Source: an uncultured Pseudomonadales bacterium (GTDB lineage Bacteria; Patescibacteriota; Microgenomatia; UBA1400; CAYNBK01). Taken from it: a DNA stretch of 25,780 nucleotides. The number at the start of each line of letters is the position of its first letter. Positions within the stretch are counted from its first letter, which is position 1. The translations under genes and the position numbers were made by a program. The notes beneath the pieces were generated by a model that did not search any database, was not told where the DNA came from, and worked only from the letters and a program-made list of their open reading frames with translations. The stretch is from the NCBI GenBank assembly GCA_964395485.1, contig CAYNBK010000001.1, positions 1 to 25,780 of the forward strand. The letters run 5' to 3'. Shown piece by piece: positions 1-25,780 of this stretch.

Positions 1-1
1 T

Positions 2-634
2 GTATTCTCAGCAGATAAAGTATTATTGAGCATAAATAGCTCTACAATTTACACAAAAATAGGAAACATTCAAAAAAGATACGAATTTCTGCCTGGTCTT
101 TATAATGTATACAATTTTTTATCAATTTTTACATTCCTTTCCAGCCAGAATTTATTAAAAGCCTCCCTTTTTTTGCACTGCAAAAGCTTCCAGCCTGCTT
201 TTGGCCGCGGAGAAAGCATCAATATCAACTCAAAACATATAAAAATTTTTCTTATTAAAAACCCGACAGGCTTTAACCAGGTAATCAAACAGCTCGTCTT
301 AAATCAGCAAAAACTGAATATTTTAATCGCAATAAATGATAATCTGGCTGACGGGAGGGATATTTCCTGGCTTTGGGATGTAAATTTTAAAAAACTGCTG
401 GACAAAACCAGTGCCCTTTTTATCAGCGGCAGCAGGGCAAGTGATATGGCCCTAAGGGCAAAATACAGCGGTTTTAAAAAACCAATTGTTGAAGCTAGGC
501 TAATAAACGCTTTTTCCCGTTTTTTTCAATTAAGAAGAAAGAATTTGTATATACTACCGACATATACCGCCTTGCTTGCTTTAAAAAAATATTTGACCAA
601 AGCGGGTCTTTCCGTTAATGTCTGGGAGGAATGA
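2..634 (+). CDS. murT: Lipid II isoglutaminyl synthase subunit MurT (Mur ligase family, DUF1727 C-terminal domain), 5'-partial
   Basis: Frame is open from the window edge. Motif NDNLADGRDISWLWDV matches the MurT C-terminal signature, followed by SGSRASDMALR. Overlaps gatD. Confidence 0.9.
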   Translation, partial: VFSADKVLLSINSSTIYTKIGNIQKRYEFLPGLYNVYNFLSIFTFLSSQNLLKASLFLHCKSFQPAFGRGESININSKHIKIFLIKNPTGFNQVIKQLVLNQQKLNILIAINDNLADGRDISWLWDVNFKKLLDKTSALFISGSRASDMALRAKYSGFKKPIVEARLINAFSRFFQLRRKNLYILPTYTALLALKKYLTKAGLSVNVWEE

Positions 635-1448
635 ACAAATGTTAAAAATCGCCTGGCTTTATTACGATATCTTGAATATTTATGGGGACAGAGGAAATAT
701 TTTGGCCTTTTCCTACCGCTGTCGGCAGAGAAATTTAAAAGTAAAAATAGAGCGGGTTAGCCTGGGCCAAGAGTTGAAGGCAAACTATTTTGATTTTATT
801 TTTGCCGGTGGAGGCCAGGACCAACAGCAAGTGGAAGCCGGCAAAGACTTGCAAAACAAAAAAAAGATACTGCTTGATTATGCCGAAAAAAATACACCCA
901 TGCTTTTGATCTGCGGTAGTTATCAGCTTTTCGGGCACTATTTTTTAATCGCCGATGGTAAAAAAATAACGGGAATTTCTTTGTTTGACACTTATACCAT
1001 TGCCAGCAAGAAAAGGCAGATAGGCAATGTAGTGGTAAAAATTAACCCAGACTTTGCTCACTTAAACTCTAGCACTCTTAATGTCTCAAACTCTAAATTT
1101 CTGGTGGGATTTGAAAATCATTCAGGGCGTACATACATCAATTCCCAATTCCCAAAAACAAAATCCAAAACTCAAAATTCAAATTTTACTATTCCTTTGG
1201 GGAAGGTGATCATGGGCTCAGGGAATAACGGCAAGGATAAGACCGAAGGGGCAGTGTATAGAAACTGTGTCGGCACTTACCTGCATGGCTCGCTCCTGCC
1301 AAAAAATCCGCATCTTTGCGACTGGTTTATCAAAAAAGCGCTGGCAAGACAAATGGCAAGACAAAAAAGTAAAGGCTTTTATTTGAAAAAACTAAACGAT
1401 GGACTGGAGTGGCAAACCCACAATTTTTGTAAAAAACTAAAGTATTGA
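618..1448 (+). CDS. gatD: CobQ-type glutamine amidotransferase GatD
   Basis: LNIYGDRGN, FAGGGQD, catalytic ICGSYQLFG, GFENHSG, GTYLHGSLLPKNP. Adjacent to murT. Carries two low-complexity inserts. Confidence 0.92.
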   Translation: MSGRNEQMLKIAWLYYDILNIYGDRGNILAFSYRCRQRNLKVKIERVSLGQELKANYFDFIFAGGGQDQQQVEAGKDLQNKKKILLDYAEKNTPMLLICGSYQLFGHYFLIADGKKITGISLFDTYTIASKKRQIGNVVVKINPDFAHLNSSTLNVSNSKFLVGFENHSGRTYINSQFPKTKSKTQNSNFTIPLGKVIMGSGNNGKDKTEGAVYRNCVGTYLHGSLLPKNPHLCDWFIKKALARQMARQKSKGFYLKKLNDGLEWQTHNFCKKLKY

Positions 1449-1518
1449 GATATAATAGCAACATAAGAACAAATAAAGTTTTAGATAATTGACAAAAACA
1501 GTTTAATTCTTCCTTCTT

Positions 1519-1542
1519 TAACTCTAAAAATCTAAAACTCTA
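1519..1542. repeat. Three octamers (TAACTCTA AAAATCTA AAACTCTA), reverse orientation of the TAGAGTTT family
   Basis: 8-nt periodicity read directly, ending 5 nt before tRNA-Leu. Confidence 0.75.
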
Positions 1543-1547
1543 TCCTT

Positions 1548-1629
1548 GCCGAGGTGGCGAAATTGGCAGACGCGCATGGTTTAGGACCATGTGGGGCAAC
1601 CCTTGGAGGTTCGAGTCCTCTCCTCGGCA
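1548..1629 (+). tRNA. tRNA-Leu(TAG), CCA not encoded
   Basis: Acceptor GCCGAGG/CCTCGGC-A, anticodon arm CATGG-TT TAG GA-CCATG, long variable arm, GGTTCGAGTCC T-arm. Confidence 0.97.
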
Positions 1630-1658
1630 CTTTTAATGTTTAATAAACTTTTTTTATT

Positions 1659-1667
1659 TGTTAAAAT
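1659..1667 (+). promoter_or_regulatory. Extended -10 promoter, 6 nt before the ATG at 1674 (probably leaderless)
   Basis: TGtTAAAAT-actaag-ATG with no SD. Confidence 0.6.
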
Positions 1668-1673
1668 ACTAAG

Positions 1674-2738
1674 ATGGATATTGCTAAAACCCTGTCAAAG
1701 CTAAAAAAATTCCGCTGGCTGGGTATAATAATAGCCCTGGCGGTAGCCGGAGGTTTTTTTCTGTCCAAATCAAACGCAGAGAAAAAGGAGAACAGCTACA
1801 AAACCTTTACTGCAGTTAAGGGCAATTTGGAAAACAGTATCAGCGCATCCGGCAAAATCACCGGTGAAGAAAAAGCAACCCTCCGCTTCCAAAGCTCCGG
1901 ACAGCTGGCGTGGGTTGGAGTTAAAGAAGGAGATTTTGTACAAAAATGGCAGGCTCTGGCTAGTCTAGACAAAAATACTTTGGAAAAACAGCTAAGGCAG
2001 GAGCTTATAGACTATGAAAACGAGCGCTATGACATGGACGAAGAAAGAAAGGATAACAATATCAGCTCCAATCAGTTTGACGGTTTTACTATGTCAGACA
2101 ACCTGAAATACGATTTACTCCGCTCGCAAAACACCCTAAACCGTACTATACTTGATGTAGAGCTTTCCAGCCTGGCCATGAAATATGCCACCCTGATAAC
2201 GCCCATTGAAGGCATTATCACCAAAATAGATACTCATTATGCCGGCATCAACATCACTCCGGCCGGATCGGAGTTTGAAGTAGTGAATCCTGCTTTTCTT
2301 ATTTTTGAGGCTTATATAGACGAAACCGATATTGCCAAAATAAACACAGGGAATACTGTCAGTATTTTGCTCGATGCTTTTCCGGACAAAAAACTAAGCG
2401 GGACCATTTCATTTATCGGCTTTACATCTACCAATACATCCGGCGGCGGTACTGCTTTTCCGATTAAAATAATACCCTCTGATACCGAAGGCCTGCGCAT
2501 TGGCATGAATGGAGATATAGATATAGTTACCAGCAGTAAAAAGCAGGTGCTCATTGTCCCCATTGAGGCAGTCAGGGAAAAAGACCAGGCTAAATATGTA
2601 TGGCAAAAACTTGACAGTGACTTTGTCAAAACCGAAGTGGAAACAGGGGAGGAAAATGATGACAGTGTGGAGATATTAAGCGGTCTTGCCCCGGAAGATA
2701 TAGTTTTGCTGTCAGGATTTAGCGATTTGGAAAAATAA
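1674..2738 (+). CDS. Membrane-fusion/periplasmic adaptor subunit (MacA/YknX/HlyD-like)
   Basis: N-terminal TM helix, lipoyl halves (VGVKEGDFVQKWQALASLD ... LITPIEGII), helical hairpin, beta-barrel LRIGMNGDIDI, C-terminal VEILSGL. Confidence 0.88.
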   Translation: MDIAKTLSKLKKFRWLGIIIALAVAGGFFLSKSNAEKKENSYKTFTAVKGNLENSISASGKITGEEKATLRFQSSGQLAWVGVKEGDFVQKWQALASLDKNTLEKQLRQELIDYENERYDMDEERKDNNISSNQFDGFTMSDNLKYDLLRSQNTLNRTILDVELSSLAMKYATLITPIEGIITKIDTHYAGINITPAGSEFEVVNPAFLIFEAYIDETDIAKINTGNTVSILLDAFPDKKLSGTISFIGFTSTNTSGGGTAFPIKIIPSDTEGLRIGMNGDIDIVTSSKKQVLIVPIEAVREKDQAKYVWQKLDSDFVKTEVETGEENDDSVEILSGLAPEDIVLLSGFSDLEK

Positions 2739-3412
2739 TGCCAAAAAAAACGCTTCTCCGCCTGAATAACATTGTTAAAACTTTTCAACTGGATGGCCTG
2801 GAAGTAAAGGCACTGCGCGGTATCAGCCTGGATATTGAAGCAGAAGAAATGACTGCCATTATCGGCCCATCCGGATCAGGAAAGTCTACACTTATGCATA
2901 TCATCGGCTGTTTGGACCGGCCGACCAGCGGAAAAATACTTCTTAACGGCAAAAATATCACCGATATGAGTGAAAACGACTTGGCCGCTGTTCGCAACCG
3001 CCAAATCGGCTTTATCTTCCAGTCATTCAACCTACTGTCGCGTACAAGTGCGCTTGATAATGTGGCTATGCCGCTTATTTACGCCAATGTGGCAGGAAAA
3101 GAGCGGACAAAAAGAGCCAGGGAAAAACTAAACGAAGTAGGGTTGTCTGACCGGATGGACCATCACCCAAACCAGCTTTCCGGCGGACAACAGCAGAGAG
3201 TGGCTATCGCCCGTGCGCTCATCAACGATCCGGCTATTATTTTGGCTGATGAACCCACTGGGAACCTGGACAGTAAATCCGGCCGGGAAATATTGTCCCT
3301 GCTTAAAAATTTAAACAAGGGAGGACATACTGTCATTATTGTCACCCACGATCTGGATATCGCCGGCAAGTGCAATAAAACTATAAAATTAATTGACGGA
3401 AAACTGGCATGA
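2738..3412 (+). CDS. ABC transporter ATP-binding protein (MacB-NBD/LolD/YknY-like)
   Basis: Walker A GPSGSGKST, signature LSGGQQQR, Walker B IILADEPTGNLD, H-loop VTHD. Confidence 0.95.
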   Translation: MPKKTLLRLNNIVKTFQLDGLEVKALRGISLDIEAEEMTAIIGPSGSGKSTLMHIIGCLDRPTSGKILLNGKNITDMSENDLAAVRNRQIGFIFQSFNLLSRTSALDNVAMPLIYANVAGKERTKRAREKLNEVGLSDRMDHHPNQLSGGQQQRVAIARALINDPAIILADEPTGNLDSKSGREILSLLKNLNKGGHTVIIVTHDLDIAGKCNKTIKLIDGKLA

Positions 3413-4611
3413 TAAGCGAGACTTTTAAATTGGCTTTATCGTCGCTCAAAAGCAATAAAATCCGTGCTTTTTTAACTATGCTTGGTATTATCATCGGGGT
3501 TTTGGCGGTAATTTTACTGGTTTCACTCGGCACCGGTCTAAAAAAATACATCACCGATCAGTTTGAAAGTATAGGCACAAATTTGCTATATGTCCTGCCC
3601 GGCCAAATAGGCCAGGAAGGACAGAGCCTTTCCTCCGGTCCACCCAATTTTGCCGGCAGTAAACTAACGCTAAAAGATACACAGGCTATAGCACGCAAAG
3701 GGAAGCCGATTGTCGACGCCACCGCTTTTATCGAACTGCCTGCATCGGTAAAATATAAGTCTGAATCTAAATACATCCGTTTTCATGGGGTTGAAGACAA
3801 TTTTTTTTCCCTGATCAACATAAATATTGAATCCGGCAGACCGTTGTCCAAAAGTGATATCGAAAGCCAAAAAAAAGTAATTGTCTTGGGACAGGAGGTA
3901 AAAGACCGTCTTTTTGGCGAACAAAACCCAATCGATAAAGATGTGTTACTGGCCGATTCCCGCTACCAGGTGATTGGCTTGACTGAGAAAAAAGGTGTGG
4001 GGGGAATCGGCATGAGCTGGGACGACACTGCCTTTATACCAATCACTACTGCCCAAAAACAATTTAACCAGGAAAATGTACAGTCGATCATGATAAAAGT
4101 AGATGATAAAGAAAACATTGATGAAGCAAAAAAAATTATCATCCAGTATTTTGATAAAAAACTTAAAGAAGATGAGTTTTCGGTAGTAGACCAAGCGAGC
4201 CTGCTTAGCACCATAAATTCTATTATTTCTGTTTTGACCCTGGCGCTGGGGGGTATTGCCGCTATTTCGCTTTTGGTTGGCGGGATCGGTATTATGAATA
4301 TTATGCTGGTTTCTGTCACCGAACGGACCAAAGAAATCGGCCTGCGGAAAGCAGTCGGGGCCAAGCCGATTGATATTCTCTGGCAGTTTTTAGTAGAGGC
4401 GATTATTCTTTGTTTGTTTGGCGGCCTTATCGGAATTTTACTCGGATATCTTGGAATGTTTGCCATCAGCAAATTTATTCCGTCCTCTATCCCATTGTGG
4501 TCAGTATTTTTGGCTTTTGGCTTTTCGGCGACTGTCGGTATTATATTTGGCGTGGCGCCGGCGTACAAAGCCAGCAAGCTGGATCCAATAAATGCGCTCA
4601 GACATGAATAA
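3409..4611 (+). CDS. ABC transporter permease (MacB/FtsX family, YknZ-like)
   Basis: FLTMLGIIIGV, large extracytoplasmic domain, GIMNIMLVSVTERTKEIGLRKAVGA, ASKLDPINALRHE. Confidence 0.93.
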   Translation: MISETFKLALSSLKSNKIRAFLTMLGIIIGVLAVILLVSLGTGLKKYITDQFESIGTNLLYVLPGQIGQEGQSLSSGPPNFAGSKLTLKDTQAIARKGKPIVDATAFIELPASVKYKSESKYIRFHGVEDNFFSLININIESGRPLSKSDIESQKKVIVLGQEVKDRLFGEQNPIDKDVLLADSRYQVIGLTEKKGVGGIGMSWDDTAFIPITTAQKQFNQENVQSIMIKVDDKENIDEAKKIIIQYFDKKLKEDEFSVVDQASLLSTINSIISVLTLALGGIAAISLLVGGIGIMNIMLVSVTERTKEIGLRKAVGAKPIDILWQFLVEAIILCLFGGLIGILLGYLGMFAISKFIPSSIPLWSVFLAFGFSATVGIIFGVAPAYKASKLDPINALRHE

Positions 4612-4633
4612 TTAGTAACTAGTAATTGCTAGT

Positions 4634-4738
4634 ATGAAACGGGTAAAAAAATTAGGCTATCGGACATCTAGTATTTTCAGGCGAAATAAAAAACAGCAAG
4701 TCGCTAAAACCCGGGCTAAAGGAGAAAAAAGAAAATAA
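4634..4738 (+). CDS. Putative 34-aa very basic small protein (not in ORF track)
   Basis: MKRVKKLGYRTSSIFRRNKKQQVAKTRAKGEKRK, 15 K/R, fills the permease-tig gap. No SD seen. Confidence 0.35.
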   Translation: MKRVKKLGYRTSSIFRRNKKQQVAKTRAKGEKRK

Positions 4739-4769
4739 ACTATTTTAGTTTTTATTTTTTAATATTTTT

Positions 4770-4778
4770 TGATATACT
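4770..4778 (+). promoter_or_regulatory. Extended -10 promoter, 6 nt before the tig ATG
   Basis: TGaTATACT-tccagc-ATG. Confidence 0.6.
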
Positions 4779-4784
4779 TCCAGC

Positions 4785-5711
4785 ATGAATACAAAAACAA
4801 AAAACGGAAACGATAATAAAAAAGCCGATACTGACAAAAAAGTAAACAGCCAAAAAAATGATTACAAGCTCACCTGGCTTCAGGACAAAACTTTTGAACT
4901 GGAGCTTACTGTCCCAAAAAGTGAAATTTCCAAAGCTTATAAAGAAGTACTGGCAGAATTTGCCAAAAACACCGAACTTCCCGGTTTTCGCAAGGGTATG
5001 GCGCCAGCCAAATTGGTAGAAGACAAGGTAGGGAAAAACAAAATATATAAGCATATTATTGACCATGTTGTCCCACTGCATTACAGCAACGCCGTCAGAC
5101 AATACGGCCTTAAACCGATTGTTAATCCAAAAATAATTGACTTGAAAATGCCAGAAGAGGCAGATTGGCTGATAAAGCTTAGTTCCTGTGAAGCCCCGCA
5201 AATAAAGCTGGCCGACTACAAAAAAGAAGTTGCCGCCATAAATGCCAAAGATAAAATCTGGGTACCGGGCAAAGACGCGACGGAAAAGAATAAACCGGAC
5301 CGCGGCCAAAAACTGACCGCAATAGTCAAAAAACTGCAGGAAAGTATCGAAGTAAAACTGCCGCAGATGCTTTTGGATTCGGAGCGCGACCGCATGCTTT
5401 CCCGCTTGCTAGCGGAAATAAATAAACTTGGGATTACGTTGGACCAATATGTTCAAGCTAACGGTAAAACAGTAGAAAGCCTAAAAAAAGAATATGAAAA
5501 TGTCGCCCGCAGAAACCTGCAAACCGAGTTTATCCTGCAAGAAATAGCCATGACCGAAAAAATTCAAGTTTCAGAGGAAGAAAAAACAGCATACTTGTCC
5601 CAGATAAAAGATGAAGAAAGCAAAAAACAACTATCTACTCCTGAACAGCAAGCATACCTCGGGCTAAGCCTAGTAAGGCAAAAAACTATTGACTTTTTGC
5701 TTTCCATTTGA
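4785..5711 (+). CDS. tig: Trigger factor, short form apparently lacking the PPIase domain
   Basis: Ribosome-binding signature LPGFRKGMAP, C-terminal SurA-like domain (VKLPQMLL...LDQYVQANGKT...ILQEIAMTEKIQVSEEE). Only 308 aa. Confidence 0.9.
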   Translation: MNTKTKNGNDNKKADTDKKVNSQKNDYKLTWLQDKTFELELTVPKSEISKAYKEVLAEFAKNTELPGFRKGMAPAKLVEDKVGKNKIYKHIIDHVVPLHYSNAVRQYGLKPIVNPKIIDLKMPEEADWLIKLSSCEAPQIKLADYKKEVAAINAKDKIWVPGKDATEKNKPDRGQKLTAIVKKLQESIEVKLPQMLLDSERDRMLSRLLAEINKLGITLDQYVQANGKTVESLKKEYENVARRNLQTEFILQEIAMTEKIQVSEEEKTAYLSQIKDEESKKQLSTPEQQAYLGLSLVRQKTIDFLLSI

Positions 5712-5742
5712 TAAAATCCGCCAAATTAGCTGATTTTAATAT

Positions 5743-6426
5743 ATGGACGATATTTTTTCAAAAAACTACCCTCTTACAAACAGCAGCAAGAAAAAAAAGA
5801 CTGCGGTTCAATCTCAAAATTTTATTGAGGCTGTTAGGGATATGGGCGGATCTATCGGCGGTCAGGTAAAAAACCTTGGCTCAGATGTTGCCAGGGGGGC
5901 AATAGATTCACTCTTTGGCAAGGCACCAAGCAATCAAGACAATCAAAACCCAAATAATTATCAAACACCGCAAAACCCCAATCAACCTTTTAATTTTGAG
6001 GAGTATCTTTTTAACCGCGAAAAGCAAATCCGACAACAGGAGCGAAGTTTTGCCTCTCGTATGAGGGAAAATGAAAAAGTATTGTATAATAGGGGAGATG
6101 TAGAGACCAAAAAGCAAATTCGGTGTGTACAGGAAGAGATCGTCAAAATCATCAAAGAAAGCAAAGAATTAGCTACGGAATTGATCGAAGCGGAAAGAAC
6201 CGTCAGCACCACCATTGTTTCTGCTGGCACTTATCATCTAAATTTTTTTGCCAGAGTAAGAAACCTGCTTATTATCGCCAGAAAAAGACTGAGTGAATCT
6301 AAAAGCTGGCTTGAGCTTTTTAACTCCAGACAGCACCGCAAAGGTCTATACTGGAACAGTGTTAAAAAATCCGGCACCAAGTTTATGCTCTCACAAGAGC
6401 GCTATATGGCAACCCAGGCCGGCTAA
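5743..6426 (+). CDS. Hypothetical protein (possibly DUF5660-like, from memory and unverified)
   Basis: 227-aa ORF with an N/Q/P-rich linker, a coiled-coil segment and C-terminal KKSGTKFMLSQERYMATQAG. Confidence 0.6.
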   Translation: MDDIFSKNYPLTNSSKKKKTAVQSQNFIEAVRDMGGSIGGQVKNLGSDVARGAIDSLFGKAPSNQDNQNPNNYQTPQNPNQPFNFEEYLFNREKQIRQQERSFASRMRENEKVLYNRGDVETKKQIRCVQEEIVKIIKESKELATELIEAERTVSTTIVSAGTYHLNFFARVRNLLIIARKRLSESKSWLELFNSRQHRKGLYWNSVKKSGTKFMLSQERYMATQAG

Positions 6427-6482
6427 TAAATTAGCCAGTGCTGAGCAAAGCCGAAGCGCAGTGTAGCCAAGCAACTTTAAAT

Positions 6483-6545
6483 ATGATTAAAAACTTACAA
6501 AAATTATACTTTTACTTTTACGCCTTAGTCAGGAGGGTAAAGTAA
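6483..6545 (+). CDS. Putative attenuator leader peptide MIKNLQKLYFLLYALVRRVK (20 aa)
   Basis: 5 Leu, 2 Tyr and 1 Phe codons. The LLYAL codons overlap segment 1 of the hairpin set. Tandem TAA TAA stop. Confidence 0.7.
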   Translation: MIKNLQKLYFYFYALVRRVK

Positions 6546-6601
6546 TAATGTAGTTTTTTCAAAAATATTATTCCAAACCCCTCCTATTGGAGGGTTTTTT
6601 T
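6514..6601 (+). promoter_or_regulatory. Ribosome-mediated transcription attenuator (1:2, 2:3, 3:4 structures)
   Basis: 1:2 is TACTTTAC 6514-21 / GTAAAGTA 6537-44. 2:3 is AGGAGGG 6531-37 / CCCTCCT 6579-85 plus AATAATG 6544-50 / TATTATT 6566-72. 3:4 is the terminator. Confidence 0.75.
6575..6601 (+). terminator. Intrinsic terminator of the attenuator
   Basis: CCCTCC-TATT-GGAGGG followed by T7. Confidence 0.85.
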
Positions 6602-6626
6602 ATGGTGTTGAAAGGAGGTGATAAAT

Positions 6627-6812
6627 ATGTGTAAAGTCGAAAATCATCCGCGAAAAATAGAAGAAATGCTGGCTGAAGATCAAAATATGAAACCGCCAGA
6701 GCCCATTCTGACAGCAGAAGAAAAAGAAAAGCTCAAACAGAGACCAAGAACTTGTGCGGCTGCAAATTGGGGCCCAATGGGCGGATGGAGTAATTTAAAT
6801 AAAGGGAGGTAA
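6627..6812 (+). CDS. Unknown 61-aa protein
   Basis: Strong SD AAAGGAGGTG at 6611-20, 6 nt before ATG 6627. The track's GTG start at 6618 lies inside the SD. Confidence 0.7.
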   Translation: MCKVENHPRKIEEMLAEDQNMKPPEPILTAEEKEKLKQRPRTCAAANWGPMGGWSNLNKGR

Positions 6813-6814
6813 GT

Positions 6815-6901
6815 ATGTTTATAGACTATATTACACCCTCAAGTATGGAATATTTTCAACTTGAGGGTGTATCTTTTTTAAGATACAATAACTCATTATG
6901 A
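6815..6901 (+). CDS. Putative 28-aa uORF MFIDYITPSSMEYFQLEGVSFLRYNNSL
   Basis: SD GGGAGGT 6804-10. The stop overlaps the aminotransferase start (ATGA). Spans a 13-bp hairpin. Confidence 0.35.
   Translation: MFIDYITPSSMEYFQLEGVSFLRYNNSL
6832..6879 (+). terminator. 13-bp perfect inverted repeat plus T-tract (terminator or operator)
   Basis: TACACCCTCAAGT 6832-44 / ACTTGAGGGTGTA 6859-71, then TCTTTTTT. Confidence 0.7.
6861..6889 (+). promoter_or_regulatory. Sigma70-like promoter of the aminotransferase
   Basis: TTGAGG-17 nt-TACAAT, 8 nt before ATG 6898. The -35 lies in the right arm of the inverted repeat. Confidence 0.5.
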
Positions 6902-8070
6902 AGTATTCTTTTGCCCTAAGAGCCAGAAACATGCAAACTAGCATGCTGCGTGAACTACTAAAACTTACTGATAGGCCTGGTCTTATCTCTATGGCTGGCG
7001 GCTTACCTGCTCCGGAAAGCTTTCCGCTGAAATTGATACTAAATTTAACCCGACTGGTGATTGCTAAATATGGCGCCAATGCCTTTCAATACAGTCAAAC
7101 TGAGGGTTTTTTACCCTTAAGAACCGCTTTAGCCGTTTACCTTAACCATCATCATATTAAATGCAAAACCGAAAATCTTATTATCTCCAGCGGCTCCCAG
7201 GGAATTCTTGATACTATGGGTAAAATTTTTATCAACAAGGGGGATAAGATTGCCGTCGAAGCTCCCACTTATCTGGGGGCCATTCAGGCTTTTAATGCAT
7301 ATGAGCCAAAATATATCAGTCTGAAAACCGATGAAAATGGTATTTTGCCAAATCACTTAGCACGAGTTTTAACAAAGCACCAAGTAAAATTAATTTATCT
7401 TAACCCAACTTTCCAAAATCCCAGCGGTCGGACCTTAAGCAAAGAAAGAAGAATACAGGTGGCAAATATTATAAAAAAACATCGTGTTTTACTGTTAGAG
7501 GACGACCCTTATTCCAGCCTCAGATTTAACGGCAGGGCATTAAGGCCGATTATGAATTTTGCTCCGGAAAATACGGTTTATACCAGCACTTTTTCTAAAA
7601 TATTTGCTCCGGGCTTGAGGGTCGGTTACGCCATTGCTCCGGATAAAGTGGCAAAAATGCTGGTACTAGCCAAGCAAGGCATAGATTTGCACAGCGGCAC
7701 TTTTAGCCAGGCATTAGCGGCCGAATATATTCTGGGGGCTTATATGGATAAACAAATCAAAAAAAACATCAGGCTTTATGCTCCCAGAAAGCAGGCGATG
7801 ATTAAAAATTTGGCAAAATATATGCCGGCTGGCTTTAAATGGTCAAATCCTGATGGGGGGTTGTTTGTTTGGGTTGAAGGGCCAAAAGATTTTGATTCAA
7901 CTAAGTTTTTCCAAAAAGCCATTAACACCGGCGTAGCTTATGTTCCGGGCACATATTTTTATACCAAAAAAGGCGCGGGTAAAAATACCATAAGATTGAA
8001 CTTCTCCAATGTCAATGAAAAAAACATTCAAAAAGGAATAAAAATATTGGCCAATATTATAAAAAACTGA
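6898..8070 (+). CDS. PLP-dependent class I/II aminotransferase (LysN/ARO8-like, no wHTH)
   Basis: ISMAGGLP, SGSQGILD, NPTFQNPSG, EDDPY, PLP lysine in STFSKIFAPGLRVG, IRLNFS. Confidence 0.92.
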   Translation: MKYSFALRARNMQTSMLRELLKLTDRPGLISMAGGLPAPESFPLKLILNLTRLVIAKYGANAFQYSQTEGFLPLRTALAVYLNHHHIKCKTENLIISSGSQGILDTMGKIFINKGDKIAVEAPTYLGAIQAFNAYEPKYISLKTDENGILPNHLARVLTKHQVKLIYLNPTFQNPSGRTLSKERRIQVANIIKKHRVLLLEDDPYSSLRFNGRALRPIMNFAPENTVYTSTFSKIFAPGLRVGYAIAPDKVAKMLVLAKQGIDLHSGTFSQALAAEYILGAYMDKQIKKNIRLYAPRKQAMIKNLAKYMPAGFKWSNPDGGLFVWVEGPKDFDSTKFFQKAINTGVAYVPGTYFYTKKGAGKNTIRLNFSNVNEKNIQKGIKILANIIKN

Positions 8071-8086
8071 TAAAATATGTTTTCTT

Positions 8087-8163
8087 GGGTTCGTAGCTCA
8101 GTTGGCTAGAGCGCTTCGTTGACATCGAAGAGGTCACAGGTTCAAGTCCTGTCGAACCCACCA
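8087..8163 (+). tRNA. tRNA-Val(GAC), CCA encoded
   Basis: Acceptor GGGTTCG/CGAACCC-A-CCA, anticodon arm CTTCG-TT GAC AT-CGAAG, GGTTCAAGTCC T-arm. Confidence 0.97.
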
Positions 8164-8177
8164 AAATATGCTATAAT

Positions 8178-8345
8178 GGGTTTATTGTCTGTTTGTATAT
8201 GGCTTTACCAACCATAAAGTTCGATGGAATCGGACACAGACAAGGGGCAAACCAGCCCAAAAAATGGGGTTAAATGAGTATATTCAGAGTGGAACCGTGA
8301 TTTATATCACCTCTGTACCGAAAGGGCAGGGGTGTTTGTTTTATT
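8178..8345 (+). ncRNA. T-box riboswitch, probably Thr-specific
   Basis: Antiterminator CAGAG 8285-89 / CTCTG 8311-15, 7-nt bulge TGGAACC, GTGAT/ATCAC. Overlapping terminator CACCTCTGT 8308-16 / GCAGGGGTG 8326-34 plus T-tract. Stem I TTGTCTGT/ACAGACAA with GATGGAA distal loop. Candidate ACC specifier at 8251-53. thrS lies downstream. Confidence 0.85.
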
Positions 8346-8357
8346 AGGAGGCAATAT

Positions 8358-8702
8358 ATGAGCCAAGATTTTATTACATCACCGGGGAAAAAAGAATCAA
8401 TGTTAAAAACCTTTAATAGGGGAGTTATTGGCGGAGTAGGCTGGTCTTTTGGCGTCTGTATCGGTTCGATTGTTCTTTGTCTGATTTTTATTTACTTTTT
8501 TAACTATTTTCACTGGGGAAAGTATATACAGTCATATTTTGAAGAACTATTGAAACAAACTACAGCCCAGCAAGTTCAAACTCAGAAAGAGTTATTAAAT
8601 ACTATTATACCGGGTGCAAAAACCGGCACACTTAATATCCCGACAGATTTTTATCCAGAAAATATAGACGAATTACTCAATAACGCTCGAATTAAAAACT
8701 AG
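8358..8702 (+). CDS. Small membrane protein (possibly DUF5665-like, unverified)
   Basis: SD AGGAGG 8346-51, 6 nt spacing. Gly-rich hydrophobic stretch GVIGGVGWSFGVCIGSIVLCLIFIYFF. Confidence 0.75.
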   Translation: MSQDFITSPGKKESMLKTFNRGVIGGVGWSFGVCIGSIVLCLIFIYFFNYFHWGKYIQSYFEELLKQTTAQQVQTQKELLNTIIPGAKTGTLNIPTDFYPENIDELLNNARIKN

Positions 8703-8717
8703 TATAAAAATATATAT

Positions 8718-10517
8718 ATGAAAAACAACAATAAAAGTTTAGAAAATAACAACAGCAAAGATGATAAGCTCTTGGCAATGCGGCACAGCTGTGAACACGT
8801 CCTGCACCAGGCTATGGTCGAGCTCTATCCCGGTTTAAAACGGGCCATGGGGCCGGCGACATCCGAGGGCTTTTATCATGATTTTGATTACGATGGCAAA
8901 ATCAGTGAAGAAGATTTTCCCAGCATTGAAAAACGGATGAAAGAAATAATCAAAGCTGATTTGCCAATAATCCGCAAAGAGATTTCGATAAAAGAAGCTG
9001 AACAATTGTTTAAAGGCAACCCATATAAACAAGACTGGCTTTCAAGAATAAAGGCAAAAGGAGAAAAAGCGACTGTTTACTGGAACGGAAAACCAGGGGA
9101 AAAGGGCTCTGACGTAGACCTATGCAAAGGGCCTCATGTTAGTTCTACCGGCAAAATCGGGCCATTTAAGCTCTTTTTTGTAGCAGGTGCATATTGGCAC
9201 GGAGACGAAAAAAACAAAATGCTGACACGTATCTACGGCACTTGTTTTCCCAGCCAAAAAGAACTTGATCACTATCTATGGCAGCAGGAAGAAGCAAAAA
9301 AACGCGACCACCGGGTACTGGGCCAGAAACTAAAACTCTTTATGTTTGATGAAGAAGTTGGTCAGGGCTTGCCTCTTTACCTGCCAAATGGAGCCATGAT
9401 AAGGTATTTGCTGATGGAGTTTGCCATGAATACCTATTTCCAAAGAGGGTATAAGCCGGTATCGACCCCGCATATCGGCACTGAAGCACTATGGAACCAC
9501 TCCGGACATTTACAATTTTATGCCGACAGTATGTATGGTCCATTTGAAGTTGAGGGCAAACGCTACCGCCTGAAGCCAATGAACTGTCCATTCCATGTAA
9601 AAATGTACAATTCGGAAATACGAAGCTACCGGGATTTACCTATTCGCTGGACTGAAATGGGGACTGTTTACCGTTATGAAAAATCCGGCGAACTGCATGG
9701 ACTGACCAGGCCGCGCGTCTTTACCCAGGATGATGCCCACATTATTTGCCGTCCGGACCAGTTGGAAGATGAACTAAGCAATGCTTTGGATCTGATAAGT
9801 TATATATATCATAGCCTACAGATGGAAAAACTTATTTACAAATTGTCTGTTCGTGACCCCAACAATTTAGACAAATATTTTGGCTCAAGTAAAGACTGGA
9901 GCAAAGCTGAAGACACTTTGAAAAAAGTCCTTATTGATAGCGGCCACAAGGATTATGAGACTGATGTCGGCGGGGCTGTATTTTATGCACCAAAAATAGA
10001 TATAGACGGAGTTGATTCACTGGGCAGACGGTGGCAGCTATCGACTGTCCAGATAGACTTTAATCTGCCATCCCGTTTTAAAATGGAGTACATTGACAAA
10101 GACGGCCGTCAAAAAACACCATTCATGATTCACCGGGCATTGCTCGGGTCGTTGGAGAGATTTTTGGGTGTTTACATCGAACATACTGCCGGTGCTTTTC
10201 CCGTCTGGCTGTCTCCGGTTCAGGTGCAGATTGTCCCGATTGCCGACCGCCATCAGCAGTTTGCCGCCAAAGCCAAAGATGTGCTTACAAGGCTTGGTAT
10301 AAGGGTGGAGCAGGATGACAGATCGCTTTCTATGCAGAAAAAACTAAAAGAAGCCGAAGAGCAAAAAATACCCTTTATGCTTATTGTGGGCGATAGGGAA
10401 GTACAAAATAAAACCGTTTCTGTCAGACAGAGGGGAAATAAGGATTTGGGCGCCCAAAGTCTGAAAGCATTTGGCGAAAAACTAACTAATTTAATTGCTA
10501 ATAAAGCGCAAATTTGA
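8718..10517 (+). CDS. thrS: Threonyl-tRNA synthetase (no N-terminal TGS domain)
   Basis: Editing HSCEH and DLCKGPH, RDHRVLG, LKPMNCP, GLTRPRVFTQDDAH, MIHRALLGSLERF, anticodon-binding domain. Confidence 0.98.
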   Translation: MKNNNKSLENNNSKDDKLLAMRHSCEHVLHQAMVELYPGLKRAMGPATSEGFYHDFDYDGKISEEDFPSIEKRMKEIIKADLPIIRKEISIKEAEQLFKGNPYKQDWLSRIKAKGEKATVYWNGKPGEKGSDVDLCKGPHVSSTGKIGPFKLFFVAGAYWHGDEKNKMLTRIYGTCFPSQKELDHYLWQQEEAKKRDHRVLGQKLKLFMFDEEVGQGLPLYLPNGAMIRYLLMEFAMNTYFQRGYKPVSTPHIGTEALWNHSGHLQFYADSMYGPFEVEGKRYRLKPMNCPFHVKMYNSEIRSYRDLPIRWTEMGTVYRYEKSGELHGLTRPRVFTQDDAHIICRPDQLEDELSNALDLISYIYHSLQMEKLIYKLSVRDPNNLDKYFGSSKDWSKAEDTLKKVLIDSGHKDYETDVGGAVFYAPKIDIDGVDSLGRRWQLSTVQIDFNLPSRFKMEYIDKDGRQKTPFMIHRALLGSLERFLGVYIEHTAGAFPVWLSPVQVQIVPIADRHQQFAAKAKDVLTRLGIRVEQDDRSLSMQKKLKEAEEQKIPFMLIVGDREVQNKTVSVRQRGNKDLGAQSLKAFGEKLTNLIANKAQI

Positions 10518-10538
10518 TAAGATGGGTAGATAAATGAC

Positions 10539-10656
10539 CAATTTTCGATTATCAATTTTCAGAAAATATCAAATTTTTAAATTATCATTTACTTAAACTG
10601 TTTTGAAATTTTAAAATTGTAATTTGTTTGCTTATTGGGGTTTGATAATTGATAAT
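10539..10656. repeat. AT-rich degenerate 7/14-nt repeats arranged as an imperfect inverted repeat
   Basis: CAATTTTC x2 (10539, 10553), TGATAAT x2 (10643, 10650), ATTATCAATT 10548-57 / AATTGATAAT 10647-56. Confidence 0.6.
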
Positions 10657-10667
10657 TACTTAGATAT

Positions 10668-11201
10668 ATGCCTTTAAAACGTTATTATCTCTTAAACCAA
10701 AATATCAAAAGCCCACAGGTCCGGGTGATAGATGAAAAAGGCGAACAGCTGGGAGTCATGCCTACTGCCGAAGCGCTTTTTATGGCGCGGCAAAAAGGCC
10801 TTGATCTGGTTGAGGTAGCAGAAACTGCCAAACCTCCGGTTTGCAAACTGATAGATTTTCAGAAATTCCGTTATCAGGAGCAAAAAAAAGACTCAGCCGG
10901 CAGAAAAAAAGGTAAAGGTAGTTCTGAGATGAAAGAAATCCGCCTAACGCCGTTTATGGGTCAAAAGGACTATGAAGTCCGGGTGAAAAGAGCGCGTGAA
11001 TTTTTAAGCAAAGGCCACCGGGTAAAACTGGTAGTAAAATTTTTCGGCAGGCAGATAACCAGAAAAGAATTTGGATACAAACAGCTGGAAAACGCCGTTA
11101 AAGAACTATCCGATATTGCCAAAATAGAGGCAGAGTCCAAATGGCAGGGCCGTCTGCTATTCCAAACCCTGAAACCGAGCGGAAATAAAAAAGAAGAATA
11201 G
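10668..11201 (+). CDS. infC: Translation initiation factor IF-3
   Basis: NQNIKSPQVRVIDEKGEQLGVM, LDLVEV, PPVCKLIDF, KEIRLTP, GHRVK. Confidence 0.97.
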   Translation: MPLKRYYLLNQNIKSPQVRVIDEKGEQLGVMPTAEALFMARQKGLDLVEVAETAKPPVCKLIDFQKFRYQEQKKDSAGRKKGKGSSEMKEIRLTPFMGQKDYEVRVKRAREFLSKGHRVKLVVKFFGRQITRKEFGYKQLENAVKELSDIAKIEAESKWQGRLLFQTLKPSGNKKEE

Positions 11202-11207
11202 GAAGAC

Positions 11208-11266
11208 TAGAGTTTTAGAGTTTTAGAGTTTTAGAGTTTTAGAGTTTTAGAGTTTTAGAGTTTTAG
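11208..11266. repeat. Perfect tandem octamer (TAGAGTTT)7 + TAG
   Basis: Counted directly; no spacers. Confidence 0.97.
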
Positions 11267-11288
11267 GAATTGCGGAGTATCAATATTG

Positions 11289-11297
11289 TGATAAAAT
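11289..11297 (+). promoter_or_regulatory. Extended -10 promoter upstream of rpmI
   Basis: TGaTAAAAT, with TTGCGG at 11270-75 (16-nt spacer). Confidence 0.55.
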
Positions 11298-11317
11298 ATA
11301 TTTTTGTAAAAATAACA

Positions 11318-11376
11318 GTCATCCTGAACTAGTTTCAGCATCCATAAAGTTGATCCTGAACCAAGTTCAGGATGAC
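11318..11376. repeat. REP/MITE-like palindromic element
   Basis: Perfect 13-bp terminal inverted repeat GTCATCCTGAACT / AGTTCAGGATGAC with further inner pairing. Confidence 0.85.
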
Positions 11377-11384
11377 AAACGAAT

Positions 11385-11579
11385 ATGCCAAAACAAAAAA
11401 CCAGAAAATCACTAATGAAAAGGGTAAAGGTGACCAAAACCGGCAAAATAATGCGCCGCGGCAGCCATATCCGTCATCTTCGCTTGAAAAAGAGCAAAAA
11501 GACTGTCCGCCGGCAGAAATTAATGCGCGAAGTAAAAGGCAAAATCGGTAAAAAAGTAAGAAAACTAATTTCAAAATAA
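11385..11579 (+). CDS. rpmI: 50S ribosomal protein L35
   Basis: MPKQKTRKSLMKRVKVTKTGKI, HLRLKKS; infC-rpmI-rplT synteny. Confidence 0.96.
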   Translation: MPKQKTRKSLMKRVKVTKTGKIMRRGSHIRHLRLKKSKKTVRRQKLMREVKGKIGKKVRKLISK

Positions 11580-11580
11580 A

Positions 11581-11928
11581 ATGAGAATAAAAACAGGGAC
11601 ACATCGAAAGGCACGGCACAATAAGGTTCTCGCCCGCACCAAGGGTTTCCGTATGACCAAGGGGCGCCTCATTAAGGTCAGCAAAGAAGCGGATTTACAC
11701 GCTGGCCAGTATGCTTATATCGGCCGTAAGCAGAAAAAAAGGAATTTTAGACAACTTTGGATTATCCGCCTTAATGCCTTTCTTAAAAACTCAGGCTACG
11801 CTTACAACACATTTATAAAAGCAGCCAAAGACAAAAAAGTAGAAATAAACCGAAAGATTTTGGCAAATATGGCAGTTAAATATCCGGAAGACTTAAAAGA
11901 AATCTGTGAGTTTGTCTTTAAAAAATAG
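11581..11928 (+). CDS. rplT: 50S ribosomal protein L20
   Basis: MRIKTG, YAYIGRKQKKRNFRQLWIIRLNA, INRKILANMAV. Confidence 0.97.
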   Translation: MRIKTGTHRKARHNKVLARTKGFRMTKGRLIKVSKEADLHAGQYAYIGRKQKKRNFRQLWIIRLNAFLKNSGYAYNTFIKAAKDKKVEINRKILANMAVKYPEDLKEICEFVFKK

Positions 11929-11956
11929 GGCAAAAGATCTTGAATGATCATATTTT

Positions 11957-11982
11957 GCCCTCCCTTAGGAGGGCTTTTTTTT
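11957..11982 (+). terminator. Intrinsic terminator after rplT
   Basis: GCCCTCC-CTTA-GGAGGGC followed by T8. Confidence 0.9.
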
Positions 11983-11984
11983 AT

Positions 11985-12075
11985 GTCATTACGGGGAGTC
12001 CAAACTAATGTCGGGACAAAGAAGCAATCTTAACCGGGATTGCTTGGGCCCGATTTAATCGGATCTCGCAAAGGC
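11985..12075. repeat. Degenerate REP-like palindromic element
   Basis: AAGCAATC 12022-29 / GATTGCTT 12038-45, CCGAT-TTA-ATCGG 12050-62, decayed GTCATTACG / CGCAAAGGC ends. Confidence 0.6.
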
Positions 12076-12100
12076 AAAACATTTTGTGTAAAATAAGCGT

Positions 12101-13135
12101 ATGCTAAATCAAATCAAAAAACTGGAAAAACAAGCCATCGAAAGCATTGCCGGCGCCGTCGGTACAGATGAACTGGAAAAACTGAGAATCCAATACCTGG
12201 GCAGGCAGGGAGAAGTGAACAAACTGGGAAAGCTGATGCCCGGACTGCCGGATAAGGATAAAAAAACCGCCGGACAAAGCCTTAACCGGCTAAAACAAAA
12301 TTTAGCTGCAACCCTTGAGAAAAAAAGCCAAGACCTGCAAAATATAAGCAGCCAGGTAAAGCTGGCAGACTTAGATCAGCCGTCTCACCCTTACAGCCCA
12401 TTTGGCCATCTTCACATCGTCACCCAAGCCATTGAGGAAATTGTCGAGATTTTTAAACACATTGGTTTTGAACGTGTCCGCCATCCGGAAGTAGACTGGG
12501 ACTGGTTTGCCTTTGAAGCTTTAAATATGCCCAAGGGCCACCCGGCCCGCGACGAGTGGGAAACGCTTTTCGTGGACGCTTTGGAAAACCCGAAAATGGG
12601 CAAAATGGTTTTAACTCCACATACCTCAAACGGACAGGTTAGAGAAATGCTGAGATTGGGCAAAGCACCAATAAGAATGATTAATATTGCTAAAAATTAC
12701 CGCCGCCAGCAAGATGTTACCCATACTGTAATGCTTCACCAGTTTGAGGGACTTTGCATTGACAAAAATATAAATATAAGCCACCTAAAAGGAACGATTG
12801 ACTATTTTGCTAAAAATTATTATGGTCCTGACGTTAAATCCAGAATTAGACCATTTCACTTTAATTTTACCGAGCCCTCTTTTGAAGTAGATTTTTCCTG
12901 CAGTATTTGCAGTGGAAAAGGATGCAGGGCTTGCAAATCCGGCTGGCATGAAGTAGGAGGAGCCGGCATGGTCCATCCCAATGTACTGCGGGCCGGCGGC
13001 ATTAATCCGGAAAAATATTCCGGCTTTGCTTTTGGCTGGGGAGTAGAACGAAGCTATATGATGAAACCGGGTCTGCAAATACCTGACCTAAGAATATTTT
13101 ATCAAAACGATATCAGATTTTTAGAGCAATTTTAG
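12101..13135 (+). CDS. pheS: Phenylalanyl-tRNA synthetase alpha subunit
   Basis: N-terminal coiled coil (LGRQG), GHLHIVT, FEALNMPKGHPARD, HQFEG, FNFTEPS, GFAFGWGVER; CxxC...CxxC insert. Confidence 0.98.
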   Translation: MLNQIKKLEKQAIESIAGAVGTDELEKLRIQYLGRQGEVNKLGKLMPGLPDKDKKTAGQSLNRLKQNLAATLEKKSQDLQNISSQVKLADLDQPSHPYSPFGHLHIVTQAIEEIVEIFKHIGFERVRHPEVDWDWFAFEALNMPKGHPARDEWETLFVDALENPKMGKMVLTPHTSNGQVREMLRLGKAPIRMINIAKNYRRQQDVTHTVMLHQFEGLCIDKNINISHLKGTIDYFAKNYYGPDVKSRIRPFHFNFTEPSFEVDFSCSICSGKGCRACKSGWHEVGGAGMVHPNVLRAGGINPEKYSGFAFGWGVERSYMMKPGLQIPDLRIFYQNDIRFLEQF

Positions 13136-13198
13136 AGTTAGTAATTGCTAATAATTAACAAGTAATTATAGTTGCATTATTGGCAAAGTTGAAAAACT

Positions 13199-15193
13199 AT
13201 GAACATACAAATACCATACACCTGGCTGCTTGAACATCTCGACACAAGGGCGACGCCGAAACAAATAGCCAAATATTTGTCATTGTGCGGCCCCTCGGTG
13301 GAGAGGATTTTAACTATTGAGGGAGAGCCGGTATTTGACATCGAAGTCACCACCAACCGGGTAGATTGTATGAGCGTAGTGGGTATTGCCAGGGAGGCGG
13401 CAGCTATCTTACCCCAATTTAAAATTCCGGCCAGATTTAAAGCTCCATCGCCGCCGCCGGTGAAGCAAATATTAAACCCTATCCCTTTATACATTAAAAA
13501 CGACCCCAAGCTATGCAAGAGAATTATGGCGATAGTAATGGAAATCGAGCCGGCTATATCAAGCACATTAATACAAAAACGCTTAAAACAGGTAGGTATG
13601 AGGCCTTTAAACAGTATTGTCGATGTTACCAATTATATCATGAACGATGTCGGCCATCCCACCCATGTGTTTGACTATGACAAAATAAAAAGTAAAAAGC
13701 TTATTATCCGTAAGTCCAAAAAAGGCGAAACAGCCGTCAGCTTTGACAACAAAAAATATACGCTTACCGGCGGAGATATTGTGATTGATGACGGCACAGG
13801 GACAATCATTGACCTGCCGGGAATTATCGGTACCAAAAACAGCGTTGTCAGTCCCCAGACAAAAAGAATAATATTTTTTATGGAGACCAGCAACCATATA
13901 AAAATCCGCCAGACCTCTATGACCCACGGTATCCGTACCGTAGCGGCCACTCTAAACGAAAAATCTGTCGACCCGGAGCTGGCGCCGCTGGCTTTTGCCA
14001 AAGGTGTCAATATGTTTAAACAAATGGGGGGCAAACAGATTTCCAGCCTCATCGATATTTACCCTGGAAAAAAAGCGGCAAAAACACTCATGGTTACTCA
14101 CGCTTTACTGGAAAAATTAATGGGCGTTAAACTGGCTTTAAAAAAGGTAATGGCTATTTTTTCCGCCCTGGGTTTTGAACCCATGCAAAATCAGGGAGAG
14201 TATAGAGTAAAAATACCTTCCTGGCGCCGCAAAGACATAAATATAAAAGAAGACCTGGTAGAAGAAATCGCCCGAATTTACGGCTACCACAATATTCCTA
14301 GTGCAGTGCCGGCGGCCAGTTTCATGCTTGGCACTTTTGACAAAAAATTTTATTGGGAGCAAAAGCTAAAAGATGCTTTTAAATACTCCGCTTTTACCGA
14401 GCTTTATACTTATTCGCTGGTTTCCGAAAAACTTATTGTAAAAACCGGGCTTGAGCCAAAAACTCATCTCAAACTTAAAAACCCCTTGTCCGAAGAGTGG
14501 GAATACCTGAGAACCCAGCTTTTGCCCTCTGTACTTACGACTTATAGCGAAAATGAAAGCCGCGGCCAAAATTTGTCTTTATTTGAAATTGCCAATGTTT
14601 ATCTGCCCAAAAAGAAAGATCTGCCAGAGGAAAAACTCCACCTGGCACTTGTCAGCAACAAAGATTTATTATCTCTAAGGGATCAACTGCAGGAAATTTT
14701 TGCTTCCATCGGACAAAAACTAGTTTTTACCCCCAGGCAAAACAAGTATATAAGCCGAGGCTTTATCATAAGGTTCAAGGATAAAGAAATCGGATATTTG
14801 GGTTGCCCTGTTCCTTATCAGCAAAAAATATTTTCTCTGGCAAGAAAAATTGTTGTCGCCGAGCTAAAGCTGGAAAATATTATAAGTACTGCCAAAATCT
14901 CTTGCCATTACGAGCAAATAGCAAAGTTTTCGCCAATTATCGAAGATCTTACTTTTGAAGTACCCCCAACTGTCTCCAGGGTTAATATTTCCCGCGAAAT
15001 TACATCTTCCGGGAATCCTTTGGTTGAAAAAGTAGAATGGAAGTATGACTACCAAAACAGAGCTACTTTTACCATCTATTATCTGGACAAAAATAAACAA
15101 CTGACAAGCCTCGACGTGGCAGAAAACAGGAAAAATATTGTCACGGCTCTGCAAACAAAACTAAACTGCCGCTTGGTAGGCAGCCTCGGCTAG
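13199..15193 (+). CDS. pheT: Phenylalanyl-tRNA synthetase beta subunit (lacks the B2 OB-fold)
   Basis: EVTTNRVDCMSVVGIARE directly after B1, NSIVDVTNY, HPTHVFD, PSWRRKDINIKEDLVEEIARIYGY, NPLSEE. Confidence 0.96.
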   Translation: MNIQIPYTWLLEHLDTRATPKQIAKYLSLCGPSVERILTIEGEPVFDIEVTTNRVDCMSVVGIAREAAAILPQFKIPARFKAPSPPPVKQILNPIPLYIKNDPKLCKRIMAIVMEIEPAISSTLIQKRLKQVGMRPLNSIVDVTNYIMNDVGHPTHVFDYDKIKSKKLIIRKSKKGETAVSFDNKKYTLTGGDIVIDDGTGTIIDLPGIIGTKNSVVSPQTKRIIFFMETSNHIKIRQTSMTHGIRTVAATLNEKSVDPELAPLAFAKGVNMFKQMGGKQISSLIDIYPGKKAAKTLMVTHALLEKLMGVKLALKKVMAIFSALGFEPMQNQGEYRVKIPSWRRKDINIKEDLVEEIARIYGYHNIPSAVPAASFMLGTFDKKFYWEQKLKDAFKYSAFTELYTYSLVSEKLIVKTGLEPKTHLKLKNPLSEEWEYLRTQLLPSVLTTYSENESRGQNLSLFEIANVYLPKKKDLPEEKLHLALVSNKDLLSLRDQLQEIFASIGQKLVFTPRQNKYISRGFIIRFKDKEIGYLGCPVPYQQKIFSLARKIVVAELKLENIISTAKISCHYEQIAKFSPIIEDLTFEVPPTVSRVNISREITSSGNPLVEKVEWKYDYQNRATFTIYYLDKNKQLTSLDVAENRKNIVTALQTKLNCRLVGSLG

Positions 15194-17886
15194 CTAGGAG
15201 TAGGGGATAAAGCTAGGCTTGGTGTTAGTGTGGGCGTAGCTTTAGTGATCGTGGTCGGAGTTGGTGTAGGCACAGCTTTAGTGGTCGGAGTTGGTGTAGG
15301 CACCGGGCTCCAATCCCAGGCTTTGTTAATCCCTATTTTGGCTGTTGTTTCAGTATTTTCCAAATTATTGTCTGTCAACTTTGCTTTTAAGGTATAAGTA
15401 CCGTCCGGCAAGACTATTTTAAATGAGTAGGGCTTGTTATAAATAGTTTCCTTAAGTTCCCCATCAATAAAAAGCTCGATTTTTTTCACGCCGGATGCCG
15501 CATAGGCATCGATATCTATTGACACATCATTGCCGTAGCTTTTTTCGTTTTGCGGTTCATTAAAACGGATAAAGCGCTCTTCACTGCTATCGCACGTCTC
15601 GCTCGGATAGTGGTATTTAGGATCTGATTGTTTGGCTATCCAGGCGTCAATTCCTTCCTGCCAGCGGTTTTGGCCGTCGGTTGAAACCGGATCGTCTTCT
15701 TTTAAAACAATGTACTCTTTTTCGTCATACTCGCCTTTGGCCAGCTGAATATCTGTCGCCAATTTATCCTGTCCGCGACAAAGCTTTAACTTGGTGTGGA
15801 CGGGGTCATTTTCACTCGGCTCCATCCCTTTGACAAAATACTCTTTTCGGGAAACAAAACCATCATGCGCCTTATAGCCGGAAATTGCATCCACATCTTC
15901 TTCGAGGATATTGTCCGGCATGGGAAAAGAGCTGGCCGGGAATTTTGACAGCAAATAAAGGCTTATATTTCTCCAAATGGGAGATGCGCCGGAAACACCT
16001 GAGGCCACTTGCTTCATCGGGCTGTTATCGTTGTTTCCCACCCAAACGCCGACGATAAAATTTCTTGTCCATCCGATAGCCCAGTTATCTCTTTTGTCAT
16101 TGGTCGTTCCGGTTTTAACCGCTATATCCTGACCGGAGATATTAAGCAAGCTGTTGGCACCAAAGGTCATCTGGCGGGCGCTGTTATCAGAAAGGATAGA
16201 GTTAATAAGATAGGTGATAGCTTCGTCCAGCACTCTTTTACCTTTTTTGCTTTTGTTTTCTTCCAACACCTTACCATCCAAGTCTTCCACCTTCAGGATC
16301 GCGGTTGGTTCTACTTTATATCCGCTATTGGCAAATACACTGTAAGCCGTAGTCATGTCCAGCAAACGAACCTCGCCCCCTCCCAAAGTAACAGACAAGC
16401 CAAAGCGGGACATATTTTCTTTGCTTGGCTCTAAGCTTTCCAGGCCCATTTCATAAGCAGTAGTCATCATCGGCTTTAGGCCTATTTTAGCCAGAAGCTT
16501 GACAGAAGTTATGTTTAAAGAATTTCCCAAAGCATATCTGAGTTGAGTAGGACCATATTCAGAGTTAGTATAGTTTTTGGGGTGGTATGGCTTTTCTCCT
16601 GCTCCTCCGGGAAAGTCCGTTTCCACATCCATTATCATGCTGGAAGGGGTATATCCCATTTTAAAAGCTGCCGCGTATGTCACCGGTTTGATAGACGATC
16701 CGGGCTGGCGCAGGGCAGTAACAACATTTACTTTGCCGTCATAATTTTCGTCAAAATAGTCTTTGGACCCAACCATGGCCAGTATTTCTCCGCTTTGCGG
16801 ATCCATTACCGAAGCCGCTCCATTGCCTATATCCATGTCTTCTACCTTGACTATTTCGTCCGCTACGATCTTTTGCGCCTTTTCCTGAATATCAAGGTCC
16901 AAAGTGGTATAAACCCTCAAGCCGCCTATTTCCAGCGCCTGCGCGCCATATTTATCTTCCAAAAGCTGTCTTACATACATAACAAAGTGGGGGGCTTTAA
17001 ATTCTCCTGAGGGGGTGGCAAACTCCATTTTATCCAAATCGATCAAAGCTTGCTTCTCCTGATCTTTGTCAATATATGAGTCCTCGCGCATCCTTCTTAA
17101 AACGTTAATCGTCCTGCCTTTATAGGCTTCTTTGGTACCGTAAAAAGGAGAATAAACCGATGGGCTTTGAGGAAGTCCGGCCAAAAAGGCCGATTCAAGC
17201 AGATCCAAATCTTTGGCGCTTTTATTAAAATATGTTTCGGCGGCTACTTCTACCCCCCAGGCTGTACCTCCATACGGCGCCTCATTAAGATACATCTGCA
17301 GTATTTCATCTTTACTGTATTTTCTCTCTATTTGAATAGACAAAATGAACTCTTTTATTTTCCGAGGTAATGTTCTTTCCGAGGTCAAAAGGACATTTTT
17401 TACTAACTGCTGTGTTAAGGTAGAACCGCCCTCCAGCCGATGGTGTATAACAATATTAAACATCGCCCTGACAAACCCTAATGGGTCAAATCCGGCGTGG
17501 TTGTAAAAGTTCTTGTCCTCTATGGCAACAGTAGCATTTTTTAGATTTTGCGGAATATCGACAATAGTGACAGGTATTCTTTTTTCATCAGAATAAACGT
17601 CATAAAGGATTTTTCCATTGCGGTCAAAAATCTTACTGGTAAAGCCTTCTCTCCTGACTACTTTATCCGGCCGAGGTAAATCCTTGGCAAACCAAGCGAA
17701 AAGAAAAATCACCATTAAAAAAGAGCCAAGCACTCCAAAAAAAGCAAACAAAGCCGCCAGCCTTATCAGCTTTGCCCTGTTTAACTGCGCCAAAAAAGGA
17801 AATCTGGAAACTAAGCCTTTACTATAATAAGGCCGCCGTCTTTTTAACTTAGCGATTCTGCTCATATGGGTTTTATACCAAGACAT
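15190..17886 (-). CDS. Class A penicillin-binding protein (PBP1A family) with C-terminal Ig-like domain and Pro/Thr tail
   Basis: TM anchor, TG motifs EDKNF and GGSTLTQQ, TP motifs SSIK, SLN and KTG. The start is more likely ATG 17886 or 17865 than the track's TTG 17919. Confidence 0.93.
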   Translation of the reverse strand: MSWYKTHMSRIAKLKRRRPYYSKGLVSRFPFLAQLNRAKLIRLAALFAFFGVLGSFLMVIFLFAWFAKDLPRPDKVVRREGFTSKIFDRNGKILYDVYSDEKRIPVTIVDIPQNLKNATVAIEDKNFYNHAGFDPLGFVRAMFNIVIHHRLEGGSTLTQQLVKNVLLTSERTLPRKIKEFILSIQIERKYSKDEILQMYLNEAPYGGTAWGVEVAAETYFNKSAKDLDLLESAFLAGLPQSPSVYSPFYGTKEAYKGRTINVLRRMREDSYIDKDQEKQALIDLDKMEFATPSGEFKAPHFVMYVRQLLEDKYGAQALEIGGLRVYTTLDLDIQEKAQKIVADEIVKVEDMDIGNGAASVMDPQSGEILAMVGSKDYFDENYDGKVNVVTALRQPGSSIKPVTYAAAFKMGYTPSSMIMDVETDFPGGAGEKPYHPKNYTNSEYGPTQLRYALGNSLNITSVKLLAKIGLKPMMTTAYEMGLESLEPSKENMSRFGLSVTLGGGEVRLLDMTTAYSVFANSGYKVEPTAILKVEDLDGKVLEENKSKKGKRVLDEAITYLINSILSDNSARQMTFGANSLLNISGQDIAVKTGTTNDKRDNWAIGWTRNFIVGVWVGNNDNSPMKQVASGVSGASPIWRNISLYLLSKFPASSFPMPDNILEEDVDAISGYKAHDGFVSRKEYFVKGMEPSENDPVHTKLKLCRGQDKLATDIQLAKGEYDEKEYIVLKEDDPVSTDGQNRWQEGIDAWIAKQSDPKYHYPSETCDSSEERFIRFNEPQNEKSYGNDVSIDIDAYAASGVKKIELFIDGELKETIYNKPYSFKIVLPDGTYTLKAKLTDNNLENTETTAKIGINKAWDWSPVPTPTPTTKAVPTPTPTTITKATPTLTPSLALSPTPS
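15251..15303 (-). repeat. 23-nt exact direct repeat at 30-nt period in the PBP Pro/Thr tail
   Basis: GTGGTCGGAGTTGGTGTAGGCAC at 15251 and 15281, encoding VPTPTPTT twice. Confidence 0.9.
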
Positions 17887-17941
17887 ATTATTGAGTCTTA
17901 AGTCTCCACAGTTTAACAAATCTCCTATTGTTCTGCAACTT

Positions 17942-17956
17942 CAACCCCGGGGGTTG
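17942..17956. repeat. GC-rich palindrome upstream of the RAYT (candidate REP)
   Basis: CAACCCC-G-GGGGTTG. Confidence 0.7.
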
Positions 17957-17960
17957 TGCC

Positions 17961-17989
17961 TTGACTAAACCTCGGGATATTTGTATAAT
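17961..17989 (+). promoter_or_regulatory. Near-consensus sigma70 promoter of the RAYT
   Basis: TTGACT-17 nt-TATAAT, 8 nt before ATG 17998. Confidence 0.8.
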
Positions 17990-17997
17990 TTACCTAT

Positions 17998-18669
17998 ATG
18001 CCAATCCGCCAAACGCCGCTTGTTACCAGCCATTATTACCATATTTTTAACCGCAGTATTGCCAAGATCCCCATTTACCTTTCCATTCCCGATCATTTAA
18101 GGTTTTTAGAAATAATGCATTTTTACCAATACCAAAACCCGCCTTTAGCCTATTCTCATTTTAAAGACTTGGCCAAAGAAAGGCAGGCAAAATTTATAGC
18201 TGGTCTTAGTAAAAACAAACAAACTCTTGTCGATGTCATTTGCTTTTGCCTTATGCCAAATCATTTTCATTTAATTCTGAAACAAAACCAGGACAAAGGC
18301 ATTTCGGATTTCTTAGGTAATATCCAAAATAGCTATGCCAAATATTTTAATCTCAAAAGAAAACGGACGGGTTCATTGTTTCAAAGCGGTTTTAAAGCCG
18401 TTCTCATCGAAGACGATGATCAACTAAAACATGTCTCGCGTTATATTCACCTCAATCCTTATACCTCAATGTTAATCTCAAAGCCTGAAAACCTAAATCA
18501 ATATTTATGGTCTTCATTTTCTCAATACACTGGTATAAAAAATGGTTTTTGCCAGTGCGGAATAATTTTGGATCAATTTAAAAGCCGGGCAGAGTACAAA
18601 TCTTATGTACTTAATATGGCGGATTATCAAAAAAAATTAGGGGAGATCAAACACTTAATAAAAGAGTAA
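17998..18669 (+). mobile_element. HUH/Y1 transposase (REP-associated tyrosine transposase / IS200-like)
   Basis: YYHIFNR, FCLMPNHFHLIL (HUH), GSLFQSGFK, catalytic RYIHLNP, YLWSS. No tnpB nearby. Confidence 0.88.
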
Positions 18670-18675
18670 AAAAAA

Positions 18676-19110
18676 TTAATTTTCAAGAATAACAGTAACC
18701 GGCCCCTCGTTTTGCAAGTAAACCTGCATATAAGCGCCGAACACACCGCTTTCAACTTTCAGTTTACTGTCCTTAAGTTTACTGATAAAGTAATTATACA
18801 GCCTCTTTGCTTTATCACCTTTAGCCGCCTTGGTAAATCCTGGTCTACGGCTTTTTGTGTCAGCATAAAGAGTAAATTGAGAAGCCACCAATATTTCTCC
18901 CCGAACTTCTTTAACAGACAGGTTCATTTTACCACTCTCATCAGCCATCACCCTCAAATTAATCAGTTTTTCTGCCATTTCAGCGGCTTTTTTTTCGTCA
19001 TCATTTTTATGAATGCCCGCTAAAACCAGATAACCTTTCTTAATTTTTGCCACCTGCTTAGCATCTACTTTCACCTCAGCCCTTGATACTCTCTGTACTA
19101 ACAGTTTCAT
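18676..19110 (-). CDS. dtd: D-aminoacyl-tRNA deacylase
   Basis: MKLLVQRV, GKMNLSV, SQFTL, Gly-Pro motif NEGPVT. ATG at 19110. Confidence 0.96.
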   Translation of the reverse strand: MKLLVQRVSRAEVKVDAKQVAKIKKGYLVLAGIHKNDDEKKAAEMAEKLINLRVMADESGKMNLSVKEVRGEILVASQFTLYADTKSRRPGFTKAAKGDKAKRLYNYFISKLKDSKLKVESGVFGAYMQVYLQNEGPVTVILEN

Positions 19111-19117
19111 AAAAACA

Positions 19118-19146
19118 ATTATAGTCTTCAAATTTATGGCAGTAAA
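19118..19146 (-). promoter_or_regulatory. dtd promoter (probably leaderless)
   Basis: Minus strand TTTACT-17 nt-TATAAT, 7 nt before the ATG. Confidence 0.65.
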
Positions 19147-19179
19147 TAGCATATAAATCCCGATGTTTGGTCGAGACTC

Positions 19180-19192
19180 AACCCCCGGGGTT
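19180..19192. repeat. Inverted copy of the 17943-17955 palindrome core
   Basis: AACCCC-C-GGGGTT is the reverse complement of AACCCC-G-GGGGTT. Confidence 0.7.
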
Positions 19193-19247
19193 TAGATTGA
19201 CACTGGATAGACAAAAAGAATATTATCAATTAAAATCAAGGATAACT

Positions 19248-20435
19248 ATGGACAAAATTGATGAGCTATTAACCAGGAGAGTAGATACTGTTTACCCAAA
19301 CAAAAAAAGCTTGGAAAAAGTGCTTAGATCCGGAAAAAAACTCCGTCTCTATCAGGGCTTTGACCCGACCGGCGGCCGCCTGCACTTGGGCCACACCGTC
19401 GGCATCCGCAAACTGATGGAGTTTGCCGCTCTCGGGCATGATGTGATTTTCCTTTTTGGGGACGGGACAGTGCTAGTGGGCGATCCATCAGAAAGAGAAA
19501 AGGGCCGAAAACTCCTCAGTGAAAAGGAAGTGTCAGAAAACGCCAAGGGCTGGATAAACCAGGTAAAAGCACTGGTGGATTTTTCCAAAGTCCGTACGCT
19601 CCACAACAAAGACTGGCTGACCAAACTCACGCTCAAAGACATTATCAATATCGGCTCCAAAATAAGTGCAGTTCAGCTTTTTAAACGAGACAACTTTTCC
19701 AAACGGATAAAAAGGGGCGATACTGTCTGGTATCACGAGACCATGTATCCGCTTCTGCAAGGTTATGATTCGGTGGTGATGGACGTAGACATGGAGATCG
19801 GCGGCACCGACCAAATGTTTAATATGCTAGTCGGCCGGGAGCTTCTTCACAAATTTAAGAATAAAGAAAAGTTTGTGATGACCACTAAGATGATCCTTGG
19901 CACAGACGGCAAGACCATGAGCAAAACCAGCAATAACTGCATTTGGCTCAATGACGCACCAAAAGACATGTATACCAAGCTGATGGCCGTCAAAGACGAG
20001 CTAATACCCGACTACTTTGAATTTTTTACCAATATCCCCATGGAAGAAGTAAAAAAGATTGTCAAGGGCTTATTAAACAATACTCTGGATCCGCTAGCTA
20101 CCAAAAAACAACTGGCCTTCACCATAACGGCCGACATTCATGGCAATGTCAAAGCTGAACAGGCTCAAACAGAGTTTGCCAAAGTAGTACAAAAAGGCCA
20201 AACGCCGGCAAATATTCCTGTTTTCCCATTAAATAAACTTTCCCAAAACCCGATTGGTCCTATCGACTTGCTAAACGAAACAGGGCTAGTATCGAGCCGG
20301 TCTGAAGCAAAAAGACTGATAAAACAGGGTAGCATAGAGTTAAATAGAAAAAAGATATTACTTTTTAAGAGTTTAAAAATCTCCTCGGAGGACTTAGTCC
20401 GCTCCGGCAAGAAAAAGTGGATAAGGTTAAAATAA
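19248..20435 (+). CDS. tyrS: Tyrosyl-tRNA synthetase
   Basis: YQGFDPTG, HLGH, YPLLQGYDS, IGGTDQMFN, TMSKT, S4-like C-terminus. ATG 19248 is preferred over TTG 19167. Confidence 0.97.
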   Translation: MDKIDELLTRRVDTVYPNKKSLEKVLRSGKKLRLYQGFDPTGGRLHLGHTVGIRKLMEFAALGHDVIFLFGDGTVLVGDPSEREKGRKLLSEKEVSENAKGWINQVKALVDFSKVRTLHNKDWLTKLTLKDIINIGSKISAVQLFKRDNFSKRIKRGDTVWYHETMYPLLQGYDSVVMDVDMEIGGTDQMFNMLVGRELLHKFKNKEKFVMTTKMILGTDGKTMSKTSNNCIWLNDAPKDMYTKLMAVKDELIPDYFEFFTNIPMEEVKKIVKGLLNNTLDPLATKKQLAFTITADIHGNVKAEQAQTEFAKVVQKGQTPANIPVFPLNKLSQNPIGPIDLLNETGLVSSRSEAKRLIKQGSIELNRKKILLFKSLKISSEDLVRSGKKKWIRLK

Positions 20436-20458
20436 TATTAGATCATCGGGGTTAAAAT

Positions 20459-20572
20459 ATGAAAAAGAAAAAATTAATAAAGGCTATCTGGACAACGCTG
20501 ATTATCATTTCTTCTCTAGCCCTTATTTTGACTTCGCTTTTACCCACTTTAAGCTTTATTTTTAATCGGTGA
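20459..20572 (+). CDS. Putative 37-aa single-pass membrane protein (not in ORF track)
   Basis: MKKKKLIKAIWTTLIIISSLALILTSLLPTLSFIFNR: basic N-terminus plus hydrophobic helix, followed by a terminator. Confidence 0.6.
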   Translation: MKKKKLIKAIWTTLIIISSLALILTSLLPTLSFIFNR

Positions 20573-20593
20573 GGCTCGAACAAACAATTCTTT

Positions 20594-20621
20594 CATCGCC
20601 CGCAAGGTGATGTTTAATTTT
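20594..20621 (+). terminator. Intrinsic terminator
   Basis: CATCGCC-CGCAA-GGTGATG followed by TTTAATTTT. Confidence 0.6.
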
Positions 20622-20645
20622 GCAGCCTTTTCTACTTTTGGGCCT

Positions 20646-20674
20646 TTGACCCAATAAACAAATCAAGATATAAT
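20646..20674 (+). promoter_or_regulatory. recG promoter (probably leaderless)
   Basis: TTGACC-17 nt-TATAAT, 6 nt before ATG 20681. Confidence 0.8.
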
Positions 20675-20680
20675 AGTTTT

Positions 20681-22711
20681 ATGGCTGTATTAACTCTCCA
20701 AACTCCAGTCTCCGAGCTTTTTATGGTGGGGGAGCCTTATGCTAAAAAGCTGAAAAAACTGGAGATAGAAACTGTTGCCGATCTGCTTTATCATTTTCCG
20801 GCCAGGTATGAAGATTTCAGCCAGCTTACTCTTATCAGCCAATTGAAAGCAGGACAAGTCTCCACTATCCGCGGACAAGTCCTTGTTTTCCAAAATCTTT
20901 TTACCCGTTTTGGCAAAAATATCCAAAAAGGAGTTTTTGCCGACCAGAGCGGACAGATAAATTTTATTTTCTTTAACCAACCTTATCTGAAAAATATCTT
21001 CCGGCCGGGGGCAAAGCTGGCGCTGGCCGGAAAAGTAGAGCCGGACAATACCGGCCTTATTTTTAAAAACCCGGAGCATGAAATACTGAAAACAAATAGT
21101 TTAATGAGCGTCCACAGCGGTCGCTTGGTCCCAATTTATCCGGAAACGGCCGGTGTCAGCTCCAAATGGCTGCGCTCCCGTATTTTTCCCCTGCTTTTTA
21201 AAAAAGTTGTCGAAATCGAGGACTGGCTCCCGTCGCCGATACTGGAAAAAGAGGACTTCCCAAGCCTAGAGGAGGCCATAAAACAAATTCATTTTCCTGA
21301 AAGCGAAAAAAAAGCCACAGAGGCCAAAGACCGCCTGTCTTTTGACGAACTGTTTCTACTGCAGTTGAGGGCATTTATCAAGCGAAAAGAGTGGCAAAAA
21401 AGTGCCAAAGCCATACCAATGAAACAGTTTCCGGATAAAATACAGGCTTTTATTAAAAAACTGCCATTCCAACTGACCAATGACCAAAACAGAGCAGTTG
21501 TAGAAATAATTCAAGATTTAACAAGAAATTTTGCCGCCAACCGCTTATTACAAGGAGATGTCGGTTCGGGAAAAACTGTCGTAGCGGCTATTGCCGCTTA
21601 TTTGACTTATTTAAACGGGCACAACACTTACCTTATGGCGCCAACCGAACTTCTGGCCCAGCAGCACTACCAAACCTTTAAACAAATGTTTGCGCAAGAA
21701 AACATTTGTTTAAGCCTGATTACTTCAAGCCATAAAGAAAAGCAAAAAGAGGCAAAAATAGTCATCGGCACCCATGCCCTGCTTTTTAGAAAAAACAAAA
21801 CAAGCCCAAAACTTTTAATAATCGACGAACAGCATCGTTTCGGCGTGGCCCAGCGCAGCCAACTTTTATCATTTAAGCCCCGCCCCCACTTGCTTTCCAT
21901 GACTGCTACCCCTATCCCGCGTACTATGAGCCTGGCTTTTTATGGAGATATGGATCTTTCCCTTATCAAACAAATGCCTCTTGGCAGGAAAAAAATAAAA
22001 ACCTGGCTGGTTCCGATAGAAAAAAGACAAGCCGCCTACAAGTGGCTAGAAAAACGAATAAAAGAAGATAAAAGCCAAGCTTACATAGTCTGTCCGCTGA
22101 TCGAAGAATCCCAGTTTGAAAAAATGAAAGATATCAAGGCCGTAACGATCGAGTACGAAAGGCTACAAAAGAATGTTTTCCCCGGGCTAAAACTTGCGCT
22201 TCTTCACGGCAGGCTTAAAAGCCCGGAAAAAGACCGAATAATAAACGATTTTAAAAAGAAAAAATATGACATTCTGGTTTCTACGCCTGTTATCGAAGTG
22301 GGGATAGATATTGCCAATGCCGCCATCATGCTTATTGAGGGGTCTGAACGCTTCGGGTTGGCCCAACTTCACCAACTGCGGGGAAGAGTGGGAAGAAGCA
22401 AAAAACAGTCATACTGCCTGCTTTTTACCAGCGCCGGGGTCAAGCAAGACAGCCGCCGATTGAAAGCAATGGAGACAAAAAATTCCGGCTTTGAACTGGC
22501 GGAGCTGGATTTAAAAATCAGAGGACCGGGAGAAATATACGGACTGCGCCAATCCGGCAGAATAGAGCTAAAAATTGCCGATCTTAGCGACAGCAGACAA
22601 CTTCTGCTGGCAAAAAACTACGCTGGGAATTTTAGCAAAAATCTGCAAAAATTTCCCCTCTTGCATGAAAGGCTAAAAAACCTTAAAATAACCGATGTTA
22701 AGCCAAATTAA
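20681..22711 (+). CDS. recG: ATP-dependent DNA helicase RecG
   Basis: Wedge domain (HFPARYEDFS), LLQGDVGSGKT, MAPTELLAQQH, IDEQHRFG, MTATPIPR, QLRGRVGR, DLKIRGPGE. Confidence 0.97.
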   Translation: MAVLTLQTPVSELFMVGEPYAKKLKKLEIETVADLLYHFPARYEDFSQLTLISQLKAGQVSTIRGQVLVFQNLFTRFGKNIQKGVFADQSGQINFIFFNQPYLKNIFRPGAKLALAGKVEPDNTGLIFKNPEHEILKTNSLMSVHSGRLVPIYPETAGVSSKWLRSRIFPLLFKKVVEIEDWLPSPILEKEDFPSLEEAIKQIHFPESEKKATEAKDRLSFDELFLLQLRAFIKRKEWQKSAKAIPMKQFPDKIQAFIKKLPFQLTNDQNRAVVEIIQDLTRNFAANRLLQGDVGSGKTVVAAIAAYLTYLNGHNTYLMAPTELLAQQHYQTFKQMFAQENICLSLITSSHKEKQKEAKIVIGTHALLFRKNKTSPKLLIIDEQHRFGVAQRSQLLSFKPRPHLLSMTATPIPRTMSLAFYGDMDLSLIKQMPLGRKKIKTWLVPIEKRQAAYKWLEKRIKEDKSQAYIVCPLIEESQFEKMKDIKAVTIEYERLQKNVFPGLKLALLHGRLKSPEKDRIINDFKKKKYDILVSTPVIEVGIDIANAAIMLIEGSERFGLAQLHQLRGRVGRSKKQSYCLLFTSAGVKQDSRRLKAMETKNSGFELAELDLKIRGPGEIYGLRQSGRIELKIADLSDSRQLLLAKNYAGNFSKNLQKFPLLHERLKNLKITDVKPN

Positions 22712-22715
22712 AGAA

Positions 22716-22781
22716 AAGAGTTTAAGAGTTATAGAGTTTTAGGAGGCTGATTATCTAAAACTCTAAATATCTAAAAATCTA
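22716..22781. repeat. Head-to-head octamer arrays forming an inverted repeat
   Basis: AAGAGTTT AAGAGTTA TAGAGTTT TAG, 12-nt spacer, then CTA AAACTCTA AATATCTA AAAATCTA. Perfect 11-bp core 22732-42 / 22755-65. Confidence 0.8.
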
Positions 22782-22786
22782 AATTC

Positions 22787-22939
22787 ATGCCACCACTACC
22801 AAAAAGAAAAATATCCAGCCGGCGGAGCGGTAAAAGAAGGCAAAATCACCGGGTAAAACTGCCCAATATGGTAAAGTGCAAATTTTGCAACACCCTAAAA
22901 TTAAGCCATCAAATCTGTAAAAACTGTGGTAAATATTAA
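22787..22939 (+). CDS. rpmF: 50S ribosomal protein L32, Zn-ribbon type (not in ORF track)
   Basis: MPPLPKRKISSRRSGKRR...CKFC...HQICKNCGKY, 50 aa. Confidence 0.95.
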   Translation: MPPLPKRKISSRRSGKRRQNHRVKLPNMVKCKFCNTLKLSHQICKNCGKY

Positions 22940-23299
22940 GTGAAAACTGCCTCAGATCCCCGCCATTTACACCGTGAAAAACTAGTCCAAAATTTGTATA
23001 GTTATTCTTTTAGCACAAAAGGAACAGATTTAAAACTTGTTAAAGAAATACTTGACAAGCTTCCTGTTATCGATCATAACATTACTAAGGCCGCTTCGGA
23101 GTGGCCGATAGAAAAAATAAACAGGCTTGACTTGGCAGTATTACGGCTGGCTGTGTTTGAAATACTCAGCGGCAAAACACCTGTTAAAGTGATTGTAGAC
23201 GAAGCGATAGAACTAGCAAAGCAATACGGCAGTGAAAAATCGCCCCAATTTGTAAATGGTGCGCTTGGCGCAATCCTAAAAAAACATGGATATAAATAA
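22940..23299 (+). CDS. nusB: Transcription antitermination factor NusB
   Basis: RLDLAVLRLAVFEI, VIVDEAIELAKQYGSEKSPQFVNGALG. GTG start abuts the rpmF stop. Confidence 0.94.
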   Translation: MKTASDPRHLHREKLVQNLYSYSFSTKGTDLKLVKEILDKLPVIDHNITKAASEWPIEKINRLDLAVLRLAVFEILSGKTPVKVIVDEAIELAKQYGSEKSPQFVNGALGAILKKHGYK

Positions 23300-23522
23300 A
23301 ATAAACAGCATTGTGGCCGACAGCCTGGGTATTAACTTGGGTGAAATCAAAGAGGAGGCTAATTTCTTTGAAGATTATAACTGCGACCAAATCGAGATAA
23401 ACGATATGATGCTTAAAATTAACAACGAATTACAAGTACAAATCCCAGAAAACGAATTTCAGGCGCTCCAAACGGTTTCCGACTTATATCTTATACTGGA
23501 AGAGTATTCCGATGAAGTTTAA
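23286..23522 (+). CDS. Acyl carrier protein-like protein lacking the conserved DSL serine
   Basis: Acidic 78 aa, aligns colinearly with ACP by eye (ANFFEDYNCDQIEI vs E. coli ASFVEDLGADSLDT). acp-rnc synteny. Confidence 0.8.
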   Translation: MDINKINSIVADSLGINLGEIKEEANFFEDYNCDQIEINDMMLKINNELQVQIPENEFQALQTVSDLYLILEEYSDEV

Positions 23523-24201
23523 GAACCAAAAAACTCCAACTATTCCCGTTTTCAAACAAAAGAAGTTGCTGGAACAGGCCTTTGTCCACCGATCCTATCT
23601 AAATGAACAAAGGCAGATCCGAGAATCAAATGAAAGACTGGAATTTTTGGGCGATGCTGTACTGGAGCTGGTATGTTCGCTTTATTTATTTAAAAATTTT
23701 CCCAGCTATCCTGAGGGGAAAATGACCAATATCCGGTCAAAACTGGTACAAACGTCTACTTTGGCTTGGGCCGCTCTCAATTTAAAACTGAGCGAAAAAC
23801 TGCTATTGTCCAAGGGCGAAAAAAACGCCAACGGCAATCAAAACCCCTCTATTTTGGCCGATACCTTTGAAGCACTGTTGGGAGCTATATACCTAGACGG
23901 AGGCTATCCAAAAGTAGAGAAATTTATCTACCTGGCCCTTATCCTGCCGTTTTTCTCCAATTTAAACGAAGTTGCCCCTCATGACTATAAAAGCCTGCTC
24001 CAAGAAGAAGTTCAATCATTAAAAATGCCCGCCCCAAACTACCGGGTAATAAAAGAAGTTGGTCCTGATCATAGCAAAAAATTTGTTGTGGAGGTTTCTA
24101 TTACTGACTTAAAAAAGGCCGATGGAGCCGGCAGTTCCAAACAAAAAGCCGAGCAGGAAGCGGCCAAAAAGGCTCTTGAGAATTTTTTTAAAAAAGGATA
24201 A
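23512..24201 (+). CDS. rnc: Ribonuclease III
   Basis: NERLEFLGDAVL, ADTFEALLGAIYLD, dsRBD with YKSLLQE, GPDH, SKQKAEQEAA. Confidence 0.97.
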   Translation: MKFKNQKTPTIPVFKQKKLLEQAFVHRSYLNEQRQIRESNERLEFLGDAVLELVCSLYLFKNFPSYPEGKMTNIRSKLVQTSTLAWAALNLKLSEKLLLSKGEKNANGNQNPSILADTFEALLGAIYLDGGYPKVEKFIYLALILPFFSNLNEVAPHDYKSLLQEEVQSLKMPAPNYRVIKEVGPDHSKKFVVEVSITDLKKADGAGSSKQKAEQEAAKKALENFFKKG

Positions 24202-24211
24202 AATACTTCTT

Positions 24212-24457
24212 ATGTTAAAAATCAGATTGCTTCGAACCGGCAAAAAAAAGCAGGCGAGTTACCGGGTAATCGTCAAAGAGGCGAAAGATAAGCGGGATGG
24301 TACTTACCGCGAGTGTATCGGACAATATTATACTGTAAGCGCTCAAAATAAAACTAAAATAGATAAAAGCCGCTATGATTATTGGGTGTCAAAAGGCGCT
24401 CAGGCCACCCGAACAGTAAGAAATATTTACCAAAGGCTATATGGAAGATCTGATTAA
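24212..24457 (+). CDS. rpsP: 30S ribosomal protein S16
   Basis: MLKIRLLRTGKKKQASYRVIV, YWVSKGAQAT. The true start is ATG 24212, with TAAAAT 7 nt upstream. Confidence 0.96.
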   Translation: MLKIRLLRTGKKKQASYRVIVKEAKDKRDGTYRECIGQYYTVSAQNKTKIDKSRYDYWVSKGAQATRTVRNIYQRLYGRSD

Positions 24458-24695
24458 ATATCTTGCTTCACAAATCGTCAGCAAGCCGGAAGAAATAAAA
24501 CTAAGAACAGAAGAAAAAGACAGAATATATTTGTACTACCTGACCGTTTCACCGGAAGATATGCCCCGCATTATCGGCAAAAAAGGTAAAACCATCCAAA
24601 GCTTGCGTCATTTAATCCGGATCCGCTCATTTAAGGAAAAGAAAAAAGCTGTCATTGTACTAGAGGAGGAGCCGGAAAAAGCTAGCGGGGACTAA
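24441..24695 (+). CDS. khpA: KH-domain RNA-binding protein KhpA
   Basis: DMPRIIGKKGKTIQSLR (GxxG loop); rpsP-khpA synteny. Confidence 0.88.
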   Translation: MEDLIKYLASQIVSKPEEIKLRTEEKDRIYLYYLTVSPEDMPRIIGKKGKTIQSLRHLIRIRSFKEKKKAVIVLEEEPEKASGD

Positions 24696-25425
24696 ATATA
24701 TTATTCTTGCCGCTTACGCTTTCCCTTGCCTGAACCTCCGGATAAACCCGATAATCCTTTAACTCATCGATAAGAGACTGTTCTTGTTCATCCAGGGTCG
24801 TAATGGCCGCTTCTGCCTCGCCCAAACCGACAGGTGCACCCTGATAGTAAACAGTCATGCTTATGGCTGCTTTTATCATTGCCTCCTTATCTTCGCTCAA
24901 AGAGTTTATCGTTAAGGTGTCAATTGAAGCCAGCGGGGCTGTTTGCTTAAACTGGTCAATAAAATTAAAAATATTAGACAAAGTCCCGTTTATATTAATA
25001 GCGAGGCTGATATTTTGCAGTTGGCCGCTTTCTTCCTGGCTTATGGCTTTTTCAGGTTTGTTTTTAATAGTTCCGGGGTTAAGACTCACTCCGGCAAAGG
25101 AAACCTTATTTTCTCTTGCTGTATTTTTAAGCGAATTAATAAGGTTCATAACCGGCTTGTCTGATGGGAAAACCTGCTCTATGGTTTGCAGCTGCCATGA
25201 AAGGGTGTTTTTATCAAGCGATCCCAAGATCGCCATCTTAGATCTTAAACCGGCCGTCTTTACCTGATTTTCAGCGATAGACTTAGACAAAGCGTTTGTT
25301 TTCTGAATGGTGTTTTTGACCACAGTAAAAGAAAAAACCAAAAAAGCCATTAAGGCCAAAAAAACTAAAAGGCTGCGGCTGCTTTTATCAATATCATTGT
25401 TGGCGATAGTAAAGTCTAATCTCAT
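24682..25425 (-). CDS. Type IV pilus assembly PilO-like protein
   Basis: Single TM helix, coiled coil, then ferredoxin-like pattern ISLAININGTLSNIFNFIDQF...IDTLTI. Downstream of a PilN-like gene. Confidence 0.65.
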   Translation of the reverse strand: MRLDFTIANNDIDKSSRSLLVFLALMAFLVFSFTVVKNTIQKTNALSKSIAENQVKTAGLRSKMAILGSLDKNTLSWQLQTIEQVFPSDKPVMNLINSLKNTARENKVSFAGVSLNPGTIKNKPEKAISQEESGQLQNISLAININGTLSNIFNFIDQFKQTAPLASIDTLTINSLSEDKEAMIKAAISMTVYYQGAPVGLGEAEAAITTLDEQEQSLIDELKDYRVYPEVQARESVSGKNNIFSPR

Positions 25426-25429
25426 TTTT

Positions 25430-25780
25430 TTATTGTAAGAAATCTATTAATACTGAAAAATTATATTGGCCGGGTAAACTTTTATCTTCTCCTCTGTTGG
25501 TGCTCAAACCGCCGATACTAGCCTTGCTGATAATTAAAGCTCCGGATTTCTGGCTCTGAACGTTGTCCAAAAAAGTTTTCAGAGCCCTCAGGCTCTCAGC
25601 CCGACCGTTAAACTGCAGCTGGTTTTGTTGAGTGATTGTAAAGCCGTCGATCGATACGCCAGAAGGTAAGATTGAAAATAAATAGTCAGTAATCTGATGG
25701 TGCTGACGTTTAAAACCCAAAATATCTTTTAGGGAGTTGGTTTTTGAGCTCAAATAAAGATTCAAGGATTCCAAATCTTT
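25430..25780 (-). CDS. Type IV pilus assembly PilN-like protein, 5'-partial
   Basis: Frame is open to the window edge. LFSILPSGVSIDGFTI...FNGRAESLRALKTFLDNV...YNFSV is a PilN-like pattern. Confidence 0.65.
   Translation of the reverse strand, partial: KDLESLNLYLSSKTNSLKDILGFKRQHHQITDYLFSILPSGVSIDGFTITQQNQLQFNGRAESLRALKTFLDNVQSQKSGALIISKASIGGLSTNRGEDKSLPGQYNFSVLIDFLQ

Follow-up and report, generated by a model that had tools for sequence, protein, structure and literature searches.

Among the closest described systems are several leader-peptide attenuators of Escherichia coli. In pheL-pheA and pheM-pheST, a leader ORF with Phe codons is followed by three alternative helices and a terminator with a U run, and in ilvGMEDA a leader-peptide attenuator precedes an operon that includes the aminotransferase gene ilvE, which serves the last step for the sensed amino acids. 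Members of the CPR/Patescibacteria have tiny genomes with few known regulators and take most of their building blocks from other cells, and to our knowledge nutrient sensing in this group is largely unknown. A leader with mixed aromatic codons is described in Corynebacterium glutamicum, where the aroR leader upstream of aroF carries Phe-Tyr-Phe control codons (Neshat et al. 2014, as summarised in PMC11802643) and where ribosome stalling is reported to raise transcription of the downstream aromatic amino-acid gene (PMC11802643). Attenuators also control genes outside biosynthesis, as in E. coli pheST (PMC11802643). Our search of the open-access literature found no paper on such attenuators in CPR/Patescibacteria.

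We analysed a 25,780-nt stretch of DNA (the window) from an uncultured bacterium, whose membership of the CPR is supported. The region downstream of its DUF5660 gene had been proposed, from the sequence, to contain a trp/phe-type leader-peptide attenuator, a proposal now supported by the register between control codons and RNA fold, by an orthologous copy in a relative and by the match between control codons and target genes in a wider class of elements. We consider it likely that the region is a ribosome-mediated transcription attenuator which reads the supply of charged tRNA-Tyr and tRNA-Phe (features in Table 1). As the mechanism is textbook, the advance lies in where attenuation occurs and what it controls, rather than in the kind of mechanism.

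Table 1. Features of the leader region and of the genes downstream of it, in window positions.
Feature	Position	Strand	Description
Leader ORF	6483-6545	+	ATG 6483 to TAA 6545; 20 codons plus stop; translation MIKNLQKLYFYFYALVRRVK
Segment 1	6499-6526	+	5' arm of the 1:2 anti-antiterminator helix in the free-RNA MFE; overlaps the control codons
Control codons	6507-6521	+	TAC TTT TAC TTT TAC, Tyr-Phe-Tyr-Phe-Tyr (translation)
Segment 2	6531-6558	+	AGGAGGG 6531-6537 is the antiterminator 5' arm and part of the 3' arm of helix 1:2
Local hairpin nested in antiterminator	6544-6572	+	AAUAAUGU/AUAUUAUU, arms 6544-6551 and 6565-6572
Intrinsic terminator, segments 3:4	6579-6601	+	CCCTCC 6579-6584, loop TATT, GGAGGG 6589-6594, T7 6595-6601
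Mini-ORF	6602-6634	+	ATG 6602; 10 codons, MVLKGGDKYV*, read from sequence
SD of 61-aa ORF	6614-6621	+	GGAGGTGA; strong; 13 nt 3' of the T run
61-aa orphan ORF, first gated gene	6627-6812	+	ATG 6627; SD-led
28-aa bridging ORF	6815-6901	+	MFIDYITPSSMEYFQLEGVSFLRYNNSL; SD-led; 21% Phe+Tyr
Two adjacent hairpins within 28-aa ORF	6835-6886	+	6835-6868 and 6869-6886; -29 kcal/mol, z -4.16
Promoter-like site, leaderless type	6861-6889	+	TTGAGG-17-TACAAT; ends 8 nt before the aminotransferase ATG
Class I aminotransferase, probable second target	6898-8070	+	PH0207 / MsAT / LysN / KAT-II subgroup (PF00155, PDB matches)

The phe attenuators of E. coli share with this locus the run of aromatic codons, the helices 1:2, 2:3 and 3:4 and the U-run terminator, but here Tyr and Phe codons alternate, the antiterminator and terminator arms are SD-like GGAGGG motifs, and beyond the terminator lie a mini-ORF and another SD. 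E. coli trpL, like the element proposed here, terminates with full or no translation and reads through when a ribosome stalls over segment 1, however the amino acid sensed and the target differ, and the transcript here probably starts in or before the upstream gene and not at a dedicated promoter. The ilvGMEDA operon likewise combines a leader-peptide attenuator with an aminotransferase gene, but it senses Leu, Val and Ile, is a full biosynthetic operon and encodes an aminotransferase of a different fold class. The aroR leader of C. glutamicum also encodes a short peptide with mixed Phe/Tyr control codons; it is from the Actinobacteria whereas ours is from the CPR/Microgenomates, the two share no sequence similarity, and the leader here is without an SD. 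The aroR target is a DAHP synthase, in place of the orphan 61-aa ORF and aminotransferase found here.

The window and 17 related loci gave no Rfam match at or above a gathering score. Weaker matches fell on the Phe, Leu and Trp leaders and just as readily on sRNAs that contain terminators: Phe_leader (RF01859) scored 28 bits against a gathering score of 55, Leu_leader (RF00512) 24.6 against 50 and Trp_leader (RF00513) 17.5 against 41. With 28 of the 55 bits needed, the element is not a member of Phe_leader by sequence and structure. Between rplT and pheS (compare E. coli pheM) we found no Phe leader, just a terminator and an ORF without Phe codons.

The ATG-initiated ORF of 20 codons was present where it had been predicted, but its peptide had been misread as containing LYFLLYAL. 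The correct translation has five consecutive Tyr/Phe codons with a single Leu codon on each side and no Leu pair. As the earlier reading of the peptide was wrong, Leu was dropped from the amino acids originally proposed to be sensed, whilst Tyr and Phe stand. A run of at least five aromatic codons is unique among the + strand frames of the window and is one of two across all six frames. The leader stop codon ends 14 nt past the start of GGAGGG, inside the 9-19 nt range common in the class of elements described below. A sequence scan found neither an SD nor a -10 box or clear promoter directly 5' of ATG 6483; most genes in the window likewise lack an SD, and we assume that the SD-less leader is translated. 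Candidate promoters lie further upstream, at 6248-6275 and 5689-5717.

Folding recovered the three mutually exclusive helices of the original prediction (1:2, 2:3 and 3:4 with T7). In the free RNA the minimum free energy structure combines helix 1:2 (6499-6526 with 6533-6558) with the terminator (-33.5 kcal/mol, z -2.67), and once segment 1 was removed the antiterminator fold appeared, in which AGGAGGG pairs with CCCTCCT at 6579-6585 and encloses the local hairpin; the refolding that had been suggested as a check, with and without segment 1, gave the terminator and antiterminator states respectively. The terminator stem has 6 bp, five of them G-C, and its GGAGGG 3' arm has a copy 41 nt upstream. 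The whole window contains just one other canonical terminator, at 11957-11982, which has an identical CCCTCC/GGAGGG stem.

We then folded the RNA 3' of a ribosome placed at each leader codon in turn, with the assumed 3' edge of the ribosome varied from +10 to +17 nt. The antiterminator was more stable than the terminator only when A-site codons 9-12(13), that is the aromatic codons, were occupied, and the terminator was favoured at A-site codons 1-8 and from codon 13/14 to the stop. This register was unchanged for all ribosome edges. The probability of the antiterminator was 0.95-0.96 at codons 9-10 and that of the terminator 0.83-0.88 at codons 1-5 and from codon 13 onward, with modest energy gaps of 1-3 kcal/mol between the alternative folds. 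Of 21 members of the wider class put through the same test, about half showed the codon window that attenuation predicts, and in about seven no ribosome position favoured the antiterminator; owing to these mixed results, ribosome masking is not a general diagnostic.

From these folds a conventional scheme can be proposed. Transcription would probably run in from the DUF5660 gene upstream or start at a promoter within that gene, and a ribosome would translate the 20-codon leader. With plentiful Tyr- and Phe-tRNA the ribosome would reach the stop (6543-6545) and cover AGGAGGG, leaving CCCTCC to pair with the downstream GGAGGG, and RNA polymerase would terminate at T7 (~6600). If the leader were not translated, helix 1:2 would sequester AGGAGGG and the terminator would form too. 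Under Tyr or Phe starvation, a ribosome stalled on Tyr-Phe-Tyr-Phe (codons 9-12) would cover segment 1 and free AGGAGGG, which would pair with CCCTCCT once this was transcribed, block the terminator and let the polymerase read through. The read-through RNA would carry the SD-led 61-aa ORF, and a chain of translational coupling may then lead from the 61-aa ORF to the 28-aa ORF and, via an ATGA overlap, to the ARO8/LysN-like aminotransferase.

The strong SD and ORF predicted to follow the terminator directly were both found. The mini-ORF begins 7 nt 3' of the terminator GGAGGG arm and ends 5 nt beyond the ATG of the 61-aa ORF; it has counterparts in two other loci (MTKGGENYEP* in L008, and in L095 with a TTG start), and its position is that of the main gene's own start in many class members. 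It may have a role in the element. SDs were present at only 4 of the 24 start sites in the window. Two of these follow long regulatory leaders, namely the SD of the 61-aa ORF and that after a T-box-like leader at 8164-8357, and a third belongs to the 28-aa ORF, in a unit with the 61-aa ORF. The gap between the terminator and ATG 6627 has no room for a promoter, and the 61-aa ORF would therefore be expressed by read-through only. The attenuator would surely gate this ORF, which may itself not be a real gene. It encodes no Phe or Tyr at all (P ~0.006). A search of 1.84 billion representative proteins returned, besides the ORF itself, only a spurious match to a propeller-repeat protein; Pfam, NCBIfam, PHROGs and PADLOC gave no match either, and membership of a known family was accordingly rejected. 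As a structured RNA the region was rejected as well (z +1.16).

The SD of the 28-aa ORF falls within the final codons of the 61-aa ORF; the stop codon of the 28-aa ORF shares nucleotides with the aminotransferase ATG. Radical SAM/SPASM genes adjoin the aminotransferase in two other loci (L003, L005), and we considered whether the two small ORFs were remnants of such a gene; this was rejected. Comparison with the radical SAM proteins of L003 and L004 by tblastn gave nothing significant, and against the ORF upstream in L005 BLASTP gave just an 8-residue NWGP match (E 0.012).

The aminotransferase matched PF00155 at E 2e-40 over profile positions 34-359 of 361, and over residues 5-389 matched the PDB entries 1x0m and 3aov (1e-100), 1wst (4e-98) and 2egy (LysN, 4e-80). 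To judge by the depositors' molecule names, this subgroup acts on aromatic amino acids among others, and the enzyme could convert the corresponding keto acids to Tyr and Phe; the codons of the leader point to a role in serving these two amino acids. Its closest relative among 5.8 billion proteins shared 59% identity at best (the relatives L001 and L002 are the same strain). Homologues occur in mixed contexts, including an ilv operon (L007), radical SAM neighbours (L003) and an aromatic leader (L023).

Of the two targets originally proposed for the attenuator, the 61-aa protein stands, and the aminotransferase was demoted to a probable target owing to its own promoter and to the element of L008, which has no aminotransferase behind it. 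We regard it as a likely but uncertain target, the uncertainty stemming from the promoter-like site of leaderless type. It is possible, if on balance rather unlikely, that the Tyr/Phe attenuator is genuine but serves only the 61-aa ORF, the aminotransferase being a neighbouring, independent and constitutive leaderless gene. The distance from the promoter-like site to the ATG is typical of other genes in the window, which show equal -10-to-ATG spacing, and the strong double hairpin separates the 61-aa ORF from the aminotransferase. Furthermore, the L008 element and the related L095 module are each followed by a small orphan ORF and then by a tRNA gene or new promoter, with no aminotransferase, and the aminotransferase ortholog in L005 is without such a leader. 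Against this, the interval 6812-6898 lacks a canonical terminator, the double hairpin is not of that type (the U run sits in the loop of its second hairpin), and the 28-aa ORF spans exactly the distance from the 61-aa stop to the aminotransferase ATG and looks suited to translational coupling on read-through RNA. In the Collierbacteria locus L023, moreover, an aromatic leader (MTNGLFFFTFVYFNRKAVREGIKK) independently precedes a PEP-mutase-family gene and a homologous aminotransferase (39% identity, E 2e-77).

Conservation of the element was traced through the DUF5660 gene. In L008/L009 the DUF5660 protein is 61% identical and the same layout recurs at the same locus, 3' of that gene. The L008 leader is aromatic-rich, with Phe prominent among its 23 codons (MKNYLLNFTTFTFIPKVWRVVSV). 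The locus also has GGAGGG at the identical spacing of 41 nt and the same terminator with its T7, then a 10-codon mini-ORF, and an SD followed by an orphan ORF; the terminator stem and T run are also found in L095. A conserved TTTACTTTTA block is read in another frame in L008 than in the window, and the L008 leader has no codon run and no helix 1:2. L008/L009 carries the only orthologous copy, and two sequences are too few for covariation statistics. A comparison of relatives, proposed with the original prediction, divides: the orthologous aromatic-rich leader is present in L008/L009, and the element is absent from L010, L099 and L100 and from L011, an equally close relative which has a plain terminator and no leader. 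The further DUF5660 relatives L098-L101 are likewise without it, and a metagenome scan for the terminator with a downstream SD gave three loci, none a close ortholog.

To place the element among other genomes, we scanned GTDB genomes for the pattern GGAGGG-N30-55-CCCTCC-N3-6-GGAGGGTTTTT. This gave 82 loci (83 matches), where a rough estimate of the expectation is about one. An ATG ORF of 10-40 aa that ended 6-35 nt past the first GGAGGG accompanied 51 of the 83 matches, against 12% of random positions and 16% of other GGAGGG sites, and aromatic-rich leaders were found at 23 of the 83, against 0.5% and 1.4% respectively. The members, from the CPR and Chloroflexota (L013-L097), resemble the window in that the leader ORF ends 9-26 nt past the first GGAGGG and is followed by ~30-55 nt, CCCTCC-loop-GGAGGG and a T run. 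They differ in their control codons and targets and are analogues which cannot be aligned with the window, except for L008 (and L095, in the segment from terminator to start). Agreement between the leader codons and the gene behind them is seen in many CPR genomes. For example, HHH leaders precede HisRS in Roizmanbacteria (L055, L081), an Arg-rich leader precedes ArgRS in Parcubacteria (L021), a WW leader in Pacebacteria (L045) precedes a class-I Trp/Tyr-type synthetase, read as TrpRS, together with a trpE-like ORF, and a second WW leader precedes anthranilate synthase (L020). Similarly, leaders with aromatic codons precede a Tyr/Trp-class synthetase (FYYY, L091), a DAHP-synthase-like gene (YFFFYFY, L083), a Phe-hydroxylase domain (YFFYYY, L077) and chorismate mutase (FYFYYFY, L026).

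These comparisons also bear on a simpler explanation, under which the hairpin is a plain intrinsic terminator of the tig-DUF5660 unit, the short ORF with its aromatic codons and the second GGAGGG are there by coincidence, and the 61-aa ORF is no gene. We regard this as quite unlikely. A hairpin or terminator without the leader does follow the DUF5660 gene in L010 and L011, the leader itself lacks both an SD and a promoter, the 61-aa ORF is an orphan, and the stem is shared with the other terminator of the window. A plain terminator leaves unexplained, however, the precise match between the aromatic codons and the positions that switch the fold, the conserved leader ORF, 41-nt spacing and SD-led ORF of L008, the strong SD so soon after the T run, across a promoterless gap and in an SD-poor genome, and the class-wide excess of leader ORFs with target-matching codons. 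A switch that is mainly translational (the hairpin masking the SD-like GGAGGG before ATG 6602) or trans-acting (a protein or tRNA, as for TRAP, PyrR or T-box), with ribosome stalling not the signal, is very improbable: the terminator 3' arm does double as the SD of a gene starting right after the T run in many class members, and thrS in this genome seems to be under a T-box-like leader, but in 6380-6950 T-box (RF00230) gave no match at E up to 10 and PyrR and L10-leader matches were far under their gathering scores, ATG 6602 opens only a 10-codon ORF, a GC-rich stem with T7 immediately behind it is the hallmark of a transcription terminator, and the codon-target concordance of the class points to leader translation as the sensor.

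With a Tyr/Phe-sensing transcription attenuator as the preferred reading, the small ORFs behind such elements can be compared. Copies of the module with an SD-led small orphan were found in the window (Tyr/Phe), in L008 (Phe-rich), in L095 (Val/Ile) and in L065 (Phe), and the sensed amino acid is scarce in their small proteins. As a speculation, in which we place low confidence, the leader peptide, GGAGGG terminator, mini-ORF and SD-led orphan may form a recurrent CPR module whose small proteins are effectors induced by starvation, and the CPR, which have few regulators, may make wide use of ribosome-mediated attenuation to adjust synthetase and salvage genes to host-derived amino acids. The small proteins could act, for example, on the host or on uptake and not as biosynthetic enzymes.

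Together, the locus and its analogues indicate that CPR monitor how far specific tRNAs are charged by way of the classical transcription-translation coupling, apparently turning on synthetase and salvage genes, as well as uncharacterised small genes, in response. Similar unannotated switches, none of them covered by Rfam, are common in CPR, and such attenuators offer a cheap, sequence-readable indicator of the amino acid that each downstream gene serves.

The region 6483-6626 is probably a real, well-formed Tyr/Phe leader-peptide attenuator, in which five aromatic codons in a row (TAC TTT TAC TTT TAC, 6507-6521), the only run of at least five in the + strand frames of the window, precede a set of alternative helices and a terminator. 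The original prediction had proposed Leu/Tyr/Phe sensing; the Tyr/Phe control codons stand, but the Leu-rich peptide (...LYFLLYAL...) was a misreading, with two residues wrong. The three alternative helices it described are present in folds of the free RNA and of the RNA without segment 1 (the 5' arm of helix 1:2). Free RNA forms a long helix 1:2 (6499-6526 with 6533-6558) together with the terminator (-33.5 kcal/mol, z -2.67), and on removal of segment 1 the AGGAGGG pairs with CCCTCCT instead. The terminator is one of two canonical intrinsic terminators in the 25.8-kb window, the other following rplT, and both have the CCCTCC/GGAGGG stem in common. The stretch from the T run to the ATG at 6627 leaves no room for a promoter.

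Coordinates of the attenuator and of further leader and terminator features in the window
Feature	Position	Strand	Detail
Leader ORF	6483-6545	+	translation MIKNLQKLYFYFYALVRRVK
AGGAGGG	6531-6537	+	3' of the aromatic run
Small AU hairpin	6544-6551 with 6565-6572	+	
Terminator	6579-6601	+	CCCTCC 6579-6584, loop TATT, GGAGGG 6589-6594, T7 6595-6601
SD GGAGGTGA	6614-6621	+	12 nt past T7, then ATG 6627 of the 61-aa ORF
Thr T-box-like leader, promoter	8169-8177		TGCTATAAT
Thr T-box-like leader, ACC within a conserved stem-loop sequence	8207-8209		ACC
Thr T-box-like leader, T-box-like sequence	8284-8299		TCAGAGTGGAACCGTG
Thr T-box-like leader, terminator-like	8310-8344		CCTCTG...CAGGGG and T-rich run
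rplT terminator	within 11929-11982		GCCCTCC-CTTA-GGAGGGC-T8
Hairpin from the rplT stop codon into the terminator's 5' arm	11929-11936 with 11953-11960		GGGCAAAA / TTTTGCCC

As the strongest test against a chance arrangement, we set a ribosome at each codon of the leader, folded the RNA 3' of it and forced either terminator or antiterminator. Only A-site positions at codons 9-12 (Y, F, Y, F) made the antiterminator the more stable fold. On codons 1-8 the terminator was favoured, since helix 1:2 can still form there, and it was favoured once more between codon 13/14 and the stop, since the ribosome then covers AGGAGGG. In base-pair probabilities, a P(terminator) of 0.88 gave way to a P(antiterminator) of 0.95-0.96 and then the switch reversed, and the antiterminator window, four to five codons wide, lay on the aromatic run at all assumed ribosome edges from +10 to +17 nt. 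The energy gaps between the two states are modest (1-3 kcal/mol), and transcription of segment 3 ahead of segment 4 would add a kinetic bias towards the antiterminator.

The start sites in the window fit a regulatory 5' leader at 6483-6626. The DUF5660 gene upstream has homologues whose organism names include Candidatus Beckwithbacteria, Microgenomates group and Patescibacteria group, which therefore supports the predicted CPR membership. Only 4 of the 24 start sites in the window carry an SD (6627, 6815, 8358 and 15190), and at nine a -10-like hexamer lies 6-13 nt 5' of the start codon, as in the leaderless type, suggesting that leaderless mRNAs are widespread in the source organism. Two of the four SD-led starts follow long leaders, those of the 61-aa ORF (the attenuator) and of a 114-aa ORF at 8358 (T-box-like), and a third, of a 28-aa ORF, lies in the same unit as the attenuator and the 61-aa ORF. 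The T-box-like leader (8164-8357), upstream of the 114-aa ORF and thrS, is probably a diverged Thr T-box; it is 78% identical to positions 1022-1231 of L011, a relative's DUF5660 locus, whose copy scores 33.3 bits (E 7e-6) with the Rfam T-box model, under the gathering score of 93, and the window copy has no Rfam match at E up to 1. In the window, pheS has no Phe leader ahead of it. After rplT, whose terminator stem is as in the attenuator, a hairpin starting at the stop codon overlaps the terminator's 5' arm, so termination there may depend on rplT translation.

L001 and L002 (same strain) are uninformative. Among relatives at the DUF5660 locus, L008/L009, with a 61% identical DUF5660 protein, keep an aromatic-rich leader and the attenuator layout at the corresponding position, but L010, L099 and L100 lack the element and in L011 (63% identical) a plain terminator stands without a leader; the distribution is therefore patchy. 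In L008 a 23-codon leader (MKNYLLNFTTFTFIPKVWRVVSV) is followed by GGAGGG, exactly 41 nt, CCCTCC-TTAC-GGAGGG-T7, a 10-codon mini-ORF, then an SD (GGGGGTGA) and a 125-aa orphan ORF, with tRNA-Val, a membrane protein and ThrRS further downstream and no aminotransferase. In the fold test L008 showed no stable helix 1:2, codons 1-14 favouring the antiterminator and codon 15 onward the terminator. A conserved TTTACTTTTA block is read in different frames in the window and L008 leaders, yielding Phe codons from both, and the two leader ORFs occupy an identical frame relative to GGAGGG. L010 (6880-7100) carries partial tRNA-like repeats in tandem ahead of the intact tRNA-Val, and in L011 (783-845) the final ~21 nt of the DUF5660 gene are repeated just past its stop codon.

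The first target, as predicted, is an orphan: the only other match of the 61-aa ORF among 1.84 billion representative proteins (HMMER) was spurious, to a repeat protein, no family library searched gave a match, and the region shows no structure as RNA. Phe and Tyr are both absent from the peptide (P about 0.006), which would suit a protein made in Tyr/Phe shortage, although hydrophilic peptides are generally aromatic-poor anyway. Its final two codons form the SD of the 28-aa ORF (6815-6901), whose stop overlaps the aminotransferase start (ATGA), and the three ORFs are thus chained for translational coupling. With 21% Phe and Tyr, the 28-aa ORF also contains a pair of strong hairpins side by side (6835-6886, z -4.16), not a canonical terminator. 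The loop of a strong hairpin carries its Tyr-Phe codons, and the ORF may act as a second control point.

Whether the attenuator reaches the aminotransferase, as originally proposed, is less clear-cut. A promoter-like TTGAGG-17-TACAAT, which the first hairpin in the 28-aa ORF overlaps with its 3' arm, ends 8 nt 5' of the aminotransferase ATG, the leaderless arrangement typical of the genome, and would allow the gene to be independent of the attenuator; we consider this the less likely of the two readings. On the favoured reading, a basal leaderless promoter would be supplemented by read-through set by the attenuator, the longer transcript being translated into the aminotransferase by way of the bridging 28-aa ORF. 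Among solved structures, the enzyme is closest to Pyrococcus PH0207, a Thermococcus multiple-substrate aminotransferase and Thermus LysN. Homologue contexts vary, from an ilv operon (Dojkabacteria, L007) and radical SAM neighbours (L003) to an aromatic leader (Collierbacteria, L023), where MTNGLFFFTFVYFNRKAVREGIKK stands ahead of a PEP-mutase-family gene with an aminotransferase, 39% identical to that of the window (E 2e-77), packed against it. The substrate range is probably broad, and the clearest indication of a Tyr/Phe role in this case comes from the leader codons. The closest named homologue (58% identity) lies in a three-gene row of L003 (1720-5191) with a MocR-type GntR-aminotransferase fusion and a radical SAM protein, suggesting another role of the family in other bacteria. 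In L005 a perfect 16-nt inverted repeat (CTTATTATTTAGTATA ... TATACTAAATAATAAG, 418-466) lies 5' of the promoter-like TTGACA of the orthologous aminotransferase; a Tyr-rich ORF overlapping it lacks an SD and probably arises as a side effect of the repeat being TA-rich.

With each GTDB species represented by one genome, a scan for GGAGGG-N30-55-CCCTCC-N3-6-GGAGGGTTTTT gave 83 matches in 82 loci, against a roughly estimated chance expectation of about one. An ATG ORF of 10-40 codons ending 6-35 nt past the first GGAGGG accompanied 51 of the 83 (control rates 12% for positions drawn at random within these loci and 16% for their other GGAGGG sites), and 23 had aromatic-rich leaders (0.5% and 1.4% in the same controls). 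Many matches are from CPR (Roizman-, Gottesman-, Collier-, Woese-, Pace- and Levybacteria, Parcubacteria, Saccharibacteria), the remainder from Dehalococcoidia and further phyla. Leader codons agree with the gene downstream: HHH with HisRS (L055, L081), WW with a class-I Trp/Tyr-type synthetase, read as TrpRS, and a trpE-like ORF (L045) or anthranilate synthase (L020), FYYY with a Tyr/Trp-class synthetase (L091), Arg-rich with ArgRS (L021), YFFFYFY with a PfkB kinase and a DAHP-synthase-like gene (L083), YFFYYY with a biopterin-dependent aromatic hydroxylase domain (L077), FYFYYFY with chorismate mutase (L026) and the aromatic-rich MKIYMKSKMIFRAASYFWGYFYFYPSSCGRAGL with DAHP synthase (L061). 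In many members the gene begins directly past the T run, and the GGAGGG arm of the terminator therefore doubles as its SD. The fold test, applied to 21 members, gave the expected codon window in about half and no antiterminator-favoured codon in about seven, misses that probably reflect real helices longer than the forced 6 bp. A Trp leader (MKKMVNDYVWWNPLYLEG) in L096/L097 (L097, about 2770-3080), putatively controlling a predicted lipoprotein, lies directly 3' of a gene whose C-terminal end resembles, by eye, the Trp-repressor-like YerC/YecD family.

The window element has the structure of the leader-peptide attenuator class, and its predicted mode of action is like that of the E. coli trp, pheA and pheST attenuators; by codon content the closest is the Corynebacterium glutamicum aroR leader, where Phe-Tyr-Phe controls aroF (PMC11802643). 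It falls outside the Rfam leader families (bits versus gathering score: Phe_leader 28 vs 55, Leu_leader 24.6 vs 50, Trp_leader 17.5 vs 41), and none of 17 class loci reached a gathering score. Full-text searches for leader-peptide, attenuator or riboswitch with Patescibacteria or candidate phyla radiation found nothing, and leader-peptide attenuators appear not to have been described earlier in this lineage. The GTDB and metagenome loci (L013-L097) hold dozens of unannotated GGAGGG/CCCTCC attenuators in CPR and Dehalococcoidia, some preceding small uncharacterised proteins. In L095 a Val/Ile leader (MENNIDQRNGVVIGLVICAGG) with a terminator as in the window is followed by the almost identical TTGAAAGGAGGTGA-N5-ATGTGT, where a 64-aa orphan ORF with the same Met-Cys start begins, and L065 (Phe leader) resembles this module, which hints that attenuator and small orphan ORF form a recurrent unit in these bacteria. 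The kind of mechanism is already known, and most of the interest lies in the wider set of CPR attenuators reached via the window element.

Follow-up and report, generated by a model that had tools for sequence, protein, structure and literature searches.

T-box riboswitches are a model system for the RNA–RNA recognition of tRNA identity and charge. Sherwood et al. reportedly described, in 2015, the class III T-boxes of Nocardia farcinica and Mycobacterium tuberculosis ileS. In the current classification, class I T-boxes combine a long Stem I, which carries an elbow platform, with Stem II, class II (glycine) T-boxes are without Stem II, class III T-boxes (ileS of Nocardia and Mycobacterium) display the specifier in the 5–6-nt apical loop of a short Stem I and require Stem II, and class IV T-boxes have an intermediate Stem I (PMC10482949). 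For fast tRNA capture, transcriptional T-boxes generally depend on the platform of a long Stem I, and T-boxes with a truncated Stem I are translational and need Stem II; an antiterminator without Stem III shows no appreciable tRNA binding, and Stem III is flanked by 5'-RRRxG ... AA-3' directly before helix A1 of the antiterminator (PMC7583486). A G-U wobble at the base of helix A2, next to the bulge, has been described as a steric sensor of the aminoacyl group. Our literature search found no publication tying T-boxes to the Candidate Phyla Radiation (CPR) or Patescibacteria.

Within the window, by which we mean the whole 25,780-nt stretch of DNA that was analyzed, a 194-nt leader separates a tRNA-Val gene from a 114-aa ORF. 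Positions 8185–8342 of this leader (~160 nt) most probably constitute a compact T-box-type transcription attenuator of an operon made up of the small ORF and thrS. The features of the locus are as follows.

6898–8070, + strand: aminotransferase gene, listed for gene order
8087–8163, + strand: tRNA-Val(GAC) gene with A73, the upstream neighbor of the leader
8169–8177, + strand: extended -10 promoter TGCTATAAT, by direct reading, with a predicted start near 8184
8185–8243, + strand: truncated Stem I domain in the MFE fold, comprising helix P1, a 5' internal loop, the specifier hairpin and an inserted hairpin
8198–8216, + strand: specifier hairpin UAUGG-CUUUACCAA-CCAUA, with a 5-bp stem and a 9-nt apical loop
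8219–8235, + strand: variable inserted hairpin GUUCGAU-GGA-AUCGGAC, containing GAUGGAA, by comparison with homologues
8245–8271, + strand: probable Stem IIA/B-like pseudoknot, from the Rfam alignment of L003 and a pseudoknot search in relatives
8270–8278, + strand: conserved A-rich linker motif UUAAAUGAG, family consensus AAAUUAAG, from alignments A4 and A7
8285–8315, + strand: T-box antiterminator, by direct reading and covariance model
8308–8342, + strand: intrinsic terminator, by direct reading and folding
8346–8351, + strand: strong Shine–Dalgarno sequence AGGAGG of the small ORF
8358–8702, + strand: small ORF of 114 aa (entry 8346..8702 including the Shine–Dalgarno sequence), a predicted membrane protein and the putative first controlled gene
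8718–10517, + strand: thrS, threonyl-tRNA synthetase (ThrRS) of 599 aa, with Pfam domains tRNA_SAD, tRNA-synt_2b (class II core) and HGTP_anticodon

The product of the small ORF has no match in Pfam, and tblastn searches with it returned weak matches only (E 0.002 or worse). The thrS gene, which defines the leader family described below, begins 15 nt past the small ORF and is followed on the + strand by infC, rplT, pheS and pheT, in that order; the operon under control is most likely the small ORF followed by thrS. The best relatives of the encoded ThrRS come from Candidatus Beckwithbacteria and other CPR metagenome-assembled genomes, and the source bacterium is a Microgenomates-like member of the CPR (Patescibacteria).

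In its predicted architecture, the element is closest to the class III T-boxes. As in those leaders, Stem I is short and lacks the interdigitated T-loop platform, the specifier is displayed in an apical loop, and a UGGN bulge lies between helices A1 and A2; a candidate pseudoknot located where Stem IIA/B would be may add to the likeness. However, the class III ileS leaders are Ile-specific, actinobacterial and translational, acting via Shine–Dalgarno sequestration, whereas the window element would be Thr-specific, belongs to the CPR and has an intrinsic terminator at its 3' end; the apical loop measures 9 nt rather than 5–6 nt, and an additional helix, P1, closes its Stem I. Class III T-boxes also need, for tRNA binding, a Stem II with an S-turn that is situated between Stem I and the IIA/B pseudoknot, and they keep Stem III, neither of which is recognizable in the window. 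The likeness to class I and II T-boxes (Bacillus subtilis tyrS, thrS and glyQS; RF00230) lies in the mutually exclusive antiterminator and terminator with a default OFF state, the UGGNACC bulge whose N matches the discriminator base, the specifier followed by a purine and the aminoacyl-tRNA synthetase gene under regulation, but the window element lacks their long Stem I, with its K-turn, internal specifier loop, AG bulge and distal loop, as well as their Stem III.

The output end of the element can be read directly. Helix A1 pairs CAGAG (8285–8289) with CUCUG (8311–8315), helix A2 pairs GUGAU (8297–8301) with AUCAC (8306–8310) around the loop UUAU, and the 7-nt bulge UGGAACC (8290–8296) lies between them, its 5' UGGN adjoining A1 as in T-boxes generally. 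When both strands of the window were scanned with a strict pattern for this bulged hairpin, it was the single match. The 3' strands of A2 and A1 also form the 5' strand of the terminator, giving the overlap (an 8-bp helix) seen in transcriptional T-boxes: the terminator stem pairs CACCUCUG (8308–8315) with CAGGGGUG (8327–8334), has an inner CC-GAAA-GG and is followed by the U-run UUUGUUUU (8335–8342). Because the terminator (-16.3 kcal/mol in ViennaRNA) is stronger than the bulged hairpin (-7.9 kcal/mol), the default state is predicted to be termination. The Shine–Dalgarno sequence lies beyond the U-run and is free of the terminator hairpin, an arrangement at variance with the translational output of class III. 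The A2 pair adjoining the bulge is G8297-C8310 in the window, not a G-U wobble, and across the family the same pair (columns 204/240) is G-C in 15 sequences, A-U in 7, U-A in 2 and G-U in 1.

Homologous leaders were sought in 160 loci encoding relatives of the window ThrRS, split evenly between genomes and metagenomes (80 each). The strict scan recovered an A1–UGGNACC–A2 hairpin upstream of thrS in 28 of these loci, with helix sequences that differ each time, and most of the 28 also carry a short hairpin with the loop NNUNACCAA located 45–100 nt upstream of the bulge. A full-length MAFFT alignment of 23 leaders (alignment A1) misaligned the bulge in five of them and was rebuilt from a 13-sequence subset (alignment A4), with the structure set by hand. 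We constructed the covariance model R1 from 13 CPR thrS leaders; neither the window nor the leaders most similar to it (L003, L083 and L084) were included. Against the held-out window, R1 matched 8177–8318 over its full model length (50.8 bits, E 7.7e-12) and placed ACC 8207–8209 in the specifier loop. Across 1.8 Mb of sequence from the 160 thrS loci, it returned 29 locus matches at E<=0.01 (30 table rows when the window is counted), every one of them on the thrS strand and within ~400 nt upstream of the start of the thrS match. This leader is absent from L001 and L082, whose ThrRS is the most similar to that of the window (73% identity).

Covariation was assessed in an alignment of 25 matches that was fitted to R1 and therefore favors structure; in it, all 15 modelled pairs, distributed over three helices, have changed on both sides (10 of 10 in A1 and A2; 5 of 5 in the specifier stem), and both the slid controls and the hand-checked MAFFT alignment agree with this result. 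Paired cells amount to 93%, compared with 28–49% when partners are slid by 1–3 columns, and none of 500 shuffles reaches the observed covariation. This pattern bears on the alternative that survives best, in which the element is a decayed, non-switching T-box remnant, serving as a constitutive and possibly leaky terminator after the loss of its tRNA-capture and charge-sensing parts. The element does lack an elbow platform, a Stem II S-turn, Stem III and the G-U wobble at the base of A2, and it has UU before A1, all of which would suit a remnant. Yet many divergent CPR lineages, whose ThrRS is only 48–65% identical, have retained this reduced design, with compensatory changes in every modelled pair and with the specifier and bulge invariant. 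A remnant would not be so maintained, and we regard this reading as improbable.

The predicted specifier is ACC 8207–8209, displayed in the apical loop of the hairpin at 8198–8216 and followed by A8210 and A8211, so that a Thr codon plus purine stands in a leader with thrS downstream. The apical loop reads NNUNAC(C/U)AA in 23 of 23 members, with ACC in 21, ACU in two (L049 and L045) and AA always next; the change from ACC to ACU, the sole variation of the triplet among members, is synonymous only in the Thr reading frame. The anticodon of tRNA-Thr(GGU) is complementary to ACC. The second match to a tRNA is in the bulge, where UGGA 8290–8293 is complementary to a 3' UCCA, that is, to a tRNA with U73; among members the bulge begins with UGGA in 20 and UGGG in three, and the latter still pair with U73 via a G-U wobble. 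Across all loci, ARAGORN found U73 in 15 of 15 tRNA-Thr genes (GGU and UGU anticodons) and A73 in 77 of 81 tRNA-Val genes, the 15 tRNA-Thr genes coming from related CPR loci, none of which carries the leader. U73 of the host tRNA-Thr is deduced from these relatives because the host gene is not in the window, and an exact-protein look-up led only to a 2.5-kb contig identical to window positions 8059–10579. On the strength of these sequence matches, we infer that the ligand of the leader is tRNA-Thr and not the neighboring tRNA-Val with its A73.

Up to this point, the original prediction, made from the letters of the DNA, is borne out. Its antiterminator of 5 bp, UGGAACC bulge and 5 bp overlapping a strong terminator is confirmed by direct reading and folding; its assignment of a T-box-type leader is upheld by the 50.8-bit match of a model built without the window; its suggestion of Thr specificity agrees with the identity of the downstream 599-aa gene product as ThrRS; and its deduction that UGGA calls for a U73 ligand, excluding tRNA-Val, is matched by the 15 related tRNA-Thr genes.

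The two tRNA matches are also what separates the leader from a ThrRS-binding operator of the kind that autoregulates Escherichia coli thrS, a reading under which the T-box-like hairpin would merely be part of an attenuator. Hairpins with conserved apical loops do lie upstream of thrS, and the two systems would have in common a structured thrS leader, functional hairpin loops and feedback control involving ThrRS. However, the E. coli operator mimics the anticodon arm of tRNA-Thr and binds protein, whereas the window leader displays the complementary codon, along with a sequence to which the 3' end of the tRNA could pair. Its conserved loop shows the Thr codon ACC/ACU and not an anticodon-like NGU recognized by ThrRS, and only pairing to the 3' end of a tRNA accounts for the invariant UGGNACC bulge and its U73 match. 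We consider such an operator very unlikely.

The original prediction had interpreted the 5' domain along the lines of a canonical class I T-box. In the MFE fold, helix P1 pairs UUGUCUGU (8185–8192) with ACAGACAA (8236–8243) and encloses a 5-nt 5' internal loop (8193–8197) in addition to the specifier hairpin. Most of the 23 family members have a helix of differing sequence where P1 lies in the window, and per-sequence shuffle tests of P1 were not significant for most sequences, including the AT-rich window, so that the closing helix is to be taken as likely only, from its positional support. A K-turn or S-turn in the internal loop (5' UGA or GUA, 3' AAG) was considered and rejected, as the sequence fits neither consensus. 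The hairpin at 8219–8235, the only extra hairpin of the window leader, lies inside P1 and is not conserved: it is missing in L003, L087 and L058 and of unrelated sequence in L083, L084, L100, L032 and L049. No AG bulge or distal-loop motifs are present in the window leader.

[quoted passage not shown] An ACC-A is indeed found at 8251–8254, GGG and CCC are able to pair, and the MFE fold has a closing helix of the GGG...CCC type. Nevertheless, GGCAAACCAGCC forms a hairpin of its own in the window, and the identical sequence in L003 is aligned to Stem IIA by the Rfam T-box model; this motif, with ACC 8251–8253 inside the hairpin motif GGGCAAACCAGCCC, occurs in only 7 of 23 members, against an apical-loop ACCAA hairpin in all. 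The GAUGGAA hairpin is a non-conserved insertion, Rfam yields no Stem I alignment, and the promoter of relatives sits directly before P1. Taken as a whole, a canonical class I T-box is slightly harder still to sustain than an operator. The ACC triplets at 8207, 8211 and 8251 listed in the original prediction are all present, but the one favored there as specifier, within CAA-ACC-A 8248–8254, falls in the loop of the hairpin aligned to Stem IIA in L003, and the specifier assigned here is the 8207 triplet, which had been listed only among the others. Homologues likewise lend no support to the long Stem I drawn with GGG at its base and GAUGGAA as its distal loop.

The promoter evidence is in keeping with a compact element. 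The extended -10 motif and the predicted start near 8184, both already given in the original prediction, stand; this start would fall one to three bases before P1, and the structured element begins at ~8185. The absence of a good -35 explains why a generic promoter scan missed the motif. In relatives, too, a promoter immediately precedes P1, as with TTGACA-17-TATAAT in L003 and L084, and we propose that the leader is transcribed from its own extended -10 promoter. The loss of the Stem I base from such transcripts, once viewed as an oddity, is none, as GGG 8178–8180 lies outside the RNA structure; the worry that the promoter truncates Stem I came from the wrong Stem I model. With the predicted start just upstream of the compact element, and with the relatives' promoters in the same position, there is therefore no need to invoke two isoforms through read-through from the tRNA-Val promoter.

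Rfam model RF00230, a check suggested with the original prediction, gave no match in the window at its gathering score of 93 bits, nor did 8000–8500 yield one at E<=10. On 8175–8345 the match was local only (14.6 bits, E 0.21), covering model positions 187–216, which correspond to the antiterminator alone. The close relative L003 scored 44.3 bits (E 7.8e-9), with antiterminator and Stem IIA aligned, and no short-Stem-I relative tested reaches the gathering score. Canonical T-boxes do occur in CPR genomes, with RF00230 scores of 100.6 bits in L070 and 65.5 bits upstream of thrS in L034. The short form thus represents a design that is derived or alternative, and not a detection limit in the phylum.

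Among related thrS loci of the CPR, 23 of 152 have Thr-rich leader ORFs followed by terminators. Ribosome-mediated leader-peptide attenuation of this kind, which resembles the E. coli thr-operon type in sensing Thr-tRNA charging with a terminator as output, is the least credible reading of the window, where AUG 8199 opens a 24-codon frame, but such attenuators need a translated run of Thr codons, and this frame has a single Thr codon, no Shine–Dalgarno sequence and no conservation, because its AUG stems from the UAUGG stem, which is ACGG, CCGG or UAGA in other members.

We return to the compact T-box-type attenuator and to the segment between its Stem I and antiterminator. Positions 8245–8271 probably form a Stem IIA/B-like pseudoknot, in which candidate helix IIA pairs GGGC (8245–8248) with GCCC (8255–8258) around the loop AAACCA, and candidate helix IIB pairs AACC (8250–8253) with GGUU (8268–8271). 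A scripted search found the expected H-type pseudoknot at the same position in L142, L126, L030, L148, L062, L045 and L008; pairings among members include CCCC/GGGG, CCACU/AGUGG and UUAUCUGA/UCAGAUAA, and those of L032 (CCCAC/GUGGG) and L111 (ACUC/GAGU) were paired by eye only. In the window, the best pseudoknot called by the script was CCA/UGG and not AACC/GGUU, whose spacer exceeds the limit set in the search. The combination of GGGC/GCCC and AACC/GGUU is feasible there but does not stand out from shuffled sequence, with 60 of 100 shuffles equalling or exceeding the score of the window. A Stem II S-turn was not recognized, and in L003, L087 and L058 Stem I runs directly into the IIA hairpin; an unrecognized functional substitute for it is possible.

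Downstream of the pseudoknot, the columns of the A-rich linker motif are nearly invariant in alignments A4 and A7, and by analogy this motif may be the counterpart of the purine string flanking Stem III in canonical T-boxes. Only UAUAUU (8279–8284) separates its AAAUGAG from A1, which is too short for a hairpin and leaves no place for Stem III, and A1 is directly preceded by UU where AA is conserved in T-boxes. A candidate interaction between the 5' UUAAUU and the distant AAAUUAAG motif, checked by eye, was set aside, given mismatches in the window and no compensatory changes seen.

From the anatomy, the family membership, the covariation of three helices, the match of codon to gene and the match of bulge base to discriminator, we infer tRNA binding, aminoacylation sensing and a regulatory outcome along the following lines. 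[quoted passage not shown] This second pairing would stabilize A1 and A2 (8285–8315), whose 3' halves would be withheld from the terminator. With these halves unavailable, the terminator (8308–8334 plus the U-run) would be blocked, and RNA polymerase would consequently continue through to the small ORF and thrS. If tRNA-Thr were charged, or tRNA absent, the terminator would form and transcription would stop.

A bolder proposition, which we advance tentatively and rate as possible, if just short of probable, is that a minimal transcriptional T-box of the CPR decides termination with two tRNA contacts only, the anticodon kissing loop on a truncated Stem I and the NCCA at the bulge, without an elbow platform, a Stem II S-turn or Stem III, parts that current structural work deems necessary for rapid capture of tRNA and for charge sensing. 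If true, the essential core of the T-box mechanism would be smaller than thought; alternatively, a factor provided by CPR cells may stand in for the absent parts, or these may be dispensable when RNA polymerase is slow. As the leader family lacks three parts viewed as needed, it offers a natural minimal construct of ~130–160 nt for testing these requirements. The current Rfam model misses this family, and a new covariance model would both improve the annotation of CPR genomes and reveal aminoacyl-tRNA synthetase regulation in these reduced genomes.

The placement of the terminator also varies among the homologues. In some relatives, for example L058 and L030, the T-box hairpin lies inside the helix of the terminator and does not compete with it, a layout that would need an undescribed switching principle.

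In 13 to 14 members of the family of CPR thrS leaders that combine an A1-UGGNACC-A2 hairpin with a short specifier hairpin, the helix preceding the U-run encloses the T-box hairpin rather than competing with it. One strand of this enclosing helix lies just 5' of A1 (the lower helix of the antiterminator), in the position that Stem III would occupy, and the other lies 3' of A1; the two strands covary across these members. Standard terminator/antiterminator competition cannot operate where the helix is arranged in this manner. Two of the loci, L087 and L100, share the decoding domain of the window leader, yet adopt the enclosing-helix layout.

Loci with the enclosing-helix layout (L-numbers denote the 160 genomic and metagenomic loci encoding relatives of the window's ThrRS)
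L030, L032, L049, L052, L058, L060, L062
L070, L087, L100, L126, L142, L148
L058 2086-2150, example of the layout

The leader is patchily distributed even among close lineages, since the closest ThrRS relatives, L001 and L082 from Candidatus Beckwithbacteria (73% identity), have no T-box-like leader before thrS (about 9850-10000), the order being tRNA-Val, approximately 90 nt and then thrS. The placement of tRNA-Val(GAC) immediately 5' of thrS recurs at many of the loci and represents a synteny conserved in CPR genomes, with tRNA-Val contributing 81 of the 187 tRNA genes at the 160 loci. The window copy (8087-8163) is preceded by a promoter-like site of its own (8047-8076; TTGGCC-18-TAAAAT, with TG), and no terminator separates this tRNA gene from the leader.

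Of 152 CPR thrS loci, 23 have, within 500 nt upstream of thrS, a short leader ORF in which a stretch of seven codons contains five or more for Thr (maximum 7/7), and in several of them, such as L081 and L007, a hairpin followed by a U-run was seen by eye after the ORF. These loci show classical ribosome-mediated attenuation of thrS, which takes the place of a T-box.

Loci with Thr-rich leader ORFs
L006, L007, L014, L015, L020, L054, L057, L064, L066, L074
L077, L080, L081, L090, L091, L107, L114, L115, L125, plus others

At L047 (9484-9650) and L149 (74-240), a short-Stem-I Thr T-box-like leader is directly followed by a Thr-rich leader ORF (MLKVNRKTTTTTTPF...), approximately 350 nt upstream of thrS. 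These two leader types in series are predicted to constitute tandem control.

A canonical long-Stem-I T-box with a UGGU bulge was identified in L070, a Collierbacteria contig (4009-4254; RF00230, 100.6 bits). Downstream lies an ORF (4315-6612) for a 765-aa protein whose sole Pfam match is PPDK_N, an unusual target for a T-box.

UGGUACC hairpins resembling that of L070
L073 16749
L075 20028
L030 13595
L002 19092

Returning to the window, the ORF between the leader and thrS has no Pfam match and is weakly similar (E 0.002 to 0.3) to small thrS-adjacent ORFs in L092, L030 and L142. The leader has been located in two of these loci, L030 and L142, and there the small ORFs sit upstream of it. No T-box was detectable in the window before tyrS or pheS (12101).

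Further features of the window
8358-8702, predicted 114-aa membrane protein between leader and thrS, with a strong Shine-Dalgarno sequence
17998-18669 and 19167-20435, IS200/Y1-transposase-like ORF and adjoining tyrS

A hairpin with a U-run was also observed downstream of rplT, at about 11960-11985.

Follow-up and report, generated by a model that had tools for sequence, protein, structure and literature searches.

The window, by which we mean the whole 25,780-nucleotide stretch of DNA that was analysed, carries a block on its forward strand in which a tRNA gene, a regulatory leader, a small open reading frame (ORF), and the ThrRS gene thrS follow one another. The parts of this block are listed below.

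8087..8163, + strand: tRNA-Val(GAC), found by ARAGORN and scoring 72.3 bits in Rfam; the upstream neighbour of the small ORF/thrS block
8169..8177, + strand: extended -10 element TGcTATAAT of the leader, a putative promoter read from the sequence
8183..8345, + strand: Thr T-box leader of a short Stem I form, as identified by the independent covariance model R1, the fold, and the match to the tRNA
8199-8215, + strand: specifier hairpin, with ACC at 8207-8209 in its loop
8285-8315, + strand: antiterminator, with the UGGAACC bulge at 8290-8296
8308-8334, + strand: terminator hairpin, with its U-tract at 8335-8345
8346..8351, + strand: Shine-Dalgarno (SD) sequence AGGAGG, 6 nt before the ATG at 8358
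8358..8702, + strand: small ORF of 114 aa (ATG at 8358, stop codon TAG at 8700-8702), coding for a divergent DUF5665-like, single-pass membrane protein
8421..8510, + strand: region coding for the TM helix, residues 22-51, with a GGxGWxxGxxxG glycine zipper (hydropathy, AF2, and motif)
8703..8717, + strand: 15-nt spacer made up of A and U only, without an SD, promoter, or terminator
8718..10517, + strand: thrS (ATG at 8718), coding for a ThrRS of 599 aa and followed by infC-rpmI-rplT (Pfam and ORF list)

Within 8149-8184, the extended -10 box starts 6 nt past the 3' end of tRNA-Val, so any -35 region would fall within the tRNA gene. This packing of tRNA, promoter, and leader is kept in relatives, where -10 boxes of the form TGCTATAMT also precede the leaders. 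Also, a tRNA gene lies directly 5' of the small ORF in many related genomes; the type of tRNA was read for the window only, where it is tRNA-Val. A search for promoter-like and terminator-like sites between the small ORF and thrS gave none, and the two genes would therefore be expected to share a transcript. In loci where the ORF directly precedes thrS, the gap between them ranges from -14 to +32 nt; a few of these loci have no detected T-box. Inspection of the sequence around the small ORF showed no repeats or mobile-element features.

According to Pfam, the ThrRS encoded in the window comprises tRNA_SAD, class II core, and anticodon-binding domains and has no TGS domain. Throughout the order, ThrRS proteins have no N-terminal TGS domain and start approximately 10 to 25 residues before the RHSxEH motif. 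Many relatives' enzymes are only ~400 to 440 aa long, with the editing domain missing too (G085, G098, G051, G058, G390, G449, G498, and G556).

In a word-based search of 5.8 billion proteins, the small ORF matched only itself, called from Met15. An exhaustive phmmer search of 1.84 billion representatives yielded one true relative, P0002, a protein of 111 aa that is 41% identical to the small ORF over its full length (E 1.3e-22). The contig encoding P0002, L038, has the same order of T-box, ORF, thrS, and infC; its leader (ACCAACCAUAAA..., with the T-box core AAUCAGAGUGGAACCGCG) has a terminator and an SD that reads AGGAGA where the window has AGGAGG, a gap of 32 nt separates the ORF from thrS, thrS is 75% identical to that of the window, and infC comes next. 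Synonymous sites are saturated between the two loci (pS 0.71 to 0.77), and still the frame of the small ORF is intact, with a pN of 0.39 lying below a pS of 0.71 (NG86, window versus L038). An intact frame at saturated synonymous divergence, together with pN below pS, indicates that purifying selection acts on the small ORF and that it is a real gene, albeit one that evolves about three times faster than its neighbours (pN 0.15 for thrS and 0.17 for infC in the same comparison). The public gene call starts at Met15 (position 8400) and gives a protein of 100 aa. Met1 (position 8358) is supported as the better start, because the SD precedes it and because residues 1 to 14 are conserved in P0002. 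The GC content of the small ORF is 34.5% and its GC3 is 30.7%; both are higher in the neighbouring genes (40 to 44% and 39 to 45%, respectively).

The protein begins with a basic N-terminus (net charge of +2 over residues 1 to 21), which is probably on the cytoplasmic side of the membrane. Of the 16 residues in the Gly-rich TM segment, GVIGGVGWSFGVCIGS, 6 are Gly; the Kyte-Doolittle 19-mer maximum of the protein is 2.45, and within the hydrophobic stretch GVIGGVGWSFGVCIGSIVLCLIFIYFF lies a glycine zipper, G28xxxG32xxxG36. Glycine zippers of the GxxxGxxxG kind are typical of oligomerising or channel-forming helices, and the small protein may self-associate in this way. A Q-rich segment lies further on, and the C-terminal part has a PENIDELL motif. 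AF2, run on a 38-sequence alignment, predicted helices at residues 12-51, 54-83, and 103-113, with a kink after the first and a disordered linker before the last (mean pLDDT 76, with 90-97 in the TM part; pTM 0.38). The model points to a protein in which one TM helix is followed by an extended helix and, at the C-terminus, by a short one. This is not the fold of a transporter, permease, or enzyme. Searches for a transporter family gave, at best, BPD_transp_2 at 13.5 bits against a cut-off of 26.8 bits in Pfam, and no transporter matches in NCBIfam or in PDB sequence searches.

Pfam's DUF5665 model (PF18910) scored 13.6 bits against the small ORF (E 0.07), below the 27-bit gathering threshold, in an alignment of residues 24-52 with profile positions 11-39, and a PF18910 scan of the window's genome (G000) gave no match at E<=1e-4. 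Profile-profile comparison was more informative. When the small ORF and P0002 were compared by hhalign with 10 members of what we call the B-type, the probability was 97.5% (E 5.7e-12, 67 columns). B-type proteins are bona fide DUF5665 members, scoring 40-44 bits, that carry the motifs GGIGWAxGxxxG and, further on, LGGLPLIG. A second group, the A-type, is longer and is missed by Pfam; its N-terminal part reads K-T-I-Y-D-x-S...IF-W-R-N-F-L-A-G-F-S-R-A-L-G-G, and it further has one TM segment, P-Q-I-x-P, a Q-rich tail, and a P-E/Q-x-L-x-x-L-L helix. The small ORF and P0002 matched the A-type with a probability of 59% (E 9e-5), and the B-type matched the A-type with 69% (E 4e-5); homology between the A-type and the B-type is weak by profile (E ~1e-4) and partly leans on the position that they share.

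From this evidence we regard the small ORF as a divergent relative of DUF5665. It shares with the family the N-terminal motif F-x-x-x-[FV]-[IV]-G-G-[IVL]-G-W-x-x-G-x-x-x-G and a glycine-zipper TM helix, the first motif, G-G-[IVL]-[GA]-W-x-x-G-x-x-x-G, being present as GGVGWSFGVCIG at residues 25-36. It is also like DUF5665 in being CPR-only, in having one copy per genome, and in occupying the slot 5' of thrS. The second motif, L-G-G-[LIV]-P-[LIV]-[IV]-G, is absent; the window has FHWGKYIQ there, with the Gly/Pro position loosely kept. The window's protein differs from DUF5665 in its 60-residue tail (Q-rich helix, linker, and PENIDELL helix), which resembles the A-type. The conserved protein features are the N-terminal motif, a Pro after the TM segment, and a C-terminal PExI/LxxLL helix. 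A joint profile found exactly one copy in the window's genome, and the small ORF is therefore that genome's DUF5665-superfamily gene rather than an extra paralogue. Of 401 genomes sampled from the phylum, 123 carry DUF5665, almost invariably in one copy, and none of the 14 control genomes has it; one member is assigned to Candidatus Woesebacteria. A literature search for DUF5665 found no paper.

The leader in front of the small ORF had no match to the Rfam T-box model RF00230, either at the gathering score or at E<=10. Three sub-threshold RF00230 matches occur in the genome, and the thrS leader is not among them; the contigs that bear the genome's other T-box-like elements end close by. Because of the Rfam negative, identification of the leader as a T-box needed separate support, which comes from its anatomy, its fit to a tRNA, and its conservation. 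The antiterminator, CAGAG-UGGAACC-GUGAU-UUAU-AUCAC-CUCUG (8285-8315), would form two helices around a 7-nt bulge. Its 3' strand (8308-8315) is overlapped by the terminator (8308-8334), which is followed by UUUGUUUUAUU, and the predicted fold shows the terminator. Upstream, the hairpin at 8199-8215 displays CUUUACCAA in its loop, with the specifier ACC-A at 8207-8210, so that a purine follows the codon. The genome encodes a tRNA-Thr(GGU) whose anticodon pairs with ACC. Moreover, the discriminator base is U in all three tRNA-Thr genes (it is A in the adjacent tRNA-Val), and a UCCA end can therefore pair with the UGGA of the bulge.

Comparison with relatives adds to this picture. An alignment of 19 relatives' thrS leaders (A7) contains the -10 box, a short Stem I with the loop YNACCAA, a second hairpin, AAUUAAG..CCA, and the T-box core; the specifier ACC is invariant in all 19. 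From these 19 sequences, RNAalifold recovered both the bulged antiterminator and the hairpin that presents the specifier; 14 of the 15 pairs show compensatory changes. An nhmmer profile of the leader was discarded as proof: it matched the window only when trained on it, and a leave-one-out run found nothing. It was therefore replaced by R1, a covariance model for which the 19 relatives were used and the window was left out. The top match of R1 in the window is at 8183-8350 (21.7 bits; E 0.006, a rough value because the calibration was short), full length and in register, and the runner-up scores 12.9 bits. R1 gives 22 bits on the L038 leader. Judged by eye and from the RNAalifold structure only, the leader is of about 165 nt and its Stem I presents the specifier in the terminal loop. 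We identify the leader, on sequence and predicted structure, as a Thr T-box whose short form is specific to the lineage and escapes the Rfam model. The standard T-box model probably under-counts CPR T-boxes; a literature search for T-boxes in CPR found no paper.

Most of what the initial annotation had described at this locus is borne out. It had noted a 114-aa ORF with a perfect SD and a Gly-rich TM segment, with thrS starting 15 nt past the stop codon, and coordinates, motif, hydropathy, and AF2 all agree. Its placement of a T-box before the ORF holds despite the Rfam negative, by virtue of the antiterminator and terminator, the ACC specifier, the UGGA-tRNA fit, and the R1 match. Its guess of DUF5665 is upheld by hhalign, though not by the Pfam cut-off.

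To see where homologues sit relative to thrS, we used the joint profile, which matches 128 of 286 genomes of the order. The position of thrS was cross-checked in 111 genomes of the order, with 16 further matching genomes left out. In 37 of the 111, spread over 11 families (f1, f2, f3, f6, f7, f11, f14, f18, f19, and parts of f13 and f15), the gene shares a strand with thrS and stands directly 5' of it; in 1 it is 2.3 kb away. The gene is unlinked in about 73, nearly all of them in the large family f13, with f4 and f10 in addition, and some of these calls are on short contigs. Unlinked f13 copies lie among genes for cytidylyltransferase, DHFR-like, dUTPase, and thymidylate kinase proteins. The closest thrS relatives, G040 (74% identity) and G009 (73% identity), have no small ORF at thrS; G040 (f10), the closest thrS relative with a genome, has a B-type copy on another contig.

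Families f19 and f15, as well as further orders of the class, have bona fide B-type members 5' of thrS. In a phylum-wide count with Pfam's DUF5665 model, the gene adjoins thrS in every one of the 7 DUF5665-bearing genomes that come from the class's other orders. It does so in 2 of 3 f38 genomes and likewise in 2 of 3 f55 genomes, the distance being 2.2 kb in the remaining f55 genome. In about 65 further genomes of the phylum, DUF5665 lies apart from thrS. We read this distribution as showing that the thrS pairing is an old feature of Microgenomatia and not a property of the whole family. In another class (L082, L084, L095, L096, L102, and others), a block runs GalU-like, small TM protein, YtxH-like, DUF5665, and dnaE, and so groups small proteins of membrane or stress type.

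Sensor layouts around the small ORF and thrS were counted by pattern search, profile, and covariance model, and are far from uniform. A T-box precedes the ORF, with thrS following, in about 14 cases. A Thr sensor stands between the ORF and thrS in about 20 genomes, either as a T-box (about 12, including the first copy in three f7 genomes) or as a Thr leader-peptide attenuator (6 to 8 genomes). The assignments are as follows.

T-box, then ORF, then thrS: window (f1); L038; G031, G247, G248, and G055 (f14); G002 and G020 (f3); G059 and G063 (f2); G114 (f13); second copy in G024, G049, and G251 (f7)
ORF, then T-box, then thrS: G053, G028, and G041 (f11); G023, G048, G005, and G036 (f6); G043 (f14); G037 (f7); first copy in G024, G049, and G251 (f7)
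ORF, then Thr leader-peptide attenuator, then thrS: G018 and G034 (f19); G013 and G246 (f14); G184 and G185 (f13); for example, MNSFSLTTTTTTIH and MSTTTRTTTTILPL
ORF, then thrS, with no recognised sensor (about 6): G010, G017, G057, G084, G085, and G249

Family f14 alone shows all four layouts. Where the sensor is 3' of the ORF, as in the roughly 20 linked genomes, the ORF would escape Thr control, and co-regulation of the small ORF with thrS is, on the predicted layouts, not conserved.

The leader-peptide attenuators are short ORFs rich in Thr codons that stand before thrS without a T-box (MNSFSLTTTTTTIH, MSTTTRTTTTILPL, and MFAHLSTTTTTTIPAGE) and are followed by a GC-rich hairpin and a U-tract. 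Sites were seen at L032:1349-1393 and L033:1361-1405, in the spacers of L048, L060, L063, and L066, and 5' of thrS in L027 and L035. Within one order, the thrS locus is accordingly fitted with either a riboswitch or ribosome-mediated attenuation. Leaders from f6, f11, and f14 (L019, L021, L031, L039, L041, and L044), of the kind AAGACCA...CAGGAUGGAACC...UCCUG...GGUCUUUUUUU, depart from the window's arrangement in that the terminator's 3' strand, GGUGGUCUUUU, has its pairing partner, AAGACCAC, 5' of the T-box core; the terminator helix encloses an antiterminator-like hairpin and does not compete for its 3' strand. In the three f7 genomes G024 (L049), G049 (L051), and G251 (L062), tandem paralogues are arranged as ORF1, T-box, ORF2, and thrS, and differential loss from an f7-like state could explain why the sensor is found on either side of the ORF elsewhere.

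A working model for the window can be drawn from these parts. The promoter at 8169-8177 would drive a transcript that ends at 8335-8345 unless uncharged tRNA-Thr stabilises the antiterminator. On contact of uncharged tRNA-Thr(GGU) with the specifier, ACC, and the bulge, UGGA, the antiterminator would form, and read-through would yield one mRNA with the ORF, thrS, and probably infC and the downstream genes. With a single read-through transcript, the membrane protein would be produced together with ThrRS. That a real DUF5665-like membrane protein is co-transcribed with thrS under a Thr T-box is well supported. Since the order of T-box, ORF, and thrS recurs in about 14 genomes, induction on Thr-tRNA shortage is a sound expectation, and in the window's genome the small ORF is probably induced along with thrS under such a shortage.

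What the protein does with this control is a separate matter. We have, on sequence evidence, a real gene of established family relationship and conserved position, behind a leader whose T-box anatomy and Thr specificity are established too. In the reading that we favour, the Thr-dependent expression of the small ORF reflects no Thr-specific role; it is a by-product of a gene order that was inherited and of a regulatory region that is mobile. Three observations argue for it: the sensor varies in the side of the ORF on which it lies, tRNA-Val is kept in the block, and unlinked copies lie among genes of nucleotide metabolism or in the GalU/YtxH-like/dnaE block. The retention of a tRNA gene in the same block means that gene order there persists between functionally unrelated genes. 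Taken as a whole, the reading that the small ORF encodes a DUF5665-like envelope or membrane housekeeping protein, a neighbour of thrS under a Thr T-box whose Thr dependence is a by-product, has in our estimate a probability of roughly 0.68. Several observations pull the other way. The small ORF scores under Pfam's DUF5665 cut-off and is without the second motif, the profile link between the A-type neighbours of thrS and DUF5665 proper is weak, and the GC3 of the ORF is lower than that of its neighbours. Moreover, the adjacency of ORF and thrS across the CPR class, and in f38 and f55, exceeds the survival of many neutral gene pairs and could reflect a functional tie to ThrRS.

Such a tie to Thr supply or to ThrRS, the main rival reading, might take the form of an oligomeric pore or accessory subunit for Thr import, or of a tether or partner for the TGS-less ThrRS. 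The deep conservation of the pair would fit, as would the inclusion of the ORF in a Thr-sensing unit in about 14 genomes, the f7 tandem duplicates that both stay by thrS, and a glycine zipper of the kind generally seen in oligomerising or channel-forming helices. We nevertheless consider it unlikely, because the protein has one TM segment and no match to a transporter family or fold, a T-box or Thr leader lies 3' of the ORF in about 20 linked genomes, some two-thirds of the order's family members and about 65 further genomes of the phylum have the gene unlinked to thrS, and the unlinked copies have other recurrent neighbours. Quite improbable, in our view, is that DUF5665-type proteins are dedicated membrane partners of ThrRS in Microgenomatia, anchoring the TGS-less enzyme or coupling Thr import to charging; if they were, the pair would have been held together class-wide and several lineages would have moved the gene into the Thr-sensing unit.

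A role in cis was also weighed, in which translation of the ORF feeds ribosomes to the SD-less thrS start by coupling or re-initiation, or stabilises the mRNA, the peptide itself being dispensable. The perfect SD on the ORF, its absence from thrS, and the short or overlapping gaps of directly adjoining pairs would suit this idea. Across the order, thrS is without a clear SD in both layouts, including where a T-box directly precedes it, which makes the missing SD of the window uninformative on coupling; a missing thrS SD was accordingly rejected as a sign of translational coupling. Moreover, the protein sequence is conserved, with pN below pS, and the family lies far from thrS in many genomes, which leaves a cis role very unlikely. 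Least credible is the idea that the ORF was recently inserted as a passenger or is spurious and simply part of a long leader, for which the orphan status in the word-based search, the empty site in G040 and G009, and a GC3 of 0.31 against 0.39-0.45 in neighbouring genes might speak, but which is at odds with a 41%-identical homologue at the same site beside a 75%-identical thrS, positional relatives in 11 families and other orders, surroundings free of repeats and mobile-element features, and the copy that G040 keeps elsewhere in its genome.

Returning to the by-product reading, it retains only a part of what the initial annotation had made of the gene. Of the proposal that the protein is induced on Thr limitation and helps in obtaining amino acids, the induction is backed by the recurrent T-box operon layout in about 14 genomes; the acquisition role is unsupported, given a single-pass protein without a transporter match, a sensor that is often 3' of the ORF, and a family that is often unlinked. 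The alternative offered there, a passenger insertion, gives way to an old neighbour of thrS across the class. The initial annotation had also named two observations that would speak against it: a T-box directly before thrS does occur in some relatives, and homologues do not lie in random contexts.

These results provide a first firm genomic handle on DUF5665, a CPR-restricted family without known function. Its gene is conserved 5' of thrS in Microgenomatia and, in several lineages, is one of the cistrons in a Thr-sensing operon. Pfam's model, moreover, is narrower than the family and misses the long A-type and the intermediate form in the window. More broadly, aminoacyl-tRNA synthetase regulation appears plastic in these reduced genomes: thrS uses a short T-box, a Thr leader peptide, or neither, and its sensor is placed on either side of the small gene. 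Rfam's T-box model appears to under-detect CPR T-boxes.

Besides DUF5665, three known systems invite comparison. In architecture only, the small protein is like ATP synthase subunit b, in which an N-terminal TM helix is followed by a long extended helix, and weak b-like matches did recur (E ~0.04 in PDB; 18.9 bits in NCBIfam). It differs in being shorter, in falling far under the cut-offs of 127-156 bits, and in lying outside any atp operon context, and the likeness is most likely compositional.

The second is the thrS leader of Firmicutes. In Bacillus subtilis, thrS and thrZ have a T-box leader with a Thr specifier that senses uncharged tRNA. The window's leader is like it in having a UGGN bulge that fits the discriminator and a terminator/antiterminator switch before thrS; it differs in that a protein cistron stands between the T-box and thrS, in that Stem I appears short and presents the specifier in its terminal loop, and in that the leader is Rfam-negative. 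The third is the actinobacterial ileS T-box, which has a shortened Stem I without the long distal platform and acts on translation. The window's Stem I would be similar in being reduced and in presenting the specifier on a small hairpin, but the window's leader differs in having a clear intrinsic terminator with a U-tract.

Follow-up and report, generated by a model that had tools for sequence, protein, structure and literature searches.

The window, by which we mean the whole stretch of 25,780 nucleotides that was analysed, carries a co-directional gene cluster anchored upstream by recG (676 aa; 20681..22711); all window coordinates given here are on the + strand. The gene for ribosomal protein L32, rpmF (50 aa; 22787..22939), ends directly before the start of nusB (119 aa; 22940..23299). 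Between nusB and rnc (RNase III, 229 aa; 23512..24201) lies a short open reading frame (ORF; 23286..23522) for an acyl carrier protein (ACP)-like product of 78 aa (MDINKINSIVADSLGINLGEIKEEANFFEDYNCDQIEINDMMLKINNELQVQIPENEFQALQTVSDLYLILEEYSDEV) with a pI of 4.05, 18 acidic and 3 basic residues, and without the phosphopantetheine serine. The last 14 nt of nusB overlap its start and the first 11 nt of rnc overlap its end; the ORF, its length and these tight overlaps are present in the window gene list as an earlier note on this DNA had described them. The cluster continues downstream with rpsP (ribosomal protein S16, 81 aa; 24212..24457; L001 gene call, offset 20847) and a gene call for a KhpA-type KH-domain protein (84 aa; 24441..24695). 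Terminator-like sites were looked for on the + strand inside the cluster and none was found. The overlapping start and stop codons suggest that the ACP-like protein would be produced together with NusB and RNase III.

Some features elsewhere in the window were also recorded. The trigger factor (4785-5711) is only 308 aa long, with Trigger_N and Trigger_C matches and no match to a PPIase (FKBP) domain. A DUF5660 protein (5743-6426) and a 114-aa ORF without a Pfam match (8358-8702) are located amid translation genes. Flanked by a class A PBP gene and dtd is a 223-aa ORF (17998-18669) with a modest match (40.5 bits) to an IS200-like Y1 transposase over residues 55-151.

Aligned with Ser36 of E. 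coli ACP is Gln35, encoded by CAA (23388..23390), which is also the first residue of the modelled helix II. The 237-nt gene was identical in six independent assemblies (ENA, Logan, JGI), which matched over 0.7-4.9 kb of DNA each at 100% identity. A seventh assembly differed in the protein by a single unrelated change, I37V, and still had CAA at codon 35. Since CAA was found in all seven independent assemblies, Gln35 is not a sequencing error, an objection that the earlier note had itself raised. The serine is missing in relatives too, and the chance that Gln35 reflects an assembly artefact, or that the ORF was miscalled, can be regarded as negligible. The locus was found only in groundwater and aquifer DNA metagenomes, and none of the RNA sequencing runs searched contained it.

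The product matched the Pfam PP-binding family (PF00550) with 37.4 bits (gathering threshold 20.8; E 3e-9) and so belongs to it. Matches to 15 NCBIfam models, nearly all of ACPs, were under the curated cut-offs (best 53.1 vs 71); the score for TIGR00517 was 44.6 (cut-off 70.45), so that by the NCBIfam standard this is not a functional AcpP. Comparison with the PDB by phmmer gave 63 ACP chains (best E 5e-9). The alignments printed (query residues 3-69, 5-73, and 4-72) were ungapped and placed NCDQI on GADSL, bearing out both the whole-length alignment to ACP and the Gln at the attachment position that had first been noticed by eye. Judged from these matches, homology of the ORF to ACP is far beyond chance.

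An AlphaFold2 model built on a 24-sequence family alignment had a pLDDT of 90.2 and a pTM of 0.77, with helices at residues 3-14, 35-49, 55-59, and 64-74 and a less confident C-terminal end (pLDDT 75 in the last block). It replaced a single-sequence prediction that had reached only pLDDT 74 and a TM of about 0.65. The 50 best Foldseek matches listed from the PDB were all ACPs, either free or as complex subunits (TM 0.73-0.88, rmsd about 1-2 Å). The predicted structure is therefore the four-helix ACP fold, and the doubt that the fold might not be ACP-like has been answered. The acidity of the protein equals that of E. coli ACP (pI 4.05). Helix II, known as the "recognition helix", covers residues 35-49 of the model (23388..23432). 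By eye, its E37 and D40 map to D38 and E41 of E. coli, so acidity is kept there, and a second acidic patch is weakened (N46 N47 E48).

When the single protein was used as query in a word-index search, the only match was a variant with 99% identity. With phmmer, 1.84 billion cluster representatives were searched exhaustively; of the 1035 matches, none but that variant exceeded 44% identity. The aligned short matches split in two: canonical ACPs, nearly all with D-L-G-x-D-S-L, and a serine-less set of 77-84 aa (one of 93 aa) with D-[LFY]-N-x-x-x, no conserved serine and, in many cases, an EExSDE[FLIV] tail. Serine was present in 88 of 113 aligned sequences, and most of the exceptions were members of this subfamily. 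A 38-sequence subfamily alignment was made from the phmmer set and the syntenic copies. The serine column, which is among the most variable of those tallied, holds P (8), K (8), E (7), Q (4), S (4), R (3), A (2), H (1), and N (1). The D-S-L serine at the helix II N-terminus that distinguishes a functional AcpP is thus replaced by Gln35 in the window protein and occurs in 4/38 members, which by our own estimate is about what would be expected at an unconstrained surface position. Among the four Ser-bearing members, Asp precedes the Ser in at most one (P0023), depending on how an inserted residue is aligned.

Other columns of the same alignment are strongly conserved: D30 (38/38), N32 (36), G15 (36), L67 (36), V64 (34), and D or E at position 40 (37/38). 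D30 and N32 belong to the loop D30-Y31-N32 (23373..23381), the subfamily D-[LFY]-N in place of the canonical D-L-G. The acidic tail of the window protein, E72-E73-Y74-S75-D76-E77-V78 (23499..23519), fits the EExSDE[FLIV] of the Microgenomates-type branch; this tail is missing from canonical ACPs and from the WWE3-type branch. In a leave-one-out comparison, every member scored higher with the subfamily HMM than with the canonical-ACP HMM (+0.3 to +42 bits), vs a median of -35 bits for canonical sequences. On these profile scores, the subfamily is discrete; two boundary sequences of the canonical set (P0035 and P0134) are also without the serine. The members come from Candidatus Beckwith-, Gottesman-, and Woesebacteria (Microgenomates) and from candidate division WWE3, and their public names are "hypothetical protein", "Acyl carrier protein", or "Carrier domain-containing protein". 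In the literature search, whose coverage was incomplete, no paper was found that describes an ACP without the serine from CPR, Patescibacteria, or Saccharibacteria.

Two further kinds of serine-less sequence were encountered in the searches. P0162, with 93 aa and a Ser to Trp replacement, was rejected as a family member because of its differing genomic context; this ACP-like protein (P0161/P0162, DLGADWLD) is encoded at 6001-6282 of locus L012, amid unrelated unannotated genes. Four proteins of 369-437 aa (P0002, P0008, P0039, and P0066) are lipoprotein-like in having a signal-like segment at the N-terminus and a Cys, and contain two or three ACP-like domains each, in which D-S-L reads D-E-L, D-E-S, or D-W-Y. 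These domains form a group of their own among serine-less ACP domains and have no relationship to the CPR family.

The window protein does contain a DSL at residues 12-14 (D12-S13-L14; 23319..23327), in the helix-1 position as had been pointed out before. Its location inside the modelled helix I and its lack of conservation in relatives identify it as a chance match and rule it out as a relocated attachment site. Cys33 was likewise rejected as a direct thioester site: canonical DSL-bearing ACPs (P0048, P0112, and P0123) also have Cys there, reading "GCDSL", and it is present in only 10/38 subfamily members. It could still be argued from the presence of these residues that the protein is a carrier modified at Ser8, Ser13, Ser65, Ser75, or Cys33, or by an unusual transferase. 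We consider this very improbable: the DSL at 12-14 is unique to the window sequence, no conserved serine column stands out apart from Ser75 of the tail (19/38), and known transferases act at the helix II N-terminus. A literature search for phosphopantetheinyl transferases in Patescibacteria gave nothing relevant, and profile searches detected no acpS/sfp or fab genes in the 25.8-kb window.

In every subfamily member with an examined locus, the gene lies between nusB and rnc. The CPR cluster order is recG..rpmF-nusB-ACPlike-rnc-rpsP-KH(-trmD), with trmD being part of the cluster in WWE3, and pilO/N/M-like genes follow on the other strand. A broader sampling of loci was anchored on the window RNase III, which was chosen to avoid bias towards the ACP sequence, and with one genome per GTDB species it yielded 53 loci, mostly CPR. 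Ten of these were new loci with an ACP-like ORF directly upstream of rnc. Nine are CPR loci, from Microgenomates, WWE3, and Patescibacteria MAGs that are unclassified or bear doubtful labels; adding the window and loci L009 and L010 gives 12 CPR sequences, all without the serine, the column being E, Q, A, or P. The earlier note had proposed a non-carrier pseudo-ACP and an alignment of CPR homologues at the Ser36 column; with serine in neither the nusB-rnc loci (0/12) nor most of the subfamily, and with an ACP fold, that proposal is well supported and extends across the clade.

The tenth locus, from a member of the Lachnospiraceae (L048), served as a control and has the order rpmF-plsX-acpP-rnc-smc-ftsY with a canonical DLGADSL. 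The operon of B. subtilis contains acpA-rnc-smc-ftsY (PMC4838370), and an rpmF-plsX-fab-acpP cluster, sometimes including rnc, is widely conserved (PMC5049393). In the CPR loci, the ACP-like gene likewise follows rpmF and stands directly upstream of rnc. Genes for acyl-ACP enzymes (FabD/H/G/Z/I/F and PlsX) were absent from the gene calls and Pfam matches of the window and of the related CPR loci. Because the ACP-like gene occupies the position of Firmicutes acpP, with nusB in the place of plsX, it can be taken as a positional orthologue of acpP, and a vestigial acpP origin is well supported by synteny.

At about 38 further CPR loci, no ACP-like ORF was detected within 6 kb, even with the subfamily HMM. 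These belong to Peregrinibacteria/Peribacteria, Gracilibacteria, Paceibacterota, Parcubacteria, one Gottesmanbacteria genome and one Shapirobacteria genome; the last two, both of the Microgenomates group, have rpmF-nusB-rnc without the gene, the three genes abutting directly in Gottesmanbacteria and apparently also in Shapirobacteria. Absence from about 38 of about 50 sampled CPR loci points to repeated deletion or to early loss in those lineages. The gene is dispensable in CPR lineages without a copy at the locus, which argues against general essentiality.

In the same sampling, almost every one of the roughly 50 CPR loci (L014-L066), including those of Peregrinibacteria, Gracilibacteria, Paceibacterota, and Parcubacteria, had nusB directly upstream of rnc, in many cases with an overlap, and rpmF was often just before nusB; nusB-rnc adjacency looks like a CPR-wide trait. 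The labels of five TPA_asm MAGs (L015, L019, L063, L060, and L046) read Pseudomonadales, Gammaproteobacteria, Rhodothermaceae, or Dehalococcoidia. The RNase III of these MAGs shares 40-55% identity with that of the window; L015, L019, and L063 have the CPR-type order recG-(rpmF)-nusB-rnc, and in L046 and L060 only rnc was mapped. These organism labels may be unreliable, and the labels of several TPA_asm MAGs (Saccharibacteria, Pseudomonadales, and Gammaproteobacteria) were not used for taxonomic claims. At the WWE3 locus L009, a 154-aa ORF without a Pfam match (4692-5156, + strand) is located between an rsmD-like methyltransferase gene and rpmF. DUF177/YceD occurs at the corresponding position in other bacteria (PMC5049393), and this ORF may be a divergent YceD.

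A vestigial origin raises the possibility that the gene is a functionless relic, a decaying acpP remnant that has not yet been deleted and whose protein is useless. The gene evolves faster than its neighbours. Between the window and L017, the ACP-like proteins are 43% identical vs 53, 50, and 51% for NusB, RNase III, and RecG, and against the WWE3 loci the figures are 26-27% vs 44-48% for the same three neighbours. One Woesebacteria member (P0167) has no PP-binding match on record among precomputed Pfam matches. Absence at the locus from most sampled CPR lineages, including the Gottesman- and Shapirobacteria genomes with rpmF-nusB-rnc, fits a disappearing relic as well as it fits a retained function.

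Against decay, the ORF is open and of near-constant length (77-84 aa) in more than 35 clusters at 50% identity from Microgenomates and WWE3, whereas, by rough estimate, well under 1% of neutral 78-codon frames in AT-rich DNA would remain open by chance. No more than one small gap is needed to align ACP-like proteins of 22-54% identity, from genomes with RecG identities of only 36-62%; neutral sequence at such divergence would be expected to be unalignable and interrupted. What is conserved is the loop that precedes helix II, together with the hydrophobic core and acidic positions of helix II, and a new C-terminal motif has been fixed in one branch. Even the shallow alignment of 24 sequences yields a model with a pLDDT of 90. 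A useless relic is consequently unlikely, and our reading is that the gene appears to be under relaxed but real purifying selection with a changed function.

Based on the genomic and structural comparisons, the best explanation overall is probably that the gene is a degenerate positional orthologue of acpP whose product is no longer a carrier and is kept as an acidic docking protein. The ancestor would have had rpmF-plsX-(fab)-acpP-rnc, an order still found in Firmicutes. On the way to Microgenomates and WWE3, the CPR lineage would have lost the lipid-synthesis genes from the locus; nusB came to lie between rpmF and the ACP gene, which apparently stayed directly upstream of rnc. Fatty-acid biosynthesis has been reported absent in Patescibacteria (PMC12455944). 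Selection on the phosphopantetheine serine would then have ceased, leaving the column to drift. With no attachment serine, the protein should not be converted to holo-ACP and should not carry acyl chains. The ACP fold of four helices is conserved, as are a strongly negative charge, the D-x-N loop, and acidic residues in helix II, and the window's branch has in addition the new acidic and hydrophobic C-terminal tail EExSDE[FLIV]. The protein may survive as a small acidic subunit with a docking or adaptor role, which would bind a basic surface on its partner without a prosthetic group.

As for the partner, our leading guess, held with low confidence, is a component of a putative rRNA transcription, processing, or ribosome-biogenesis module encoded nearby; the ribosome- and RNA-related genes in the vicinity are those for L32, NusB, RNase III, S16, KhpA, and TrmD. 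One form of this idea is that the protein is an accessory subunit or regulator of RNase III or NusB, an acidic dock tuning rRNA processing or antitermination. Its position between nusB and rnc is invariant, the coding regions overlap or abut, and all surrounding genes are ribosome or RNA related (rpmF, rpsP, and KH, with trmD in WWE3). The adjacency to rnc, however, would be inherited from the ancestral acpP-rnc arrangement seen in Firmicutes (PMC4838370); it needs no functional explanation and is weak evidence for a functional link. Moreover, nusB-rnc is intact in lineages without the gene. An accessory role for RNase III or NusB is thus doubtful. A bolder proposal, which we hold to be rather improbable, is a CPR-specific subunit of the rRNA transcription and processing machinery, with helix II and the acidic tail binding NusB, RNase III, or an operon-encoded ribosomal protein. 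If true, it would be a bacterial counterpart of the mitochondrial ACP assembly modules, entirely independent of phosphopantetheine. SpoT, IscS, and MukB are partners of E. coli ACP, and some of these interactions depend on the holo form, which makes them weak models for a serine-less protein.

Few bacterial proteins are normally as conserved and abundant as ACP, whose serine is regarded as invariant. A CPR clade that keeps a folded acpP orthologue while the serine drifts would offer natural evidence that the ACP scaffold is worth keeping without its prosthetic group. Among the literature searched, retention of a prosthetic-group-free ACP has been reported before only in apicomplexan mitochondria. 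Loss of the serine could also serve as a simple sequence marker for lost acyl-ACP chemistry in these CPR lineages, a loss that would cover fatty-acid synthesis and phospholipid acylation of the PlsX/PlsC type and would agree with the idea that these bacteria obtain lipids from other cells. Where such genes carry the name "acyl carrier protein" in databases, metabolic reconstructions could wrongly infer lipid capacity, since the serine-less gene probably has another job than carrying fatty acids.

The family to which the protein is most directly related is the ACP of bacterial type II fatty-acid synthesis (FAS; AcpP/AcpA; PF00550, TIGR00517). The two have in common the four-helix fold (TM 0.8-0.88), the length and the pI (4.05), and they align without gaps; helix II retains acidic residues, and the gene, like Firmicutes acpP, follows rpmF and directly precedes rnc. 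In contrast to AcpP, the CPR protein has no Ser at D-S-L, has a D-x-N loop instead of D-L-G, falls below all NCBIfam ACP cut-offs and evolves much faster; no plsX or fab genes are nearby, and the window's branch adds the EExSDE[FLIV] tail.

The closest described analogue is the apicomplexan mitochondrial ACP (mACP), an ACP homologue kept after loss of type II FAS (FASII) with clade-wide replacement of the serine; in this comparison the fold and the clade-wide Ser loss of the CPR family were computed here, and the absence of FASII is taken from the Patescibacteria literature (PMC12455944), not from the window genome. In Plasmodium falciparum, the serine of mACP was replaced by Phe after mitochondrial FASII had been lost, and mACP is essential as a partner of Isd11-Nfs1 that works independently of the prosthetic group (PMC8547962). 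A BLAST search with the parasite mACP found no serine-less ACP outside Apicomplexa except in Vitrella (PMC8547962). The Plasmodium protein is eukaryotic and organellar, whereas the CPR protein is bacterial. The Phe is functional at an interface, whereas the hypervariable CPR column is probably outside any conserved contact, and the CPR gene, unlike the essential mACP, is dispensable in many related lineages. Because Isd11 is known as a eukaryotic protein, the same partner is unlikely for the CPR protein.

Mitochondrial ACP is also a structural subunit of complex I and of the MALSU1-L0R8F8-mtACP ribosome-assembly module, and in those complexes its acyl-phosphopantetheine arm is inserted into LYR proteins. 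Such an arm is impossible in the serine-less CPR protein; nevertheless, an ACP that serves for docking in non-lipid assemblies has a precedent in these complexes, and that role would fit the ribosome- and RNA-related neighbourhood of the gene described here.
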